Shown: positions 1 through 64,000 of the stretch, piece by piece
How the letters are laid out: every line of letters starts with the position of its first letter
Numbering within the stretch: position 1 is the first letter of the stretch
Origin: Podarcis bocagei
Lineage: Eukaryota
Direction: 5' to 3' (one strand)
Length of the DNA stretch: 64,000 bases
Assembly (NCBI GenBank): GCA_964188305.1
Contig: OZ076903.1
Position numbers and translations under genes: made by a program
The notes under the pieces: model-generated
Databases searched by the model: none
Seen by the model: only the letters and a program-made list of their open reading frames with translations
Told to the model about the DNA's origin: nothing

Positions 1-1640
1 TTATTTTCACTAATATATGCATCATATTGTGCAGACTTAACCCTGGTATATGTGTACATTTTGTACACATAACTGTGCACTTCGAAGAATGACTGTTTCA
101 ATTCATGCATTGTTTCCCAAAGTGCAAATAATTCAGTAGGTTCACCTTTAAATGCAAACTGAATTGAATTTATTCCCCATCTACAGCAACCATAGTGATA
201 TCCCTTGTGATATCAAATCCCAGTCACAGTATTTCAAACCTTAAAATGCCATCAAAACTGTGTGGCAGGTTGGTGTTCTCACAGTAAAGGAAGAGATCAC
301 ACCACCTGGTTGAGTTGGGACTAACAAGGGCTGGGATCCTATTAGAAAAAGCTGCTCTTGCAGAATGATGGAGCTGAACAGCTTCCTGGAGAAGCTTCTT
401 GCTACCTCAGCAGGTAATTCTGTTGAAGCCCCTCACTGACCTGCAGGACAAGGAAATTCCTGGGATAGGGAAATAACCCAAGCAGTTAACACTATTGATG
501 CTGAGAGTCCTTATCTTACTTTTGGAAGCCAAGAGGTTCTTTGGTTGTCGTCCTTGATAATGTGGCAAGAATGAGTGACAATGAAGAAAGTCTTTGGGTA
601 AATCCTAGTATTTATTCCATAAAAATTATACACCACTTTATTGTAAGAAAAATCCTTGATTGTTAAAATAAAAAAGCTCAAAGTTGCTTACAAAAGATGA
701 AACAGTAAAATCAGAGGAAAAAATACAGGAAATCAAAATCAGGAAGAGCCATACTGAGGTGGTGAGGATGGTGGCAGATATGAGCCATGCCATATTTAGG
801 TTGCTGGTCATTACTGCAGCTTATGATGGCGAATTCCATAAATTGTCTATGCACTATCTCAGTAGCTTTCTTTTGCACCTTCAGCTTTGTTCAAAGGCCC
901 CGGGTTCCAGGATCATACCATTCAAGTGTCCTGATTTTCCAGAGACAGTCACAATCTCTGATTTGATCCTGGAATGTCCCTCTTTTCCTTTCTCCTCCGC
1001 ATCTCAGAACAATTAAAAGTGGTGGGTGAGTGGGTGTGTAGGCACAAAAATGGAGTCCTGTTTATCCTGAAAATAAAATCCCTGCACCAAATGAAGGAAA
1101 TGGTGAAGCTGGCATATGAAGCGCTCCCTACAATTTTGAAGGAAAAGGTCACCAATCCACTTTAAATTCTTTAATTGCAATGCTTCAGCAGTCAGCCATT
1201 TTTAAGGAAATACAGGGTTGATGATTACTTTATTGTAAATGGAACATTACACTGTCTACTCAGAAGGAAGTCCCATGGTATTCAATGGAGCTTACTCCCA
1301 GGTAACTGGATAAAGATCTGTCAGCCTTACACTGCATTCCTAAGGATTATTACTCAGAAATAAGTCCTACTACGTTCAATAAGATTTACTCTCTGGCATG
1401 TCCTGAGTATTCTCACAGTTTCTATTACTACTATTACATACCTTTTTCCCCCTGACAGGTACTCAAGGCAGCTTACAGCTAAAATTTTATTTCATTCCGT
1501 TTATCTGCGGAATATGTTATACACAATCCCTTCCCTCACACATTTTTTCTCTATGACAATTCTGTGAGGTAGGTTCGGTGGAGAGGTTGTAATTGGCTCA
1601 AGGAACTTGCCCCATGCTTTACTAAAAACTCAACAAGTGA

Positions 1641-1963
1641 AAAGGTGAAGAGCCCCTGGCCAGTTAAGTCCAGTCAAAGGCGACTATGGGGTTGCGGCTC
1701 TCATCTCACTTTTTAGGCCGAGGGAGCCAGCATTCGTCACAGGCAATTTCTGGGTCATGTGGCTAGCATGACTAAACCGCTTCTAGCAACAGGGAGGACT
1801 GTGACAGAAGCCAGAACACACGGAAATTCCATTTACCTTCCCTCCGCAGCGGTACCTATTTATCTAACTGCACTGGCGTGCTTTCAAATTGCTAAGTTGG
1901 CAGGAGCTGGGACAAAGCAAAGGGAGCTCACTCTGTTGTGCAGATTTGAACAGCCAGCCTTCC
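1641..1963 (-). mobile_element. Sauria SINE (Squam1/POMSINE-like), 5' truncated
   Basis: Reverse complement matches the 51350-51685 copy (GGAGCTGG..GGGAGCTCAC, GGTACCTATTTATCTA, GGGTCATGTGGC); degraded ACCTTT tail at the left end. Confidence 0.85.
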
Positions 1964-2812
1964 ACATCTGGAGGGACACAGATTAGTCACCTTTGTCCTA
2001 AAGCATCCTAGAACACAACGTGGCTGAGGGAATCTGCTTTGCTAGATGGCATCATTTTCAAACTTGTAACTTGAAAACTTTCATCTTTTAAGCTAAATAC
2101 GACTTTTCCTGTTATGTCACCTTGCAGATATTAAGCACATTCACACATACAATGATAAATATAAAATTTATAAATCCAGATAAATGCATCAGCAGACTCA
2201 GAAGTCATCTCGAAAGCAGCTCATGATTCACACAGTGAGAAAATGGCACATTGCTGCAACATCTCCTTTGCAACTGTTCGTTAACTTGCCACATAAATCA
2301 GAGTGTGTGTTCACAGGAAAGAAAAAGCATGCTAATTTCAGGTCTGCTTTGGCTACAATCAAACTGCCTAGCTTTGCTCCTTTGCACAGCCTTACTCCTC
2401 TTCTTGAAAACAAATTTAAAAATCATGGCAGGGAGAGGCAAAATCTTGACGGACAGGAAGACAGGCTATATGTTTCAGGGGACCACATTCAGACTGTGAT
2501 GCCAGGAGGGGAATCTTGGTGTTTTTAAGTAATATACTGCGATCTCCATGTGTTGTTTCATTTCATATGGCAGACCACAATACAGTTACAATTGCAAATG
2601 CTGACTGCTGCTTATAAATATGTGACTTTGAAACTTTCCATAAATGTGTAAAAGGTGGAGTGTTTTTAAAAGTAAATATGTTGAAGGCAACATTTTTATA
2701 TATATAAAATTTGTGCTAAGAATAAGCACAGGAACAGAACTGAGATAGCCTTTAGTTTCTCTGCTGGGCTTGTTTTTGCCCTTACAACAAACAGTAACAT
2801 TAGAAGTTACAG

Positions 2813-3085
2813 TTGGGTTGCCATATTTTTAAGAGCAAAAAAGAGGACACTATAATGACCCTCATTTTAAATACCCCTAGTATACGTAGACTACAGAAGC
2901 TGTGATATATTGCTGAGGGCAGCAGAAGAAGAGAAGAGCAAAGCAAGTCTTCAACCACCAGTTATGTCTCATTTACAACGTATAGCTAGAAACATTTTGG
3001 CAAATTTAAAAAATCCACCAGGACAGAAATTTTATCCCTGAAAAAGAGGACGTGTCCTGGAAAAAGAAGACACTTGGCAACCCTA
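2813..3085. mobile_element. hAT (Blackjack-like) MITE
   Basis: TIRs GGGTTGCCA...TGGCAACCCTA; subterminal AAAAAGAGGAC repeats; TSD degenerate. Confidence 0.6.
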
Positions 3086-4388
3086 AGTTTCTCCCTTTTG
3101 TAACATTATACCATTCTAGAGGGTGCCAAGGGCTGCAGGAAGGAAAACTGTCAAAAAGTACCTCCCCTTTTCTTTTGTTAGTTAACGTGTCTACTGCATT
3201 AAAAGCCATTCCATGAATGCAAAGGTGACAGTTTGATTCCACCCAAGATTCTTCCACGTTAAGTGATGTTCAGTTTAAGATTGACTAGCTACTGATGATG
3301 CTACTTTGTCATTTGAGGTGAAACAAAAGACTCAAGACTTTAGCGTAACCAAAAGAACATCAGCAGGCAAAAGAGCACAAGCTTTCAAGCCAAACAATAT
3401 GTGAAATAAATAAAAAAAACCCATCTCCTATAGGACATCAAAGCTGACACTAACTTTCAGAAACACAGTTTGGTTCAAAAGAAAGGTAGCAGTTTAACAT
3501 TTTTGATACTGCAACCAACAATGCTAGTACTAGACTGGAGGGTGAAAGAGAAATGTAACGATAGAATGAAATGCTGACCAAAGTGCTCAGTTATCCCCAA
3601 GGACACATAAAACAGGTAAATCGTTAATATTGGAACAAACAATATTGCTCAGCTAAATTATGACTGCAATAGGCTGTAGCAGCCTTCTCAGCTGTTCTAA
3701 CGCCTTCACTACATCCACAGTGTGACTTGCACTGGTATACTTCATGTACTATCTGCTAATCTCATTGTCATTGTTTGCCACTCCATTGTGCCCACGGCAA
3801 CATGAATCTAGATTTATTCTAACAATGTAAGATGATGATGACTTGCAACTTGCCCCATGCTTTACTAAACTATGGGACCTACTGCCTGCTTTGATATTGC
3901 ATGAGAATATTTTCTTCTTCTTTAAGCTTTTTCATTGTCCAACCATTCTCCATAGCTACAAACAAGGCTCTTGGATACCTTTTGCAGCAATGGGGATTTC
4001 CTTCCCATAGAAAATGCATGTGACACTCTTTCTGGCATTGTACCTGGTGGTAGCTTTCAAAGTTATGTATTCGATTACTAATCATAGAAAGTGTGATGGA
4101 ACAGCAAGGGAACGGGAAAGGTGACTCGGTATTTAGCATAGACCAATCTTAATTATTAACTGCGGACAACTTTGAATCAAGGAACTTTGGTACATAGCCC
4201 TAGCTAGGCTGGAAACAGATTTTTTCCCCCCAGAGACCTGAAGACAGTATGAGACAGGCATTGTTGCTCACAATGTGTACATTCATCACAATGTTATCTT
4301 GGAGAAACAGGCTTTACGGACATTTGTAGTGCTTCAAAAATCTGTAAACCTGTTCCACCAAATGGGACAGTGAGATTAGAAAGAAAGA

Positions 4389-4390
<2 letters not shown>

Positions 4391-4476
<86 letters not shown>
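4391..4476. repeat. Compound microsatellite (CT)23(GT)5(GA)15
   Basis: Read directly from the sequence. Confidence 0.95.
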
Positions 4477-4478
<2 letters not shown>

Positions 4479-5504
4479 ACAATAAAGTATCCATCATGGC
4501 ATCTACAACTTTAAAAAATGCTCTTGCCTGTTTTCATCCCAAGCATGCTCCTGTCAATTGATGTATAAAATCAGAAGAATTTCCTTTACTCAAGAAAGCA
4601 GATATACCTATGATACAAAATGAATATGATTGCACATAATACTTCCTGTGTACTAAATAATGTAGTGCAGGTGTCCAGAATCATTTTGATTTTGAGTCAT
4701 CTGTACTACAACCAGAGACTGGAAACTGACATACCATTACCTAAATTTAAAGGTTTAGGAAGGCATTATTAGCAAAGCAGCAAGCCAATTAAAGTTATTC
4801 CATTCCCTAATTGGCGAACATTGTTTGGGGTCTAACAAAACCACAACAATAGATTCAGTATGATTGTATGTTGGATACAAATATCACCACAGGAGGTAAA
4901 GTAGGTATCTCATTTAAGAGAGCAGGGAAGAAAAAGGGTAATTGTGACGAAGGAGAAAGGAAATATTGAGTAAAATTAGACATAATGGTGACAGGGAAGG
5001 GTTAAAAATTTCTTAAACCATATAGTTTTATATATAGTTGCCAGATATAAATTTGCAAAAATTGATAGATGCACTAATTATCTTGGCTGTACTTGAGGTA
5101 TATACCGTGTGGACATTAAATTAATAAGTCTTATGAACATTTGTGCAGCAGCTCTTTTTAAAAAAAAGTAATAAGCAATATGCAAAATAATAATATGCAA
5201 AATCCAGATATATCAATTCATGCTTGCAGGGCTTCACAAGGTAGGCATCCAAGAACATTGTACTTTGCATTTTCATAGAATCTAAAATGTGTCTTAGAAA
5301 AAGAACCAGAAAGGTGGGGGGGGGGGGGAGTCTACAAGCTGCAATCTGAAAGCTCACACTTGCTGACAGCAACGCAGATTAGTTAAAAGTCGTTCAGAAT
5401 TACATTAGCATATGACACCAGCCTAACCTATTTGTAACGAAGATTGCATTACTGCCTTTTCACTACTGCAGTTGTCCAGCATGACATTCTTTCAGAATAC
5501 TTTC

Positions 5505-5680
5505 CAGGGGGCAGCCATATTAGTCTGTTGCAGCAGAAACAAGAAAAGGTCTTAAGGCACCTTACATTAAAGACACTCAAATTCTTTATGGCAGAGGTTT
5601 TCATGGACTGCCTCTAGTCCATGAGAAATCATGCCGTAATAAATGTGCTGGCCTTTAAGGTGCTGCAATATTTTGTTATT
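5505..5680. mobile_element. Old Penelope-like fold-back element
   Basis: GCAGCCATATTAGTCTG start; degenerate inverted arms GCACCTTA/TAAGGTGC and TCATGGACT/AGTCCATGA; same layout as 45563-45763. Confidence 0.6.
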
Positions 5681-5765
5681 CAGAAAATTGTAAATATGTT
5701 TTGATTGATAAATATTACCAAATGAAGATTATAAAATGCATATGGCACACTGTCATCTTCTAGCA

Positions 5766-6027
5766 CAGGGGTAGGCAACCTAAGGCCCATGGGCCACAAG
5801 CGGCCCACGGGGTTTGTTTAACCGGCCCATGAACTGCCCCCAAACTGAGCTGCCCTCTAGGAGAGTCCCTACACACTTTGCTAAACCAGCACGGTGCAGG
5901 AACTCAGTTACGCGGCACTGGAAATTGTGTCCACATCTGCGCAGATGCCGGAAATTGCGTCTAGGCAGATGCAGGAAATCGCAGTTGTGTGAACCGGCCA
6001 AGGCGAGGTAAACCTTGCTGACCCCTG
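5766..6027. mobile_element. hAT MITE
   Basis: TIRs CAGGGGTAGGCAA...TTGCTGACCCCTG; near 8-bp TSD TTCTAGCA/CTCCAGCA. Confidence 0.8.
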
Positions 6028-6578
6028 CTCCAGCACCATCTAAAGCCCATCGACTGCACAATGGAAGTTGTGTGAAGAAGGCTAATGTTTTCTCCCCCGC
6101 CCTCCCTGTTTCACAATTTTTAATGAGTTTACCTTTGTTCTAATCACTCAGCTTAGTGTGTGTGATAGCCACTATTACTTCATTCTTGGATACTTTAGAA
6201 GCACTATCATGTTGCGTATCTGTGAAAATTACAACACCACACACACTTTTTGCCTTTTTAAAACAACCTCACGGTGTTGTAGCTTTACACATTTCTTTAA
6301 TGAAGCACTAAAACCGGTCATTCTGGAGTTTTTGATAGCGGTGCATCAAACCACTGACACAGGGCCCATAGATCAGGACATTTATAGCATAAACATGTGA
6401 ACATAGATAGCATAAATATGTGAACACCGACAGGCCAATTGGAAGAGGATGAATTTGTGCCACTACTGCGCATTTTTGTGTACATTTAAAAAGTCCCTTA
6501 TTAATAGTTCCCTGATCTTGGGCAGGAGAAATTATATTAAGGACATCTTTGTACACTGACAAAAGACATTTGAAAATA

Positions 6579-6818
6579 CAGTGGTACCTTGGTTCTTGAA
6601 CTTAGGTAATCTGTTCCGGGAGTCCGTTCGACTCCCGTTCGAAAACCAAGGCACAACTTCCAATTGGCTGCAGGAGCTTCCTGCAATCAAGTGGAAGCTG
6701 TGTTGGCCGTTCAGCTTCCAAAAAACATTCACAAACCAGAACACTTACTTCTAGGTTTGCGGCATTCGGAAGCCAATTTGTTCAACAACTAAGCCATTCA
6801 AGAAACAGGGTACCACTG
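6579..6818. mobile_element. Tc1/mariner (Tigger-like) MITE
   Basis: TA|CAGTGGTACC...GGTACCACTG|TA; same subfamily as 38626-38865 in opposite orientation. Confidence 0.9.
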
Positions 6819-8050
6819 TATTCTTACTTCTCTACCATTTTAAGACAAATGAACCATATATTTAGCACTATATGCAGAACTTTTAACTGCTAAGCAGGCA
6901 ACTGATAAATACATTTATTTTCAGCAAAGCCAACTCACTATTACTGGTTTATTGCATAGGATCATCTAAACTTTGCCTAGCTTTCTCCTTTCCCTTTTGA
7001 AATTGGCGATCATATTGTCTTATAGATTTCCCAGTGTGGCAGAAGCCCTGTGGATTTGTACTACAAAAGCCTGTGCTAAACACACCACAGTAAACCACAA
7101 AAACTAAAACCCACACAGTGCAAACACATATTTAACTTAGCTATTTAAGTACTATTCAATATACACATAATTCAGTAAGTGTAAATGTTTTAAATATACA
7201 AATTGTTCAGAGGGAAATGCTTTTTCCCATTAGTTGTGGGACTAATGTTTTGAAATTTGTTTTTACTTTGGATAACATATGTGTGTGTATACACACACAC
7301 ATACACACACATATATATATTTAAGATGATGTCATGCTTTTTAAAAAGGAAATAGCACTGAAAAGATTTTCTGCCTGAGTAGGTGGAAGAGTGATTAGGG
7401 CAGCAGGTTTTCTTGAAAGTAAATGAAGCATCAAATGCAGTGGCTCCATGCCAGGCTCACAAAATATAACTAATAACTTCCCTTAGATGCACTAGTCATA
7501 TTTTATTTAGTGATGCCTTACTTGAGTTCTGGAAAATTCAGTTTTCCAAGCAAATATAGGGCTGTGCATACCAATGAAATGAGACTTTGTGATATGCTAA
7601 CAAATAGTACATTGGATACAAGCGGGATGGAAGAATCTCTCTCGTTTTAGTCCATGCTTTTATTTGCATGCATTTGCTTATAAATCTGTTCCATCCCATT
7701 TCTGTGTATATCCATTTATTATTATTATTTTTTGAGGGGGGATGTTAAAGTGCATGTTAAATAAATATTTTAATCAGTGCTATTTTTCTCAACCAGGAAT
7801 ACTTCCCTTGTTTTCTTATAATGGCAATGGCACGTGCTGAAATTGAGTCCTGGAGAGTTCCAGCTAGGGGAAAAAACATTAATTTCTCTCAAAATGCACA
7901 TGGCTAACTCTGCAGTTCTGTGCATTTTACTCAGAACTGAGTAACAATGAGTTCAATGGCATTTCTTCCCAGCTTAATAAATGCAGAAGTACAAACCAAG
8001 ATGGCAATCTTACACCCATTTTCCTGGGATTAAGCCTTACTTAACTTATA

Positions 8051-8121
8051 CAAGGTGAGTCCTTTAAAAGAGGCCCCATTGATACATGTTCCACGGGGCC
8101 TCTTTTAAAAGACTCACCCTG
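8051..8121. mobile_element. 71-bp mariner-type mini-MITE
   Basis: 27-bp TIRs CAAGGTGAGTCCTTTAAAAGAGGCCCC (2 mismatches), 17-bp spacer, TA on both sides. Confidence 0.85.
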
Positions 8122-8127
8122 TACAAA

Positions 8128-9066
8128 CTCTGACTTTTTTCTAAGAAAAAAGGGGGCCGGTATTCACCATGAAGTACCCTTCTTGGCTGACTGGCTGCAG
8201 CTGCTGCTGCATGGGCCGTGCTGTGGACTGGGCTGAGGGCAGGATGAATGCCCATCGAGTGCCCCGAGCGTGGCTCACAGCTGTCAGGCAGCGTGGCCTT
8301 CTGCCTCTGCGCCAACCACAGAGGCAAGGAAGCCAGAGTCCTGATTCACCGGCTGACCACCTTCCACCAGTCTCGGAGCTGGTTAAGTAGCGATGGAAGG
8401 TTCAGCGGCAGTCTGGCAGCTTCCTGCAGCTGTGCCACCACAGGACGAGGGCGAGGAGGAAGTGCCTCTACCAGGACTGGCAGGGCTGAAGCACCCGCCA
8501 CCATGGGTGTGGAAGAAAAAGTGCACACTCCTAACACGCTCACTTTAGAAGCCAAGATGGGGAGGGGAAGGGCGCATACCTGTGAGTACCTCCAGAAAAA
8601 TAAGTGTCACGGTCTGGTTCATGGGCGATCAAAGTCCCGGCTGGGGACATTGGGACCCGGGGCAAGATGGCAGGGTGGGAGCGGGAACGGGAGTCCAAAA
8701 GCCAGGAGTCAGGAAGCCAAGGGTCCGAGGGCCAGGAAGCAAGGAGTCACGAAATCAAGGGTCCGAGGATCAAGAAGCAAGGAGTAACAAAGTCAGGGGT
8801 CCGAGGATCGAGGATCAAGAAGCCAGGGGTCAAGGAGCCAAATGCAGCAAGGCAGAGAACGTGTTGCTGTGGCAAAGAGCCTAAGGGAAATGCTGACCTT
8901 ATATCCCTCCCTGGCTCTTGCCACCAGGTGCTGTGAGTTACCAATCAGCCACACCTGTGTGGCCGCACCTTGCCTCTTCAGAACAAACTTAGGAAGGCCC
9001 CAGTCCTGCAAAGTCCTACTGGTCACAGGGCCTGGCTCCTGCATGCACTCCTGACAATAAGCAATG
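8128..9066. mobile_element. Degenerate hAT-like MITE with a solo LTR inserted in its right end
   Basis: T-rich left end, GC-rich body, right end GAGTACCTCCAGAAAAATAAG|LTR|ATAAGCAATG. Confidence 0.4.
8605..9056 (-). mobile_element. Solo LTR (Gypsy-like)
   Basis: TGTCA...TGACA termini; perfect 5-bp TSD ATAAG (8600-8604/9057-9061); TATAAGG on the minus strand near 8900; internal ~40-bp degenerate repeats (GGGTCCGAGGATCAAGAAGC). Confidence 0.85.
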
Positions 9067-10288
9067 GTAAGACTTACTGCTAAGTAGATATAGGATTGTG
9101 CTGGAAGTGTATTTTTTAATCAGAATACATGGTGTCTATTTATTTTTGGGTGGACTACAGCCAGGACCAGACAGACAAAAAGAACCACACACACCTTTTC
9201 CCCCACGCACCTACTACAGATGTAGATGCATTTAACGCATGTGTGCACACACACATCTGACACTAACACAGCCCTGGCTCTCTTCCCCTCCAACCTCTCT
9301 TAGAGGAGGCACACGAAGAAGGGCCTCAAGTGATGATTGCAGTGTCCAGGTCAGTTCATAAGGGGAGAGGTGGTCCTTGAGGTATAATTACATTATTTCA
9401 GTCCTTAAGTCACACGTGTTGTGAGTTATATGCAATCAACACCCCTTTAAAACGCAGCAAGTTTTCACAAAGGCATTACTCTGGCAGGATGAATTTCATA
9501 TATACCACACTGAGTTTGTCTTGCATGCTGGAAGAAGTTAGCTTGGGAGATTTACAGCCAAAGACTGGGCCTAGCAGTTCACCATAAACTCAATTTATCT
9601 TCTGATATTACTTTAGCAGATAGTTCTACAAGGTAGGGGGAAAATATGCAGTAGGATTCATTAATTCTTTGGCATATGTGGCTGGGTACAAAGGATATAT
9701 AGCTTTGACATGCACATTTCATTGTGAACTGACTTTATTTCAGGATTGACATGAACATATATCTCTATATATGCTATTGTCATTCGTGGTGTGTGGATCC
9801 CTCTCTTTCCTTTTACCTTTTAGACTTGTATACCTAAACAGCAACTATTATTTCCTTGTCCCATAAAAGCTGCTTTGGAACACAACTGAATCACATCCTT
9901 ATGAGTAATAGTGTTGAAGTGGTATTTTCCAGCATCCATTCTGTGTGGTGCAGTGGCTAAAAAACTAGGCTGTAAACCAGGAAGACCCCAGGCCAATTTT
10001 GATTCTGTCATTAATTCACCAGGCTTCTTCAGGCTATACAAAAAAAAGACTAAACCTCATTTAACAAAATAGAAATTCAGTTCTGTCTACACATGCACAT
10101 GGATGGGCTGGCTAACCTCTTCTTGGATATTCAAAAGAAGCACAAATGCATGTACTTGACTTTCAGGCTGAATAGAATTCTAGTACATGCAAGTGCATGT
10201 GCAACACGAGGAATCCTAACTGTGTACAAGCGCCCTCAGCACATGCACTTGTAGAGGCAGAAGCCCAATTCAGATTCTTAGATGAATA

Positions 10289-10477
10289 CAGTGGTACTTC
10301 TGGTTACATAAGGGATCCGTTCCGGAGCTCCGGTCGGATCCCAAGGCTTCTGCAACCAGAGAGACCGCTTCTGCGCACACGTGCGCAGCAAAAGTCCGGA
10401 AATATACTTCCGGATTTTCCGCTTACGTATCCCGAAGTTTACGTAACCGGAAGGATACGTTTGCAGAGGTACGACTG
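10289..10477. mobile_element. Tc1/mariner (Tigger-like) MITE
   Basis: TA|CAGTGGTACTTCTG...CAGAGGTACGACTG|TA. Confidence 0.85.
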
Positions 10478-11062
10478 TATGTGTAGGTCAGTGGTGGATC
10501 CTACCACCATAGTTTGTGCACGCCCATTTGAAATGTGCTTTACTGTCAGTCTGAACCAGGGTGGATTTGATTTAAATCACTAGTCAGTAAGACTTGATTT
10601 AAATCTCTCTTTTTAACAGAAAGACTCATTCTTGCTGGTATAATCTTAATATTTACAACCAGATGAAGGTTTCATTTTTGGAATAATAAATTTTCAGAGT
10701 AGTTTTTACAGTTATATAAAAAATCACTGATTTGGCTATACGAATTGAAATACATTATTGTGATGTTTAATAAGTTAACTGTTTATATTTGTACTTTATT
10801 GGAAGGAGAAAAACAATCATTTCCTTCATAACAATTTAAACAATTTATTTAACTAAAACAATAACATTATAGCATATGTATCCATGTTTCTTAACTGATG
10901 TGGTTAAACGATTTAAACAAACAAACACTGTAGACTGAGTTTTAGCACACATGAATTTTTTTAAACAAATCCTTATTTCCTGATGGACTACTGTATAATG
11001 TAACTTAAATCTTTAGAAAGATCCCCCCCCAAGCATTTTATTTTAAAAATCCATTTTTTTAA

Positions 11063-11420
11063 GGACTTCCGGGTTGGCGCCATCGCCGAATGGCGGACTA
11101 CCGCGCCGGCGACGCGGGGACCCTTAAAAACCACGGGCACGGAGCCCGTGGACATGGGGACTCGGCTGGTACCGTTAGCGCCCTCCCGACTCATGAAGGA
11201 GCCTTTTTAAAGGCTACGGATTGGGTGCCGGGGAGCGGCGTGGTGCTGTGAGTCTATCGCTTCCCCTGCCGAGTGCAGCCGCATGCCATTCGTCGGAGAG
11301 CGCTGGCTTCTTCCATTGAAAATTCGGCTATTTAACAACAACCCGTGAGTAATTGGGTAACCGGGTATAAAAGGAGAAAAAAAGGAATTTTTTCGGATTC
11401 GGCACGAGCGGGGGGGATCT
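11063..11420 (+). promoter_or_regulatory. CpG-rich internal Pol II promoter of the L1-like element
   Basis: ETS-type ACTTCCGG at the 5' edge; YY1-like CGCCAT (11078) and AATGGCGG (11089); high CpG density against a CpG-poor background. Confidence 0.6.
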
Positions 11421-12753
11421 AAAAAGGAAGTCAGTCCCCTCCCTGATTGTAAACATGCTAAAACAAGGACTGAGAAACCAAGATCGATTCAGAAGCTTAT
11501 TGCTGACAAAAAATATCAATTCCACGATGGGATATTACAAGAATTGTGCTGGAGGAGAAAAGTCGAGGGTGAGAGGGAAAAGGCAACCCCCCTCTGGGAA
11601 CCGGGGCGATTCGGAGAATCTGGCGGAGAGAGATGGAGAATTTGACAGCTGTCAAAGTAGCTGTCAAATCTTGAGAACATAAAGAGGACTTTGTTATAAG
11701 TATTTTGCTGGTAAATTTTGCTACAATTGGACATAAATATGGATACAAAATGTCGGGGGGGGGGAGAAACAACAACTTGACTTTTGGATTAGAGGATACA
11801 AAGTTACTGCAACCCCCCTAGAGGGGCTTTGGGACATTACAAGTGGCGTATGTGGAAAACTACTCTGGGATGGGTACAGGACTTATCTCCTGGGAAAGCA
11901 GCTAAACTGAAATATTGTTTTGTCTACAGAGGTGACAACACAATAGAATTTTTCTATTGAAGCAAGGTAGGAACTGGACGTAAGTTTTTGTTCCTGAATA
12001 ACAAACCTCTGTAGAGATACTAGATTTCGGAATAAGAATGGTTTTGCAGCTGAACAAGATAGAAACCTGAGAAAGTAAGAAATAAAAGAGCAAAGGACCA
12101 ACTACGCCACGGAAAGAACAATGGGAGGAGCAACTATGACCAAAGGAAATTAAAGGCCTCTATTAGACTGGATTTTTGAAGTTAAACAGCATCAAAACAA
12201 GCAAATTTAAAGAAAACCGGCAAGATGGATTGAGGAAAATTTGGCTGTGGACTTGAGACCTCCAGGCCGACAACATACAGACTGATGGACATGGGGAATC
12301 TAAACCGGGGAAGGGAGGGGGAATTCTAGAATCCAAAGGCTATGTAACCAACTTTTTGAATCTTCTTCTATCTTTTATCTTTTATCTTTCTATATAACTT
12401 TGGTATTTTGATTTAATATGTTTTGGAAAAAAAGGGGGAATTCGTGGAAGGAAACGGGGTAGATCTTGGGGGGAAAAACTTTTTTTTTCTATTTTGTTAA
12501 AGATGAGGAGTGATGTTAAGATTGTAATTTAAATTGGCTAATAGGCACTACATATTAGGTTTAAATTGGGAATGAGAACTTGTGGAACCAACTTAGGGAA
12601 AGGGGAATACAGTCGGGAGGGGAAGGAGGGAGTCCCAGAAAGAAGGTTATGAAAATAAGGGTTTAAAATTGGTCTTTGTGTTTCTTTCTTTTCTTTATCT
12701 TTTCTATTTTTTCTATTCTGTCATTATTGGAAATTTTAATAAATATGATTAAA
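11063..12753 (+). mobile_element. L1-derived non-autonomous retroelement (5'UTR, decayed ORF1-like region, 3' end)
   Basis: 18-bp TSD AAAAATCCATTTTTTTAA (11045-11062/12754-12771); CpG-rich 5' end starting GGACTTCCGG; AATAAA 12738-12743 then short A tail; no long ORF. Confidence 0.8.
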
Positions 12754-14637
12754 AAAAATCCATTTTTTTAAAAAAACCAATTTAAATAAAAAATCCGAGT
12801 TTTATTTTTTTTAAAAAAAAAAAAAATCATTTATTTTTATCCACCCTAGTCTGAACCATGTGTCTGCAGCAGGATATTAAACCAGGTTCACATTACAGAG
12901 ATATTGCAAGTATTCCTGAGAAAATATACCTGCTGTAAAATTCTTTATCTATTGTTATCAGAAGTCATTTAGCATTTAAAACCTACTGATAATAATAAGG
13001 TTACATCTGTTCACTATTTTAAAATATTGAGGCACATGTTTTTTCCTCAATAGTCCTGGATTTGAGAAAACAGCCAGATTTGACAGCATTTGGCTGTTCT
13101 GTACAACCAGCACTGTCACAGCCAGAATACATCTTGAGACCTTCTGCAAGATCCTGCACAAGCTTCTGAGACCTTGTACAACTTTTGGGACATGGTACTA
13201 AACACTTCAACACCTTTTGCAAACTGAAGCACGCTTCTTTTCTCATGCAAGAAATTTTGTGCTATGTCAGGAAAAAATGTTCTGCAAATGGAAGGTGCCA
13301 TTCACTTTCAGAAGAAAATTGGACCCAACACATGGTCTTTCCTCTGAAATCTTAACCAGAGTACAACCAAGTCCACTGAGTTTAGTCGAACCTTTCCCGA
13401 TTTAAACATGTAAATGGGTCTGCATGGTTAGACATCCATTCAATATTCTAAACTTTGCCAACTTTTCTGTTCTTGCCTGGAGATTCTTGATTATCTGGCA
13501 CCCATCGTCCTGGATGGTTGTGAACTACCCTAAGTCCTGCAGGTATAGGGCGGTATATAAATTTAATAAATAATAATACTAATCCTTCCTCTTACTATCC
13601 TACAAAATCCCTTTTCTTTTTCTTTTACACATGCTGTATCACACCCAAAGTTTTAACTGGTACACTAGCTTTCCAAAAGGGATCTAAAGAGAAAATATGG
13701 AAACATATGGAAAAGCAAATTCAGAATTATTTCTCTGACATTTATTAAATTAGTAATAGTCATCAATGATAATGATGATGATGATGACCTGTGTGTAGAG
13801 GAAGCCAGACAGCTGAATGGGCCCCTAAAGAGCTAGGGTACTCTATATGTCTTTAGGGGGCTATCAAACCACTGACAATACTTTGCAGAACACTTGATTA
13901 TAAGGTGGGGGGGATGGTAGCTGTTTTGATTTATCTGCCTGGCTTCCAGGCTAAAACTTGACTAATGTTTGCATTGCTAGTGGTATGCAGTATTTAATTT
14001 TCATATACCGTACATAGTTTCAGACTGCATTAATTCTAGAATTCTAGCAACTTTTAGAAATATTCTCCCCCCCCTGTTGGCTGCAAATATAAGTGATTCA
14101 AATCCAACAGCAATTTTGCTGTCGCATTTATTTAGGAACCTGGGTAATTACATACAGGTAAGAAGAGCATGACACATTGACGTGGCTGTGTCTCACAGTT
14201 GTGGCAACTGGTGTCAGTTGCAGATCTGAAGCCCTCCTAAATCACACAGATGTTTTAAATCTCCCTTACTATGTTATTATTACTTACACAAAACCACCTC
14301 TGTTCTTTACACCTCAGAGCAGGACTGTCCCTTATGATGATCTCCACTACTGTTTTCATATTGGTCACAAAACGAGCATCTTGACAGCATAAAGCTATTT
14401 GTTGTGTTGGTCCATGCCGCCTTGTGTTCTTTGGGTTCGTTAATGAGGATGCTTGAGGAATTAATTCAGTCTCTTCAATTTCTTACATAGGTTAGCACAT
14501 CTCAGGCCAGGTGGGCGTTTACGCTGTGGACCTCTGCCAATGATTTGAGATCTCCACTACCCTGCTTCCCATATTATTTCACCAAATATTGTTCAGCAGA
14601 GCATATAAAACTTCAAAAAGGGCAGGAGGAACTCTAT

Positions 14638-14769
14638 TTTAGGAAAGTTTTTAATATTTAATGCTGTATTGTTTTTAACAGTCAATTGGGAGCCGTCCAA
14701 AGTGGCTGGGGAAACTCAGCCAGATGGGCAGGGTAAAAATTATTATTATTATTATTATTATTATTATTG
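14638..14769 (+). mobile_element. L2 LINE 3' terminal fragment with (ATT)n tail
   Basis: GTGGCTGGGGAAACTCAGCCAGATGGGC hairpin end shared with 55977-56322. Confidence 0.8.
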
Positions 14770-16208
14770 TAAAAAAATGATTCAGCTATAATGTAAATGT
14801 AAGGAAATATGCATTTGTCAGCTAAATACATAGTCAGCTATGTATGTAAATAGCTAAATATTTTGAGACAAATTTATATATATTTATGGATAAACCATGT
14901 GAACATGACAAACTCTCATAGTAGGTATCAGTTTGCTGCTATCCACACTGAGTTTTGGGGATAACTATACTTCCAAGCAACTTAGAAGAACAGATTGTGT
15001 ATTTTATTTTATTGTTTCAATTATATAGATTTATATGCAACCCCTTCAGCTACTGAGCTCTCAGGGCAGCTTACATAGTCATAAAGCAAAATCCAAGAAG
15101 TATAAAAATATGAATACTAATCAGATAAAATGACACAGCAGAAAAGAGATGACACAGCTGAGCAATAAATGAAACCGCAGCAGTAGGAATAAACTCAAAA
15201 TCTAATACTTGCTGGAAGGTCTACACAATTTTTCAAGGGCCCAGCCTGACACCAATGGGTCACCAGATTTGGTGCCAGATTGCTTCCCCGTCCCCCCTTT
15301 CTGGGAAGAGTGGCTCACATTTTGGTGCCACAAATGGGAAAATCCTCTGTCTGTACATCATCCACCTAATTTATTTTAAAGGTTTATTTAATCTGATCTT
15401 TGTGTTTAATGATGGCTCTATGTCCATTTGTTTTCAATCGGACTTGTGTGCCACTTGGATTTTTATTGTTATTTTTGAGTAAGCAACCTATACAATTTCA
15501 GAACAACATATATAATTACAGGAGGTGGAATGGGGAGATCTTGAGGAAGGGCCTCAAATGGTGAACGTAACAATTGGGGAGGCTCTTTTGGGATGAGGTA
15601 GTTCTTCAGATGCCATGGTCCAAAGGTGTTTAGGGCTCTAGAGGTCAGCACCAGCGCTTTTAAGTGTGATTAGAAAGAGTATAATTCATTCCAAACTAGC
15701 TAGATAGGATTCTGGTAGCCAGTCCACATTTATCTGTATGTCAGATCATAAAAAAGATAGGGAGGGGGAGAGGAAATGTATCAAACACCCCTAAAAAGGG
15801 GGCAAAAGAGAACAAATATTTGCAAAACAAATGTGTATAGTCTAATTTATTGAGAGATGCAAATTTAGAAGCAATTACTATATTTTAAAGAGATATACAA
15901 ACTGACCAGTTGACCTTCAAGAATCAAAGGAGAGCCCTGCTTGAACAACCCAGTGGCTGATCTAACGCAGCATCCAGATGTTTTGTTGTTCAGCCTGCTG
16001 TTCAGGTGATGTTTATGGGCAGTTTCAAGGCTCTTCCTCTCCCTTCTTTAAACAGGCTTCAGACCGGATAGACTTTTAAACAGCAGCCTAAGTTAGCAGC
16101 CTAGAGGCAGTGGTATGAACCAATGGACATTTCTGAGCAGATTGCATTGTAACAGGTTACTTTATGCTGGTTATTCATAAAACACATTAGGAGATGATGA
16201 TGATGATA

Positions 16209-16520
16209 GTTTCCCCAGCCACTCTGGGCAGCTCCTAACAGAATATTATTATTATTAATAACAAAAGTAATAAAACACCAAACATTAAAAACTTCCCTAA
16301 ACAAAGCTGCCTTCAGATGTCTTCTAAAAGTCAGATAGCTGTTCTTTCCTCGACATCTGATGGGATGGCGTTCCACAGGGTGGGCGCCACTACCCAGAAG
16401 GCCCTCTGCCTGGTTCCCTGTAACCTCACTTCTCGTAGTGAGGGAACTGCCAGAAGGCCATCAACACTGGACCTCAGTGTGGAGATGCTCCTTCCGGTAT
16501 ACTGGGCTGAGGCCATTTAG
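16209..16520 (-). mobile_element. L2 LINE 3' fragment
   Basis: Encodes RAFWVVAPTLWNAIP, the typical L2 ORF2 C-terminal motif; reverse-complement match to 55977-56322. Confidence 0.85.
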
Positions 16521-16537
16521 AAAAACGAAACAGTATA

Positions 16538-16779
16538 GAGTGGTACCTTGGGTTAAGAACTTAATTCGTTCTGGAGGTCCGTTCTTAACCTGAAACTGTT
16601 CATAACCTGAGACACCACTTTAGCTAATGGGACCTCCTGCTGCTGCTGCACCAACACCACATGATTTCTGTTCTCATCCTGAAGCAAAGTTCTTAACCCG
16701 AGGTACTATTTCTGGATTAGTGGAGTCTGTAACCCGAAGTGTCTGTAACCTGAAGCATCTGTAACTCAAGGTACCACTG
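16538..16779. mobile_element. Tc1/mariner (Tigger-like) MITE
   Basis: AGTGGTACCTTG...CAAGGTACCACTG|TA; highly similar to 35352-35577. Confidence 0.9.
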
Positions 16780-19546
16780 TAATCTCCATGTGCATGATTA
16801 CTTTGAAGTATGTTTATTGGATTCATTTTAGGTCACCTAAGTTATCTGTCTAAACTTAGCAGTAGGATTGCAAGGTGTGCCCCAAGTAACCTGTCTTGCA
16901 TTTGTTGTCTCTCCAAAATCAAAGCACTGCCTACAAACCTGACTAGGGAGCTAACTGATAAATATCCCACTACGCGGATATATTAAAGTAAATATCATGT
17001 CATGACTGATGGATATTCCTTTCCACTTGTCTCTAACAATTTTTCTGCATTTTTTTTTTTAAAAACCACTTTTTATTTTACTTTCAATGCTCAAAATTGG
17101 TGTAGATCTGAAGCCTCAAGACACCTTCTATCTACTCTATATGCCCTTATGGGTCATATTCCCATGCCTGTATGCTTCAGTAATTGATTGTATTGGTCTG
17201 AAGAGAAATGAGTACAGAATGTATGCTTTGTACCCATAAAATTGCCCCATACCATACTATCATTTTCCAATTGCTTTCCCCACTTGCTGAAGACCAATAA
17301 AAGAGATTTTACTCAGACATTATCAGATATCATGTAAAAGAGCCCCTATCTTCCCCCAAAAAACTTTTAGAAGAACCCTGCTGCCAACAATGGATTTTAA
17401 GTGGATTTCATCAAAGTATGGTTGAAACTGTCACTTCAACGATATGACTGATTAATGAGCATTTCTGCCATATAATATCATTTTTATTCCTGGCAAACTC
17501 ATTTTAAACTACACCAAAGATTTTAGCATTTTTTGTGTCGGAAGCTGAATGTGGTTTAAATCACAAAATTTGCAAAAGCTCAACTTTCAGACTGGGCTGG
17601 AAACACGCAGCTATTGGACGGATTCCAGCTTCTAGAAGTTTTGAATTATCCATTTCTAATGTGGCTGCCTCTACTAGGAACATAGCATTTCCCCTGCTCA
17701 AGGCTCAGTCAGCTGTTCTTGAAGTAAATCATCTGTGAAGAACTGCTTCCACGAAAAGTTGATTGGTTGGATAAGATTTACATGCAATGTCTGCAGATCA
17801 GTTCTGAAGCCACAAAGCCCTACATGGATCACTGATGATGACAGAGAGCAAGCATATAGGGATGCCATCTGTAATAGAGGAAACACTTTTCTTATACCAC
17901 TGTATCTATTTCAAGGCAGTGACAAGACTATTTTCTTCAGAAAGCAGGTGACTGCATGCGAAGTATGGGGCAGAATAGATACAAGCCTACATTACTATCT
18001 GTCTTAGGTCTATAGCTGCTGTGATTCTCTTCCACAAGGAGCCCGTAAATTTCCAAAAACTGGTCTGCAGTAATAGCTGTCTTGCACTTTTAAAATGCAA
18101 TGGATGTCTCAATCTTTGGATGGCAGATCATTGGGGGGGGGGAATGCTTTTAAGGTGGGTTTATTTTTTTATTTTTTTAAGAACTTACCCAAAAACCTTA
18201 GATGAAAGAACATTCCTCTTGATGGATTAGACACTCACAGCAACCAGTAAAAAATAAATAAATTCAGGTTTCATTTAAGTACATAAAACAGGGTCACTGG
18301 TTTCATAGTTCAGCCTTCACATTTGGCTTGAGAAATAAAGGGTTGAGCATATTAAACTTGCTGACATGAACGTCCACAAATTTGGGAAGTCTCTTCCTGT
18401 CACTAAAATATTTATGCAGTCTTCCTGGTTTTTTGTTTCTTTAAAAGAAAACAACAACTCAAGAGTCATTTAATGCTGAGCAATGGACTGCAGAAGCCAG
18501 GATGAAACCCTATAATGGGTTAAGTAAGATTACTAATAAAATAGCTGATGTATTAAAACATCACAGTTATTAATGTCTTCTTCTTTTTTCATTACCCATA
18601 GTCTAACCCAAACCCAGAAGTAGCCCTCTATAATTGATGCAATTTATAAGCCATCATACACTCTCTCTATCTCTCTCTCTCTTCTGGTTCCACATAGCAT
18701 CCTTCATTTGAACAGTATAATTTCGAGGGAGAGCAGGGAGTGTTTTGTTATTGCTATTGTTAAACAATTGGAGAGGTCAGAAATCAGTAAGCTGTGTACT
18801 TACTGCAAATCATATAGAAATCTGCCAGCAGAGCTAGAGATACTTTCTGTGCATACCTGCATTGGAAGACTACCATAGCCTGACTTTTGCAACACTGCAA
18901 AATTTTGAGGTGGGGCACAGGCACTTAATGGCAGAAGTGGTATTTTATCCACATACAATTACAATTTGTATTTTCAGTTATTGGCTTCCATTCGGGCTAT
19001 TGGTGTTTTGAGGTTTGCTTACTGCCCAGAGTCTTTCTAATCGGATGAAATAAAAAGTCCACATGAATGGAAGCGCCTGCTTGACCAAGTTACCACAGAA
19101 GAAATTAATTTCCAGGCACAGTGGCATCAATTAGTAGTGCTTGGTGAAACCCAAAGGTCGACATGTCACCCTATATACATGAAGAATAATTCATTTAATG
19201 ACAGTTTAAAACAATTTAGATTTAGATTGTAACCAAAGCTTACATTTAATGTTTAATTAACTGAAGAAGCAGTCAATTAAAAATATGAAATTAAAGAACT
19301 AATTATCTCCGTTGACTGTGATACCATTTTTATGAGCTGCATGTAGTTAATAGTTTTAATCTGATTCAGTATCCTTGACATTTATGAAATATACCCTACA
19401 AATACGGCATGTATTAATTAACAACATTCACCATGGTTCCTGTGTATTTAGCATTAAAAATTGTAGGAATCGTTGTCCCAAAATAGGCTAACATAACTCC
19501 CATGGTTCACTGTGCCTCCCTAAAAAATAAATTTCTGCTCCATGAA

Positions 19547-19826
19547 AAAAGAAGAAGAAGAAGAAGAGGAGGAGGAGGAGGAGGAGGAGTTTGGATTTGA
19601 TATCCTGCTTTATCACTACCCGGAGGAGTCTCAAAGCAGCTAACATTCTCCTTTCCCTTCCTCCCCCACAACAAACACCCTGTGAGGTGAGTGGGGCTGA
19701 GAGACTTCAAAGAAGGGTGACTACCCCAAGGTCACCCAGCAGCTGCATGTGGAGGAGTGGAGACGCGAACCCGGTTCCCCAGATTACGAATCTACCGCTC
19801 TTAACCACTACACCACACTGGCTCTC
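19547..19826 (-). mobile_element. Squam3-type tRNA-derived SINE with (CTT/CCT)n tail
   Basis: Minus-strand head GCCAGTGTGGTGTAGTGGTTAAGAGCGG (A box), B box GGTTCGCGTC; matches 60596-60881 and 62286-62530. Confidence 0.85.
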
Positions 19827-19969
19827 TCCAAAACACATCTCCAGATCTGCAGTGTGTGTAAGGAAATCCCAATCTACTACGTCTCTGAATGGTATTATTA
19901 TAAATTTGGTGGGAGGTCGTGAGGGAAACCACCCTAAACCCAAGAAATTAATGAATGTCAAAATACAGT

Positions 19970-20853
19970 GATATTTGGAATATGAAGGGGGAAATCAAGC
20001 TGCAGAACTGTGCCAGACAATGAATCCCAGGGCTGGCTCATGTAAACCAGCCTGGCAACTCTGCTTAAATGCAGAGCCATTAATAAACAATACTGGGCAA
20101 TTGGCAATGCAAGAGAATTGTTCTTCCCTCCTGCCATGAGGTTTGGGGGACAGGAAATTTGGGAGGTTGCCAGGGTAACTGGGCATGATGCCACAGGAAG
20201 GTTTTTGGGCCTTTACCAGGAGGCTTAGACTAGCTAAAGGAAAGGAGATTGGTTGCAGAGAGGCTAGGAAAGATGCCTTGGACTCCAATTCTGCACTGCT
20301 GTGTGGTGAACAAGGGCCTCTTGAGATGGCCATGCTGTAAGATCTGGACTCCGTCCATCTAAATTCAGGTGTGAATATGTGAATAAATCCTACTTCCCAA
20401 AGCTACGGCAGACTCCAGGACATCTTGATTCTAAAAGAAACACAGACCCAGTGGCGGAGGAAGCCGCTCTGGTGCCTGGAGCGGTGTGGCCAGGGGCTGG
20501 GCGAGCTGCCCATAGGGGCAGGACACACCGTGGGGACTCCAGAGTCTACCTGCCTCCTCCCACTCAGCTGCCCTATAGCTGGGGGGAGGCAGTGGGTGGA
20601 CTGTTTGGGCAGCACGCAGCCTGTGCGCGCCCAAGCCACCATGTCTCTCCCAGGAGAGACGCGTGGCTCGGGCACGCTGAAGGCCCCACAGTGAGTGCCG
20701 CCCGGCGTTTTGTCACCTCCCTCAGTGGTGACACGGGGCAGCCTGCACCCACCACACCTCCCTCTTCCTCCACCGCTGCACAGACCCTGGGTGGGTGTCA
20801 AGATACCCCTGGGATCTTCCCACAGCTTGGCAGAAATTGGGGGTGGTGCCCAA
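19970..20853 (+). mobile_element. LTR-like element interrupted by a hAT MITE
   Basis: AATAAA near 20382; sequence resumes after the MITE TSD; boundaries approximate and no TSD found. Confidence 0.4.
20449..20778. mobile_element. GC-rich hAT MITE
   Basis: TIRs CAGTGGCGGAGGAAG...CTTCCTCCACCGCTG; perfect 8-bp TSD CACAGACC (20441-20448/20779-20786). Confidence 0.9.
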
Positions 20854-21351
20854 CTTTTGCAAAAGTATGGTATGCATTTCTGATGCCCGAACACTGAATA
20901 ACAAATATATTCAGATTTTGCATATTCAAATTTTGTTCTGTAACACAAAGGATTAAAAATATTGATTCTTATTTCACGGATTCTTACACCTCTTCAGTGA
21001 CACCACAATGAAAAGCAGCAGCAGCAAAGATAATATGGGTGAAAGCATGCAGAAGAACATTACGCCTGCAAGTCAAGGTAATGATGCTTGCAGAAATCTG
21101 GTAGTAGCTCAAAGCATTATTAAGGTGCAATGAAATTCTTGTAGACAATTTCATTCTGAAATCAGAACACTGTAAACACACGTCTCATCTTAGTACAGTG
21201 GATGAAATTACTTAGATGCCAAATTAATGCACAGTAAATCTTCTGAAAAATAAGGAGTTGACAGCAAAGTGTACATCAGTTGTCTGAGTCCACCGTTTCT
21301 ACAATGGCCCACTACCCGAGGACCCCAGCTTCAGCTGTTTATTATTGTTTG

Positions 21352-21400
<49 letters not shown>

Positions 21401-21480
21401 CCCTGCCCATCTGGCTGTGTTTCCTCTGTCACTCTGGGCTGCTTACAGCATATATAAAAACAGAGTAAAACACCAAGCAT
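21352..21480 (-). mobile_element. L2 3' end with (ATT)n tail
   Basis: (ATT)n run next to CCCTGCCCATCTGGCTG...CACTCTGGGCTGCT. Confidence 0.7.
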
Positions 21481-22149
21481 TATGAGTCATGAGGGCCCGG
21501 ACAGTGTGTGTATGAACTTAACGTTGCTTAGTTTCTTTTTTAGATGCTATTCTGTTAATGTTGTTACTATCATTTTCTACATTATAAATGCCATATTGAG
21601 TTGTTACTCATATAATATGACTGTAATTGTGGTGTCTACCTTATTTTTTAGTCACTGCGTTGTTAATACTGTTTTGTAGTTTGCTAATTTTTGTTGATTT
21701 TTAATTATCTTATTATTATTAATTTGTGATGTTCTATTACGTTTTATTGTGTCATTGTTATTTATTGTTTGTAAGCCACTTTGAGATTCATGTGAATGGA
21801 AAACGGCCCAGAAATACAGTAAATCAAATCAAGCATTAGCAACACATGGGGTTATTAGGTGTTTAGGTAGAAATTTAGCTTAAGAGTATGACTTAGGGGA
21901 CTCATCAACAGCTTGTTAAGTAATTTGTTCAACATATATGGGGCTATTTAATAGCAAAAGTTCTGACAGCGGTGAGGCTCATTAGGCAAGCCTGCTGGAA
22001 GTCCCATGCCTGCATAAGCTTACACTACTTTTCTCTTCCCCACGAGTTGACATGTGTTGCAATAAGCTCATGATGATCACCGGACAGATCAAGAGCAGCC
22101 CTACAGTGAGTCACACAACATAGTGTGGTCAACGTGCAGATCTACCTCT

Positions 22150-23290
22150 CTTTCCAGTCCACTAATCCCAAAGAGGCAGCGGAAATCATCCATAAGTGTC
22201 TGGAACCAGTTCTGGAATAGATGAGGGATAATAAACTGAAACCTATTCCAACTAAGAAAGATACGCTGTTAGGAAGCTTGCTGCTCTTGATGAAGTTTAG
22301 TCCTGGGTAGGGTTGTATTCCTCATGAAGTGTGAGGGCTACAGCCAGTAGGTTCTCTTGCATCTGGAGCTATCTATAGTTTTATCTATGGAGAGGCAGGA
22401 AGCTTTGAAAACTGGAATGCTTTTTACTAGCTTTGGCTGGTTTGCCAGATGTGACCCTATGTACATAAAATAAGCAGGAAAAAATGTAGTATAAACACTG
22501 ACAACTGGGAAACACTGGCCTGCGAGCACTCTAGTTGGAGAACAGGCTTTACCAAAGGTGTCATGGGTTTTGAAAACACTCAAACTCAGGACGAAAGGGG
22601 GAAATGTGCTAAGAGGAAGGCATGTTTGGCAAATCCACACCGTGATCAACTCCCGACTGGAAACCCATGTCTCCACTGTGGAAGGACGTGTGGATCCAGA
22701 GTTGGCCTCCACAGTCACTTATTGACTCACTTTTAAAACTGTGTTTATGGAAGACAGTCTTACTCGGCTACGAGAGAAGAAGAAGAAGAAGAAGAAGAAG
22801 AAGAAGAAGAAGAAGAAGAAGAAGAAGAAGAAGAAGATACATCTGAACTTAATTACTCTAATATTCTGTGAATGGGGCTGCATGAGAAGACTGTTCAAAG
22901 GTACAGAATGCAGCTGCCAGAATTCTTCTGAGGCCAGTTATTCAAACCAAGTCACACCATTGCTCTATCAGTTCTGAAATAGTTGCCTATACAGTATTGG
23001 GTTAAAATTGAAGTGCTAGTTTTGACTTATGAAGTGACTTGGGACCAGGTTACTTGAAGGTTTGCCTGACCCATCTGTACGTACCTTGGCCTTCTGAATA
23101 GGGTGTCATAGGTCCTGCTCTGTGGCCCATCTCCAAGAGCCATCAGGAACCTGACCTTTTCAGTGACGTCCCCACATCTATAGAATTCCCCCTTTTAAGT
23201 TCCATTTGCTTCTATTTAAATTATTTATTTAAATATGATTGTAATGTACTGCATGCAACACAGTATTTTACTGTAAAAGGTGGGATAAAC
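22150..23290 (+). mobile_element. Old L2 LINE ORF2 relic interrupted by an RTE fragment
   Basis: Degenerate peptides CLEPVLE*MRDNKLKP (L2 'CL..V..WM..NKLKLN') and VQNAAAR, with stops and frameshifts. Confidence 0.65.
22478..22836 (+). mobile_element. RTE-clade LINE 3' end with C2H2 zinc finger and (GAA)20 tail
   Basis: Open frame NTDNWETLACEHSSWRTG...CLHCGRTCGSRVGLHSHLLTHF, stop TAA 22734-22736; short 3'UTR; GAA repeat 22776-22835. Confidence 0.85.
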
Positions 23291-24479
23291 AATCCATTAA
23301 AACAAAACAAGCATCCTCATCATGACCCCCCCCCACCAACTAGGCATTACAAAGAGAAAGCAGGGAGAATCACAAAATATAACGGCAGCATATCTCTCGG
23401 AATGTCTGATCAAAGAGACCCAAATCCCAAATCCTGAGCTGTGACGAGGAATCGTGGACAGATTTTGGGTTTGCCCAAGGGAAAGCATGGTGTATCAGCA
23501 ATCCAGACATCAAAACAATGGCAGAAACAAGCATCTAGTAAATTAAAAATTGTGTCTCTATGTCTTTATATGCTTACTGTGCAAAAAGAAGAAGAAAAGG
23601 CCAATGTGTGGTGGGAGAGTGGAAAGGGAACAGCTTTTCAAAATTGAAACTTATGTGTCTACCTTAACAGAATAAGTGGTTGGGAGGGAGAGCATCTTCA
23701 TAGCTGACAGACCTGTATTGTAATCAGAGGGAATGATTTTGCCAGTGCCCTGCAAACTCAGTGCTTTGTGGGGGCAGGGAACAGCATTGCAAGAGCAAAA
23801 TGTATGCTTTTTCCCATTAAGGAAGATGTCAAAATGGGAAAGGAAGAGGGTGGAGGGAGAATGACAGGTTAAGCTTCTAATAAGAGGAAACTGTTTTAAA
23901 TTTAATCCACTTTGGCCAAAAGTGGGGGGATGTTAAAGCCATTTTTAGATTTTTCCCATTATAGTGAATAGGGAACAATGAGCTTCATTTTATAGAGTGA
24001 TTCAGCTTGAATTATAGTTTGAAGTGGAAGACAGGACAGTGTGTCAGAAGCAAAACAGAATTTTGGAAAATGGATAGATACAGATACATGGTGGATCTTA
24101 GGGCCCATGCATGCCTCTAATATGTAGATTATTGAATTACTGCAGCACAGTCTATGTGGTGCTCCCCTTGCATTTGGTTCAGAAGCTACAGATAATCCAA
24201 AATTAAACATAGCACTACTTTTGCTATGCCATTAGCCTGAAGTTGACCTCATGGAGTCCTTAATCACTCTATAACCCTGTGTTCCTTGTCTTTATTCATT
24301 TCTAAATTACATCCTACGAAGTACTCAAAAGCAAATAAAGATCAACATAAACAGAATGTAATTGTTTTAGAGCTTGGTGAGAAGTATTGTGTGTTTCTTG
24401 TTTATGAACCTGGATTCCCTGCATTTATGTCCGTTTAACTGATTTTTTAAAATTGTACATTTAGTAAGAAGTGGGGGGA

Positions 24480-25150
24480 TAACAGATTAAAAAATCAAAG
24501 GGGGGGGGCACACAAAAAACTGTCAGCTAAACTGTCCTAAATTCCTAATTGTCCAAACAGATATCCAAAGAAAGTTGGTGTTTATAGAACATATGTTCGA
24601 ATGTAGCAAGGGGGTCAAGTTCTTCAGAGCATTGTGTAATAGATAGTGAGCATTTATCCTCCCAGGCTTGACATCAAGGGTTTGCAAAGTCCATTTCTCT
24701 TATCTTGCCTCTAATCCCCATGGTACAAGAATATAATTTAGATGTGCATGGACACCCACAAATTTGCCAGGACAAAGTTAATCCAGGCAACATTTTTTGA
24801 TAAAAGCAGTAAAGAACACTGGACAAGCCCACATCATATGTTTCAACAAGCCATTTCCACCTCCAGGATCTGAATGAGGCTTTCAATTTTTGTCGAATCA
24901 ATCTCAATTTTAAATCTAAAGGAGCATTCTGTATATATTCTAAAGCAATTTTCCATTGTTTGGATATATAGTACATTTTAGCTTCCTGTTCTATTCTCCC
25001 ATAAGTTCCCCAAGTTCTACTTTACAAGCTCCTGATTGATATTTGTAAACGATGGTTATGTGATTGATTCTCTGAAAAGATCCAATCATTCCTTCCTGCA
25101 ATTTAGGGGGTGCTGAAGCACCAAAGCAACTGGAACATAAATAGACACCA
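24480..25150 (-). mobile_element. Ancient L1-clade ORF2 3' relic
   Basis: Peptides WKIALEYIQNAPLDLKLRLIRQKL and QCSEELDPLATFEHMF resemble the L1 ORF2 C-terminal/zinc-knuckle region. Confidence 0.55.
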
Positions 25151-26212
25151 ACAGGTGTTGTAAATGAAAATACTTCCAATCAGCACCCATTGATATCTAG
25201 TCTGTAATATGGGAAACTGTAAACACACACACACACACACATTACCTGTTTCTATCAGCTGACTTGCAGAGTAAATCCCACAGTCTACACATTTCTTTTT
25301 AAAAAACACACACACCATAATTTCCTCTCTATGTTCCAATCTGGGTTACTCTATTAAGATAATTTAGCATGAGCATATAGATTTATAGCTGATGGAACCA
25401 TACGCAATGTCTCTATAGTCTCTGAAATTGAAGGTGGTATAAGTCTGTGCTGCTGTTCCAAAAAGGGGTGTTAAGTAAGCCATCTGGGGTATTCATAGAA
25501 AAAGACTTGCCACTTGTTCATACATGCTGGCATAAATGGCTTATGGACTAAACTAATGGCTGAAAAATTAATTCCTTCTCTCTGTATGAACAACTGCATT
25601 CACATCAATGTGCTTCACAAATAACATTAAAGAGATATATATCCATATCTCCAATCAGATAAAATAGAAGACAAATATTTACACAGTGCAGGGGCATACA
25701 CTGGCAAAAATTAGTGCCTCCATTGTAAGCATTAAATATATTGTATGGATTGTATCATAAATGTTTTATTAGACCTCAGTCTGTAGGCTAAGGACAGGTA
25801 CAAATAAAATTGGCCAAAATATGGAGATATTGTCTACATCTTTTGTGCTGTTCCATATTTCCCCCCATGATTTCTTTTGCAGGTTTGAAATTAAGTGAAT
25901 GGATGGGCGGCTAAACAGCACTGTAATACTTACTATACTGTATACATCTCCTTGCTAATTTTAAGCACATATGAGCTTAAGCACAGTATTCATATTTCTT
26001 TAGGATGGGTGTGTGTGAGGGGTGGCTGTAGTCGGTCATAGGAAAGATGACAAATTTGATATGTCGTGGTGCCATCTTGTGGTTCATGCATAAAAGATAT
26101 ACTCTATATCATGTAATCATTGTAATGAACTAAGTTTATTTTAAATTTGTGTCCTGCCCTATCCAATAAATACAAATGTGTTAAACTAAACCACTACTGG
26201 GCAGTTCCCAAG

Positions 26213-26683
26213 TGTGAGGGACTGGGCAGAGAAGGAATGGTGGAGACCGTCTCCCCAGCCTGACCATTCCAGACAAGAGGAAGACAGTTCAGAATTACAA
26301 CAGGGTTTGAGGGAGGTCGCAGCTCAGAGGCAGATGAGGGGGAAAGTTGGGAAATAATGCGAGAGGGGGAGGAGCAGCTAGCTGACAGGCTGTCACTAGA
26401 AAGCATTCCAGACCCACCATCTTCCAGAAGCCGGCGAGCCTTAAAAGTAGGAGAGCAAAGAGCTCAAGACAGAGGGCAGGTAGCAGCACACGTAGAGATG
26501 ATGTTAATAATGAATGAGGGAGTGGGAGGGATGGGGAGTGGAGATTCACTTGGGACAATGCCATTATCCAAAGCCCCTCTCTTTAAATACTGAATAAAAA
26601 GCAGGTAGGTGGCAAGAAGAAACTTCCTTGTCTTTGTACATTTCTGGCAACCAACCGTGGGAGTTGCATGTAGCCACGTGACA
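26213..26683 (+). mobile_element. Solo LTR (Gypsy-like)
   Basis: TGTGA...TGACA termini; 5-bp TSD CCAAG/CGAAG (1 mismatch); TTTAAATA and AATAAA at 26582-26598. Confidence 0.7.
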
Positions 26684-27159
26684 CGAAGTGTCAATAAGAT
26701 TACCTTCCAAATGCTGTTAGTGGGATATGCATGTACCAAATGTACATCTTGATCCATGTACCCTTTTTTATTCAAACACACTGAATTCAACTAAATCAAG
26801 GCTTTACCTCCTGGAAAGAGAATGGCTCCTTCAATCTACAGAGCACCCACACTTGTGGGGTGTGGAATGGGAGCTATTCCATTCTTTCACAAACAGACTC
26901 TAGTGCCCCCAAATCTGCTGTGAAGGATTGTGGAACTTCCAAAACAGTGATCCTGGTGGCACCAGAAGCAGCAGGGAAAAGCAGAAGCAGCCAAAATCAT
27001 CTCCTTTCTCCAGCATCCAGATGAGCATATAAATGTGTAGCTTAGCCTTTAGTGTCATTTGTTAGCATGTTTATAGTCATATGAAGGCAGATTGAGCGGA
27101 AAATAGTGGGGCCACTGGTCAAGAAGGTGGTTTCTGCACATGCTGTAGAGGGAAGTGAG

Positions 27160-27238
27160 GTACAGATGGGGCTCATCAACCTGGGAAGGTAGCCCATCTA
27201 GGGGATGGAAAACTTTGATCCTAAACCTCCGCTGCTTT
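27160..27238 (+). mobile_element. Short fragment resembling an RTE-clade LINE 5'UTR
   Basis: AGATGGG...CCCATCT hairpin followed by GGAAAACT...AAACCTCCGCTGC; recognised by eye only. Confidence 0.35.
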
Positions 27239-30095
27239 GTTGAGCCTCTAGTCTAGCAGAACTCAAACAGCCATCAATAATGCGCTTAAATAGCCTATTT
27301 GTGTTTAAACCAAATATTTAGGTGTGCACTGACCATGGTGGAAACAGATGAAGAAACATGTTACAGATGCAAATCTGTATGTTTCTCAGTCAGTATGCTG
27401 GGCTATATCCCAATGGTAACCCCGCTATTAAATGATTCTTCACCTGTCTTGTGAAAATTCACAGTGGCATAGATACTTAATGCTTTAGCAATCGATACCT
27501 CCACATCATCAGGATATGGAGCATGCTCATGAGGTATTTAGTGACTTAAACCATTGGTTCACCTAGGTTGGTACAGTCTAATCAGACTGTTACAGCTTCC
27601 AAAATCAAATGTACACTTCTTGCTCAACCCTGTTACCTGAGGGTTTCCTTTAACTGCAGATACCAAATAATGAAAATCTTCTACATGCAAAGTGTACAAT
27701 TTTCCACTGAGTTATGGCCCCTACACATACATATAGCCTTTTCAGGATGTTGCTTATCATACCTGGAAAACTGGAGCAAGCAGAAACTTACATATGGGAT
27801 GTCTGGTAATGCACCGAACCAAGTAAAAAACAAACATACAGACCCAAACCATCGTTGTCCTTTGTTTGGCTGATCTCTGTGGGTGAGAAAGAAAGCTCTG
27901 CCCAGTCTCCCAACTTTGCTTAGCACCAACGTTCCGTGCAATTTCAAGACTACTTCAAACAGTGCCAGAGAACAATGTGGAGTCAGTTACGTGTGCAACA
28001 CTCTACAAGATAAGAACTATATTGCAATGGAGCCCACCCGTCTAACCCTAGGCATTGTGATGATAGAGCACTACCTTAGTAAATAAAAAGGCATCTTGTA
28101 AGAAATTAGAAAATTGTTATCGCATGTACAGCGTGCACTTTAATGTATTTTGGAATAATTATGTCAGCCTGCCATTAGTTTAATTAAATTTTTTACACCT
28201 TCTTGATTAGACAGCCAGTTTAATGACATCTTCCACACTTTGAGCTGTGAAGTGTGGCTCATTTTAAAATTCTGTAATAAGAAAATGTAAATCTGATGAA
28301 CATCTTCCAGACAGATGTAAGAAACACACACACTCAAATACCAACCATTTATAGTTTTCCCTACTAAGGGGAAAAAGCAAAGAATAAGCAGATAATTAGT
28401 GATTTCCCATGAATTACAATTATATAAACACGATGATTTTAAGAAATACGACTTCTTGGTAAGTAAAGGTGGGTGGTATTAACTCAGGGCCAGATGTAGC
28501 CTTCAAAATCAACATTTGAGAGGCATTCTATTTTGTAAGCTAAATAACTATTAGTGTATATACCGAGGAAGTGAATGCTTATAATGCATTTAACACAGCA
28601 ACACCTTTAGCAAGATCCATAAACCACAAATGCCTGCATTTAACCTGGCTTAGTTCCCATTAAAGTATAGTAGATAAAGTGGTTTGTGGCTTTAATGTGA
28701 CTGCTGATGGAACAATACATAAAAACCTTCAGGGAGGGAATGTAAGTGCTACAGCATGCATTCATTAAATACAGAAAAGCATAAAATTACATATTTTGAG
28801 ATCTTGAAAGATTATGGCAGCATACCCAAACACAGTCTGGTAGAATGTGCACTCCAAGCATAAATGAGAAAAATGCAGGCAAAGTATAGCCAGGGCAAAG
28901 TAATATATCCATGTAGTTTGCATCTTTTGAACAGCTCCTTACCTTTGGCAACACTTTCCAAGCATGCTACTATCACCAAGTGCATCTGTCTCAAGCATCC
29001 TTTTGCAAAAGGTCGCAAACATGTGTGTCCCAAATGAAATATGAAAAGCTTCAAATTTTTTCCAATCATTTGTCTCTTGCTCAAATTGTAATGCATTCGG
29101 GGGGGGGGGACTCTTGCTGTCTACTCTCAATCACCTACTCATATTGCTTCAGTGGTGGCCCCTGTGAAGGAAATCTCACTGTGCTTCTCCTTCTGTGCTA
29201 CTATATGGCAGCATTCCAAGTGCCATGGGGGGAAACATGTTCTCCCAATACTGTCATCAGGGCCCAAACTAGATTATTGAATTTACTGGCCCACTTTGAC
29301 CATCACTTTAAGCTTCAATGTGTGTTTTATATATATGTATGTCATTTTATTTCTATGCTGTCTTTCCATAGTTAAAACCACACTCAAGGTGGTTTACAAC
29401 ATGGGGGATAATATATAATTACAAATATAAGCAATAAATGATACACATCAAAAAGTACACAGCCAAATCAAACAATTCACCCATAAATAAGACTGGAAAT
29501 AAAGATGCAAAAATTTGATATCAGTTACAACAACAACCCTCTCGCAACAAAATCCCCTAAACAATTTTCCAGCCCAAGATTCTGTTTAGCAACCTCTGCT
29601 TTTATGGCTGGAATCAGTCAAGGCCCCACTTTTCCAGGCCTGCTGGAAAAAGGCCTACAAGGCAGGGATCGGGTCTTCCAGGACTCACAACCAAGATGGT
29701 GTTAAAGGTGAAAGTACCGTATGCAGGTGCAAAGGGGGGGGGGAGATTGTGGTCACTTTGCTCTTTGTCTGCTCCTACACTAGTAGGAATCAAGCCATGG
29801 TTTGGATTAGCCTTTTGTCCAAACCCAGACTTGTAGTTTGTCCCAATCCAAACAAACCATGAGCTGCAATCAAGGTTTGTTCATGGCTAACCACTTTGGT
29901 TTCTTTGGAGAGAGATAAACCATAAACGCAACTTTCAATGAAATATTAAGACTTAGCACTTGGTAGCACAGCAGGAGAGGAGGCAAAGTGGTCAGGACTT
30001 TCTCCCCATACATCAGCACACTGCACGTTCATCTTTAAACCATACTTAACTGAGGTTTAAAGTGACATGCAAATGAAGCCACTGAGTGATTCTCT

Positions 30096-30097
<2 letters not shown>

Positions 30098-30137
<40 letters not shown>
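30098..30137. repeat. (GT)~20 microsatellite
   Basis: Read directly from the sequence. Confidence 0.95.
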
Positions 30138-30139
<2 letters not shown>

Positions 30140-31563
30140 TTGGATAAGGAATAACTCAGTTACCAAGCCATATGCAATTCAGAAATCGTTCAGATAATGT
30201 ATCTGGTAGAAGTGCATCAAGAGGTATTCCCATTCTAGCAATGCTTTCTAAAGTAGTCTTAAAGTATAATCAAGAATTCTGCTGTGAACTTGTAAAAAAT
30301 ATTTGCAACGCACTTTTTTTTTTTGCTCTGGGCAAAGGAAGCTTTCTGGTGCACTTCATCTGACTAAGCTATTTAAAGATTTTGTTTTAAGGTGGCATCA
30401 ACACTTTACTTCCCTGGCAACTATGTCAACAATGTCTTCCTAGCCTAATAGCCTCTGCCTAACTGAATAACTAAGAGGAAAAATTGCACTCATTACTCCA
30501 ACATCAAGAAAATCTGGACAAAAATAATGAAGTTAAAAATAAAAGCTCACCAGATGAAAATGAATGGCATGAACTATTTTCATTGCTATGCATATACTGG
30601 TGTATGAGAATTTTTATTTCAGTCTTATGATCTCTGTGGTTCTCTTAAAATGTGGGTCATATAATATTACTTACACTTTTACAAATAAAACTGAGCATCA
30701 TTTGTTGTTGTCAAATATGATTCTAATCCTTTATAGTAGAATAACTCTATGACCAGAGTGGCTGGGGGAACCCAGCCAGTTGGGTGGGGTATAAATAATA
30801 AAATTATTATTATAATTAATGAGCAGGTAATGAGTACTGTTCTGCATTCCTCTTGTGATTAAACAATAGCTGCATTTTCTTTCCAAAATGTGTCTTGGCT
30901 TCCTTTTAAAACAGCATCTTAGCTAATATAATGTGATAGTTGTATCTAATCAGTAGAAATGTAAACAAACACTGACTGATGAGAAACCTAACAATGCTGT
31001 ACCAGACAAGGGTTTCTGTATTGTCAACCGATCAGATGGTTCTGGGAAGCCCTCGAGAAAGGCTTGAAAGCAACTGGCTGTAAGTGAACAAATGTCTCTA
31101 CATCAGTAGCACTCCATGAATTTGTCTTTTTATGCCATGGCCATCACCACAGATTGTTGCAATAGATTCTGTGACTTAATTATGAATAAAACTTTTTGTG
31201 TTTGTCACTTTTCCCTAACCTACCAGTTATGAGGAATACCTATTCCAAGCAGTTGGGTGTGGGGGAGGAGGAGAGAGAAATATGAATGTCCACATTCCCC
31301 AGACCACATGCACAACTCTATATAAACTACCATGTTCTGTTTCTGCTTGGTTTCCTTCCCCCACCCACCCATACTAAAAAGTCATTAGCATGGTAGCATT
31401 CCTTCATAGAGAAGGTATTCTGCTGCCTGATCATTTTGACTGCCCTGATTTACATCTCTAAAATATCCTTGTAAACCTGTTACAAGCAGAACAGTACATG
31501 GTAATCCAGACAAATACTTTCCACTGGCTTCCACATAAACTCAGCCAAGGCAACCAGTTGTAG

Positions 31564-32386
31564 TGTGAGGACCCGATCCCCGCTTTGTGGAATGAAGACA
31601 CACGGACACAGTGTATAAGGTTAATGGGCAAGAAAAGGCGACAACTTTATTGATTACAGCAAGTGAGAAGATATTGGCTTAGGCATTGGACCACGACAGA
31701 TTGACTCCACCCACTCGGAGAGGGGTGAGCCTAAAAGGGGGTTTATTCACCAGTAGGTGGAGCCTGTTGATGCTAATACAACTATAAGCTCTCCCCTGAT
31801 GTTACCGAGGGTCGTGCCATGGCCCCACGCCACACAGGCATCAGACAGGATCCACAACTGCCGGATTCCTTTAACGGAATACCCAAATTTGAAGGGGTAG
31901 GCGATGGCCACACCTAGCCCTTCCACACACCAACAACACATTCCAATGCCTAACTGCCAAATACCAAAAAAGTTGTGACGATTGCTACGAGGTAGGCAAA
32001 AAAACCCAAAGGCCTAATGCCAATTGGAAAAATTCCTACCAGGCCCCCTGGGCAACCTGGGCGACCAACCAAAGGTCCATAGCAAGGTCAAGCGAAAAGC
32101 TAAGCCCTAAGCCCTAAGCGAGTAGTGGGTGGGTGACTCGCGACGAGAAGGAGAAAAGTGAGGCGGAATGGCTGGCGTAGCGGTACCTTAAACTGCAAAC
32201 CATGCCCCCTCCAAGCCACCCGGTTGGGCGCTTACCTATGGACATGGTGCGCCAGCCAGGAGAGTGGGGCAGGGGGCATAATGCCCCCTGTGTGACGCAG
32301 AAATCGCGTCCCGCCCACAACACCTCCCCTCTCAGAGGAGGAGAGGCTTTATCCACTTGACTAATGCCAGTGGTGTCATGGCCACA
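31564..32386 (-). mobile_element. LTR-like structured terminal repeat, copy A (solo LTR or Ngaro/DIRS-type repeat unit)
   Basis: TG..CA ends; minus-strand CACCCACCC, GGTAGGAATTTTTCC, TAGCAATCGTCACAACTT, CAATGCCTAAGCCAA and AATAAAGTTGT shared with 54620-55468; no clean TSD. Confidence 0.75.
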
Positions 32387-32454
32387 GTCAAGATGCAAGC
32401 TCTGTTGGCTTCTTGATACACTTACTAAGCCAATGATCTGCTTCTTCCAACATA

Positions 32455-32490
32455 CAGTGGTACCTCAGTTTTCGAGCGTAATCCGTTCTG
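32455..32490. mobile_element. Truncated Tigger-like MITE end
   Basis: TA|CAGTGGTACCTC with no partner TIR. Confidence 0.55.
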
Positions 32491-35351
32491 TGAGTTTATC
32501 ATACTACATAAAAACCACTAAGACTCATGATTTATATCTATGTTTTTGTGGTGCTGGCAAGCATCAGATCTGTGGTTGTTGTTTTTTTAATGTACAGTCT
32601 AAGATTTAATTTGATGGTGATGGTTTTGGTGGTGGTACTTATGGTCATGCAAATTTGGAAAGGATCATTATAATTCTACCATATCTAACTTGCACTATAT
32701 CTTGACTCTTCAGAAAAGCAGTGAGTGCATATGCACTCTCTGTTTCTTTGATCACTTCCAGATGACCTTTTTATTGAGCATTCATCATGAGATTAGATGA
32801 TGTGAGATTTGATGATGCCAGCTATTTACTTCTTATTTTCAGGAAGCTTAGACAATGTTGTGTCAAGCAACTGTTACACCAATGTGTTCTCCTATCGCTT
32901 TCTTTCTCACTAAGAGTTTAATATTTTGGGGACAGTGGGTTTGTGGTGCAAGACCTCTAAATCAACTCTAATTGCATAACCTGAATTTCTTGATATATGA
33001 TTTAACGCCCAAAACAAAACAGTGACTGCCTTGTAGTGCCCTTTTTGTCTGCTCAAAGATGAGGAGGAATGATGGGATTGGGGAAAAAGAAGTAACAAGG
33101 GTACTGTCTCAAAATTTCACATGTGCCCGTGGACCACGAAACATTGGCAATCCTTGATTCAGTTGTTTATTTTATTTTGTTGTTAAATAGAATGTTATAC
33201 GCAACCTTAGTAGGAAACAAGAGAGAAGGGTAAATATGCTCCCACTGTCTCTAATTTATGATATCACATCCTGGTGAAACTCTCACATCTATTTTTGCCT
33301 TTCTGGCATTCCTTTTAAGTGTGTATAGTTATGAACTGTTAGAGTTGTCATCCTTTAGGGTTTAAGTCCTTACCCAGGGTTTCTCAAAATAAAATGTGAT
33401 CTATAAAAAACGGAAAAAAATAGGGCTTTATGAGTTTTCATCAGTGAAATGCTGGAGCGCATGGTGAAAAATGACTCTCTTCACATATTTTTTTCCTGTG
33501 ATAACTATGGGGTTTCATACCTCACTGAGGGGGGATAAGTGCAATAATGCAATTTAATTCTATTTAAACCGGAATTAGAAATAGCACTTCTGATCTATAT
33601 TTTCTCATTTATATCACCCCTTCCTTCTATTTTCTTTGACATTATACTGCACATAAGCACACCCACTTGCAGATATTTGGGTCACCATCACCTCACTTAT
33701 CATATGACTTTTAGTTTCCCAGTGATGACACCAAACATTTAAACACATCCTATTTTAATCTGAACATTTCTTCACTTAGCATAAATTAGTATACCAGATG
33801 TCACCTTTTAATTAACACATTGGAATTTGGGAGCTGTAGCTTTCTCTGGTAACAAACTTTCCATCACACCGACATCTGTGATTTATGCTTCCAACTTTTA
33901 TGCAATGTATTTACATAATCTTTTTGATTTAAGCAAAGATAACATATCCTTACAGTTCTGTAGAACTAAATCCCGAGGGGATAGTTAAAACCCAATCAAT
34001 GCTTGGCTTAAAGCTTCCTCTTCTAATGCTAGTGATCATAAGTGTACACCATCAAATATTCTCATAGTGAAACTCTGTAAACTGGGTTGGGGAAGGGGGG
34101 TGGGATTGTATCAACCCCACAGTTAGCTTCTGCTGTGCAAAACAAAAAGGAAACACATTGCACATGAAACGGAAACTCTAGAAGCAACTTAATTTTAAGT
34201 CTTCAGATGCATGAAACTGATTGCATTTGTTCAGCTGCTAACCTATTCCTCAGAGATATTTGATAAGTAAGGCATTTATGCTTATGTAGTGCTCTGTAAA
34301 AGCCTGCTTTGCTTGCTTGAGCACGCTAAGCAAAAGGGAGTCTGCATAATGCAGCAATAATTTTGACCCTCAGCAGGGGTATGGCCTGGCTCTTTGCAGG
34401 TTTGACTGTAAGGAGAATGGCAGTCAATATTCCTTGCTTCTCATGCTTCCAGTGCGCATAGATATGAAGGGAATGCACTCTCACGACTTTTATCATATCC
34501 ATTTTGAGCATGCACACCTCCTACTATGCACCCAATAGCTACAACACGTAAAAGAGCCTTTCTTATAAGGACATAAAAGGACACGATTAAAGCCTGCTGA
34601 TTCACACCCATGGTTCATCTAGTCTAGCATTTAATTCCCTACGGAGGCCAGCAGAATTGCTCCCAGAAGCTCACAAGCAGGCACAACTATGACGCTGTTT
34701 GTCCTCAGCATATGGTATGTATTATGGAAATATATAGCATACAAGTTGGTAACATATTGAATCTGAACCTGGAGAACATATTTAGCTATCATGACTAACA
34801 ATAGACTCATCCTCTATGGCAACCTTCTTCAAACCTGAGGCCCCATATATTTTGGAAAGCATGGACAATGATCAAGAATGGTGGAAGTCGTAGTTCAACA
34901 ACATCTGGGGATCTGAAGTAGCAGAAGACTGCTTTAAAGTTTATTAAGGTTTCCTTAGACCAGATGGTCCAATGGTCCAAATGAGCTCCTTATATCCAAC
35001 ATATGAAATAAATAAAACATTAATCTTTCTTGGAATTGCCAATGAACTAGAAAGATATAAGGCCCCTTCATTCTGAGTTGAGTGTTAGACCCCAGTCTTG
35101 GTGCAGTTCCTGGCAAATTATAAAGCCATTATTTTTCAAGTTTTATTTCACATTGAAAAGACCATTAAACAGAATGTCAAAGCAGTATTACAAAGCCTAG
35201 AGTCCATAAAAATTAACAGTGTGATTATGAACAGATGCACAAACTGATTAGTAAAAATAAAGAGACCATTTGGCATGACGACAAGTCTTAATTGGGCTCT
35301 TTGAAATTACACTGAACTGCGTTTAGTTAAACCTTCCTCCTTCCCATTGTA

Positions 35352-35577
35352 CAGTAGTACCTCGGGTTAAGTATTTAATTCGTTCCGGAGGTCCGTTCTT
35401 AACCTGAAACTGTTCTTAACCTGAAGCACCACTTTAGCTAATGGGGCCTCCTGCTGCCCCTGCGCCGCCGGAGCCCGATTTCTGTTCTTATCCTGAAGCA
35501 AAGTTCTTAACCTGAAGCACTATTTCTGGGTTAGCGGAGAGTGTAACCTGAAGCATATGTAACCCGAGGTACCACTG
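35352..35577. mobile_element. Tc1/mariner (Tigger-like) MITE
   Basis: TA|CAGTAGTACCTCGGGTTA...TAACCCGAGGTACCACTG|TA. Confidence 0.92.
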
Positions 35578-35699
35578 TATTAAATAAAAAACATGCAAAC
35601 CTTATAAGAAATAATGAAAATCTATGCTGAGGTAGAGTGGAGAGGGAGAGAGAATGAATGAATGAATGAATGAATGAATAATAAAAATATACAACTCTT

Positions 35700-36370
35700 C
35701 ATCTGATGAACACAGGTTGGTTCACAGTATAAAAATACAAAAGGATTACACAAAACACATAATAAAAACAAAAACAAATAATCCCCCTCCCACAAACACA
35801 TGTAAAAGAATGCAGAATATTAATCAGCCCAAAGGCCTGTTTCAAAAGAAGTACTTTCACTTGGTGCCTAATATGTAGCAAAGGTGCCAGGCGAGCCTTC
35901 CAGAGAAGAGCATTCCACCACAGAAAAGGCCTGTTCTTATGTTGCCACCTTCCAGACATCTCATGGAGGAGGCACACAAAGAAGGGCCTCAGATAATGAC
36001 TGCAGGGTCTGGGTCAGTTCATATGGGGAGAGGCAGTCCTTGAGGTATTGCAGCCCTGAGTCATTTAAGGCTTTATCGGTCAAAATCAACACTTTGAATT
36101 GGGCGAGGAAACTAACTGGCAGCTAGTGCAGTCAGGCAAGGATTGCTGTAATATGCAGCCCCCGTGGAGCAACCTGGCTACCAAATTCTGCAACAGCTGA
36201 AGTTTCCAAGCAGCCTTCAGAGATAGCGCTAGGTATAATGCATTGTAGTAATCTAACCCAGAGGTTACCGGGCAGAAATTATACTATCCCTGTGCAGATA
36301 TGGGCACAGTTGGACCATCAGATGAGCTGATGGAATGTACTCCATGCCATGGAGGCCACCTGAGCCTCGA
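35700..36370 (-). mobile_element. Older L2 LINE fragment
   Basis: GAAAAGGCCTG, CATTCCAC and GCATTGTAGTAATCTAA (minus strand LDYYNAL) L2 motifs; degenerate. Confidence 0.65.
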
Positions 36371-36397
36371 GCGGCAGCACAGGATCCAGAAGAAGCA

Positions 36398-36757
36398 TTC
36401 ATGGTCACAAGTTGCTCAGCTGAGCATTCATTTTCGCAGTTGAAGTATATCAAAAATCCCAACAGAACAACTATGTTACAAAGTAAATAGAAGCAAGTAT
36501 AGAAGAAGATATGTTACATAAGATGACTTTTGAGGATCTGATCAAAGACTTTGCAATTTGAAAAAGTAGAACTTTCCCCCCAAATATAAATAAAGTGGAA
36601 GTATATAAAAACAAACATTATTTTCCATCTTGCTGTAGGTTTTGTTTCATTTCAAAAATAATATGTTATATTTCATTTACTGTTGTTTATATTTTGAGTT
36701 AGATATACATGGGGACACCAAAATATTTTAAGTGTTTAGGGCTTAATCCCACCATGT
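36398..36757 (+). pseudogene. hAT transposase C-terminal dimerisation-domain relic with 3' end of the element
   Basis: VTSCSAEHSFSQLKYIKNPNRTTMLQ and SIEEDMLHKMTFEDLIKDFAI*KSR match the hAT 'SAERSFS.LK.IK...R.TM.Q...SIE...FA..K.R' pattern; stops and a deletion present. Confidence 0.8.
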
Positions 36758-38468
36758 CCAAATTGCATACCTAAATTTTAGGAAAATTGCAAGCACAGCA
36801 AATACATTGTTTCAAATACATTGTTAGTGTGAGAGAAAAGGCAGTTCAGTGAGGATGAAATATATACAATCATATTTATTTCCAAAATGCAGGGTGTCTG
36901 CGGTGTGTGTGTGTGTGAAACAGCCAGTCAAGGAATACTGCTAGATACCAGATTATGAGACCAAATCATGAGATTAGTAAATGCACTGCAGATAATCAAT
37001 TAGCGGTAACTATAGAAATTGCAATCCCCATAAAATTGCATGATCGGAAACCAAGAGAACTTCCTCATCAATAGTTCAGTATATGAATATAGTCAGCTTC
37101 TAATAACGGGCAAAGGTTAAGCGCACGCAAATGGTTGACCTCACCCCTCCAAGGATTCCATCCTCGTCCTCAGCTTGCACATGGGAAGAACATCTGCCAA
37201 AAGTACATCCAATTGAGCTATAATCAATGTTGAGTAAAGATTGAAAAGGCTTTCTTCGCACAGTGGCAAATTGGTCACAGTAGACCACTGAGGAAATTTC
37301 CGCCCCATCCCTGGGAGCCAAGACGTAGAATCCAGCCAGACTGATTGCTCAGAAGGTATTGTTCTACAAATTATACACTAATTTCAGTGCCCAAGTCAAT
37401 TTCAGAAATTAACTGCAGATTCTCAATGAGTAAGGAGTTAAAGTCATTAGCTGCTGGATATCACCATAGTGACTGCTGGCTTGAGTACAGACTCTGATTA
37501 ATGCCGACCACACAGGTGCAAAATAAGGACACAAATTCAAAATACTCTCCATTTATATTTCTAGAAAGGGGAAGGGTTTCAGGAAAGGAGAGCTCCTCTC
37601 ATAATACATCAATGCATTAACAACTGGGGGAAAGTATATTTTGAGACCATTATTCAAAATTTGGTGACTTCACAGAACCAGATAATGAGAAACTAAGGTA
37701 GTAGGAAGTAGGACTAATGCAAGATTCAGCTGTAAAGTTGTGGGGAAATGAACCGCCACCTTGAATAATTGCACACACTTTCCTAAAAAAAAAGCTAGCA
37801 TACAAGTATGAACCAAGCATGCTTCGTTGCTGACTTGAACATTTTTTCCATTTACTTTGCTTTTTATTTACTTCATGGAAATAACTGGATTTTATTAGAA
37901 GATGTGGTTTATATAACATTGCATGTTAATTCTATAGGATAATATCAACATGGAGATGTAAAGCAGCCTATTTCTCAATTTCTACTTGTAGGCTAATGTA
38001 ATTAGCTATATTTGCAGGTCCTAAAAGTTACCATGAAGACAGAAGTTCCCCAAACTATAAAAGCAAAGATTGTGCACATGTACGATCCTCTTAACATTGT
38101 AGAGAAATACACATTATAGGTGGAAACTTGAGGAATTTAATCCTTTTGTCTCCGAACAGGTTTATTGAGAGTCAACAGAAAGAACGTTTTTTAAAGGGGG
38201 CTGGTGGTGAAAAATGCGTACTTATTTGTATGTGAGGGGAATATTTTAGATTTCCCAGCAGTAGCACTTTGATCTATCGCATGAGAACGAGAGTGCTGCC
38301 CTTGCAAGTGTCACGGTGGGGGGTGAGGATGAGAGTAACATAAACCAATTCTTCTAGGCTATTGCAGAGTTGTAGTTGAGGCAGGCCTAAAAACCCATCC
38401 TTGCAGAGCCCCAGCAATGGGGAAATTTGTTGCAAGATGCAAACTGCCATTAGAACTTATGCTAGTAT

Positions 38469-38995
38469 ATAAGATGATAAGAAGAGTCTGTTGGATCAGG
38501 CCAATGACATCTTGTTCTCACAGTGGCCAAGCAGATGCCTATGGGGAACTGACTGGCAGGATTCGAGCACTACAGCACTCTCCCCGTCTGTGGTTTCCAG
38601 CAGCTGATATTTGGGAAGATCACTACAGTGGAACCTTGGTTCCTGAACGCCTCCATTGTCGTACGTTTTGGTTCTCGAACGCCAAAAACCTGGAAGTAAA
38701 TGCTTCCATTTTCAAACGTTTTTCGGAACCCGAACGTACGATGCAGCTTCTGCTGAGTGCAAGAAGCTCTTGCAACCAATGGGAAGCCGTGCCTTGGTTT
38801 TCCAACATTTTGGAAGCTGAACGGGCTTCCAGAATGGATTTTGTTCGAGAACCGAGGTACCACTGTACCTCCAACTGGGCGGGCAGGGTATAGCCATCAG
38901 GGCTAGTAGCCTTCTCTTCTATGAATTTGTCCAGTCCTCCTTTTTAAAGCCATCTAGGCTGGTGGCCTCCAGGAGCTTGTGGCAAGGTAGTTCCA
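38469..38995 (-). mobile_element. CR1 (L3-like) LINE 3' fragment interrupted by a MITE
   Basis: AAGAAGAGTCTGTTGGATCAGGCCAA, TAGCCATCAGGGCTAGTAGCC and ATGAATTTGTC..TTTTAAAGCCAT motifs. Confidence 0.7.
38626..38865. mobile_element. Tc1/mariner (Tigger-like) MITE
   Basis: TA|CAGTGGAACCTTGGTTC...GAACCGAGGTACCACTG|TA. Confidence 0.9.
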
Positions 38996-41070
38996 GGCCC
39001 ATGTCAGGAAAGAGCAATGACCTCAAATGTGAGTTCAAGCAAAGTAAAACGGCAATTGATGGAAAATAGAATACAGCTGTACTGTTAAATGTGAACGATT
39101 GAGTTCCATGTCCAAACAGATGAAAAACTATTCTTAAATTCTAAAAGAAAGAGAGAGAGATTACATTAGGTGGACAGCACCTCACCCATACTACATTAGA
39201 TTCCTATTGCCTTCCCAGCATGATACAAGACACTTACATTTATTGGTAAAGCCCTAAATATCTTTGGTCCACCATCATTTCTTTTTCAAAGTGTGACCAA
39301 ATTAAGACCCTGCTAATATTATCCATATGCTATTTGTGGACATGGATATCCACTTTGAGCAACACAGGTACACCAAGGAGCTAAGCAGCTGCCTCTCATT
39401 TCCAGCACAGGTTCATTTCAAACATCGTGAGTAGCCATGCATAGTACTGCACTGTAGGGGTCAGATGGGATTACCATGAGGAATTATAAAATATACATCA
39501 AGCCATCGTGTCCACGATGAAGACATTGTGTTGACTGGGTTTGTTATATTGACGATAATTTCTGATTAAATCCCATAAGATTCTACATTCATGCCCTTTT
39601 CATGCCCTTTTGACTCTACTGCCCATTTCTCTCCCCTCACATGTCACGTACACAGCAGCTCAGCAGTTGCTTCGCTAGGCAGGCATCCTGGGCCATAAAG
39701 ATTGTGGGCAAGCTTATTTGAAGTAGCTGTCTAATGTATATTAATCTTAGGATGTTAATTTTAGGGGCAGGAAACAGATCTCACATGAAGGTGATACTGA
39801 TTGCTATCCTCCTGGCCATCCTCCTTATCATATGTATTGCTTGTTTATTACCTCCGGGGTTGCCAGATGCTCTCCTTTGTAGTCCTGTTCTTTGTTTACC
39901 CCAGAAATATTTGTGCTTAATTAGTTTTAGTAGTTTAACTTTCTCCCCACGTGGGTTTGTGGAAATGCTCAGAAGAAATCTGATTGGTTCTTACGAACAC
40001 TCTGTAAAAAGCTCTTTTGTGAATAAAAACTACCTGGGCGAGGGGGCTGCAGATTCGGACAAGCACAGAGAGACACCCTTCCCAGAGTCTTGCTGGTTCA
40101 AGCCTCTGTGTGTATTCTTATTAATCAGAGTTCAATCCTTCCTTTACTTTGCAAACGCAACACTGCACTGCTAATTAAGCAGCACAATTCTTTACAATGT
40201 AAATTTCAGGGTTTATCTGCTCAGAAACCCCCAGTTGAGTATGTATAAGATTGTATCTGAATAAGTTCTTAATTATGTGACACCCCTAATGTTTAGGTTT
40301 ATATTAATAAGTAAAATGGTATTTTTCTGGCTAGATATTTCCACAGGGCATGTGATTTGGGGTCCCTTAGCAAGGAACACATGGGCTCCAATACAGAAAT
40401 CTGCATAAGCTTGAATATATTATGAACCGCTTAAACACACACATTACCCTATTTATTTCAAATGACATGCATACATATTCAGTTTTGAGGGAAACTCTGG
40501 TTTGCAGCAGAACTCTGCAGGCAACCATCATTCCCGCACCTGTGCAAAATGTTGCAATAAAGTTTTATGTTCTCTGGATATCATATGCTAAATAATTCAC
40601 AAGTACTCAATAAATGTGACCCAGGATGAATTACCTGAGTTACCACTTTAAATGGGTTTATAAATTCAACTGAGTGGTAGGGTTAAGATTTGGTCAGAAT
40701 GTGAGTTCCAGGAGATTAGCTATTCTCAGATTTCAACATATGCTGAAGTTTCATATTTAGTAGTCTTCTGTTTTGTTAAGGTTTCTTTCCTCCCTTCCCA
40801 GTCTCCTAGTAACATTTCTTTCACAACCTTTCAAAGAAAATGATTTCAGGTGCCCCTTGTCTGTAAGGACAATTCCTCTTTGCATTACATGACAGCTCTA
40901 TGGAACATGATGGAGTTCTTAATTACACCAAACTCAGTGGCCTAAACAATCCTATAGCAATAGGTCAGCACCATATTGCCCATTATATTTTGAAAGCATT
41001 GTCTAAAACCAAAAGGTAGGTTTAAAAGTGATCTAATCATAGACTTGGATGTTGCCCCCATGCCCTATCA

Positions 41071-41205
41071 CAGGCATAGGCAAACTCTATCCTCTAGATA
41101 TTTTGGGACTACAACTCCCATCATCCCTGACCACTGGTCCTGTTAGCTAGGGATGATGGGAGTTGTAGTCCCAAAACATCTGGAGGGCCAAGTTTCCTGC
41201 GCCTG
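41071..41205. mobile_element. Palindromic hAT MITE
   Basis: Perfect 8-bp TSD CCCTATCA (41063-41070/41206-41213); internal inverted repeat TTTTGGGACTACAACTCCCATCATCCCT/AGGGATGATGGGAGTTGTAGTCCCAAAA. Confidence 0.92.
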
Positions 41206-43500
41206 CCCTATCATATGTTGTTTCAGAGTCCTTCAGTAGTTTGCGGAGTTGAAGGGGAGTGGGCAGCTAAGAAACTCTACTGTGTGGGCAGAGTTATGCT
41301 TCTCCCTCTTTGCATCCACCTGATTAACATCATGTCGCTCATAGAGTTTTTATCTTTTTATAGCTGTTAATCTACCCTTATATGTGTTTCCATGATGGCA
41401 GAACCATTCGTGAGTTTCGAAAATTGTGTCTCTATCCTAGAAATATCTGCTTAAGTCTTGTTAAATCTCTAAGTGGAGAATCTAAGTGGGTATAGGATTT
41501 CAGCCTTCACTGTAGTTAAAAGTAAAAATAAAATAAAAATGCAAGCCAGTGCATTGTGAAAACACTGGTGGAGAATGACAAGAGACATGCATTTATTTAT
41601 TTTTATCACTTTTTTAAAAGTACTTGAAAGGTCATGCATGTGAAGTGGGCCTGAATGTTTAAGCGCTGTCTGTCTATTAAAGGATCAATTCCAGCATGCC
41701 CTCTAAGAGTGCAGGGTGTTTACTGAAGCCTTTGCTTGGGAACAAAGGAATCTGCCTTATACAGAGTTAGACACCTGACTCTACTTGTATTTCTTTAATT
41801 GTTGGGCCCAGCACAGGGTGGGAAAGTGCCTGGTCAGGCAAAGGGCCTCTCTTTCCCCCCTGAGCTCCACCCTGGCACAGCATCTCTCTGAGATGCTGAA
41901 ATTGGGTTTTTGGTGGGGGAAGGAGACTGGCCTGGTGCTTCTCCACTCTGCGCCATGCCCAGCTTTTTAAAAAATGAAAGAAGAGGGACCAGATGCGTGA
42001 GTCCTGACTGTCCCTGCCACTTATTCCCATTGCCACCTGGTAAGCTCATGAAGGGCAGCAGGATCAAGCAGCAAGTAGGGTTGCAAGACTCCTCAGGGTT
42101 GACCTGAAGTCTCCAGGTTCACCTGTGATTCCCCCCTCTCCTGGGGACGGGACTTGAATCTCCAGGTGGGCAACAGTACCTTTCCTAACCAGGTTCCCTA
42201 ACCACATGGGAATGAATGATCAGTTCACTGGGAGCACTTCTTTAGCTAAGGGTTCCATCTTAATTGCCAACCAATGACTTATTTGCTGACTTTTTTTCTG
42301 ACCGGCATGCTCCCAGTGACTGTGATTAGTGCTTAATGTGTCATGCTTAACATCATCACTGGGCGCCCGCCGACATGACATCAACAGGATGCTGTCCCAG
42401 ACCAGCTCTCAGGTTTGGGCTCTGTAGTCTCAGGGTCTGGAAAGCTGCTGACCTGGAAATGCTAGCAGCAAGGGAACTCATCCAGCCCAGACCCTGCAGA
42501 AGCTATTCTTTCCTTCTCCACAAAATGCTCAGTGCCACATCACAAAAGGATACAATGCAGTGATTTGACCCCAGAGGCACGGGGGTGGGCGGATGGCTGC
42601 AGCTGCTGCAGTGTTTTTCTATTCAGAACCAATTCCCTTTTTTGGGGAGGGGTATATTAGCTCAACTATGCTGCATCTGGCTCTGTTTTTATAAACACTC
42701 CACACATACATACAGATTTTGTGATATCTTAAGTAAAATGTTTTGCTATGTTTGATCCTAAATTTCCTCCAAATTATGCAAATATGTTCATTAATTTATA
42801 GCTGACTTAAATTTAGTTTATGTGGCAAATTATAAGCATCCAGCTATAGTGCCTTGGACAACAAATTACAGTTGTGAAAATGTTACTCGAATTAGCATCG
42901 CTCAGCATATCTGTCAATCCTAACCAAAAGGCACAAGGGCTGAGTAACCAAGGGCAATGAATTCTTTCACATAACTACCGCTCAAAAATGTGCAAAAACT
43001 TTAAGAAACATGCACACACTGTTGGTTTACTCTTATATATATCATCCCTTTTTTAAATAAAAAACACACATGCTAAACAGACATCTCACAGGATCTCTTT
43101 TAAGTTCTCCGTTGCCTCCCAGAACAGGTTTTCTGACAATTTTAGACCTTCCCGATTGGAGATTTACTGTCATATAGGTAACACACGAGTTATGCGAAAA
43201 TAAATCACACATCAGCCTTCCTGACTTCCACTAACATATTTGACAGAAAGATTTCGGCAGATAAAGAACAAATGATCTAGAATATTGAAGGCACCCTCTG
43301 TGGAAAAGTAGGTAATTTGGAGGAAGCAACCAAGCCTACGGTTTGCTGTATGTCACATTTGGAAGAGTATCCAGTCATATGGGCAATCTCAAGCGAGAGA
43401 GAGCAGCCCAACAATCTCTACTTAAAAGCAAAAAAAAAGAGGACCAGTGTTCTAAAATGAGCACTCACACTTCACACTTTGGGTGCACTTTGCTGGATCG

Positions 43501-44288
43501 TGCGCGGTGCTTATGACCACAGGGAACTTACCCATTTGTATGGGCTGGCCTGTCTCTCACTGTTATTCTTTGGGGGTTCATGCCCTGCCCCAGTAGTCAA
43601 GTTTCGCTGCTGGGAGGTGGGGCAAGTTGCATAAATAGGAGGCGGAGCCAACAGCAGACAGGCAATCAGCTCAGGAGCTTCACCCACCCAACCCTCCCTT
43701 TGTTTAATGTTTCTTGTTTGCAGGTTAACTTTTTCTTCTTGTTTAGCGGGCGCTGCTACAGTCTTTGGACTGGTTGCTGTTGAAGAGCTGGGAAGAAATT
43801 TCCCTGCATTGTCAGGTTTTGTCTTCCCCGTAGCAATTCATCACAACTTTGGCAGTTTAAGGCCTTGGGCAGAATCCTTTAGTCTTTTCATCCCTAAAAT
43901 GGGGGGGGGCGGGGCGGTGAAGTGGTGACTCATGTCCTCCCACTGCGGCGGCGATTCCAGGTTCCCCTCTTAAAGGGGTTGTCACCCATTTGGGTGTGAC
44001 TGGCCATACACTCAAAGGTTGTCAGTGAACTACCCTGCGTGCGGGGATATGGGGTGGGCTGCCTGCTACACTTACGTCTCGCAGAGCACCCCCATACCCC
44101 ATTTTACCCTGAGGAGCCCCAGTTCCCCCAGGTGGGGGGCTGGGAGGGATACACACCCAATGTCTAAGCCAAGGTCTTCCTACATTGGAGAGTTTAATAA
44201 AGTGGCCAAATTTTAATTCCGTAACACGTTGTCATGAGTCATTATTCCTTTCTGGTGGTCCCTGGAGCGGTCGCCGCCTGGTCACGCA
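43501..44288 (+). mobile_element. LTR-like structured terminal repeat, copy B (divergent subfamily)
   Basis: TGCG..CGCA ends; CATAAATAGG TATA-like at 43630; CACCCACCC; TAGCAATTCATCACAACTTT; CCAATGTCTAAGCCAA; AATAAA 44196-44201. Confidence 0.7.
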
Positions 44289-45562
44289 ATATATACAGCC
44301 ATGTAAGTTGTAGTGCCAGAATTCCTAAGGTACTGGCACACACCTGAGGTCTTTCATGAGTGGATGAATGCTGTGAATTAAAAAATAAAGATACAACTTA
44401 CGGGTGCAAACTCACTCTAAAGCAGATATGGACTCTTTGTCTGCATGAGCAGATGCAAATGAATATTGTGAATGTTACCACTACTTAAGATGGCTGTCTA
44501 TCCCTTTCTGAAATGGTCATCTCATATCCATCCAGTAGCTTTCTGAGTAGACATGGGAAGGGGTAAAATTGTGATACGGAAGAAATCAGTGGGTGCAAGT
44601 GTGTGGTACAAGGTAAACTGCTACACACACAGTGACCTAGCACACAGCCATTGGATATAAAGCAAACATTACATGGCTACTTCTATGACTGAATTGGGTT
44701 TGACATCCACTGTGAGAAGAACCTGGAATCTTGCTTACTTAAATTCAGATTGTTTCAGGGACTTGTACTCTTGCAATTTGTGTTCCCGACTTCGTATATC
44801 TAGAGAGTTGCATGTGGGTGACTAAGTGTGGTGCATAAATGTATCCACAATTTCTCTCTAGACTCTCTAATTAAAGGAGAGGGGGAATACAGTGTATTAA
44901 AATGCATATGGAGCAAAACAAACAAATGATTGAATTAATTGTGTTTAAAAGTGATCAAGATGCTGAAACAATTTTTTTTATTCTTTCCTCCACCCCCCAA
45001 TTTAAGTTTCAATTATGGAGGAAGGACAGGCCTACCTCTATTTACCATGCTGTTTTGTTTTAATTACTATTTTCCCCACCCCTTTTTTAAAATGCCTATG
45101 ATGAATCACAGTCCCCTGTTTTCACTCCAGGTGACTGCCAGACCTGTGTCTTCCAAAGGTGTGCTGGACCCAAGACAATTAAGGCTTTAAAAAGTTATCA
45201 TCGGCGCTTGAATTGTACCTGGAAACAAATTGGTGGAAACAAAACCCAGCATCCCTGTCCATACTGGTTGGTGCTGGAGTTGGGAGTCCAACAACATATG
45301 GAGGGTCACAGGTTCCTAGCCTGAAGATTGGTTCTCTACCCCCTTAGCATGTGGGATTCAAAGCCTAGAATACTGATGTCAAAAATGCTGCACAGAATTG
45401 TGTGTGTGTGTTAAAATGGTGATGATGTAAACTGATTTGTGGCTACACTAATTCTAATGCAGAAAACATTTACCACCACTTTCAGGGCAGATCAGAGCAA
45501 TGCACTCTGTTTGGAACTTTCCTTGAAATTTGAAATTTGTTTGAATATCATAGTTGGTATAG

Positions 45563-45763
45563 TAGTAGATAGGTAGCCGTGTTGGTCTGCCATAGTCAAA
45601 ATAAAAAAATTCCTTCCAGTAGCACCTTAAAGACCAACTAAGTTAGTTCTTGGTATGAGCTTTCGTGTGCATCTGAAGAAGTGTGCATGCACACGAAAGC
45701 TCATACCAAGAACTAACTTAGTTGGTCTTTAAGGTGCTACTGGAAGGAATTTTTTTATTTTGA
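45563..45763. mobile_element. Young Penelope-like fold-back insertion with hammerhead-like core
   Basis: Perfect 77-bp inverted repeat (45596-45672/45687-45763); 12-bp TSD TAGTTGGTATAG (45551-45562/45764-45775); CTGAAGA...CGAAA. Confidence 0.85.
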
Positions 45764-48116
45764 TAGTTGGTATAGAATGCCAGTTTGCTGGGTATGTTGA
45801 CAACAGGGGGATTATATCAGCCAAATGCGGTGGGTTTTTTTGTCCTGGAAGCCAGCACTGCAGCACATTAAATGCAAGGTCTTACTTCTGAAGTATTAAA
45901 CTCTGCACAGACAGGACCCTGATCAATGACAGATTGGATTATGTCCCAGCTCCCCTTACACAGGCAGTGCTTTGCTGGATAGATGCCCTCTCAGTGTACA
46001 GACATCAATTCATGACAGCTAGAGTGTGTGCTTTCTCAGTAGATGGATCTTACTTTTAGAATTATTTCTCATTTAAAGTTCATCTAAGGCAGAGCTGAAC
46101 CACACTGTGGGCATTTTTTATGTATCAGTGCATGTAATATTTTCAGTGGGTCTTTTTGGTTTGATGCTTGAACTGTTAAGATACACTCTATATTATTTAT
46201 TGTTGGCAGCTACGTAGAATAGTTTCAGAAAATTGTTTTCCTAATACTTTTGAACTGACAGTCTAAATGGGAGCCGGTGCATAGTTAAGAAGTCTGACAA
46301 ATTTGCCATACTTCCTTGTACTATGAAATGGTGGCTATACTTTCTAGATATGGCATTATCTAAAGTCACCCAGTGAGCTTTTGGCTGATGGGGATTTGAA
46401 CTAGGACTTCCAGCTTAAAGCTGACATACTTCATGACAATGCTAGGGGCCAGCCAAATTAGATGGAACACTTAAAGGCTCTCAGCTGAGCAGAACTTAAC
46501 CATCTTCCTGAACTTGGCCTGGTAAGAAACCAGCAGCCACTGTAGATCTTTGAGTAGATGTATAATATGCTGATAGGATCTCGCGATAATTTTGCACTAA
46601 CTGGATTCTCCAGACTAACCACAAGGAAAGCCCCTCATAGAGTGCATTGTAGTAATCTAATTTACCCAGTCCTGGACTACTGTTTTCAAGCTATCCTGGT
46701 CCATGACCTGTCACAGCTGTTGCAGCTGGTAAAATGCACTCCTAGGTACCAAGGCCACCTTGGCTTTCAGTGAGAAAATGGGACCAGTCTCTCATAAAAT
46801 AAAATGTTAACCATGCTGCATATCCAACCAGTCAAATCTCCTCTGCTAGATTTAATAAGCCAAGGAGGACAGGAATCAATAGGTCAAATGGTCAGAGGCA
46901 GAGCTGCAAGCACCTTGTCAAAGTATTCAGGAAACATAAATGGAAAGTGATTGCACAAATGCAGCCACATGATGTGGCACTGGACACTTCAACAATTGTG
47001 AAGTCAAGGCCTCTCTGAAGTTAAGTGACTCACCCTCAGAACGTGAAGCTTGTTGGTTAAAGTGGTTCTCTGAGAGCTTCAGGGGTTGTTCCCCCACAAT
47101 GAGAGTCAGCAATCTCTACACTGCCAGAAAGAGCTCAACCACCCAGCTGCCTGAGGGTGCAGTAAAGGCTAGAAAGTGCACTTCTTCACTACCCGCACTA
47201 ACACATAAGAGAGGCATGCACTATCTGTGCTCTAGTTGTCATTTGGCTTGCTTTGCAACTGCTCAGAATGCCAGGGGGCCGGTCAGGCTTCATAATACCA
47301 GAAATGACACTGGCGAGTGATCATGTCAAGCACCTGTCTCATCTCATCAGTCCCTGCGATGCTGTGGACTTCCAACAGGATTGCCAGGACTTTACAGGAT
47401 CACTAGCTTTATTCAAATGATTTGTCTTCATACTGAGAGCAGAGGGGCCAGCTCCTGGGGGCCAAGCCCTTTTGGGCCCCTGGATATTTTTGGGGTGGGT
47501 AATGGTTCTCCCCCCCCCCATGTCAGAGTGCAGAGGTGGAGTGCAGTGGCACAGCTCCAGTGGCCTGCTCCTCCTCCTGCCATGGAGAGGAAGGATGGTC
47601 AAAACAGCCTCCCACCAGTAACGGCGCCAGGAGGAGGAGGAGGAGCCACTGACCATTGAAGCCACATGGCCACCATGTTTGGCTCCGCTTCCAGCTTCTC
47701 CCAACGTCCTGGCATGTTGGGGGACAACGCAATGTTGTGCCCACCCACCCCCATTGCCCTTGAAAGCTGGCACTTCTGACCGAGATGTAAATTAGTTGAG
47801 TCACACATGTTGCTCATAAAATGGCTATTATGTTATACTGGATGGCAACACATCTTTTTCTTCAGATCGCCTGGTGTTACAGTGCAGAAATGAGCCAACA
47901 TGCTGGCCACAGAAGTCATGGACTGCTCAATTTTGCATCTCCTGCCCCCAACCAGAAACTGTCTTAATCATATTCCATAACCTGTACACATAAGTTTCCT
48001 TTTCTTTATTATTCATTTTTATTATTATTATTCAAATGTAACATGTATTTGATCAAATGAACTCACCAGGTGCAAGGAGAGGGGGGGGGGACAGCAGAAG
48101 CAAGAAGAAACTACAT

Positions 48117-48161
48117 TTATTTGTTTGTTTGTTTGTTTGTTTGTTTGTTTGTTTGTTTGTT
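48117..48161. repeat. (TTTG)n microsatellite
   Basis: Read directly from the sequence. Confidence 0.9.
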
Positions 48162-48529
48162 TAGCCAGCTAGCTAGCCAGCCAGCTAGCTGCATACACTA
48201 TCATCATTGTCAGGCTTCTAGGGTATTATCAATATCACACCATGTCAATTAGTTCCTGTGAAGTACTGATGGAAACCTAACAACATTAGCAGCATACTCT
48301 ACTCATGTTGCAAGATAGGATGCTGTCAGGCATAAATTAGGGAACACTGATACAGATTTTCGAAAGAACTCTCAGACAGCTTGTTTGACTTCTGTCTGGG
48401 GAAGGATGTGAAGAGATGGGGATGAAGGGGAAAACGTACTATTTTGGGCTGATTTCAAAACTATCTTAATTATTAATCCATTACGTTCATGCGCCTTTGC
48501 ACACAAGCTCCAAATACACAACATAAGCA

Positions 48530-48790
48530 TCCAAAGCTTGTTTTCTTCTGCTCCAGGAAAGAAAGGAGCTTCTGACTAAACTCCAGGAAGAACTTTCTGA
48601 TAGTAAGATCTGTTCAACAGTAAAATGAACTGCCTCGGAAGGTGGTGGACGCTCTTTCATCGCAGGTTTTTAAGCAGAAGTTGGGTGGCCATCTGTCATG
48701 GATGCTGTAGTTGAGATTCCTGCATTGGAGGGGGTTGGACTACATGACCCTCAGGGTTCATTCCAGCTCTACAACTCTATGATCTGATGA
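48530..48790 (+). mobile_element. CR1 LINE 3' end
   Basis: AGGAAGAACTTTCTGA...GGGGGTTGGACTACATGACCC...degraded ATTCTATG tail. Confidence 0.8.
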
Positions 48791-50799
48791 CTGTATGAAA
48801 CACATAATAGGAGGGGGAAAATGTGGAAGTCTTTATTTAGGTTGAATCATGGAAAAGACTATTCCATCATAATCAAAGGAAGACAAAATAATCATTTTGA
48901 GGTCTGTGTACTATTGTGTATTTGCTGCGGTGGCGAACAATACTATTTCCCTAAAATCACCAGGCGCTAATGTTGTTTATAACACTGTAAGAGGTTACCA
49001 ACTGTGGTAAGTGAACTTGGAGACCTATCCATAATATTCTGAACATGAAAGCACTTTAAATTCAATTTAATTCTAAGAGAAACTTGAGTGGTAAACCTGG
49101 GGCTGTTTCTTTTCTATTGCTTTGTGCTATGCATAGTCTTTGACATGAGTGTCAGCTGAGAGTGTTCTCAGCACTAATGAATCTCTGAAGAAACATTGGC
49201 TACCTGTTTCTCTTTGGGGTACATAACCAGGCAGGTACAAGGCGTTGGAAAATCAGGGACCACAAACCATTATTATCTCTTTAAAAGGATCCTTTCTGAT
49301 GATTCAAAACTGTACCAACATAGAATGCAGTGACCCAGTTAAAAAATAATAACTGCAAACGCTTAACAAAAGAATGAATTACAGAAGCCTTTCACAGCAG
49401 AAGTGCATTGACATCAAATAGATTGAAAACATATCTTCCTGCTGCGAGAAATAATGTGTGTCCAGTCTATTTTTTTATTAAAAAAAACTATTGCATACTA
49501 AGTAGTGTCCCTAATTAAACCAAATCATGAATTGGTTTAGGATCCACTTTTTGATTAAATGGCTCCTACACATGTTGAACACCTGTTCTATGGAAATAAC
49601 ATGAATAATTAATGAAATCTAATTAAGGCGTTCCAAGAAATGCCCTCTTCAGAGTAAAAAGGCAGAGTCTGTAATCTTTCTCACTGATTTGCACTGGATT
49701 AAATAAGAAGGAAATGCTCAGAATACGTATTATTGGTAATTTTCTCTTCCTAAGTGACATAGCCATAGCCCCTTTATAGGGACCGCAAACTAATTGCCAC
49801 AATTTGTGCACTGCAAAATAGCAGAATGACTCACTTCATCAACTCCTTGACTGCCCTGCATGGATTTTCTGGAAAACATGAATATGTCCTGCTTGGAATG
49901 ATTTATTGGTTATCAATGACGAATCAGTTGTTCCAAGGAGCACTTATCCTCCAAGCTCAGTAAGTCTCCCCTCTGCTCTCCAGACCTTCCTTTCTTCAGT
50001 CATGCACTGCAGTCATAATGAAGTCGTTCATCCTCTTGACAACAAGGTATACTTTAACCCTTGAATTGAAATGACATCCTTACCATCTTTGCATTACAGA
50101 TAGAGAACATCTGCAGAAAGCAGGCTTAATCCTTTCAAATACAAAGCACAGCAAATACACCTCTATAAAACATATAATAATGGTAGCATATAAAAGTAGA
50201 GTGCTTGTTTCTGCATTGGGGATGGATGAATTATCCACTTGCTGTGAATTATCCAAAAGTAATCTAGTACTGAATAATTATATATCTAGTGGTATGCCCT
50301 ACTTTGAATGCTCACAGGCAGTGTGAGTTATTTTGAAGGAAGTGCAGGGATAAATACTAAGATCAGTATCCCTTTCTTATAATTAATGGCTATATAATAA
50401 AGAGAAAGGCAATCTGTACCAAGCAGGGGGCGGCGGGAGAAAAGAAACTAAGCAGATATAGAAGGAGCTGAATAGTTTCTTTCTGCAATACAGAAATTTC
50501 CAGTCTGAAATTCAATAAGAAATATGTAATATGGGGTGGAGGCAAAATCACCAACTTAGTGGAAGTCTGACTTATTTATTTCAAGGCCTGTTCACTGGAA
50601 TGCCCTAGATAGGCATGTACTTTAACATGGTTTCATATATGTATTTCTAAATACTGATGATGATAAATTCAAATGGCTTACTTAGATTACCTTTCAGTGG
50701 CCAGGATAAGCCTTTTTCAGATTCTCCATTACAGTGAATAGGAAAACCCAGAGCTTTGTTTTACAAGCGCCACTCAGAACTGGGAAACAAGGATCAAAG

Positions 50800-51050
50800 T
50801 GGAGAAAGCACAGAGCAACTTCCCAACGATGGCATTACTGTGGTGGTAAAGGTAATTTTTTACACATGTGGTGGGAATGCAATGTGATCAAACCATTATG
50901 GTTTGGGGTATCTAATGTAACAGATCTCACTTCCCAGCAGTGCTATTACTTCCTGAAAGCCCAATCAACCCATCAGTACACCATAAATACCATAAGTATT
51001 TGTTTTCCTTGCTCCTGATGGCAACTTGCCTGGAGGGCGCTCAAAGCTGG
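50800..51050 (+). mobile_element. Ancient L1 ORF2 zinc-knuckle relic
   Basis: WHYCGGKGNFLHMWWECNVIKPLW matches the L1 'CW.C...G...HMWW.C..I..FW' motif. Confidence 0.65.
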
Positions 51051-51061
51051 AAAACCCCTGG

Positions 51062-51269
51062 CAGGGGTGCCCAAACTTTTTTCAAAGAGGGCCAGATTTG
51101 ATGAAGTGTACATGCATGAGGGCCGACCAAAGTTGTTGAGCTTTTCTTGGGATTGAAGTTATTGAGCTTTTATAAAGATTTTACCCCAGGACATATACTG
51201 CTACAGGGGCCAGAGTAAATCGGCCAGCGGGCCGGATTAGGCCCCTGAAATGGACTTTGGATGCCCCAG
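51062..51269. mobile_element. hAT MITE
   Basis: CAGGGGTGCCCAAAC...CTTTGGATGCCCCAG ends; GGGCC subterminal repeats; TSD not preserved. Confidence 0.7.
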
Positions 51270-51349
51270 AGCATCCCTATGAGAAATACTTGCAGTCAAA
51301 ACATGGCGACTTTGATCAAATTTGGTTTCCCTTTGTACGTTTTGTAAGC

Positions 51350-51685
51350 GGGTGGTGCTGTGGGTTAAACCACAGAGCCTAGGTTTAACTTTTAGAAGGT
51401 AGGCGGTTCGAATCCCTGCAACGGGGTGAGCTCCCATTGCTCGGTGCCTGCTCCTGCCAACCTAGCAGTTCGAAAGCACGTCAACGTGCAAGTAGATAAA
51501 CAGGTACAGCTCCGGTGGAAAGGTAAACGGCATTTCCATGTGCTGCTCTGGTTCGCCAGAAGTGGCTGGCCACATGACCCAGAAGCTGTATGCTGGCTCT
51601 CTCGGCCAGTAAAGCGAGATGAGCACCACAACCCCAAAGTCGTCCACAACTAGACCTAATGGTCAGGGGTCCCTTTACCTTTACC
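51350..51685 (+). mobile_element. Sauria SINE, near full length
   Basis: A/B boxes (GGTGGTGCTGTGG, GGTTCGAATCC); (ACCTTT)n tail; 8-bp TSD TTGTAAGC (51342-51349/51686-51693). Confidence 0.92.
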
Positions 51686-52662
51686 TTGTAAGCTTTATTA
51701 ATAGATTGAATGCAACTTATGCTGCCCTGGCAGCTTACACCACCCAATGGAGTGGCTATGTCATATCTCCCTGAAAAGTACTTTTTTTTTCTTTACCGTA
51801 TAATGTATTGTTTCCCTTTACAGTCATCGCTTTATTTTCAGTCATGTGCCCTGTGTTGCCAGCTACATGTTGTGCTGCTTTTGTTAATATTTCTTTTAAA
51901 AGAGCATCTTATCAATTCGCTCTCTGTTACTCTCTCACATGGAAAGAGAGAGCGAGAGCAGGAAGAGAAAGCAGACAGACAGAAATAGACACACACTAAC
52001 AAAGAGAGAAAGAAAGCAGAAGTAATAGATAAGACAGAAAGACATGCGAAGAGGACAAGTGGGTCCTAGAAGGACTCTTTCAAATGCAGGCAAGAGGGAA
52101 CAAAGAGGGGTGAAAGACGCAGTGCATGACAATAAAACATTTCCCATTACATAGCTGTTGCTGTCATGAATAGTCATTGACTCTTCCTCCTCATTATCAT
52201 TTTTGGAAACAAAAGAGGGCTGGTCATAATAGTAGATGTTAGACGTTTTTTATCAAATTATATGCCACTGTAATGTGAGCTTTTCTTTCAGGCCTAATCT
52301 ATACCACATAAGGCTGTTGTGAACATAAAATCAAGTACATATCCCTAATTGCACCCTAATTTCTTAAGATATTCAGAAAAAATAACTAAGGCAGAAATCC
52401 TAAATGCACTAACTAGGGAGTAAGCAGAGCACTAATACATCACCCACAAAATAGAGAGAGGAAAAATGCTTCACCCAAAAAGAGGATACTGATGTGCATA
52501 AAATTTGCATATGATGAATTATACGTATAGGCACAAGTTTCTGGGGGGGGGGGTTATGCTGTGATTTAAATAGAAATGCAACACATCTCATCAGAGTGTA
52601 GATGACATGATCAGGTGATCTGTGTGTCTGCTCAGTACACTGCAAAAACAGCCAGGCAGAAC

Positions 52663-52809
52663 CAGTGGCGTAGCGTGGGGGGTGCAAGGGGGGCCGGCTG
52701 CACTGGGCGCAACATCTGGGGGTTAGGGTTAGGGGACGCAAATCCACGGGTTAGGGGGCGCAAATTACTTGCCTTGCCCCGGGTGCTGACAACCCACGCT
52801 ACGCCACTG
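52663..52809. mobile_element. hAT MITE containing TTAGGG units
   Basis: TIRs CAGTGGCGTAGCGTGGG...CCCACGCTACGCCACTG; perfect 8-bp TSD GGCAGAAC (52655-52662/52810-52817). Confidence 0.92.
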
Positions 52810-54179
52810 GGCAGAACAATAAGCACTGTGTCCCCAGAAACTGGACCCTGGCATGCCAGGAGTATCCATAACCGTGAGGTGCCAGGCCACATGCTCTCAG
52901 TCCAATGATGTTTGTGGTGTGCCTATAATGCACCTGCTTTTGCCACACTGCTTTTGCCACATCTGACCCACAGCAACCTACCTATCAGTCTGCAGGGGAG
53001 GAGATGGATAATCTGCCCCTTCTGGGCCAGAAATGGTCCCATTTCTATTGCAATAGCAGGCAGCCCCAGACTCATCACCTTGGTTGGGTGCTATGTCCCT
53101 TCCCTACCGCTGCTCAGAGTAGAGAGAAGAAGACCTTTGGTTCCTCTGTCCAAAATAGATGCTGCATGGGCAAAGTGGCTTATGTCACCTCATTAACGTG
53201 AATGTTCTGTTCTGAATGCTCAACTGAGGCATCAGGCATAAGCCTGCATTTTATTAATGTTTGATCAGGACTTGTATATTAAAGAGAGAGCTTAGATTTT
53301 CAAAAGTTTCATGCCAGGCAAGAAGGCTAGCTGCTTAAGAAAACACTGGCAATGTTTTTCCTCCTAGACAAGGGGCCCCTTTTGATTGATAGCAGAAGAC
53401 AATTCTCAAAGTCGTAAAAGCTGAAATTACAGACTGAGTAAGGACACTGACCCTACATGTTACAGAAGATAACAAAGGCAGAGATAAATATAATTAGGAA
53501 TGAGTAAATAGTAAAATAACGCCAATGTGCCTCCCAGAAAAATGAGCCAGATCTTCTTTCTAAGGTTAAAGACCAAATGGAGAAGCATCTAGCTGGCAGA
53601 AAGAGAGGCTTTTTGGGAAGTCTTTTTAAAGCATTTTTGGGAAGTCTTTTTAAAGCTGAACTGAGAGAGTTTGAGGGCAATAAATGTTGGGAAGAGCTAA
53701 TGGAAACAAAGCAACTGGCTGGAGAAGGGGGGGAAGATGTAAACTAAAGAGGTTTCTTCTGAAACTGTTTTATACTGAGTTCCCTTTTCTACTTTACAAA
53801 GACCTTATTCCTTTTAAGAGGCTACCTGTGTTGTGTATTAAATATATTGTCTTAAATATAATTATGCAAAGGATTTAGAAATGCTAGATTCTTATTTCAT
53901 ATAGTTGTAAAGAGTTGTATTTATCCTGGAATTAAGTCAGACACCAGCCCAGCCCTCTTGCTAGACAAAGAGACGCCATCCAAGCTGTCCTGATATATGG
54001 CTGTCAGGCATTTGTTTAGAAACCTTCAAATGAAGGAGATCTTTCAATGTTGATGTGAAACTCAAGATCCTTGACATATGTTTAAGATAAAAATTTAAGA
54101 TTAACCATTTGTTTTAGAAGGCAATAGGGCAAGGAGGGCAAGAGGTGAGCTGGTAATTAAGATTCCTTGTTGAGACACA

Positions 54180-54537
54180 TGTAAGATATATTACTGCTTA
54201 TTTGTCATTTATAGATGTAACAATATATAGCTCTTTGTGTTCCTTATAAGGACAGGAGGATATGGGTGTATCTTTTAGGATTGGATATAGCAATCAGCCA
54301 ATAGGAAATCCAACCAGGCTGATTGGACAGAGGCAGCCACAGGAGGAGCAAAGGGGGCTGGATTAAGGGGATATAAGTGCTGGCCATAATGGCAGGAGGC
54401 CAGGCCAGAGCTTGGTAACCATATACCACTGTGCCTCTCATTTATTTGTCTGACAAATAAATAATTATTTTAATTTCTCTATTGCTGCGTTGAATATTTC
54501 ATTCCAGCTAAGCGTTAACCACAAGCAGGGTGCTACA
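54180..54537 (+). mobile_element. Probable solo LTR
   Basis: TGTA..TACA ends; CCAAT/ATTGG boxes, GATATAAG TATA and AATAAA in LTR order; TSD unclear. Confidence 0.55.
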
Positions 54538-54619
54538 CAACCATTTTGTTTTCCAGGTCAAAAATACTGTTTGGGGGTAGCAGATAACTTCAAACGTTAA
54601 TCTGCTCTTCATTTAAAAG

Positions 54620-55468
54620 TGTTTACTGCCATTGCTTCTCCCTGTTTTTTTTTAAGTTCAGTCCCGTCCCACCACCCAGTTAATATTTCAGTAAATGGGA
54701 TCCTCCTATTAGAGGGTCCTGGTTGCGCGCAGGCCCCTGGGACTTTCCCCCATAGGGGTTAGTTGGTGGGAGAGTAGCTAAAAGCCCTGGTCATAGCCCT
54801 TGGATCACGCCAGGCTGTTTAGCCAATCCCCAGAGGGTGGCGTGATCCCAGGGGCTTAAAAGGCGGCAGTGTGACGCAAGTAGGGGCACTTGCATCGTGC
54901 TGCCGAACACACACCCCTCCTTAGAATTAGGTAGTTTCATCTTTTGTCTTTGCTTTGGTTTGGGTCACCTGTTTTGGAACAGGGGCAGGGTAGGAATTTT
55001 TTCCATTTGGCAAATTGACTCTAGCCACTTGGTTTTTGCCTACCCCTTAGCAATCGTCACAACTTGTAAGGTGGCGGTTAGGCATTGGCTCAGTTGGATT
55101 GTGGGGAGGGGAGGTGCGGCCATCACCTGCCCCTCCAGGAACTGGGTATTCCATTAAAGGAATCTGGGGGTCTTGGATCTCGTCTGAAGCCCACTTGAGA
55201 GGCTAGGGCCATGCCAGGACCACAGGAACCCTGGGGTGAGCTTCGGTTGGTCCGCATCGACGTTGCTCCCTTGTTTGGTTTACCCCATTGGACTATCACC
55301 CAGAGAGGTGGAGTCAGTTATAGTCGGAAGTCAATGCGTAAGCCAATACCGCTCACGTGATTGTAATTCAATAAAGTTGTGACCAAAATTTGCCCCGAAA
55401 CTTAAACTAAAATATGTGTCCGGGTGAAGTTATTTTTGGGGGGTGGGGCCTGGGGGCCTTGAGGCACA
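54620..55468 (+). mobile_element. LTR-like structured terminal repeat, copy C
   Basis: CCAAT near 54824; TTAAAAGG TATA-like near 54866; blocks shared with copy A; AATAAA 55370-55375; flanks AAAG/AATG (imperfect). Confidence 0.75.
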
Positions 55469-55976
55469 AATGTGTTGGCATTATATAACAGGACACAGCA
55501 TACATGCTCTCCACCACCCTTAGAAAACCTCTTAATTCCTAGTTTATTTTATTCTTTGGTAGATTTACAAAAAAAATAGAAAAAATAGAAAGGGGCAAGA
55601 TTAGAGACGGATACACAAAGGATTAAGAAAACAGAGACTCCTTGCACTCCTCTCCCAGGGCGGTCCTGCCCTCTGCCTGCACCTCAGAGCTAGAGCGTCA
55701 CACTAAGTTGGGTCTTGGCAGTCCCAACCTCTCCTCCTCCTCATCTGCCCTCCAGCAGCCACTGCAAGCTGCCCAAGGGAGGAGGCTGCCAGCAGCAGCC
55801 GTGGGAAAGCAACAGGATGCTTCCTCTGTGCCATTGCACTGGCTCATCCTCCTTCCCGAGCTTAGCAGCTGAGGAGCTGCTGGCAGGGAAAATCAGAAGC
55901 CAGAATAGCTTTAGGAATTCCAGACCTGTCCCAGGAAAATAGGGATAATTGGAGGGTATGTAACCCCAAAGCTAAG

Positions 55977-56322
55977 GCTGAAGGAGCGTCTCCACCCCCA
56001 TCGTTCTACCCGGACACTGAGGTCCAGCACTGAGGGCCTTCTGGCTGTTCCCTCATTGCAAGAAGCCAAGTTACAGGGAACCAGGCAGAGGGCCTTCTCT
56101 ATAGTGGCACCCGCCCTGTGGAACGCCCTCCCACCAGATGTCAAAGAGAACAACAACTACCAGACTTTTAGAAGACATCTGAAGGCAGCCCTGTTTAGGG
56201 AAGCTTTTAATGTTTGATGTATTACTGTATTTTAATATTTTTTTGGAAGCCGCCCAGAGTGGCTGGGGAAGCCCAGCCAGATGGGCGGGGTATAAATAAT
56301 AAATTATTATTATTATATTATT
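55977..56322 (+). mobile_element. L2 LINE 3' fragment, young
   Basis: Encodes RAFSIVAPALWNALP; terminal hairpin GGCTGGGGAAGCCCAGCC; (ATT)n tail. Confidence 0.88.
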
Positions 56323-57835
56323 ACAGCTTAGTCAGATAAAGAGCAGTGCTTCTCAGACTGATCATGTTGCTAAATCTCACCATGAATAGTTATTACTGAG
56401 TGCAGATGAAGCCTATTTGGAGTCAAGAGACAAGACTTTTCTGAATAGGGAAACACGTTGGTTTGCCTTTCAACACCAGCAAGAATTTTTGAGTGGAAAA
56501 AACTCCATTTCAGCTCACCCCTAGTGGAATACAGTCAGTGTCTCTCATGATAGCAACATCATTATCTATTAGAACAAAGATGACAAGTTATTTTTAATTT
56601 GCCATTAATCTTATATCCTCCACAATTCTGAATAGTGGCATTTCATTTAATTAGCATGCTCGTTATAAATATTTGTCACAGTGCTTCAGTTGATACAAGT
56701 TGTCTAACATCGAGTGTACAGATGGCAGAGTACCAGTGTCTCTGGTCTCAAAGGAACTATTTGACCACTGCAGTAAAAGAGCAATAAACAAAATCACAAC
56801 ATTTCAGCCCACTCCAGTTTATGTAGGCAGTCAGGGCTTTTTGTTTGCTTGCCTTTATAGCTGTAAAACCTTGAAATGGATGTATGGGACTTTGCGCTAA
56901 AAAGCAAAGAGGTGTTTACAGCTTCTAGATAGCCCACCAGCTTGGATTGTCAGGAAGAGAGTAATGGAGAGGAAAATATTTTCTCTTGTTTTACGGACAA
57001 ACACCTTATAAACTTCAAAAGACAACTTATCACATATCCATTCACTCTGCCACAGATTACTGGCATAATGTTGAATACTGAATTTCAGCTAAGGGGTACA
57101 ATGGAGGTGGGAGGAGGACAAAGGAGAGGTGTGAAAAGAACATACTGTTCTGGACTCTCAGTTGCTTCGCAGTGATTATTCCTAGATTTCTGTATAGGAA
57201 ATCTATTTTAACTACCTCCTCAGCCAATACTACATGTTAAATATTTCATGTCTTCTGTCTAAATTATTAGAAAAACCTCAAGTGTAGGCTGCATTCTACT
57301 CTGTTTGGATTCTGTCCATTTATTTGTTCACTGATTTATGCATTGTAAACTACACATCGTTTATTATAATTAGAATTATCATTTTAAAATTTAGGAACAT
57401 ACCACAGTAAGAGGCTTCAGGAAAATCTATCATGCTTCTCATGATAGGAGTAAGTCAAGTGAAAACAAAGTCAAGTAGAATTAAATACTTGGAAGTCATC
57501 ACTATCCTATCTCTCTGCTATTCAGCTGAAGTTGCAAGCATGGGAAGAGTTTGAAAGCAGCAGAATTTGCTCCTTTTTCTTCAACATGTCATATCAGTTT
57601 GGAGTGCATTACTTTGCTGTTCAAAACCCAAAGGTGAGTTATGCACCCCTAAGCCTATTGATTTTAATAGACACAAGAGCTTTTAACGCTGTTGGAATGT
57701 AGCCTCTGAAGTACATTATATTACAAAGAAATTGTATACAAAACGGCATATATTGCTGTACCCAGATCAATACAAAAGTGCTCTTTTTTTCAAATGCTCA
57801 TTTGCCACCATTACCTTCCTCTCTTTGCACAAGAC

Positions 57836-58219
57836 CAGGGGTTAGCAAACTTTTTCAGCAGGGGGCCAGTCCACTGTCCCTCAGACCTTGTGGGGGGCCG
57901 GACTATATTTTTTTTTGGGGGGGGCAGTGGCATAGCGTGGGTTGTCAGCACCTGGGGCAAGGCAAGTAATTTGCGCCCCTAACCCCTGGATTTGCGCCCC
58001 CTAACCCCCAGATGTTGCGCCCGGTGCGGCCCGCCCCCCTGCACCCCCCACGCTACGCCACTGTGGGGGGGGGGTGAATGAATTCCTATGCCCCACAAAT
58101 AACCCAGAGATGCATTTTAAATAAAAGCACATATACTACTTATGTGAAAACACGCTGATTCCCGGACCGTCCGGGATTGGGCCGGAATTGGACCCCAGGC
58201 CTTATTTTGCCTACCCATG
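57836..58219. mobile_element. hAT MITE hosting a nested MITE
   Basis: CAGGGGTTAGCAAAC...TTTGCCTACCCATG; TSD CACAAGAC/CACAATAC (7 of 8). Confidence 0.85.
57925..58063. mobile_element. Second copy of the TTAGGG-containing hAT MITE, inverted relative to 52663-52809
   Basis: CAGTGGCATAGCGTGGG...CCCACGCTACGCCACTG; T(G)n duplicated at both flanks. Confidence 0.9.
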
Positions 58220-58699
58220 CACAATACAGTGGAAGGAAGAAGAGGCTTTCTTAGGACCCAAAAAAAATCTTTTCCCACCATGGACAGTCCCAGAATTCCC
58301 AAGAGCAAACTAACACAATGCCCATCATTTGCACTAGAGCCAAGGCTGTGTGCCCTACTCCAAGATAAGTCAATATGTCCTTTTGCAAGTGCTCACACTG
58401 AAAACGCACCCAAAGTTCAAGCCTTAGCAACTGTTCGAGTTATATCTAATGTTATTCATATTCAGAATAACTAGTTTAGAGCCATTAATTTCAATATGCC
58501 TATTCTGAGTAGAATTCAGTTGAATTGCAGCCAGATTGCACACTTCAAATTTTGCAAAAAGTGCACACATAAATATTGCTTGCCATAAAAGATACGTGCA
58601 ACATATGTATTTCACAAATGAGTACTATGAAAAACATGGAAAAGTTCGTATTTTACATTTAGAGCACATACAAAGTGCATGCAATTTTAATGCAGACAG

Positions 58700-59115
58700 C
58701 TCCAAGTGGGTATAACAGGTTGGCTTCAAAGGCACCCCTTACGCTGTCAGCAGGTCCCACAGCTCGGAAAGCAAGTCTCAAAACTACAATCTTAAAAGGT
58801 CCCTAAGGGTGCCGACTAAATCTTAACTGGTACTGAATAACGTACCTGCTGATTTGACCAGTTAACCAATTTAAAAGCAATCACCTGCAAAAACACCTGC
58901 AACAAAAGCAATCCTGTACAGAGTAGGTGAAAAGCAACTAGGCAGTAAGGCCAATCAGCCGACAGGGGGAGAAATCCTACTTAGCACCCCAAAAGGAAGA
59001 TCAGCAAATGCCCAGGCAGGAGGGTGGGTGCTGCAAAAAACCCCACAGAAAGCTGGGGAAAAGGCTGAGCAGACTTAAACAACCCAACACCCAGTTCTGT
59101 CCCAAACACCAGCAC
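58700..59115 (-). mobile_element. Degenerate partial copy D of the structured LTR-like repeat
   Basis: Minus-strand CACCCACCC; AGTAGG..CCTACT stem with U-rich flanks; GGCACCCTTA/TAAGGGTGCC long-range stem; AAGCCAA. Confidence 0.45.
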
Positions 59116-59131
59116 AGCATTCAAAAGGCTA

Positions 59132-59490
59132 TGAAATATACTCGGAGTCGAGAGTGGATTTCATGCTCTTTATTCAGCTCATAGTGGTGAGGAGGAATGA
59201 AAGTTCCCCCAAAGTATCTGCTTTATATACATTATTTACACAATGGGCTGCACCTGAATTCCGGAATTCTCCTGTAGGCCAATCAGGTTGTGGATTCACT
59301 TTCATCTGGAGCTGGATTGGGTGGTTCCTGCAGACCAATCATACTGCTGCATTGCTCTAGGACCAATCAGACTGCTGCATTTTAGATCCTATTGTTCTAG
59401 GACCAATCAGACTGCTGCATTTTGGATCCTATTGTTCTAGGACCAATCAGACAGCTGCATTTTGGATCCTATTCAACTCAGAACATAACA
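59132..59490 (-). mobile_element. Solo LTR with tandem CCAAT repeats
   Basis: Minus strand TGTTATG...TATTTCA; perfect 5-bp TSD GGCTA (59127-59131/59491-59495); TATATAAA and AATAAA on the minus strand. Confidence 0.9.
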
Positions 59491-60421
59491 GGCTAGATGC
59501 CAGGCAATAAATGACAGTGAGATTGTTTTTGCAGAAATAAATTTTGCAGTCGGCAAGGGTGGGAAAAAAGTGTTTACTCTCTTCATTGTTCTCCAAAATG
59601 TTCCACATGCTGACAGTCACTACACTGCTTTAGTGCTTAAAGATTCAGAGCTATAATGTAAAGTGCCTGAACCTAATTTCAGAATGTGACTAGTATGCGT
59701 AAAAAAATATATTTTGCAAAGCAAACATTATTAAATGTGTAGTGATGACTGTTAATGCAGCTGGCCTTCTTTAATGGTTAAAATCTGCTTGCTTTGTATT
59801 ACAACAAGATTTCAATCATACTGTATGAATTACTGGACCCTCATATGTACTTTTAAGTGAATTATTATGCTGCCGTGCTCTTTTCAATACTGAATCAATA
59901 GCAAATATTTCTGCATTAACCCTAGTTAAATCTAGCTGCTGATGTCATGAAAAAAGGCTTTATAAACACAGATGCTTTGTTCTAAGAATAACCTCCTATT
60001 GCCAATCTCTTTTCAGCTCTGTATCATCTTATACTGTATTATAAAACAGCATAAATATTTTATGAGATGACTGAGAGCATCTATTTTACTACTTACCATG
60101 CAGTCATTCCTTAGCTTTAATTGCTGTGTAACAATAAGGGGAGAGTAAACAACATAAATCTCAACTTTTTTAGTTAAAGTGCATTCTATATTAAATCTGT
60201 GTGGTTTGCTAGAAGATGACCCTCATCAGACCAGACATCAGCTCTACATTTAAACAGCAAAAGACAAAAGAAACTTTTCATAATTTAGTGCAGCATTAGC
60301 GCTCCATAGACTTGCATGAGCAGGGAAACCCTTGGGTGTCCAAAAATGATGGGAGGAAATAGATTTTGTGGCAACAAAATCCTTGGTCCTTCTCGCATTT
60401 GTGTATACACAGAGAAATTGC

Positions 60422-61038
60422 AGAATCATAGAATTGTAGCGTTGGAAGGGACCCCAAGGGTCATCTAGTCCAACCCTCTGCAATGCGAGAATCTCAACTA
60501 AAGCATCCAAAACAGGTGGCCACCCAACCTCAACTTCAAAACCTCCAAGGAAGGAGAGGCCACCACCCCCTCAGAGACTCCATTCCACTGTCGAAGAAGA
60601 AGAAGAAGAAGAAGAAGAAGAAGAAGAAGAAGAGGAGGAGGAGGAGTTGTTTGGATTTGATATCCCACTTTATCACTACCCGAAGCAGTCTCAAAGTGGA
60701 TAACATTCACCTTTCCCTTCCTCCCCCACAACAAACACTCTGTGAGGTGAGTGGGGCTGAGAGACTTCAAAGAAGTGTGACTAGCCCAAGGTCACCCAGC
60801 AGCTGCATGTGAAGGAGCGGAGACGCAAACCCGGTTCACCAGATTACGAGTCTACTGCTCTTAACCACTACACCACACTGGTGTCGAACAGCTGTTCCAA
60901 CCAGAAAGTTATCCCTAGTGTTCAGTTGGAATCTCCTTTCTTGTAATGTGAATCCACTGGTGTGGGTCCTACCTTCCAGAGCAGGAGAAAACAAGCTTGC
61001 TCCTTCCTCCATGTAAAAGCCCTTTAGATATCCGAAGA
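60422..61038 (-). mobile_element. CR1 LINE 3' fragment interrupted by a SINE
   Basis: AGAATCATAGAAT tail, GGTCATCTAGTCCAACCC; continues after the SINE TSD. Confidence 0.85.
60596..60881 (-). mobile_element. Squam3-type SINE inserted in CR1
   Basis: 7-bp TSD TGTCGAA (60589-60595/60882-60888); long (CTT)n tail. Confidence 0.9.
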
Positions 61039-62285
61039 CTTGCAGGGTTGGTGACTATACCCGCCCCCACAAAAAAACAACAACAGCTCAGTGGCCTCAG
61101 GTGGGCTATCCCCACACCAGCTGTTTCCAGAGGTGAGGGATTCCCCACTAAGTACATAGAGAAATGGCTCCAAAGACTTGCATAGAAAGAAACAAATTGT
61201 GACCCTCAAATAAAAAAGAAGGGTTGGTGCTCTGTAAGGACCTTCATGTCCCAGATTGCCCACCAGTCATTGTCAGAGTTGCAGTGATTCCCCCTCCCCC
61301 ATTGTAAGTCATTTGAAACATTGGGTAATTCATCTGCATAGTAGAAGACAGCTGTATGCTGGAGCTGTGGGAGGCACTCCAAGCCTTGCATTCATTTCAG
61401 CATTCTCTTACAGATGTTGTGGTGTGATGTGTGTTCTGCAATGGGGGTACAGAGACAACAGAATTGCTCTGTACTGCTGAAATCTTATAACAACGTACAT
61501 GCGAGTATGTCCCATTGAACCCAACAGGATTTCTGAGTAGACATGCATAGATGTGCACAATGAATAAGATGGCAAACAGATCCAAAACTGAGAGACAGTG
61601 GAGCCAAAATTTAACTCTGCTACAGTAGAGATAAATTTCCAAAATCTTGACACAAAAATCCCAGTTCAGATATTTTATTTTATATGTTAAATTAATTAAA
61701 AGCTTGAGGGTACTGCATGGTTCCCTGTTGCACAATGTATTTTAAATATTTGCTCAACCCTGGAAAAGTAGAGCGTGTGTGTGCACATGCAAATATTTCC
61801 CACCTCGTCACCACCATTATATTTTCTCACAGTAAAATGTCCTGCACATGCCTTGGTGTCTACCCGGGGTCTTTATGCTACACAAGCACGACAGCTTCCA
61901 CAGTAACTCGTAACCAATATATTTATTTATGAGCAACAGTTGTCTGAGACTGGTGCACACACCAGGAGATCTGGCATTGTCTGAAACAAAGATTCCAGTG
62001 TGATTTGCGCATCTCCATGGGATACAAATAACCAGCTTATTCAAATAATTCAAATTATCTTCGGGACAACATAAAGCAAATCAGAACTTATCAGTTCACA
62101 GTTGGTTTCCTCCTAACTACTTAATCACACAGTGGAATTGTAAAAGAAATTTCACTTGGACAACTTTAAATATTGGCTTTTAAATAGAAGTATATTCATT
62201 TGAAATACTCTTGAAGAGGAGGGGGGGGGGACCAAGAGAAAGCAACTGGGTTTCTATCCATAAACTGACAGCTTCCTTATATGCA

Positions 62286-62530
62286 GAGCCAACATGGTGT
62301 AGTGGTTAAAAGCGGTGGACTCGTAATCTGGTGAACTGGGTTCGCGTCCCCGCTCCTCCACATGCAGCTGCTGGGTGACCTTGGTCTAGTCACACTTCTC
62401 TGAAGTCTCTCAGCCCCACTCACCTCACAGAGTGTTTGTTGTGGGGGAGGAAGGGAAAGGAGATGTTAGCCGCTTTGAGACTCCTTCGGGTAGTGATAAA
62501 GCGGGATATCAAATCCAAACTCTTCTTCTC
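62286..62530 (+). mobile_element. Squam3-type SINE
   Basis: GAGCCAACATGGTGTAGTGGTTAA A box, GGTTCGCGTCC B box, short (CTT)n tail. Confidence 0.9.
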
Positions 62531-62543
62531 TAAGCAGGGCTGG

Positions 62544-62862
62544 GCAGAGGCGAAGCTACCTGCCCCAGCACCCGGACCGGCGCGGGGGCAAGGCTAGCCA
62601 GTCTGCGGGGGTGGGGCTAGCCTCCTGCATGGCAGGTGTCCCTAGTTGCGTGCCACCCACACGACCAAGTGTTGTTAGTGGTGCCGCTAGCCGCCCATGC
62701 TGCGAATGTTGGGGAGTGCCGCTTGCTGTCTGCGGCAGCATCGTCCCTAGTGGCCCACCCCCCAAGCAGCGAATGTGGGGTGTGTGTGGCACGGCGATGT
62801 CACCCGCCCTCATGGCTAACACACGGTGTGAACCGCAGCCCCCACATCCGCCTTCCTCCCTT
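62544..62862. mobile_element. Degenerate GC-rich hAT MITE related to 20449-20778
   Basis: CAGAGGCGAAG start; TGTCACC..CTCA and CTTCCTCC near the end; CpG-rich. Confidence 0.5.
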
Positions 62863-63779
62863 CCCAACTCACCGGAAAGCTGCTTCCAGTCAGTTCAGAT
62901 ATGAGACTGAGCTGGCTGGACCAATGGTCTGACTCAGTATAAAGGCATATTAGCAGTATTTCAAATTGTTGTTGCTCCGTCCATCATGACTCTGAAGTTC
63001 AGCACCTGAGTCTGACCCAACCCCTGAGGTATAGACAGTGAGATGCCTCTGTTCAACAATAGCTGCAGCAAAACATGGTAATTTTTTTGTTTTTGCTTTA
63101 GGAATATTGCCCATGGCAGCCTTCATATGATCAAATCCAAGATTTCGTTCAGTAGCTGAAGGAAAAGTAGAAGCTCTCTAAATGAAACACAGATTATTCA
63201 TTATAGGACAACATGGTTCAGGGCAGTTGTTTCTACTGACTACTTCGATTCCCTTCTCTTCCCACCTTTCTCTTTGACAGCATGGGCTAGCCAGAGAATA
63301 CTATGCATTAAGATGAGATGGGCAGATGGGGAGAGCAGCCTAGAGTCAGTTTTGAAGGTGGCGAACAGACTAAACAACATAGGGACATCTGAGCTTGGAT
63401 TTCTCAGAAATCAAACATGCCCGGGTCCATTAGTCTCTAATTGCACTGCAAAATCCATACAGATTCAGAGGCCCACAGTCTGGTTGCTTCAACAGTGTTA
63501 CTAAATACTTTTTATTAATTAATTTGTTGTTGTTTTTTATAAAAAAGTATAGCCACCTTTACCTCTGAGTGGCAATTTAAAAATAGGAAAAAATGTGCAT
63601 GATCCAGATTTCTACCCCAAAATATACATGCACTTCAGAGTAGAAGTGCACGAGCACTCAGATAAGTATCATTTGGGCAGAAAGAAGGCAAGAAGGACTG
63701 TGGATAAAAGAAATTATTGCACCGATAAACTTTTCTTCATCTTGCCTCTCTTGCCACTCGTTTACCACTAGAGTCATCT

Positions 63780-63920
63780 CCCTGGGATAGCTCAGTTGGC
63801 AGAGCATAAGACTCTTAAATTCAGGTCGTGCATTTGAGCCCCATCTTGGGGGGAAAGATTCCTGAATTATAGGGGGTTGGACCAGTTGACACTTGTGGTC
63901 CCTTCCAACTTTACAATTAC
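63780..63920 (+). mobile_element. tRNA-Lys(CTT)-derived SINE with CR1-type tail
   Basis: TAGCTCAGTTGGCAGAGCATAAGACTCTTAA matches the tRNA-Lys 5' half, followed by the CR1 3' motif GGGGGTTGGACCAG..GGTCCCTTCCAACT. Confidence 0.75.
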
Positions 63921-64000
63921 ACATCTGGAGAATGCTGGGGGAAATATTGGGAAAGTTGTTTGTTTGTTTTTAACTACCCACTTTTTTTTAAAGAAGAAAA

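Follow-up and report, generated by a model that had tools for sequence, protein, structure and literature searches.

The window analysed here, a 64,000-nucleotide stretch of DNA from Podarcis bocagei (contig OZ076903.1 of assembly GCA_964188305.1), carries on its plus strand a repeat of 775 bases, termed copy C (54695..55469), that begins with ATGGG, ends with CAA and lacks a target duplication. Judged from its sequence, copy C very probably derives from a Ngaro-type tyrosine-recombinase (YR) retrotransposon, of which it is a solo A-U-B remnant. All of its parts are oriented in the plus direction. The promoter repeat A (54695..54906, with a right border placed approximately by homology to intact elements) includes a TATA-like box at 54856..54861, from which a putative start site would lie about 25-30 nt downstream. 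By eye, a hairpin at 54866-54905 surrounds this putative site in copy C, and a similar one is present at the related loci L064 and L071. The spacer U (54907..55071), which is found once per intact element and only between the repeats A2 and B2, contains an ENE-like hairpin (54988..55045) formed by a lower stem (54988-54994 with 55039-55045), two U tracts (54997-55002 and 55033-55037) and an upper CCA/TGG stem, and is followed within U by the 5' arm of an outer helix, P1 (55056..55065). Repeat B (55072..55469, left border approximate) contains the poly(A) signal. An inner helix, PB, closes the B domain by joining 55078..55090 to 55329..55341, and encloses a short conserved hairpin (55148..55163) with a near-invariant six-base loop and covariation at three of its five stem pairs. 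Beyond PB lies a segment (55342..55375) with UGUA (55362-55365) and AAUAAA (55370-55375), then the 3' arm of P1 (55374..55383), which extends over the last two A residues of the hexamer, and, about 40 nt past the hexamer, a GU/U-rich stretch (55415..55437) that is a candidate downstream element.

The family of copy C is large, with 4419 first-look candidates, 40 of which were scored. Target duplications are absent around family copies (the 23 of 30 that have both ends), and in 22 of these 23 the longest duplication is at most 4 nt across 25 end definitions. The three bases that precede the element on its left side are similar to the CAA at its end, with an A at position -2 in 21 of the 23. Absence of a target duplication together with short junction homology is described in passages of PMC7192593 as a signature of YR integration, and the family carries that signature because it has no target duplication and its left flank mimics the terminal CAA. 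The first-pass annotation had regarded the repeat as an LTR-like unit, an assignment that we abandon, since the ends and flanks do not fit an LTR and intact relatives have the layout of Ngaro elements. A solo LTR of the Gypsy or ERV type would have TG...CA ends, not ATGGG...CAA, and the expected 4-6 bp target duplication is missing. An abundant, LTR-looking repeat is thereby reclassified as a collection of Ngaro solos. A known structured RNA was also considered and rejected, as the window has no Rfam match at the gathering score; Rfam searches of three loci returned just sub-threshold miRNA-type hairpins.

Homologous YR proteins are closest in lizards, and one metagenome scan yielded a single distant locus without likeness to A, U or B. 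Pattern searches and a B-only query found no intact or B1 copy of copy C's own subfamily. Specifically, a corrected junction pattern for an intact member gave two matches (one solo and one chance match), whereas neither the B1-type pattern nor the predicted pre-B1 arm of the family gave any. The assignment of copy C therefore rests on 60-80% homology and shared ends.

Relatives with this degree of likeness, which belong to subfamilies other than that of copy C, reveal the arrangement from which solo units derive their parts. In 14 of 20 longer stretches the layout is A1-ORF1-RT/RH-YR-SGNH-B1-A2-U-B2, with A1 identical to A2 and B1 to B2 at 98.7-100%; two of the remaining stretches have only B1 and B2, and four have neither repeat pair. 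A1 measures 212-235 nt, B1 401-436 nt and U 163-168 nt. A search with the YR domain produced 54 matches, and a B homologue lies about 650 nt behind YR in all 30 of the loci fetched. ORF1 encodes a CCCH finger, and the element frames match RVT_1 (E 3e-13) and Phage_integrase (E 1e-6). RNase H motifs are visible by eye at the end of the RT frame, where Pfam gives only E 0.1. The frame stops about 30 residues after RNase H, with no match to a methyltransferase domain, and this absence sets the element apart from PAT and DIRS. A GDSL/SGNH frame after YR scores above the Pfam cut-off in L074 and weakly in L061 and L071.

Several loci depart from this plan. A variant context precedes B1 at 15 of 20 junction loci (L115-L134). 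At L115 (1-2201) the SGNH region has degenerated and contains A-rich repeats as well as additional copies of one helix arm, yet B1-A2-U-B2 is intact; loci of this type possibly represent a young non-autonomous Ngaro family. Two B|A junctions on the same strand, 6.5 kb apart, mark tandem or nested elements at L125 (1-9971), and one element at L203 (443-2707) has three B copies, two of them with the pre-B1 context and 1.2 kb apart. An internally deleted element at L086 (1275-2631) has A fused directly to the pre-B1 hairpin, followed by B1-A2-U-B2, with repeat identities of 99.7-100%. A tandem minisatellite replaces the RT region at L064 (4063-4870), L065, L067 and L080, and these copies keep YR, SGNH and, for the most part of them, repeats that are identical.

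The layout also changes how the distance between the promoter and the poly(A) signal is to be read. The TATA-like box had been placed 500-570 nt before AATAAA, and the measured distances of 514 nt in copy C, about 540 nt in copy A and about 565 nt in copy B agree. The conclusion drawn from them, an unusually long R region, is not supported. In intact elements the ORFs come after A1, and with the TATA-like box close to the right-hand edge of A, the 514-nt 'R' is made up of the last part of A, then U and the greater part of B.

The complementary strings that had drawn attention to this region were all found at the positions originally given. The 5' arm of P1 in copy C, GTCACAACTT at 55056-55065, is the exact complement of 55374-55383 and forms a perfect 10-bp helix, whose 3' arm covers just the last two A residues of AATAAA. 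The 13-mer arms of PB form 11 Watson-Crick pairs, one G-U pair and one G-G mismatch. Copy A (31558..32348), a solo unit of a sister subfamily on the minus strand, has the same helices, as had been proposed, with a perfect 12-bp helix plus ACAACTTT (31641) paired to AAAGTTGT (31969). The B of copy A matches, at 92% identity, a B1 located behind remnants of YR and SGNH (L104). Partial versions had been reported for copy B (43540..44289, plus strand). It is indeed a related solo A-U-B unit with the same end pattern, yet a weak, old and diverged one whose arms have decayed.

Only six of 400 dinucleotide shuffles contained a perfect 10-bp helix spanning at least 240 nt. The folding z-score of the domain is -3.17 in the sense direction, against -2.22 for the antisense strand, and P1 pairs with probabilities of 0.85-1.0, or 0.88-1.0 in five B2 contexts tested. 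The perfect match of P1 is private to copy C (one of 30 family copies), with a U-G pair at that place in 27 of the 30, and the G-G mismatch in PB is likewise private (1/30). Across the 30 copies, selected for general similarity, pairing is possible in 280 of 295 cells of P1 and in 370 of 390 of PB. The complementarity is maintained across subfamilies, and the presence of G-U pairs indicates that the sense RNA is the folded strand. RNAalifold, which the first-pass annotation had recommended for a family alignment, recovers the ENE-like hairpin, P1 and PB unprompted from ten sequences with 63% column identity. Among 41 named pairs 97.1% of cells pair, with a covariation of 0.140 against 0.071 for shuffled alignments, a shuffle that ignores kinship.

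Changes on both sides of a pair occur at two of 13 PB pairs, two of seven pairs in the ENE lower stem and three of five pairs in the B hairpin, and at none of the ten P1 pairs in the ten-sequence alignment. One PB position has four types of Watson-Crick pair among 18 representatives chosen by arm motif, a sample biased for that reason, and P1 shows no covariation in the same biased sample. As the alignments suggest, P1 is almost invariant across the family and PB covaries. Because P1 has no two-sided change, its conservation may reflect primary sequence. When partners for the post-hexamer stretch were ranked across whole elements, the U arm was not among the five strongest in L061, L064 or L071, which argues that P1 depends on PB bringing the two arms near one another.

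U houses both the ENE-like hairpin and P1's 5' arm, which hence occur before B2 only in intact elements. In the hairpin, stems with G-C pairs enclose a U-rich internal loop whose tracts comprise 3-6 U depending on the family; certain young families have short or broken tracts. The hairpin has no match in Rfam. Its lower stem ends 10 nt before P1. Poly(A) tails are usually added 10-30 nt past the hexamer. The first-pass annotation had the poly(A) signal docked beside the hairpin. What survives of this proposal is the predicted proximity: the likely cleavage region and the ENE-like loop would be located at the same end of P1, 10 nt apart.

These features suggest how a split-repeat element might end and protect its RNA. 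As the layout implies, the RNA would run from A1 through B1, the B1|A2 junction and U into B2. Since that junction would hold both of the ends that are otherwise missing, a copyable RNA presumably must pass B1 and end in B2. B1 and B2 are identical and both contain AAUAAA, and thus flanking sequences alone can distinguish them. U would give the ENE-like hairpin and the outer arm of P1 to B2 alone, so stabilisation would fall to the RNA ending in B2, from which alone a whole element can be copied. The helices would fold repeat B away, such that a tail made at the last repeat starts beside the U-rich loop, where a triple helix might form. In one clade, the ORF end would additionally pair over UGUA-AAU at B1 and favour read-through there. 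Snap-back self-priming from P1 was also considered and rejected by reasoning, because the end of U would be lost.

The reading of copy C as a Ngaro solo whose fold would put the B2 tail beside an ENE-like, U-rich loop that likely protects it is the one we marginally favour; the chances seem evenly balanced that the fold both places the B2 poly(A) site by the ENE and stabilises the read-through RNA. The fold in copy C itself is a fossil. A more ambitious version is improbable. It would have two identical stop signals told apart by folding alone, with the ORF end masking B1 and the spacer delivering the B2 tail to a triple-helix pocket 330 nt away, and would also let the A-U-B cassette act on its own as a stabilised 0.5-kb RNA, with the recombinase inserting its circles and thereby making it one of the densest repeats in the genome.

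The helices might instead serve chiefly to choose between the poly(A) signals, with the ORF end silencing B1, U leaving B2 usable and tail capture being secondary. In one clade, the last SGNH codons pair at B1 only with the stretch running from the end of PB to UGUA-AAU, and this ORF-end helix, lying over the signal with a probability near 1.0 in L061, L063 and L077, is what gives the proposal its appeal. In a positional control, the helix ranks best of 2347 ORF windows in L061 and of 1770 in L074. Across 18 B1 copies from this clade its cells are paired in 96.8% of cases, including 28 G-U cells that indicate the sense strand, and its one two-sided change, a G-C/C-G swap, is a single event on the tree. 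The arms also pair better with their own partners than with swapped ones (permutation p 0.011). The duplex reaches -13.7 to -20 kcal/mol in nine of 17 B1 representatives and is intermediate in two, but in the other six, which include the young L064/L071 clade, it is at the level of shuffled sequence (-6.9 +/- 2.8), and no ORF-end helix is present in L064 or L071. Accessibility, computed for 21 of 24 B1/B2 element pairs, speaks against such a choice as well. Opening AAUAAA takes more energy at B1 than at B2 in two of the 21 elements and less in the other 19, and a 16-nt window with UGUA is harder to open at B1 in nine, by more than 2 kcal/mol in two. In L197, half of the hexamer is covered in both contexts. 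Computed accessibility in these 21 elements thus reveals no general switch that turns B1 off and B2 on, and we consider signal choice rather unlikely to be the main role of the helices. The original suggestion that the helix regulates 5' versus 3' polyadenylation is not supported, as A1 is followed by the ORFs and both copies of the signal, B1 and B2, are near the 3' end.

A role apart from the tail would arise if the folded B domain were a recognition or strand-transfer scaffold for the reverse transcriptase or the CCCH protein, with P1 organising priming or template switching. The primer of DIRS-type elements is given as unknown in passages of PMC7192593, the invariant arms and near-invariant hairpin loop resemble protein sites, and the element encodes a CCCH finger. 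However, a scaffold leaves unexplained the U-rich internal loop with its G-C flanks 10 nt from P1, and the G-U bias speaks against minus-strand cDNA as the folded molecule, so that we judge this explanation unlikely. That the pairing has no function and simply survives from an ancient inverted duplication is highly improbable. The missing covariation in P1 and the neutral decay of solos would fit such an origin, but the arms are fixed while the surrounding repeat diverges to 63% column identity, and a relic would hardly show four Watson-Crick pair types at one PB position.

The abundance of solo units bears on whether A-U-B is also a unit in its own right, in which A2 and the solos would make an ENE-protected RNA of about 0.5 kb, and many solos would be small circles inserted by the YR rather than leftovers of recombination. 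A2 carries a promoter because it is identical to A1. All 30 copies retrieved with a B-only query have A and U and lack an ORF. Within 464 kb around the window, 15 B matches have U directly upstream and five do not, and no ORF remnant was found there, although recombination between B1 and B2 should be at least as easy. The density of solo units in this region (L206-L245 and the window) is roughly one per 30 kb. Passages of PMC6681497 leave the mobility of the SIRE elements of Trypanosoma cruzi unresolved, so the same open question exists there. Yet copies with B1 only do exist, as B2 is missing at 17 of 30 B1 loci. An exact B|A junction is absent from 31 of 59 young B1 junctions. An apparent 7:1 solo excess in the youngest families was discarded, the exact-pattern counts for these families being confounded. 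A count of 494:59 mixes families (four of 20 sampled are of the L064/L071 type), and selection against long copies would yield the same excess. Both recombination with loss of long copies and small-circle insertion are possible sources of the solos, and we find an independent A-U-B unit quite unlikely.

RNA reads were sought in four raw runs of related label, 6-12% of each being sampled; none of the RNA runs on record contains the stretch. The 63-89 and 67-456 reads recovered are mostly less than 95% alike and come from other copies. Among the rows shown for the four sampled runs, reads neither cluster at common starts or ends nor carry a loose poly(A) end, so they map no start or poly(A) site, and some reads extend at least 40 nt past the hexamer. 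No solo-unit RNA of about 0.5 kb was seen in these four samples, which might be counted against an independent unit and by itself says nothing for or against it. In runs X23 and X24, one diverged copy has 200-330x strand-specific depth over the ENE region (54982-55065). It resembles the second copy in L024, is read from the strand opposite to the other family reads and is probably old and carried within a host transcript.

The closest parallel in overall plan is the Ngaro type itself. In the passages of PMC9210276 on Xenopus DIRS-53_XT, an A1-ORFs-B1-A2-B2 order with identical repeat pairs is described, as are gag-like, RT/RH, YR and SGNH frames without a methyltransferase, all in common with the elements studied here. 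The latter differ by their unique spacer of about 165 nt with an ENE-like hairpin between A2 and B2, and those passages describe neither a spacer nor an RNA structure for Ngaro. Isolated A..B units resembling copy C are represented by the solo AB repeats of Cafeteria Ngaro elements in passages of PMC8547959, and SIRE of T. cruzi VIPER combines A2, an exclusive inner region of about 30 bp and B2, according to parts of PMC6681497. Compared with these, the inner region here is five times longer and structured, and the solos are dense (at least 15 in 464 kb).

Duplicated poly(A) signals invite comparison with retroviruses. With the HTLV-1 Rex response element, the poly(A) signal occurs twice and the first copy has to be bypassed. 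The HIV-1 poly(A) hairpin, as covered in passages of PMC12789967, presents the same problem, which is shared by the elements described here. Unlike in either virus, no local hairpin is involved, the strand that covers the signal is supplied by sequence beyond the repeat and is not the same at B1 as at B2, and the folded domain precedes the hexamer. The HTLV analogy put forward initially fails on this geometry, because the domain does not lie between AAUAAA and the GU-rich element.

Known ENEs bear on the proposed tail protection. The Tycowski 2012 and 2016 supplements may already include YR-element ENEs. Leaving aside that main ENE survey (Tycowski 2012, 2016), our literature search found no description of an ENE or RNA structure in Ngaro, and no paper describing how a split-repeat retrotransposon ends and protects its RNA; the 3'-end architecture is apparently undescribed. 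The layout offers a direct test, since the two poly(A) signals are identical, their flanks differ and an ENE-like module accompanies only one of them. If the proposal is true, ENEs would be extended to vertebrate tyrosine-recombinase elements, and long-range docking of a tail on an ENE would be demonstrated. Like the hairpin in U, the single-domain ENE of KSHV PAN RNA, as presented in passages of PMC7583470, is a stem-loop with a U-rich internal loop beside G-C pairs. Parts of the review PMC12501189 list ENEs from plant, fungal, slime mould and stickleback elements, and those of transposable elements such as Evade/Copia93 reside near the 3' end of the retroelement RNA, as here. By comparison, the host of the present hairpin is a YR element, its triplex is a prediction, and it is located about 330 nt upstream of AAUAAA, to be brought near by the predicted long-range helices alone.

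Follow-up and report, generated by a model that had tools for sequence, protein, structure and literature searches.

A U-rich internal-loop hairpin in an abundant LTR-like repeat of the lizard Podarcis bocagei as a candidate poly(A) clamp

An abundant LTR-like repeat in the genome of the lizard Podarcis bocagei carries a hairpin with a U-rich internal loop which is very probably a selected sense-strand RNA structure. The best single mechanism that can be proposed for it is that the loop would clamp the poly(A) tail of the element's RNA, in the manner of the structures known as ENEs. This reading is favoured because it fits the shape and the position of the hairpin and the way in which the poly(A) site is predicted to dock, and it is put forward tentatively, at somewhat short of an even chance. 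The material was a window of 64,000 nt (the whole stretch of DNA analysed) from contig OZ076903.1 of assembly GCA_964188305.1, and all positions are given in the numbering of that window. A preliminary description of this DNA had reported the hairpin at four sites, considered as four diverged copies of one family; the letters at all four sites agree with it, and three of the sites proved to lie in homologous units.

The repeat unit and its copies

The three units, denoted here as copies A, B and C, and the fourth site, D, are the following.

54690-55440, plus strand: copy C of the repeat unit (approximate ends, from the rise and fall of contig depth and nhmmer homology to A and B)
31549-32343, minus strand: copy A of the repeat unit (approximate ends, nhmmer)
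43589-44285, plus strand: copy B, a deeply diverged relative (profile made from A and C)
58922-58981, minus strand: site D, rejected as a copy

The homology between A and C extends over ~540 nt (E ~1e-44, nhmmer), and copy B, whose identity to its relatives goes down to ~40-50%, was recovered by a profile made from A and C alone (E = 8e-14). All three are discrete non-coding units of ~750 bp with matching homology boundaries; in the DNA contigs, depth over copy C exceeds the single-copy level (~16) from ~54682 and drops after ~55434. Site D was excluded from the family, since it escaped the profile of A and C at thresholds up to E = 100, its downstream region lacks all of the family landmarks, and its fold is not stable (z = -0.1, with 81 of 200 shuffles folding equally well).

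In sense order, the unit consists of a TATA-like box, the hairpin, a structured stretch of ~320 nt, an AATAAA signal, a GT-rich block and the end of homology. The landmarks outside the hairpin are as follows.

54855-54863, plus strand: TATA-like box, a T/A-rich box aligned in all three copies (putative promoter)
55370-55375, plus strand: AATAAA poly(A) signal of copy C, invariant in all three copies
31646-31651, minus strand: AATAAA of copy A
44196-44201, plus strand: AATAAA of copy B
55415-55426, plus strand: GT-rich block, TGTGTCCG.GTG, kept in A and C, a candidate downstream element of the poly(A) site

The TATA-like box precedes the hairpin by 133 nt in copy C and by ~130-160 nt across the copies, and the distance from the hairpin to AATAAA is 325 nt in C, 340 nt in A and 368 nt in B. 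The GT-rich block lies ~40 nt beyond AATAAA, and the best-conserved box of the unit, GTAGCAATCGTCACAACTT, is found immediately 3' of the hairpin and is conserved in A, B and C (exact in A, with one mismatch in C). The alignment of TATA-like box, AATAAA and GT-rich block in all three copies is the signal layout of a U3-R-U5 arrangement, and the unit, as judged from its sequence, fits a U3-R-U5-like terminal repeat; it is called LTR-like here by virtue of this layout. Homology among the copies extends beyond the expected cleavage site, indicating that they are DNA-level copies of a unit bearing a poly(A) signal and not processed retrocopies.

Other hallmarks of LTR elements were sought without success. 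No credible target-site duplication surrounds copies A, B or C, no TG...CA termini were found for the units, and the window holds no second LTR and no internal or split direct repeats. Ten stop-free segments upstream contained no Pfam domain, and no coding partner was found, while strings resembling a PBS and a PPT are suggestive only. The hallmarks of Ngaro/DIRS elements (adjacent RT/RNase H and tyrosine-recombinase ORFs, split direct repeats) are likewise absent beside A, B and C in the window. The absence of the LTR hallmarks constitutes weak evidence because the copies are old. The 103-aa stop-free reading that spans the hairpin, used as a protein query, gave zero matches, and 12 metagenome and three viral loci that emerged from an exact-pattern scan with the conserved 19-20-nt box were dismissed as chance, the similarity being confined to the box. 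In DNA runs labelled with at least five different organisms, 30-41% of the words sampled from copy C (54700-55500) were present, which suggests that the insertion is common to related lizards and old.

The size of the family became apparent when contigs of two lizard DNA runs were placed on 54400-55800 at a likeness of at least 80%. The depth of these contigs, which is not a copy number, was ~16 over the single-copy flank in one run and 8 in the other, and it reached 23,000-98,000 in one run and 7,800-43,000 in the other over 54964-55104, that is, the hairpin with its 3' flank; over the remainder of the unit it ranged from hundreds to ~10,000. The family has hundreds to thousands of related copies, and the depth peak identifies the hairpin and its 3' flank as the conserved core of a large family. 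Among the variants listed, those with a high share of the depth fall in the apical loop (55018, 55020 and 55022), in the 2x2 internal loop of the upper stem-loop (55006 and 55028), in the flanks (54987 and 55047) and at the outermost hairpin pair, where 55045 C>T, in 82% of the depth, yields a G.U pair. None of the listed variants lies in the inner stems or the U tracts except for a shortening of the 5' run by a one-base deletion at 54997 (~8% of the depth), a pattern that is suggestive only. The clipped-end consensuses of other subfamilies carry TTTC, TTTTTTC or TTTCC as the 3' tract before the G and the lower stem.

As for expression, a bulk RNA run gave ~250-fold depth at 55011-55057, derived from a single diverged relative that retains the hairpin and in which 54996 A>T makes the 5' U run one longer. 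The strand bias of these reads (254 vs 13) means that, under the usual library convention, they probably derive from antisense RNA, and other RNA bins carry the opposite bias. The RNA reads look like repeat copies embedded in host transcripts, and they included no sense transcript that terminated at the predicted poly(A) site.

Several further repeats were noted in the window. An unrelated and extremely abundant repeat occupies 54400-54540, with a contig depth of 30,000-190,000 vs ~16 in the single-copy flank and with RNA on both strands. Inverted copies of a G-rich repeat (~90% alike) flank copy C at 52663-52809 and 57925-58063. An interspersed repeat ending ...GGGGTATAAATAATAAA occurs at 30753-30814, 56254-56317, 14638-14766, 21369-21482 and 16211-16480; it lies ~900 nt from both A and C in unrelated orientation, a proximity that is probably a coincidence. 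Two 77-nt arms at 45596-45672 and 45687-45763, perfect inverted copies separated by 14 nt, appear, given their perfection, to be a very young fold-back. At 59351-59473, a 40-nt unit is repeated three times in tandem (93-95% alike), and a pair of 169-nt inverted repeats separated by 1.4 kb (60707-60875 and 62295-62463, 94% complementary) may be the terminal inverted repeats of a small DNA transposon.

The hairpin, its covariation and the larger fold

The structure described originally is both the minimum free energy (MFE) and the centroid fold in copies C, A and B. Its parts are given below, with z-scores computed against dinucleotide shuffles.

54988-55045, plus strand: ENE-shaped hairpin of copy C (-21.3 kcal/mol, z = -3.3)
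54988-54994 and 55039-55045, plus strand: lower stem of copy C
54995-54996, plus strand: AA of the copy C loop
54997-55002, plus strand: 5' U6 tract of the copy C loop
55033-55037, plus strand: 3' U5 tract of the copy C loop
55038, plus strand: G of the copy C loop
55003-55032, plus strand: upper stem-loop of copy C
31991-32040, minus strand: ENE-shaped hairpin of copy A (-18.0 kcal/mol, z = -2.7)
32028-32032, minus strand: 5' U5 tract of the copy A loop
31998-32004, minus strand: 3' U7 tract of the copy A loop
43790-43828, plus strand: hairpin of copy B (-14.7 kcal/mol, z = -3.0)

The upper stem opens with two C-G pairs in all three copies (CCA/UGG followed by UGGC/GCCA in C, CCAA/UUGG followed by GGC/GCC in A, and CCUG/CAGG in B), and the AA on the 5' side and the G on the 3' side between the U tracts and the lower stem are invariant. 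The hairpin of copy B is shorter, its lower stem is GGGAAGA/UCUUCCC, and its loop consists just of UUUC facing UUUU. Below the loop, the lower stem of A and C ends in two G-C pairs, and that of B closes with A-U. Partition-function calculations in the context of the domain leave the U tracts unpaired (p >= 0.9) in C and B and for the most part in A, in which two U of the long 3' tract can be engaged by the AA.

The hairpin had also been presented as conserved by covariation across four copies. Site D being non-homologous, and A and C having identical lower stems and thus contributing no covariation, what stands is the compensation in copy B. Its lower stem differs from that of A and C at four of 14 positions, and the four changes add up to two full base-pair exchanges (U-A to A-U and G-C to A-U, columns 14/68 and 17/65), with no uncompensated change, so that this comparison of three sequences does contain the covariation in the stem that is expected of an ENE. 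The probability that four random substitutions would yield such a paired pattern, by our own calculation, is (21/1001) x (1/9), or ~0.002. Direct reading adds one compensated pair in the upper stem of B, a stem which MAFFT alignments of two or three copies do not render in a structure-consistent manner. We also applied to the window a strict ENE descriptor, consisting of two T runs of at least 5, an upper stem (>= 3 bp) closed by G-C and, within 2 nt, a lower stem (>= 5 bp) likewise closed by G-C. It found a single match, copy C, vs 0.02-0.03 expected from Markov simulations of the window. As such a rate would produce hundreds of chance matches genome-wide, the weight rests on the conservation across copies and not on the single match.

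The hairpin is retained in all three copies when 420-460 nt are folded: the 421-nt context of C and the 441-nt context of A give the same fold, and in the MFE folds of both the hairpin forms one arm of a predicted three-way junction. Three long-range helices, P0, P1 and P2, enclose a domain of ~320 nt.

54982-54987, plus strand: 5' strand of P0, GGGGCA (MFE and centroid folds of C, consensus fold)
55391-55396, plus strand: 3' strand of P0, UGCCCC, at the expected cleavage zone (folding of C and of the consensus)
55056-55065, plus strand: 5' strand of P1, GUCACAACUU, within the best-conserved box, immediately 3' of the hairpin
55374-55383, plus strand: 3' strand of P1, AAGUUGUGAC, overlapping the last two A of AAUAAA
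55078-55087, plus strand: 5' strand of P2, UUAGGCAUUG
55332-55341, plus strand: 3' strand of P2, CAAUGCGUAA, a 'CCAAT-like' box

The cleavage position was derived from the usual spacing of 10-30 nt. P0, directly 5' of the hairpin, appears in the MFE folds of both C and A and is mostly broken in B; P1, an exact 10-nt complement, likewise forms in both of these folds as well as in the consensus; and the single mismatch in P2, at 55338, is private to copy C, nearly all other copies in the placed contigs having the pairing base. In copy B, P0 and P1 are weak or shifted. Within the domain, a second conserved hairpin (55143-55165 in C, with equivalents in A and B) displays a conserved UUAAAG loop on a stem that is AUUCC/GGAAU in A and C vs CCCC/GGGG in B, that is, with three compensated pairs.

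The consensus fold of the three copies reaches -68.2 kcal/mol vs -21.4 +/- 4.0 in 200 column shuffles (z = -11.8). Compensated pairs over the whole domain amount to 25 of 105, which is not above the column shuffles (mean 17.8, maximum 32); with three sequences, the covariation of the whole domain is not significant alone. The sense strand of each copy folds better than the antisense (-164 vs -142, -149 vs -135 and -172 vs -155 kcal/mol), as does the consensus (-56.7 kcal/mol in antisense), and G.U cells number 32 in sense vs 16 in antisense, with family-majority G.U pairs at 55045 and 55382. The better folding of the sense strand and the doubling of G.U pairs point to the U-rich RNA as the structured molecule.

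Comparison with ENEs and other RNA elements

An ENE is defined as a stem-loop with a U-rich internal loop beside at least one G-C pair permitting A-minor contacts (PMC7583470, PMC13541005), and the ENE of the KSHV PAN RNA forms five U.A-U and three A-minor triples (PMC7583470). More than 200 ENEs, mainly from viruses and from plant and fungal transposons, have been predicted and ~10 validated (PMC7583470, PMC12501189). The statement in the preliminary description that transposon-borne ENEs are known mainly from plants and fungi needs widening, since they are not confined there and stickleback fish retroviruses are listed among the hosts (PMC7583470): as cited from Tycowski et al. 2016, they span plants, fungi, slime mould and stickleback fish retroviruses (PMC7583470, PMC13541005). 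Examples of ENEs located within LTRs have been described (PMC7583470, PMC13541005). In the Arabidopsis element Evade/Copia93, the U tracts and the neighbouring G-C pairs are both essential (PMC12501189), and the clamp increases transposition (PMC7583470, PMC12501189). The lower domains of double ENEs bear bulges of 3-4 nt (PMC7583470).

When these features were sought in the lizard hairpin, the secondary-structure plan attributed to it, that of an ENE, was recognized in A and C; copy B departs from it by its U3/U4 tracts and A-U closure, and the invariant AA/G spacers are foreign to it in all copies. The facing U tracts (U6/U5 in C, U5/U7 in A) are long enough for the ~5 triples expected in C, in A and in the expressed relative, and short in B and in the UUUC subfamilies. 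In the loop of copy C, five opposed U.U positions are followed below by a possible U.G, the AA bulge and then the two G-C pairs; copy A is similar, and copy B offers at most three opposed U.U positions. Thus, the G-C closure is present above the loop in the three copies, and below it the G-C pairs of A and C are offset by the AA and the G. In all copies, AATAAA and a GT-rich block lie downstream, with no conserved A-rich tract, and the predicted folds of A and C bring the poly(A) site to the foot of the hairpin.

The likeness of copy C to the PAN ENE includes two facing U tracts whose five opposed U.U positions equal in number PAN's five triples, C-G pairs directly above the loop, G-C pairs in the lower stem, and a location upstream of a predicted poly(A) site. 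The lizard hairpin differs from it in the AA and G that separate the U tracts from the lower stem, in its distance of 325-368 nt from AAUAAA inside a three-way junction, and in giving no sequence or covariance-model match. With the transposon ENEs it shares its place in the 3' untranslated part of a retroelement-like repeat; however, most of the plant elements are double-domain with four U tracts, whereas the lizard hairpin is single-domain and belongs to a squamate host.

In searches against Rfam 15, no family reached its gathering score over the whole window, and at E <= 10 in 54600-55600 a single match appeared, to mir-2813. This match, at 54783-54865 on the minus strand, in the U3-like part of C, scored 25.9 bits vs a gathering threshold of 70 (E = 0.03) and was regarded as chance. 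The absence of an ENE match carries little weight, as Rfam may hold no ENE model. A suspected link of GATCTCGTCTGA (~55170-55190) to 5S rRNA was dropped when the Rfam 5S model did not match.

A second point of comparison is MALAT1, as loci combining a MALAT1-like triple helix with mascRNA have multiplied in anoles (Zhang et al. 2017, as cited in PMC10869381). Both cases concern lizard genomes with many copies of a candidate triple-helix module for the 3' end. In contrast to MALAT1, the repeat described here lacks an encoded A-rich tract, bipartite U motifs interrupted by C/G and a tRNA-like structure, and its transcripts would simply be polyadenylated at the 3' end. A module of the MALAT1 type was excluded accordingly, given that the alignment contains no A-rich tract, no tRNA-like structure or gene was found, and neither mascRNA/menRNA nor any other Rfam family matched.

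Finally, the R regions of retroviruses may be structured, as exemplified by the TAR and poly(A) hairpins of HIV-1 and the Rex-responsive element of HTLV-1. The lizard repeat resembles them as an LTR-like unit in which a long structured domain separates promoter and poly(A) site, a helix buries part of AAUAAA, and the fold joins distant 3'-processing sequences. Unlike the lizard hairpin, the HIV-1 and HTLV-1 elements are not known to contain facing U tracts; they work through viral proteins or occlusion of signals, and no homology exists between them and the repeat.

The poly(A)-clamp model and its alternatives

In the clamp model, the TATA-like box would drive transcription of the unit, and the transcript would receive its poly(A) tail downstream of AAUAAA. 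Since P1 and P0 are predicted to pair the sequence adjacent to the hairpin with AAUAAA and with the stretch ~20 nt beyond it, a transcript processed at the folded junction would have its poly(A) tail starting at the junction foot. There, the facing U tracts, with the five opposed U.U of copy C, could hold part of the tail as U.A-U triples, as single-domain ENEs do, and such clamping would slow the deadenylation and decay of the element RNA. The short tracts of copy B, the UUUC subfamilies and the AA/G spacers, which the ENE model does not explain, speak against the clamp as judged from the sequences. So do the possible pairing of the AA with the 3' tract in copy A, the weak or shifted P0 and P1 of copy B, the whole-domain number of compensated pairs, which does not exceed that of the shuffles, the probable presence of the hairpin at the RNA 5' end as well, and the RNA reads, which came from relatives within other transcripts. 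A stronger proposal, that this squamate retroelement family bears a working and pre-positioned single-domain ENE, in which two long-range helices would fold the R-like region of ~400 nt and dock AAUAAA and the cleavage site at the foot of the clamp, is less likely than not.

With the TATA-like box as promoter, R would include the hairpin, which would also lie ~100 nt from the 5' end of the RNA, so a leader function is equally possible; indeed, the hairpin is probably located in an R-like region and hence also near the RNA 5' end. This leads to the main alternative, that it is a conserved RNA arm with another role in R or in the leader and forms no triple helix, a realistic possibility that we place clearly below an even chance. 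The U-rich loop might then bind a protein, either Gag-like or a host U-tract-binding one, or the arm might, together with P1, control the use of the poly(A) site, packaging, export or strand transfer. The position of the hairpin ~130-160 nt after the TATA-like box, which would place it at both RNA ends, agrees with such roles, as do the presence of further covarying hairpins in the larger conserved fold (e.g., that with the UUAAAG loop), the sequestration by P1 of part of AAUAAA, which resembles the HIV-1 poly(A) hairpin, and the persistence in copy B of the stems and the AA/G spacers in the absence of long U tracts. Yet copy B, too, has U-rich sequence on both strands of the loop, no candidate protein can be put forward, and we know of no retroelement leader motif with two facing U5 tracts closed by G-C.

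It could also be argued that the stems merely act as a scaffold, or that the block functions as DNA, through palindromic factor sites or promoter T tracts, with the U runs as slippage-prone filler. The differing lengths of the T runs (6/5, 5/7 and 3/4), the deletion at 54997 and the TTTC consensuses would be explained in this way, and the block does sit in the promoter-proximal region of an LTR-like unit; moreover, the upper stem of copy A contains the motif TTGGC-N5-GCC, which we take to resemble an NF-I site. However, the compensated changes preserve the pairing and not the sequence, the G.U pairs and the lower folding energy of the sense strand indicate RNA, and both strands of the loop stay pyrimidine and U-rich despite deep divergence, so that we consider this explanation unlikely. 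That the hairpin is an ordinary one in repeated DNA, unselected and inherited by descent, would accommodate the hundreds of genome-wide descriptor matches predicted and the stem identity of A and C, but it is very improbable in view of the survival of the fold in copy B at ~40-50% identity by compensated changes, the status of the block as the best-conserved part of a family of very many copies, and the z-score of the consensus fold.

Should the poly(A) clamp prove not to be the function of the hairpin, the repeat would still contain a well-defined conserved structured RNA domain of ~420 nt. If the clamp reading is true, an amniote mobile element would possess a built-in module for the protection of its 3' end, and the triple-helix clamp strategy, with its vertebrate precedent in fish, would be extended to the mobile elements of amniotes. 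The family would then offer many natural sequence variants for structure-function work, and host transcripts containing sense copies of the repeat could gain altered stability.
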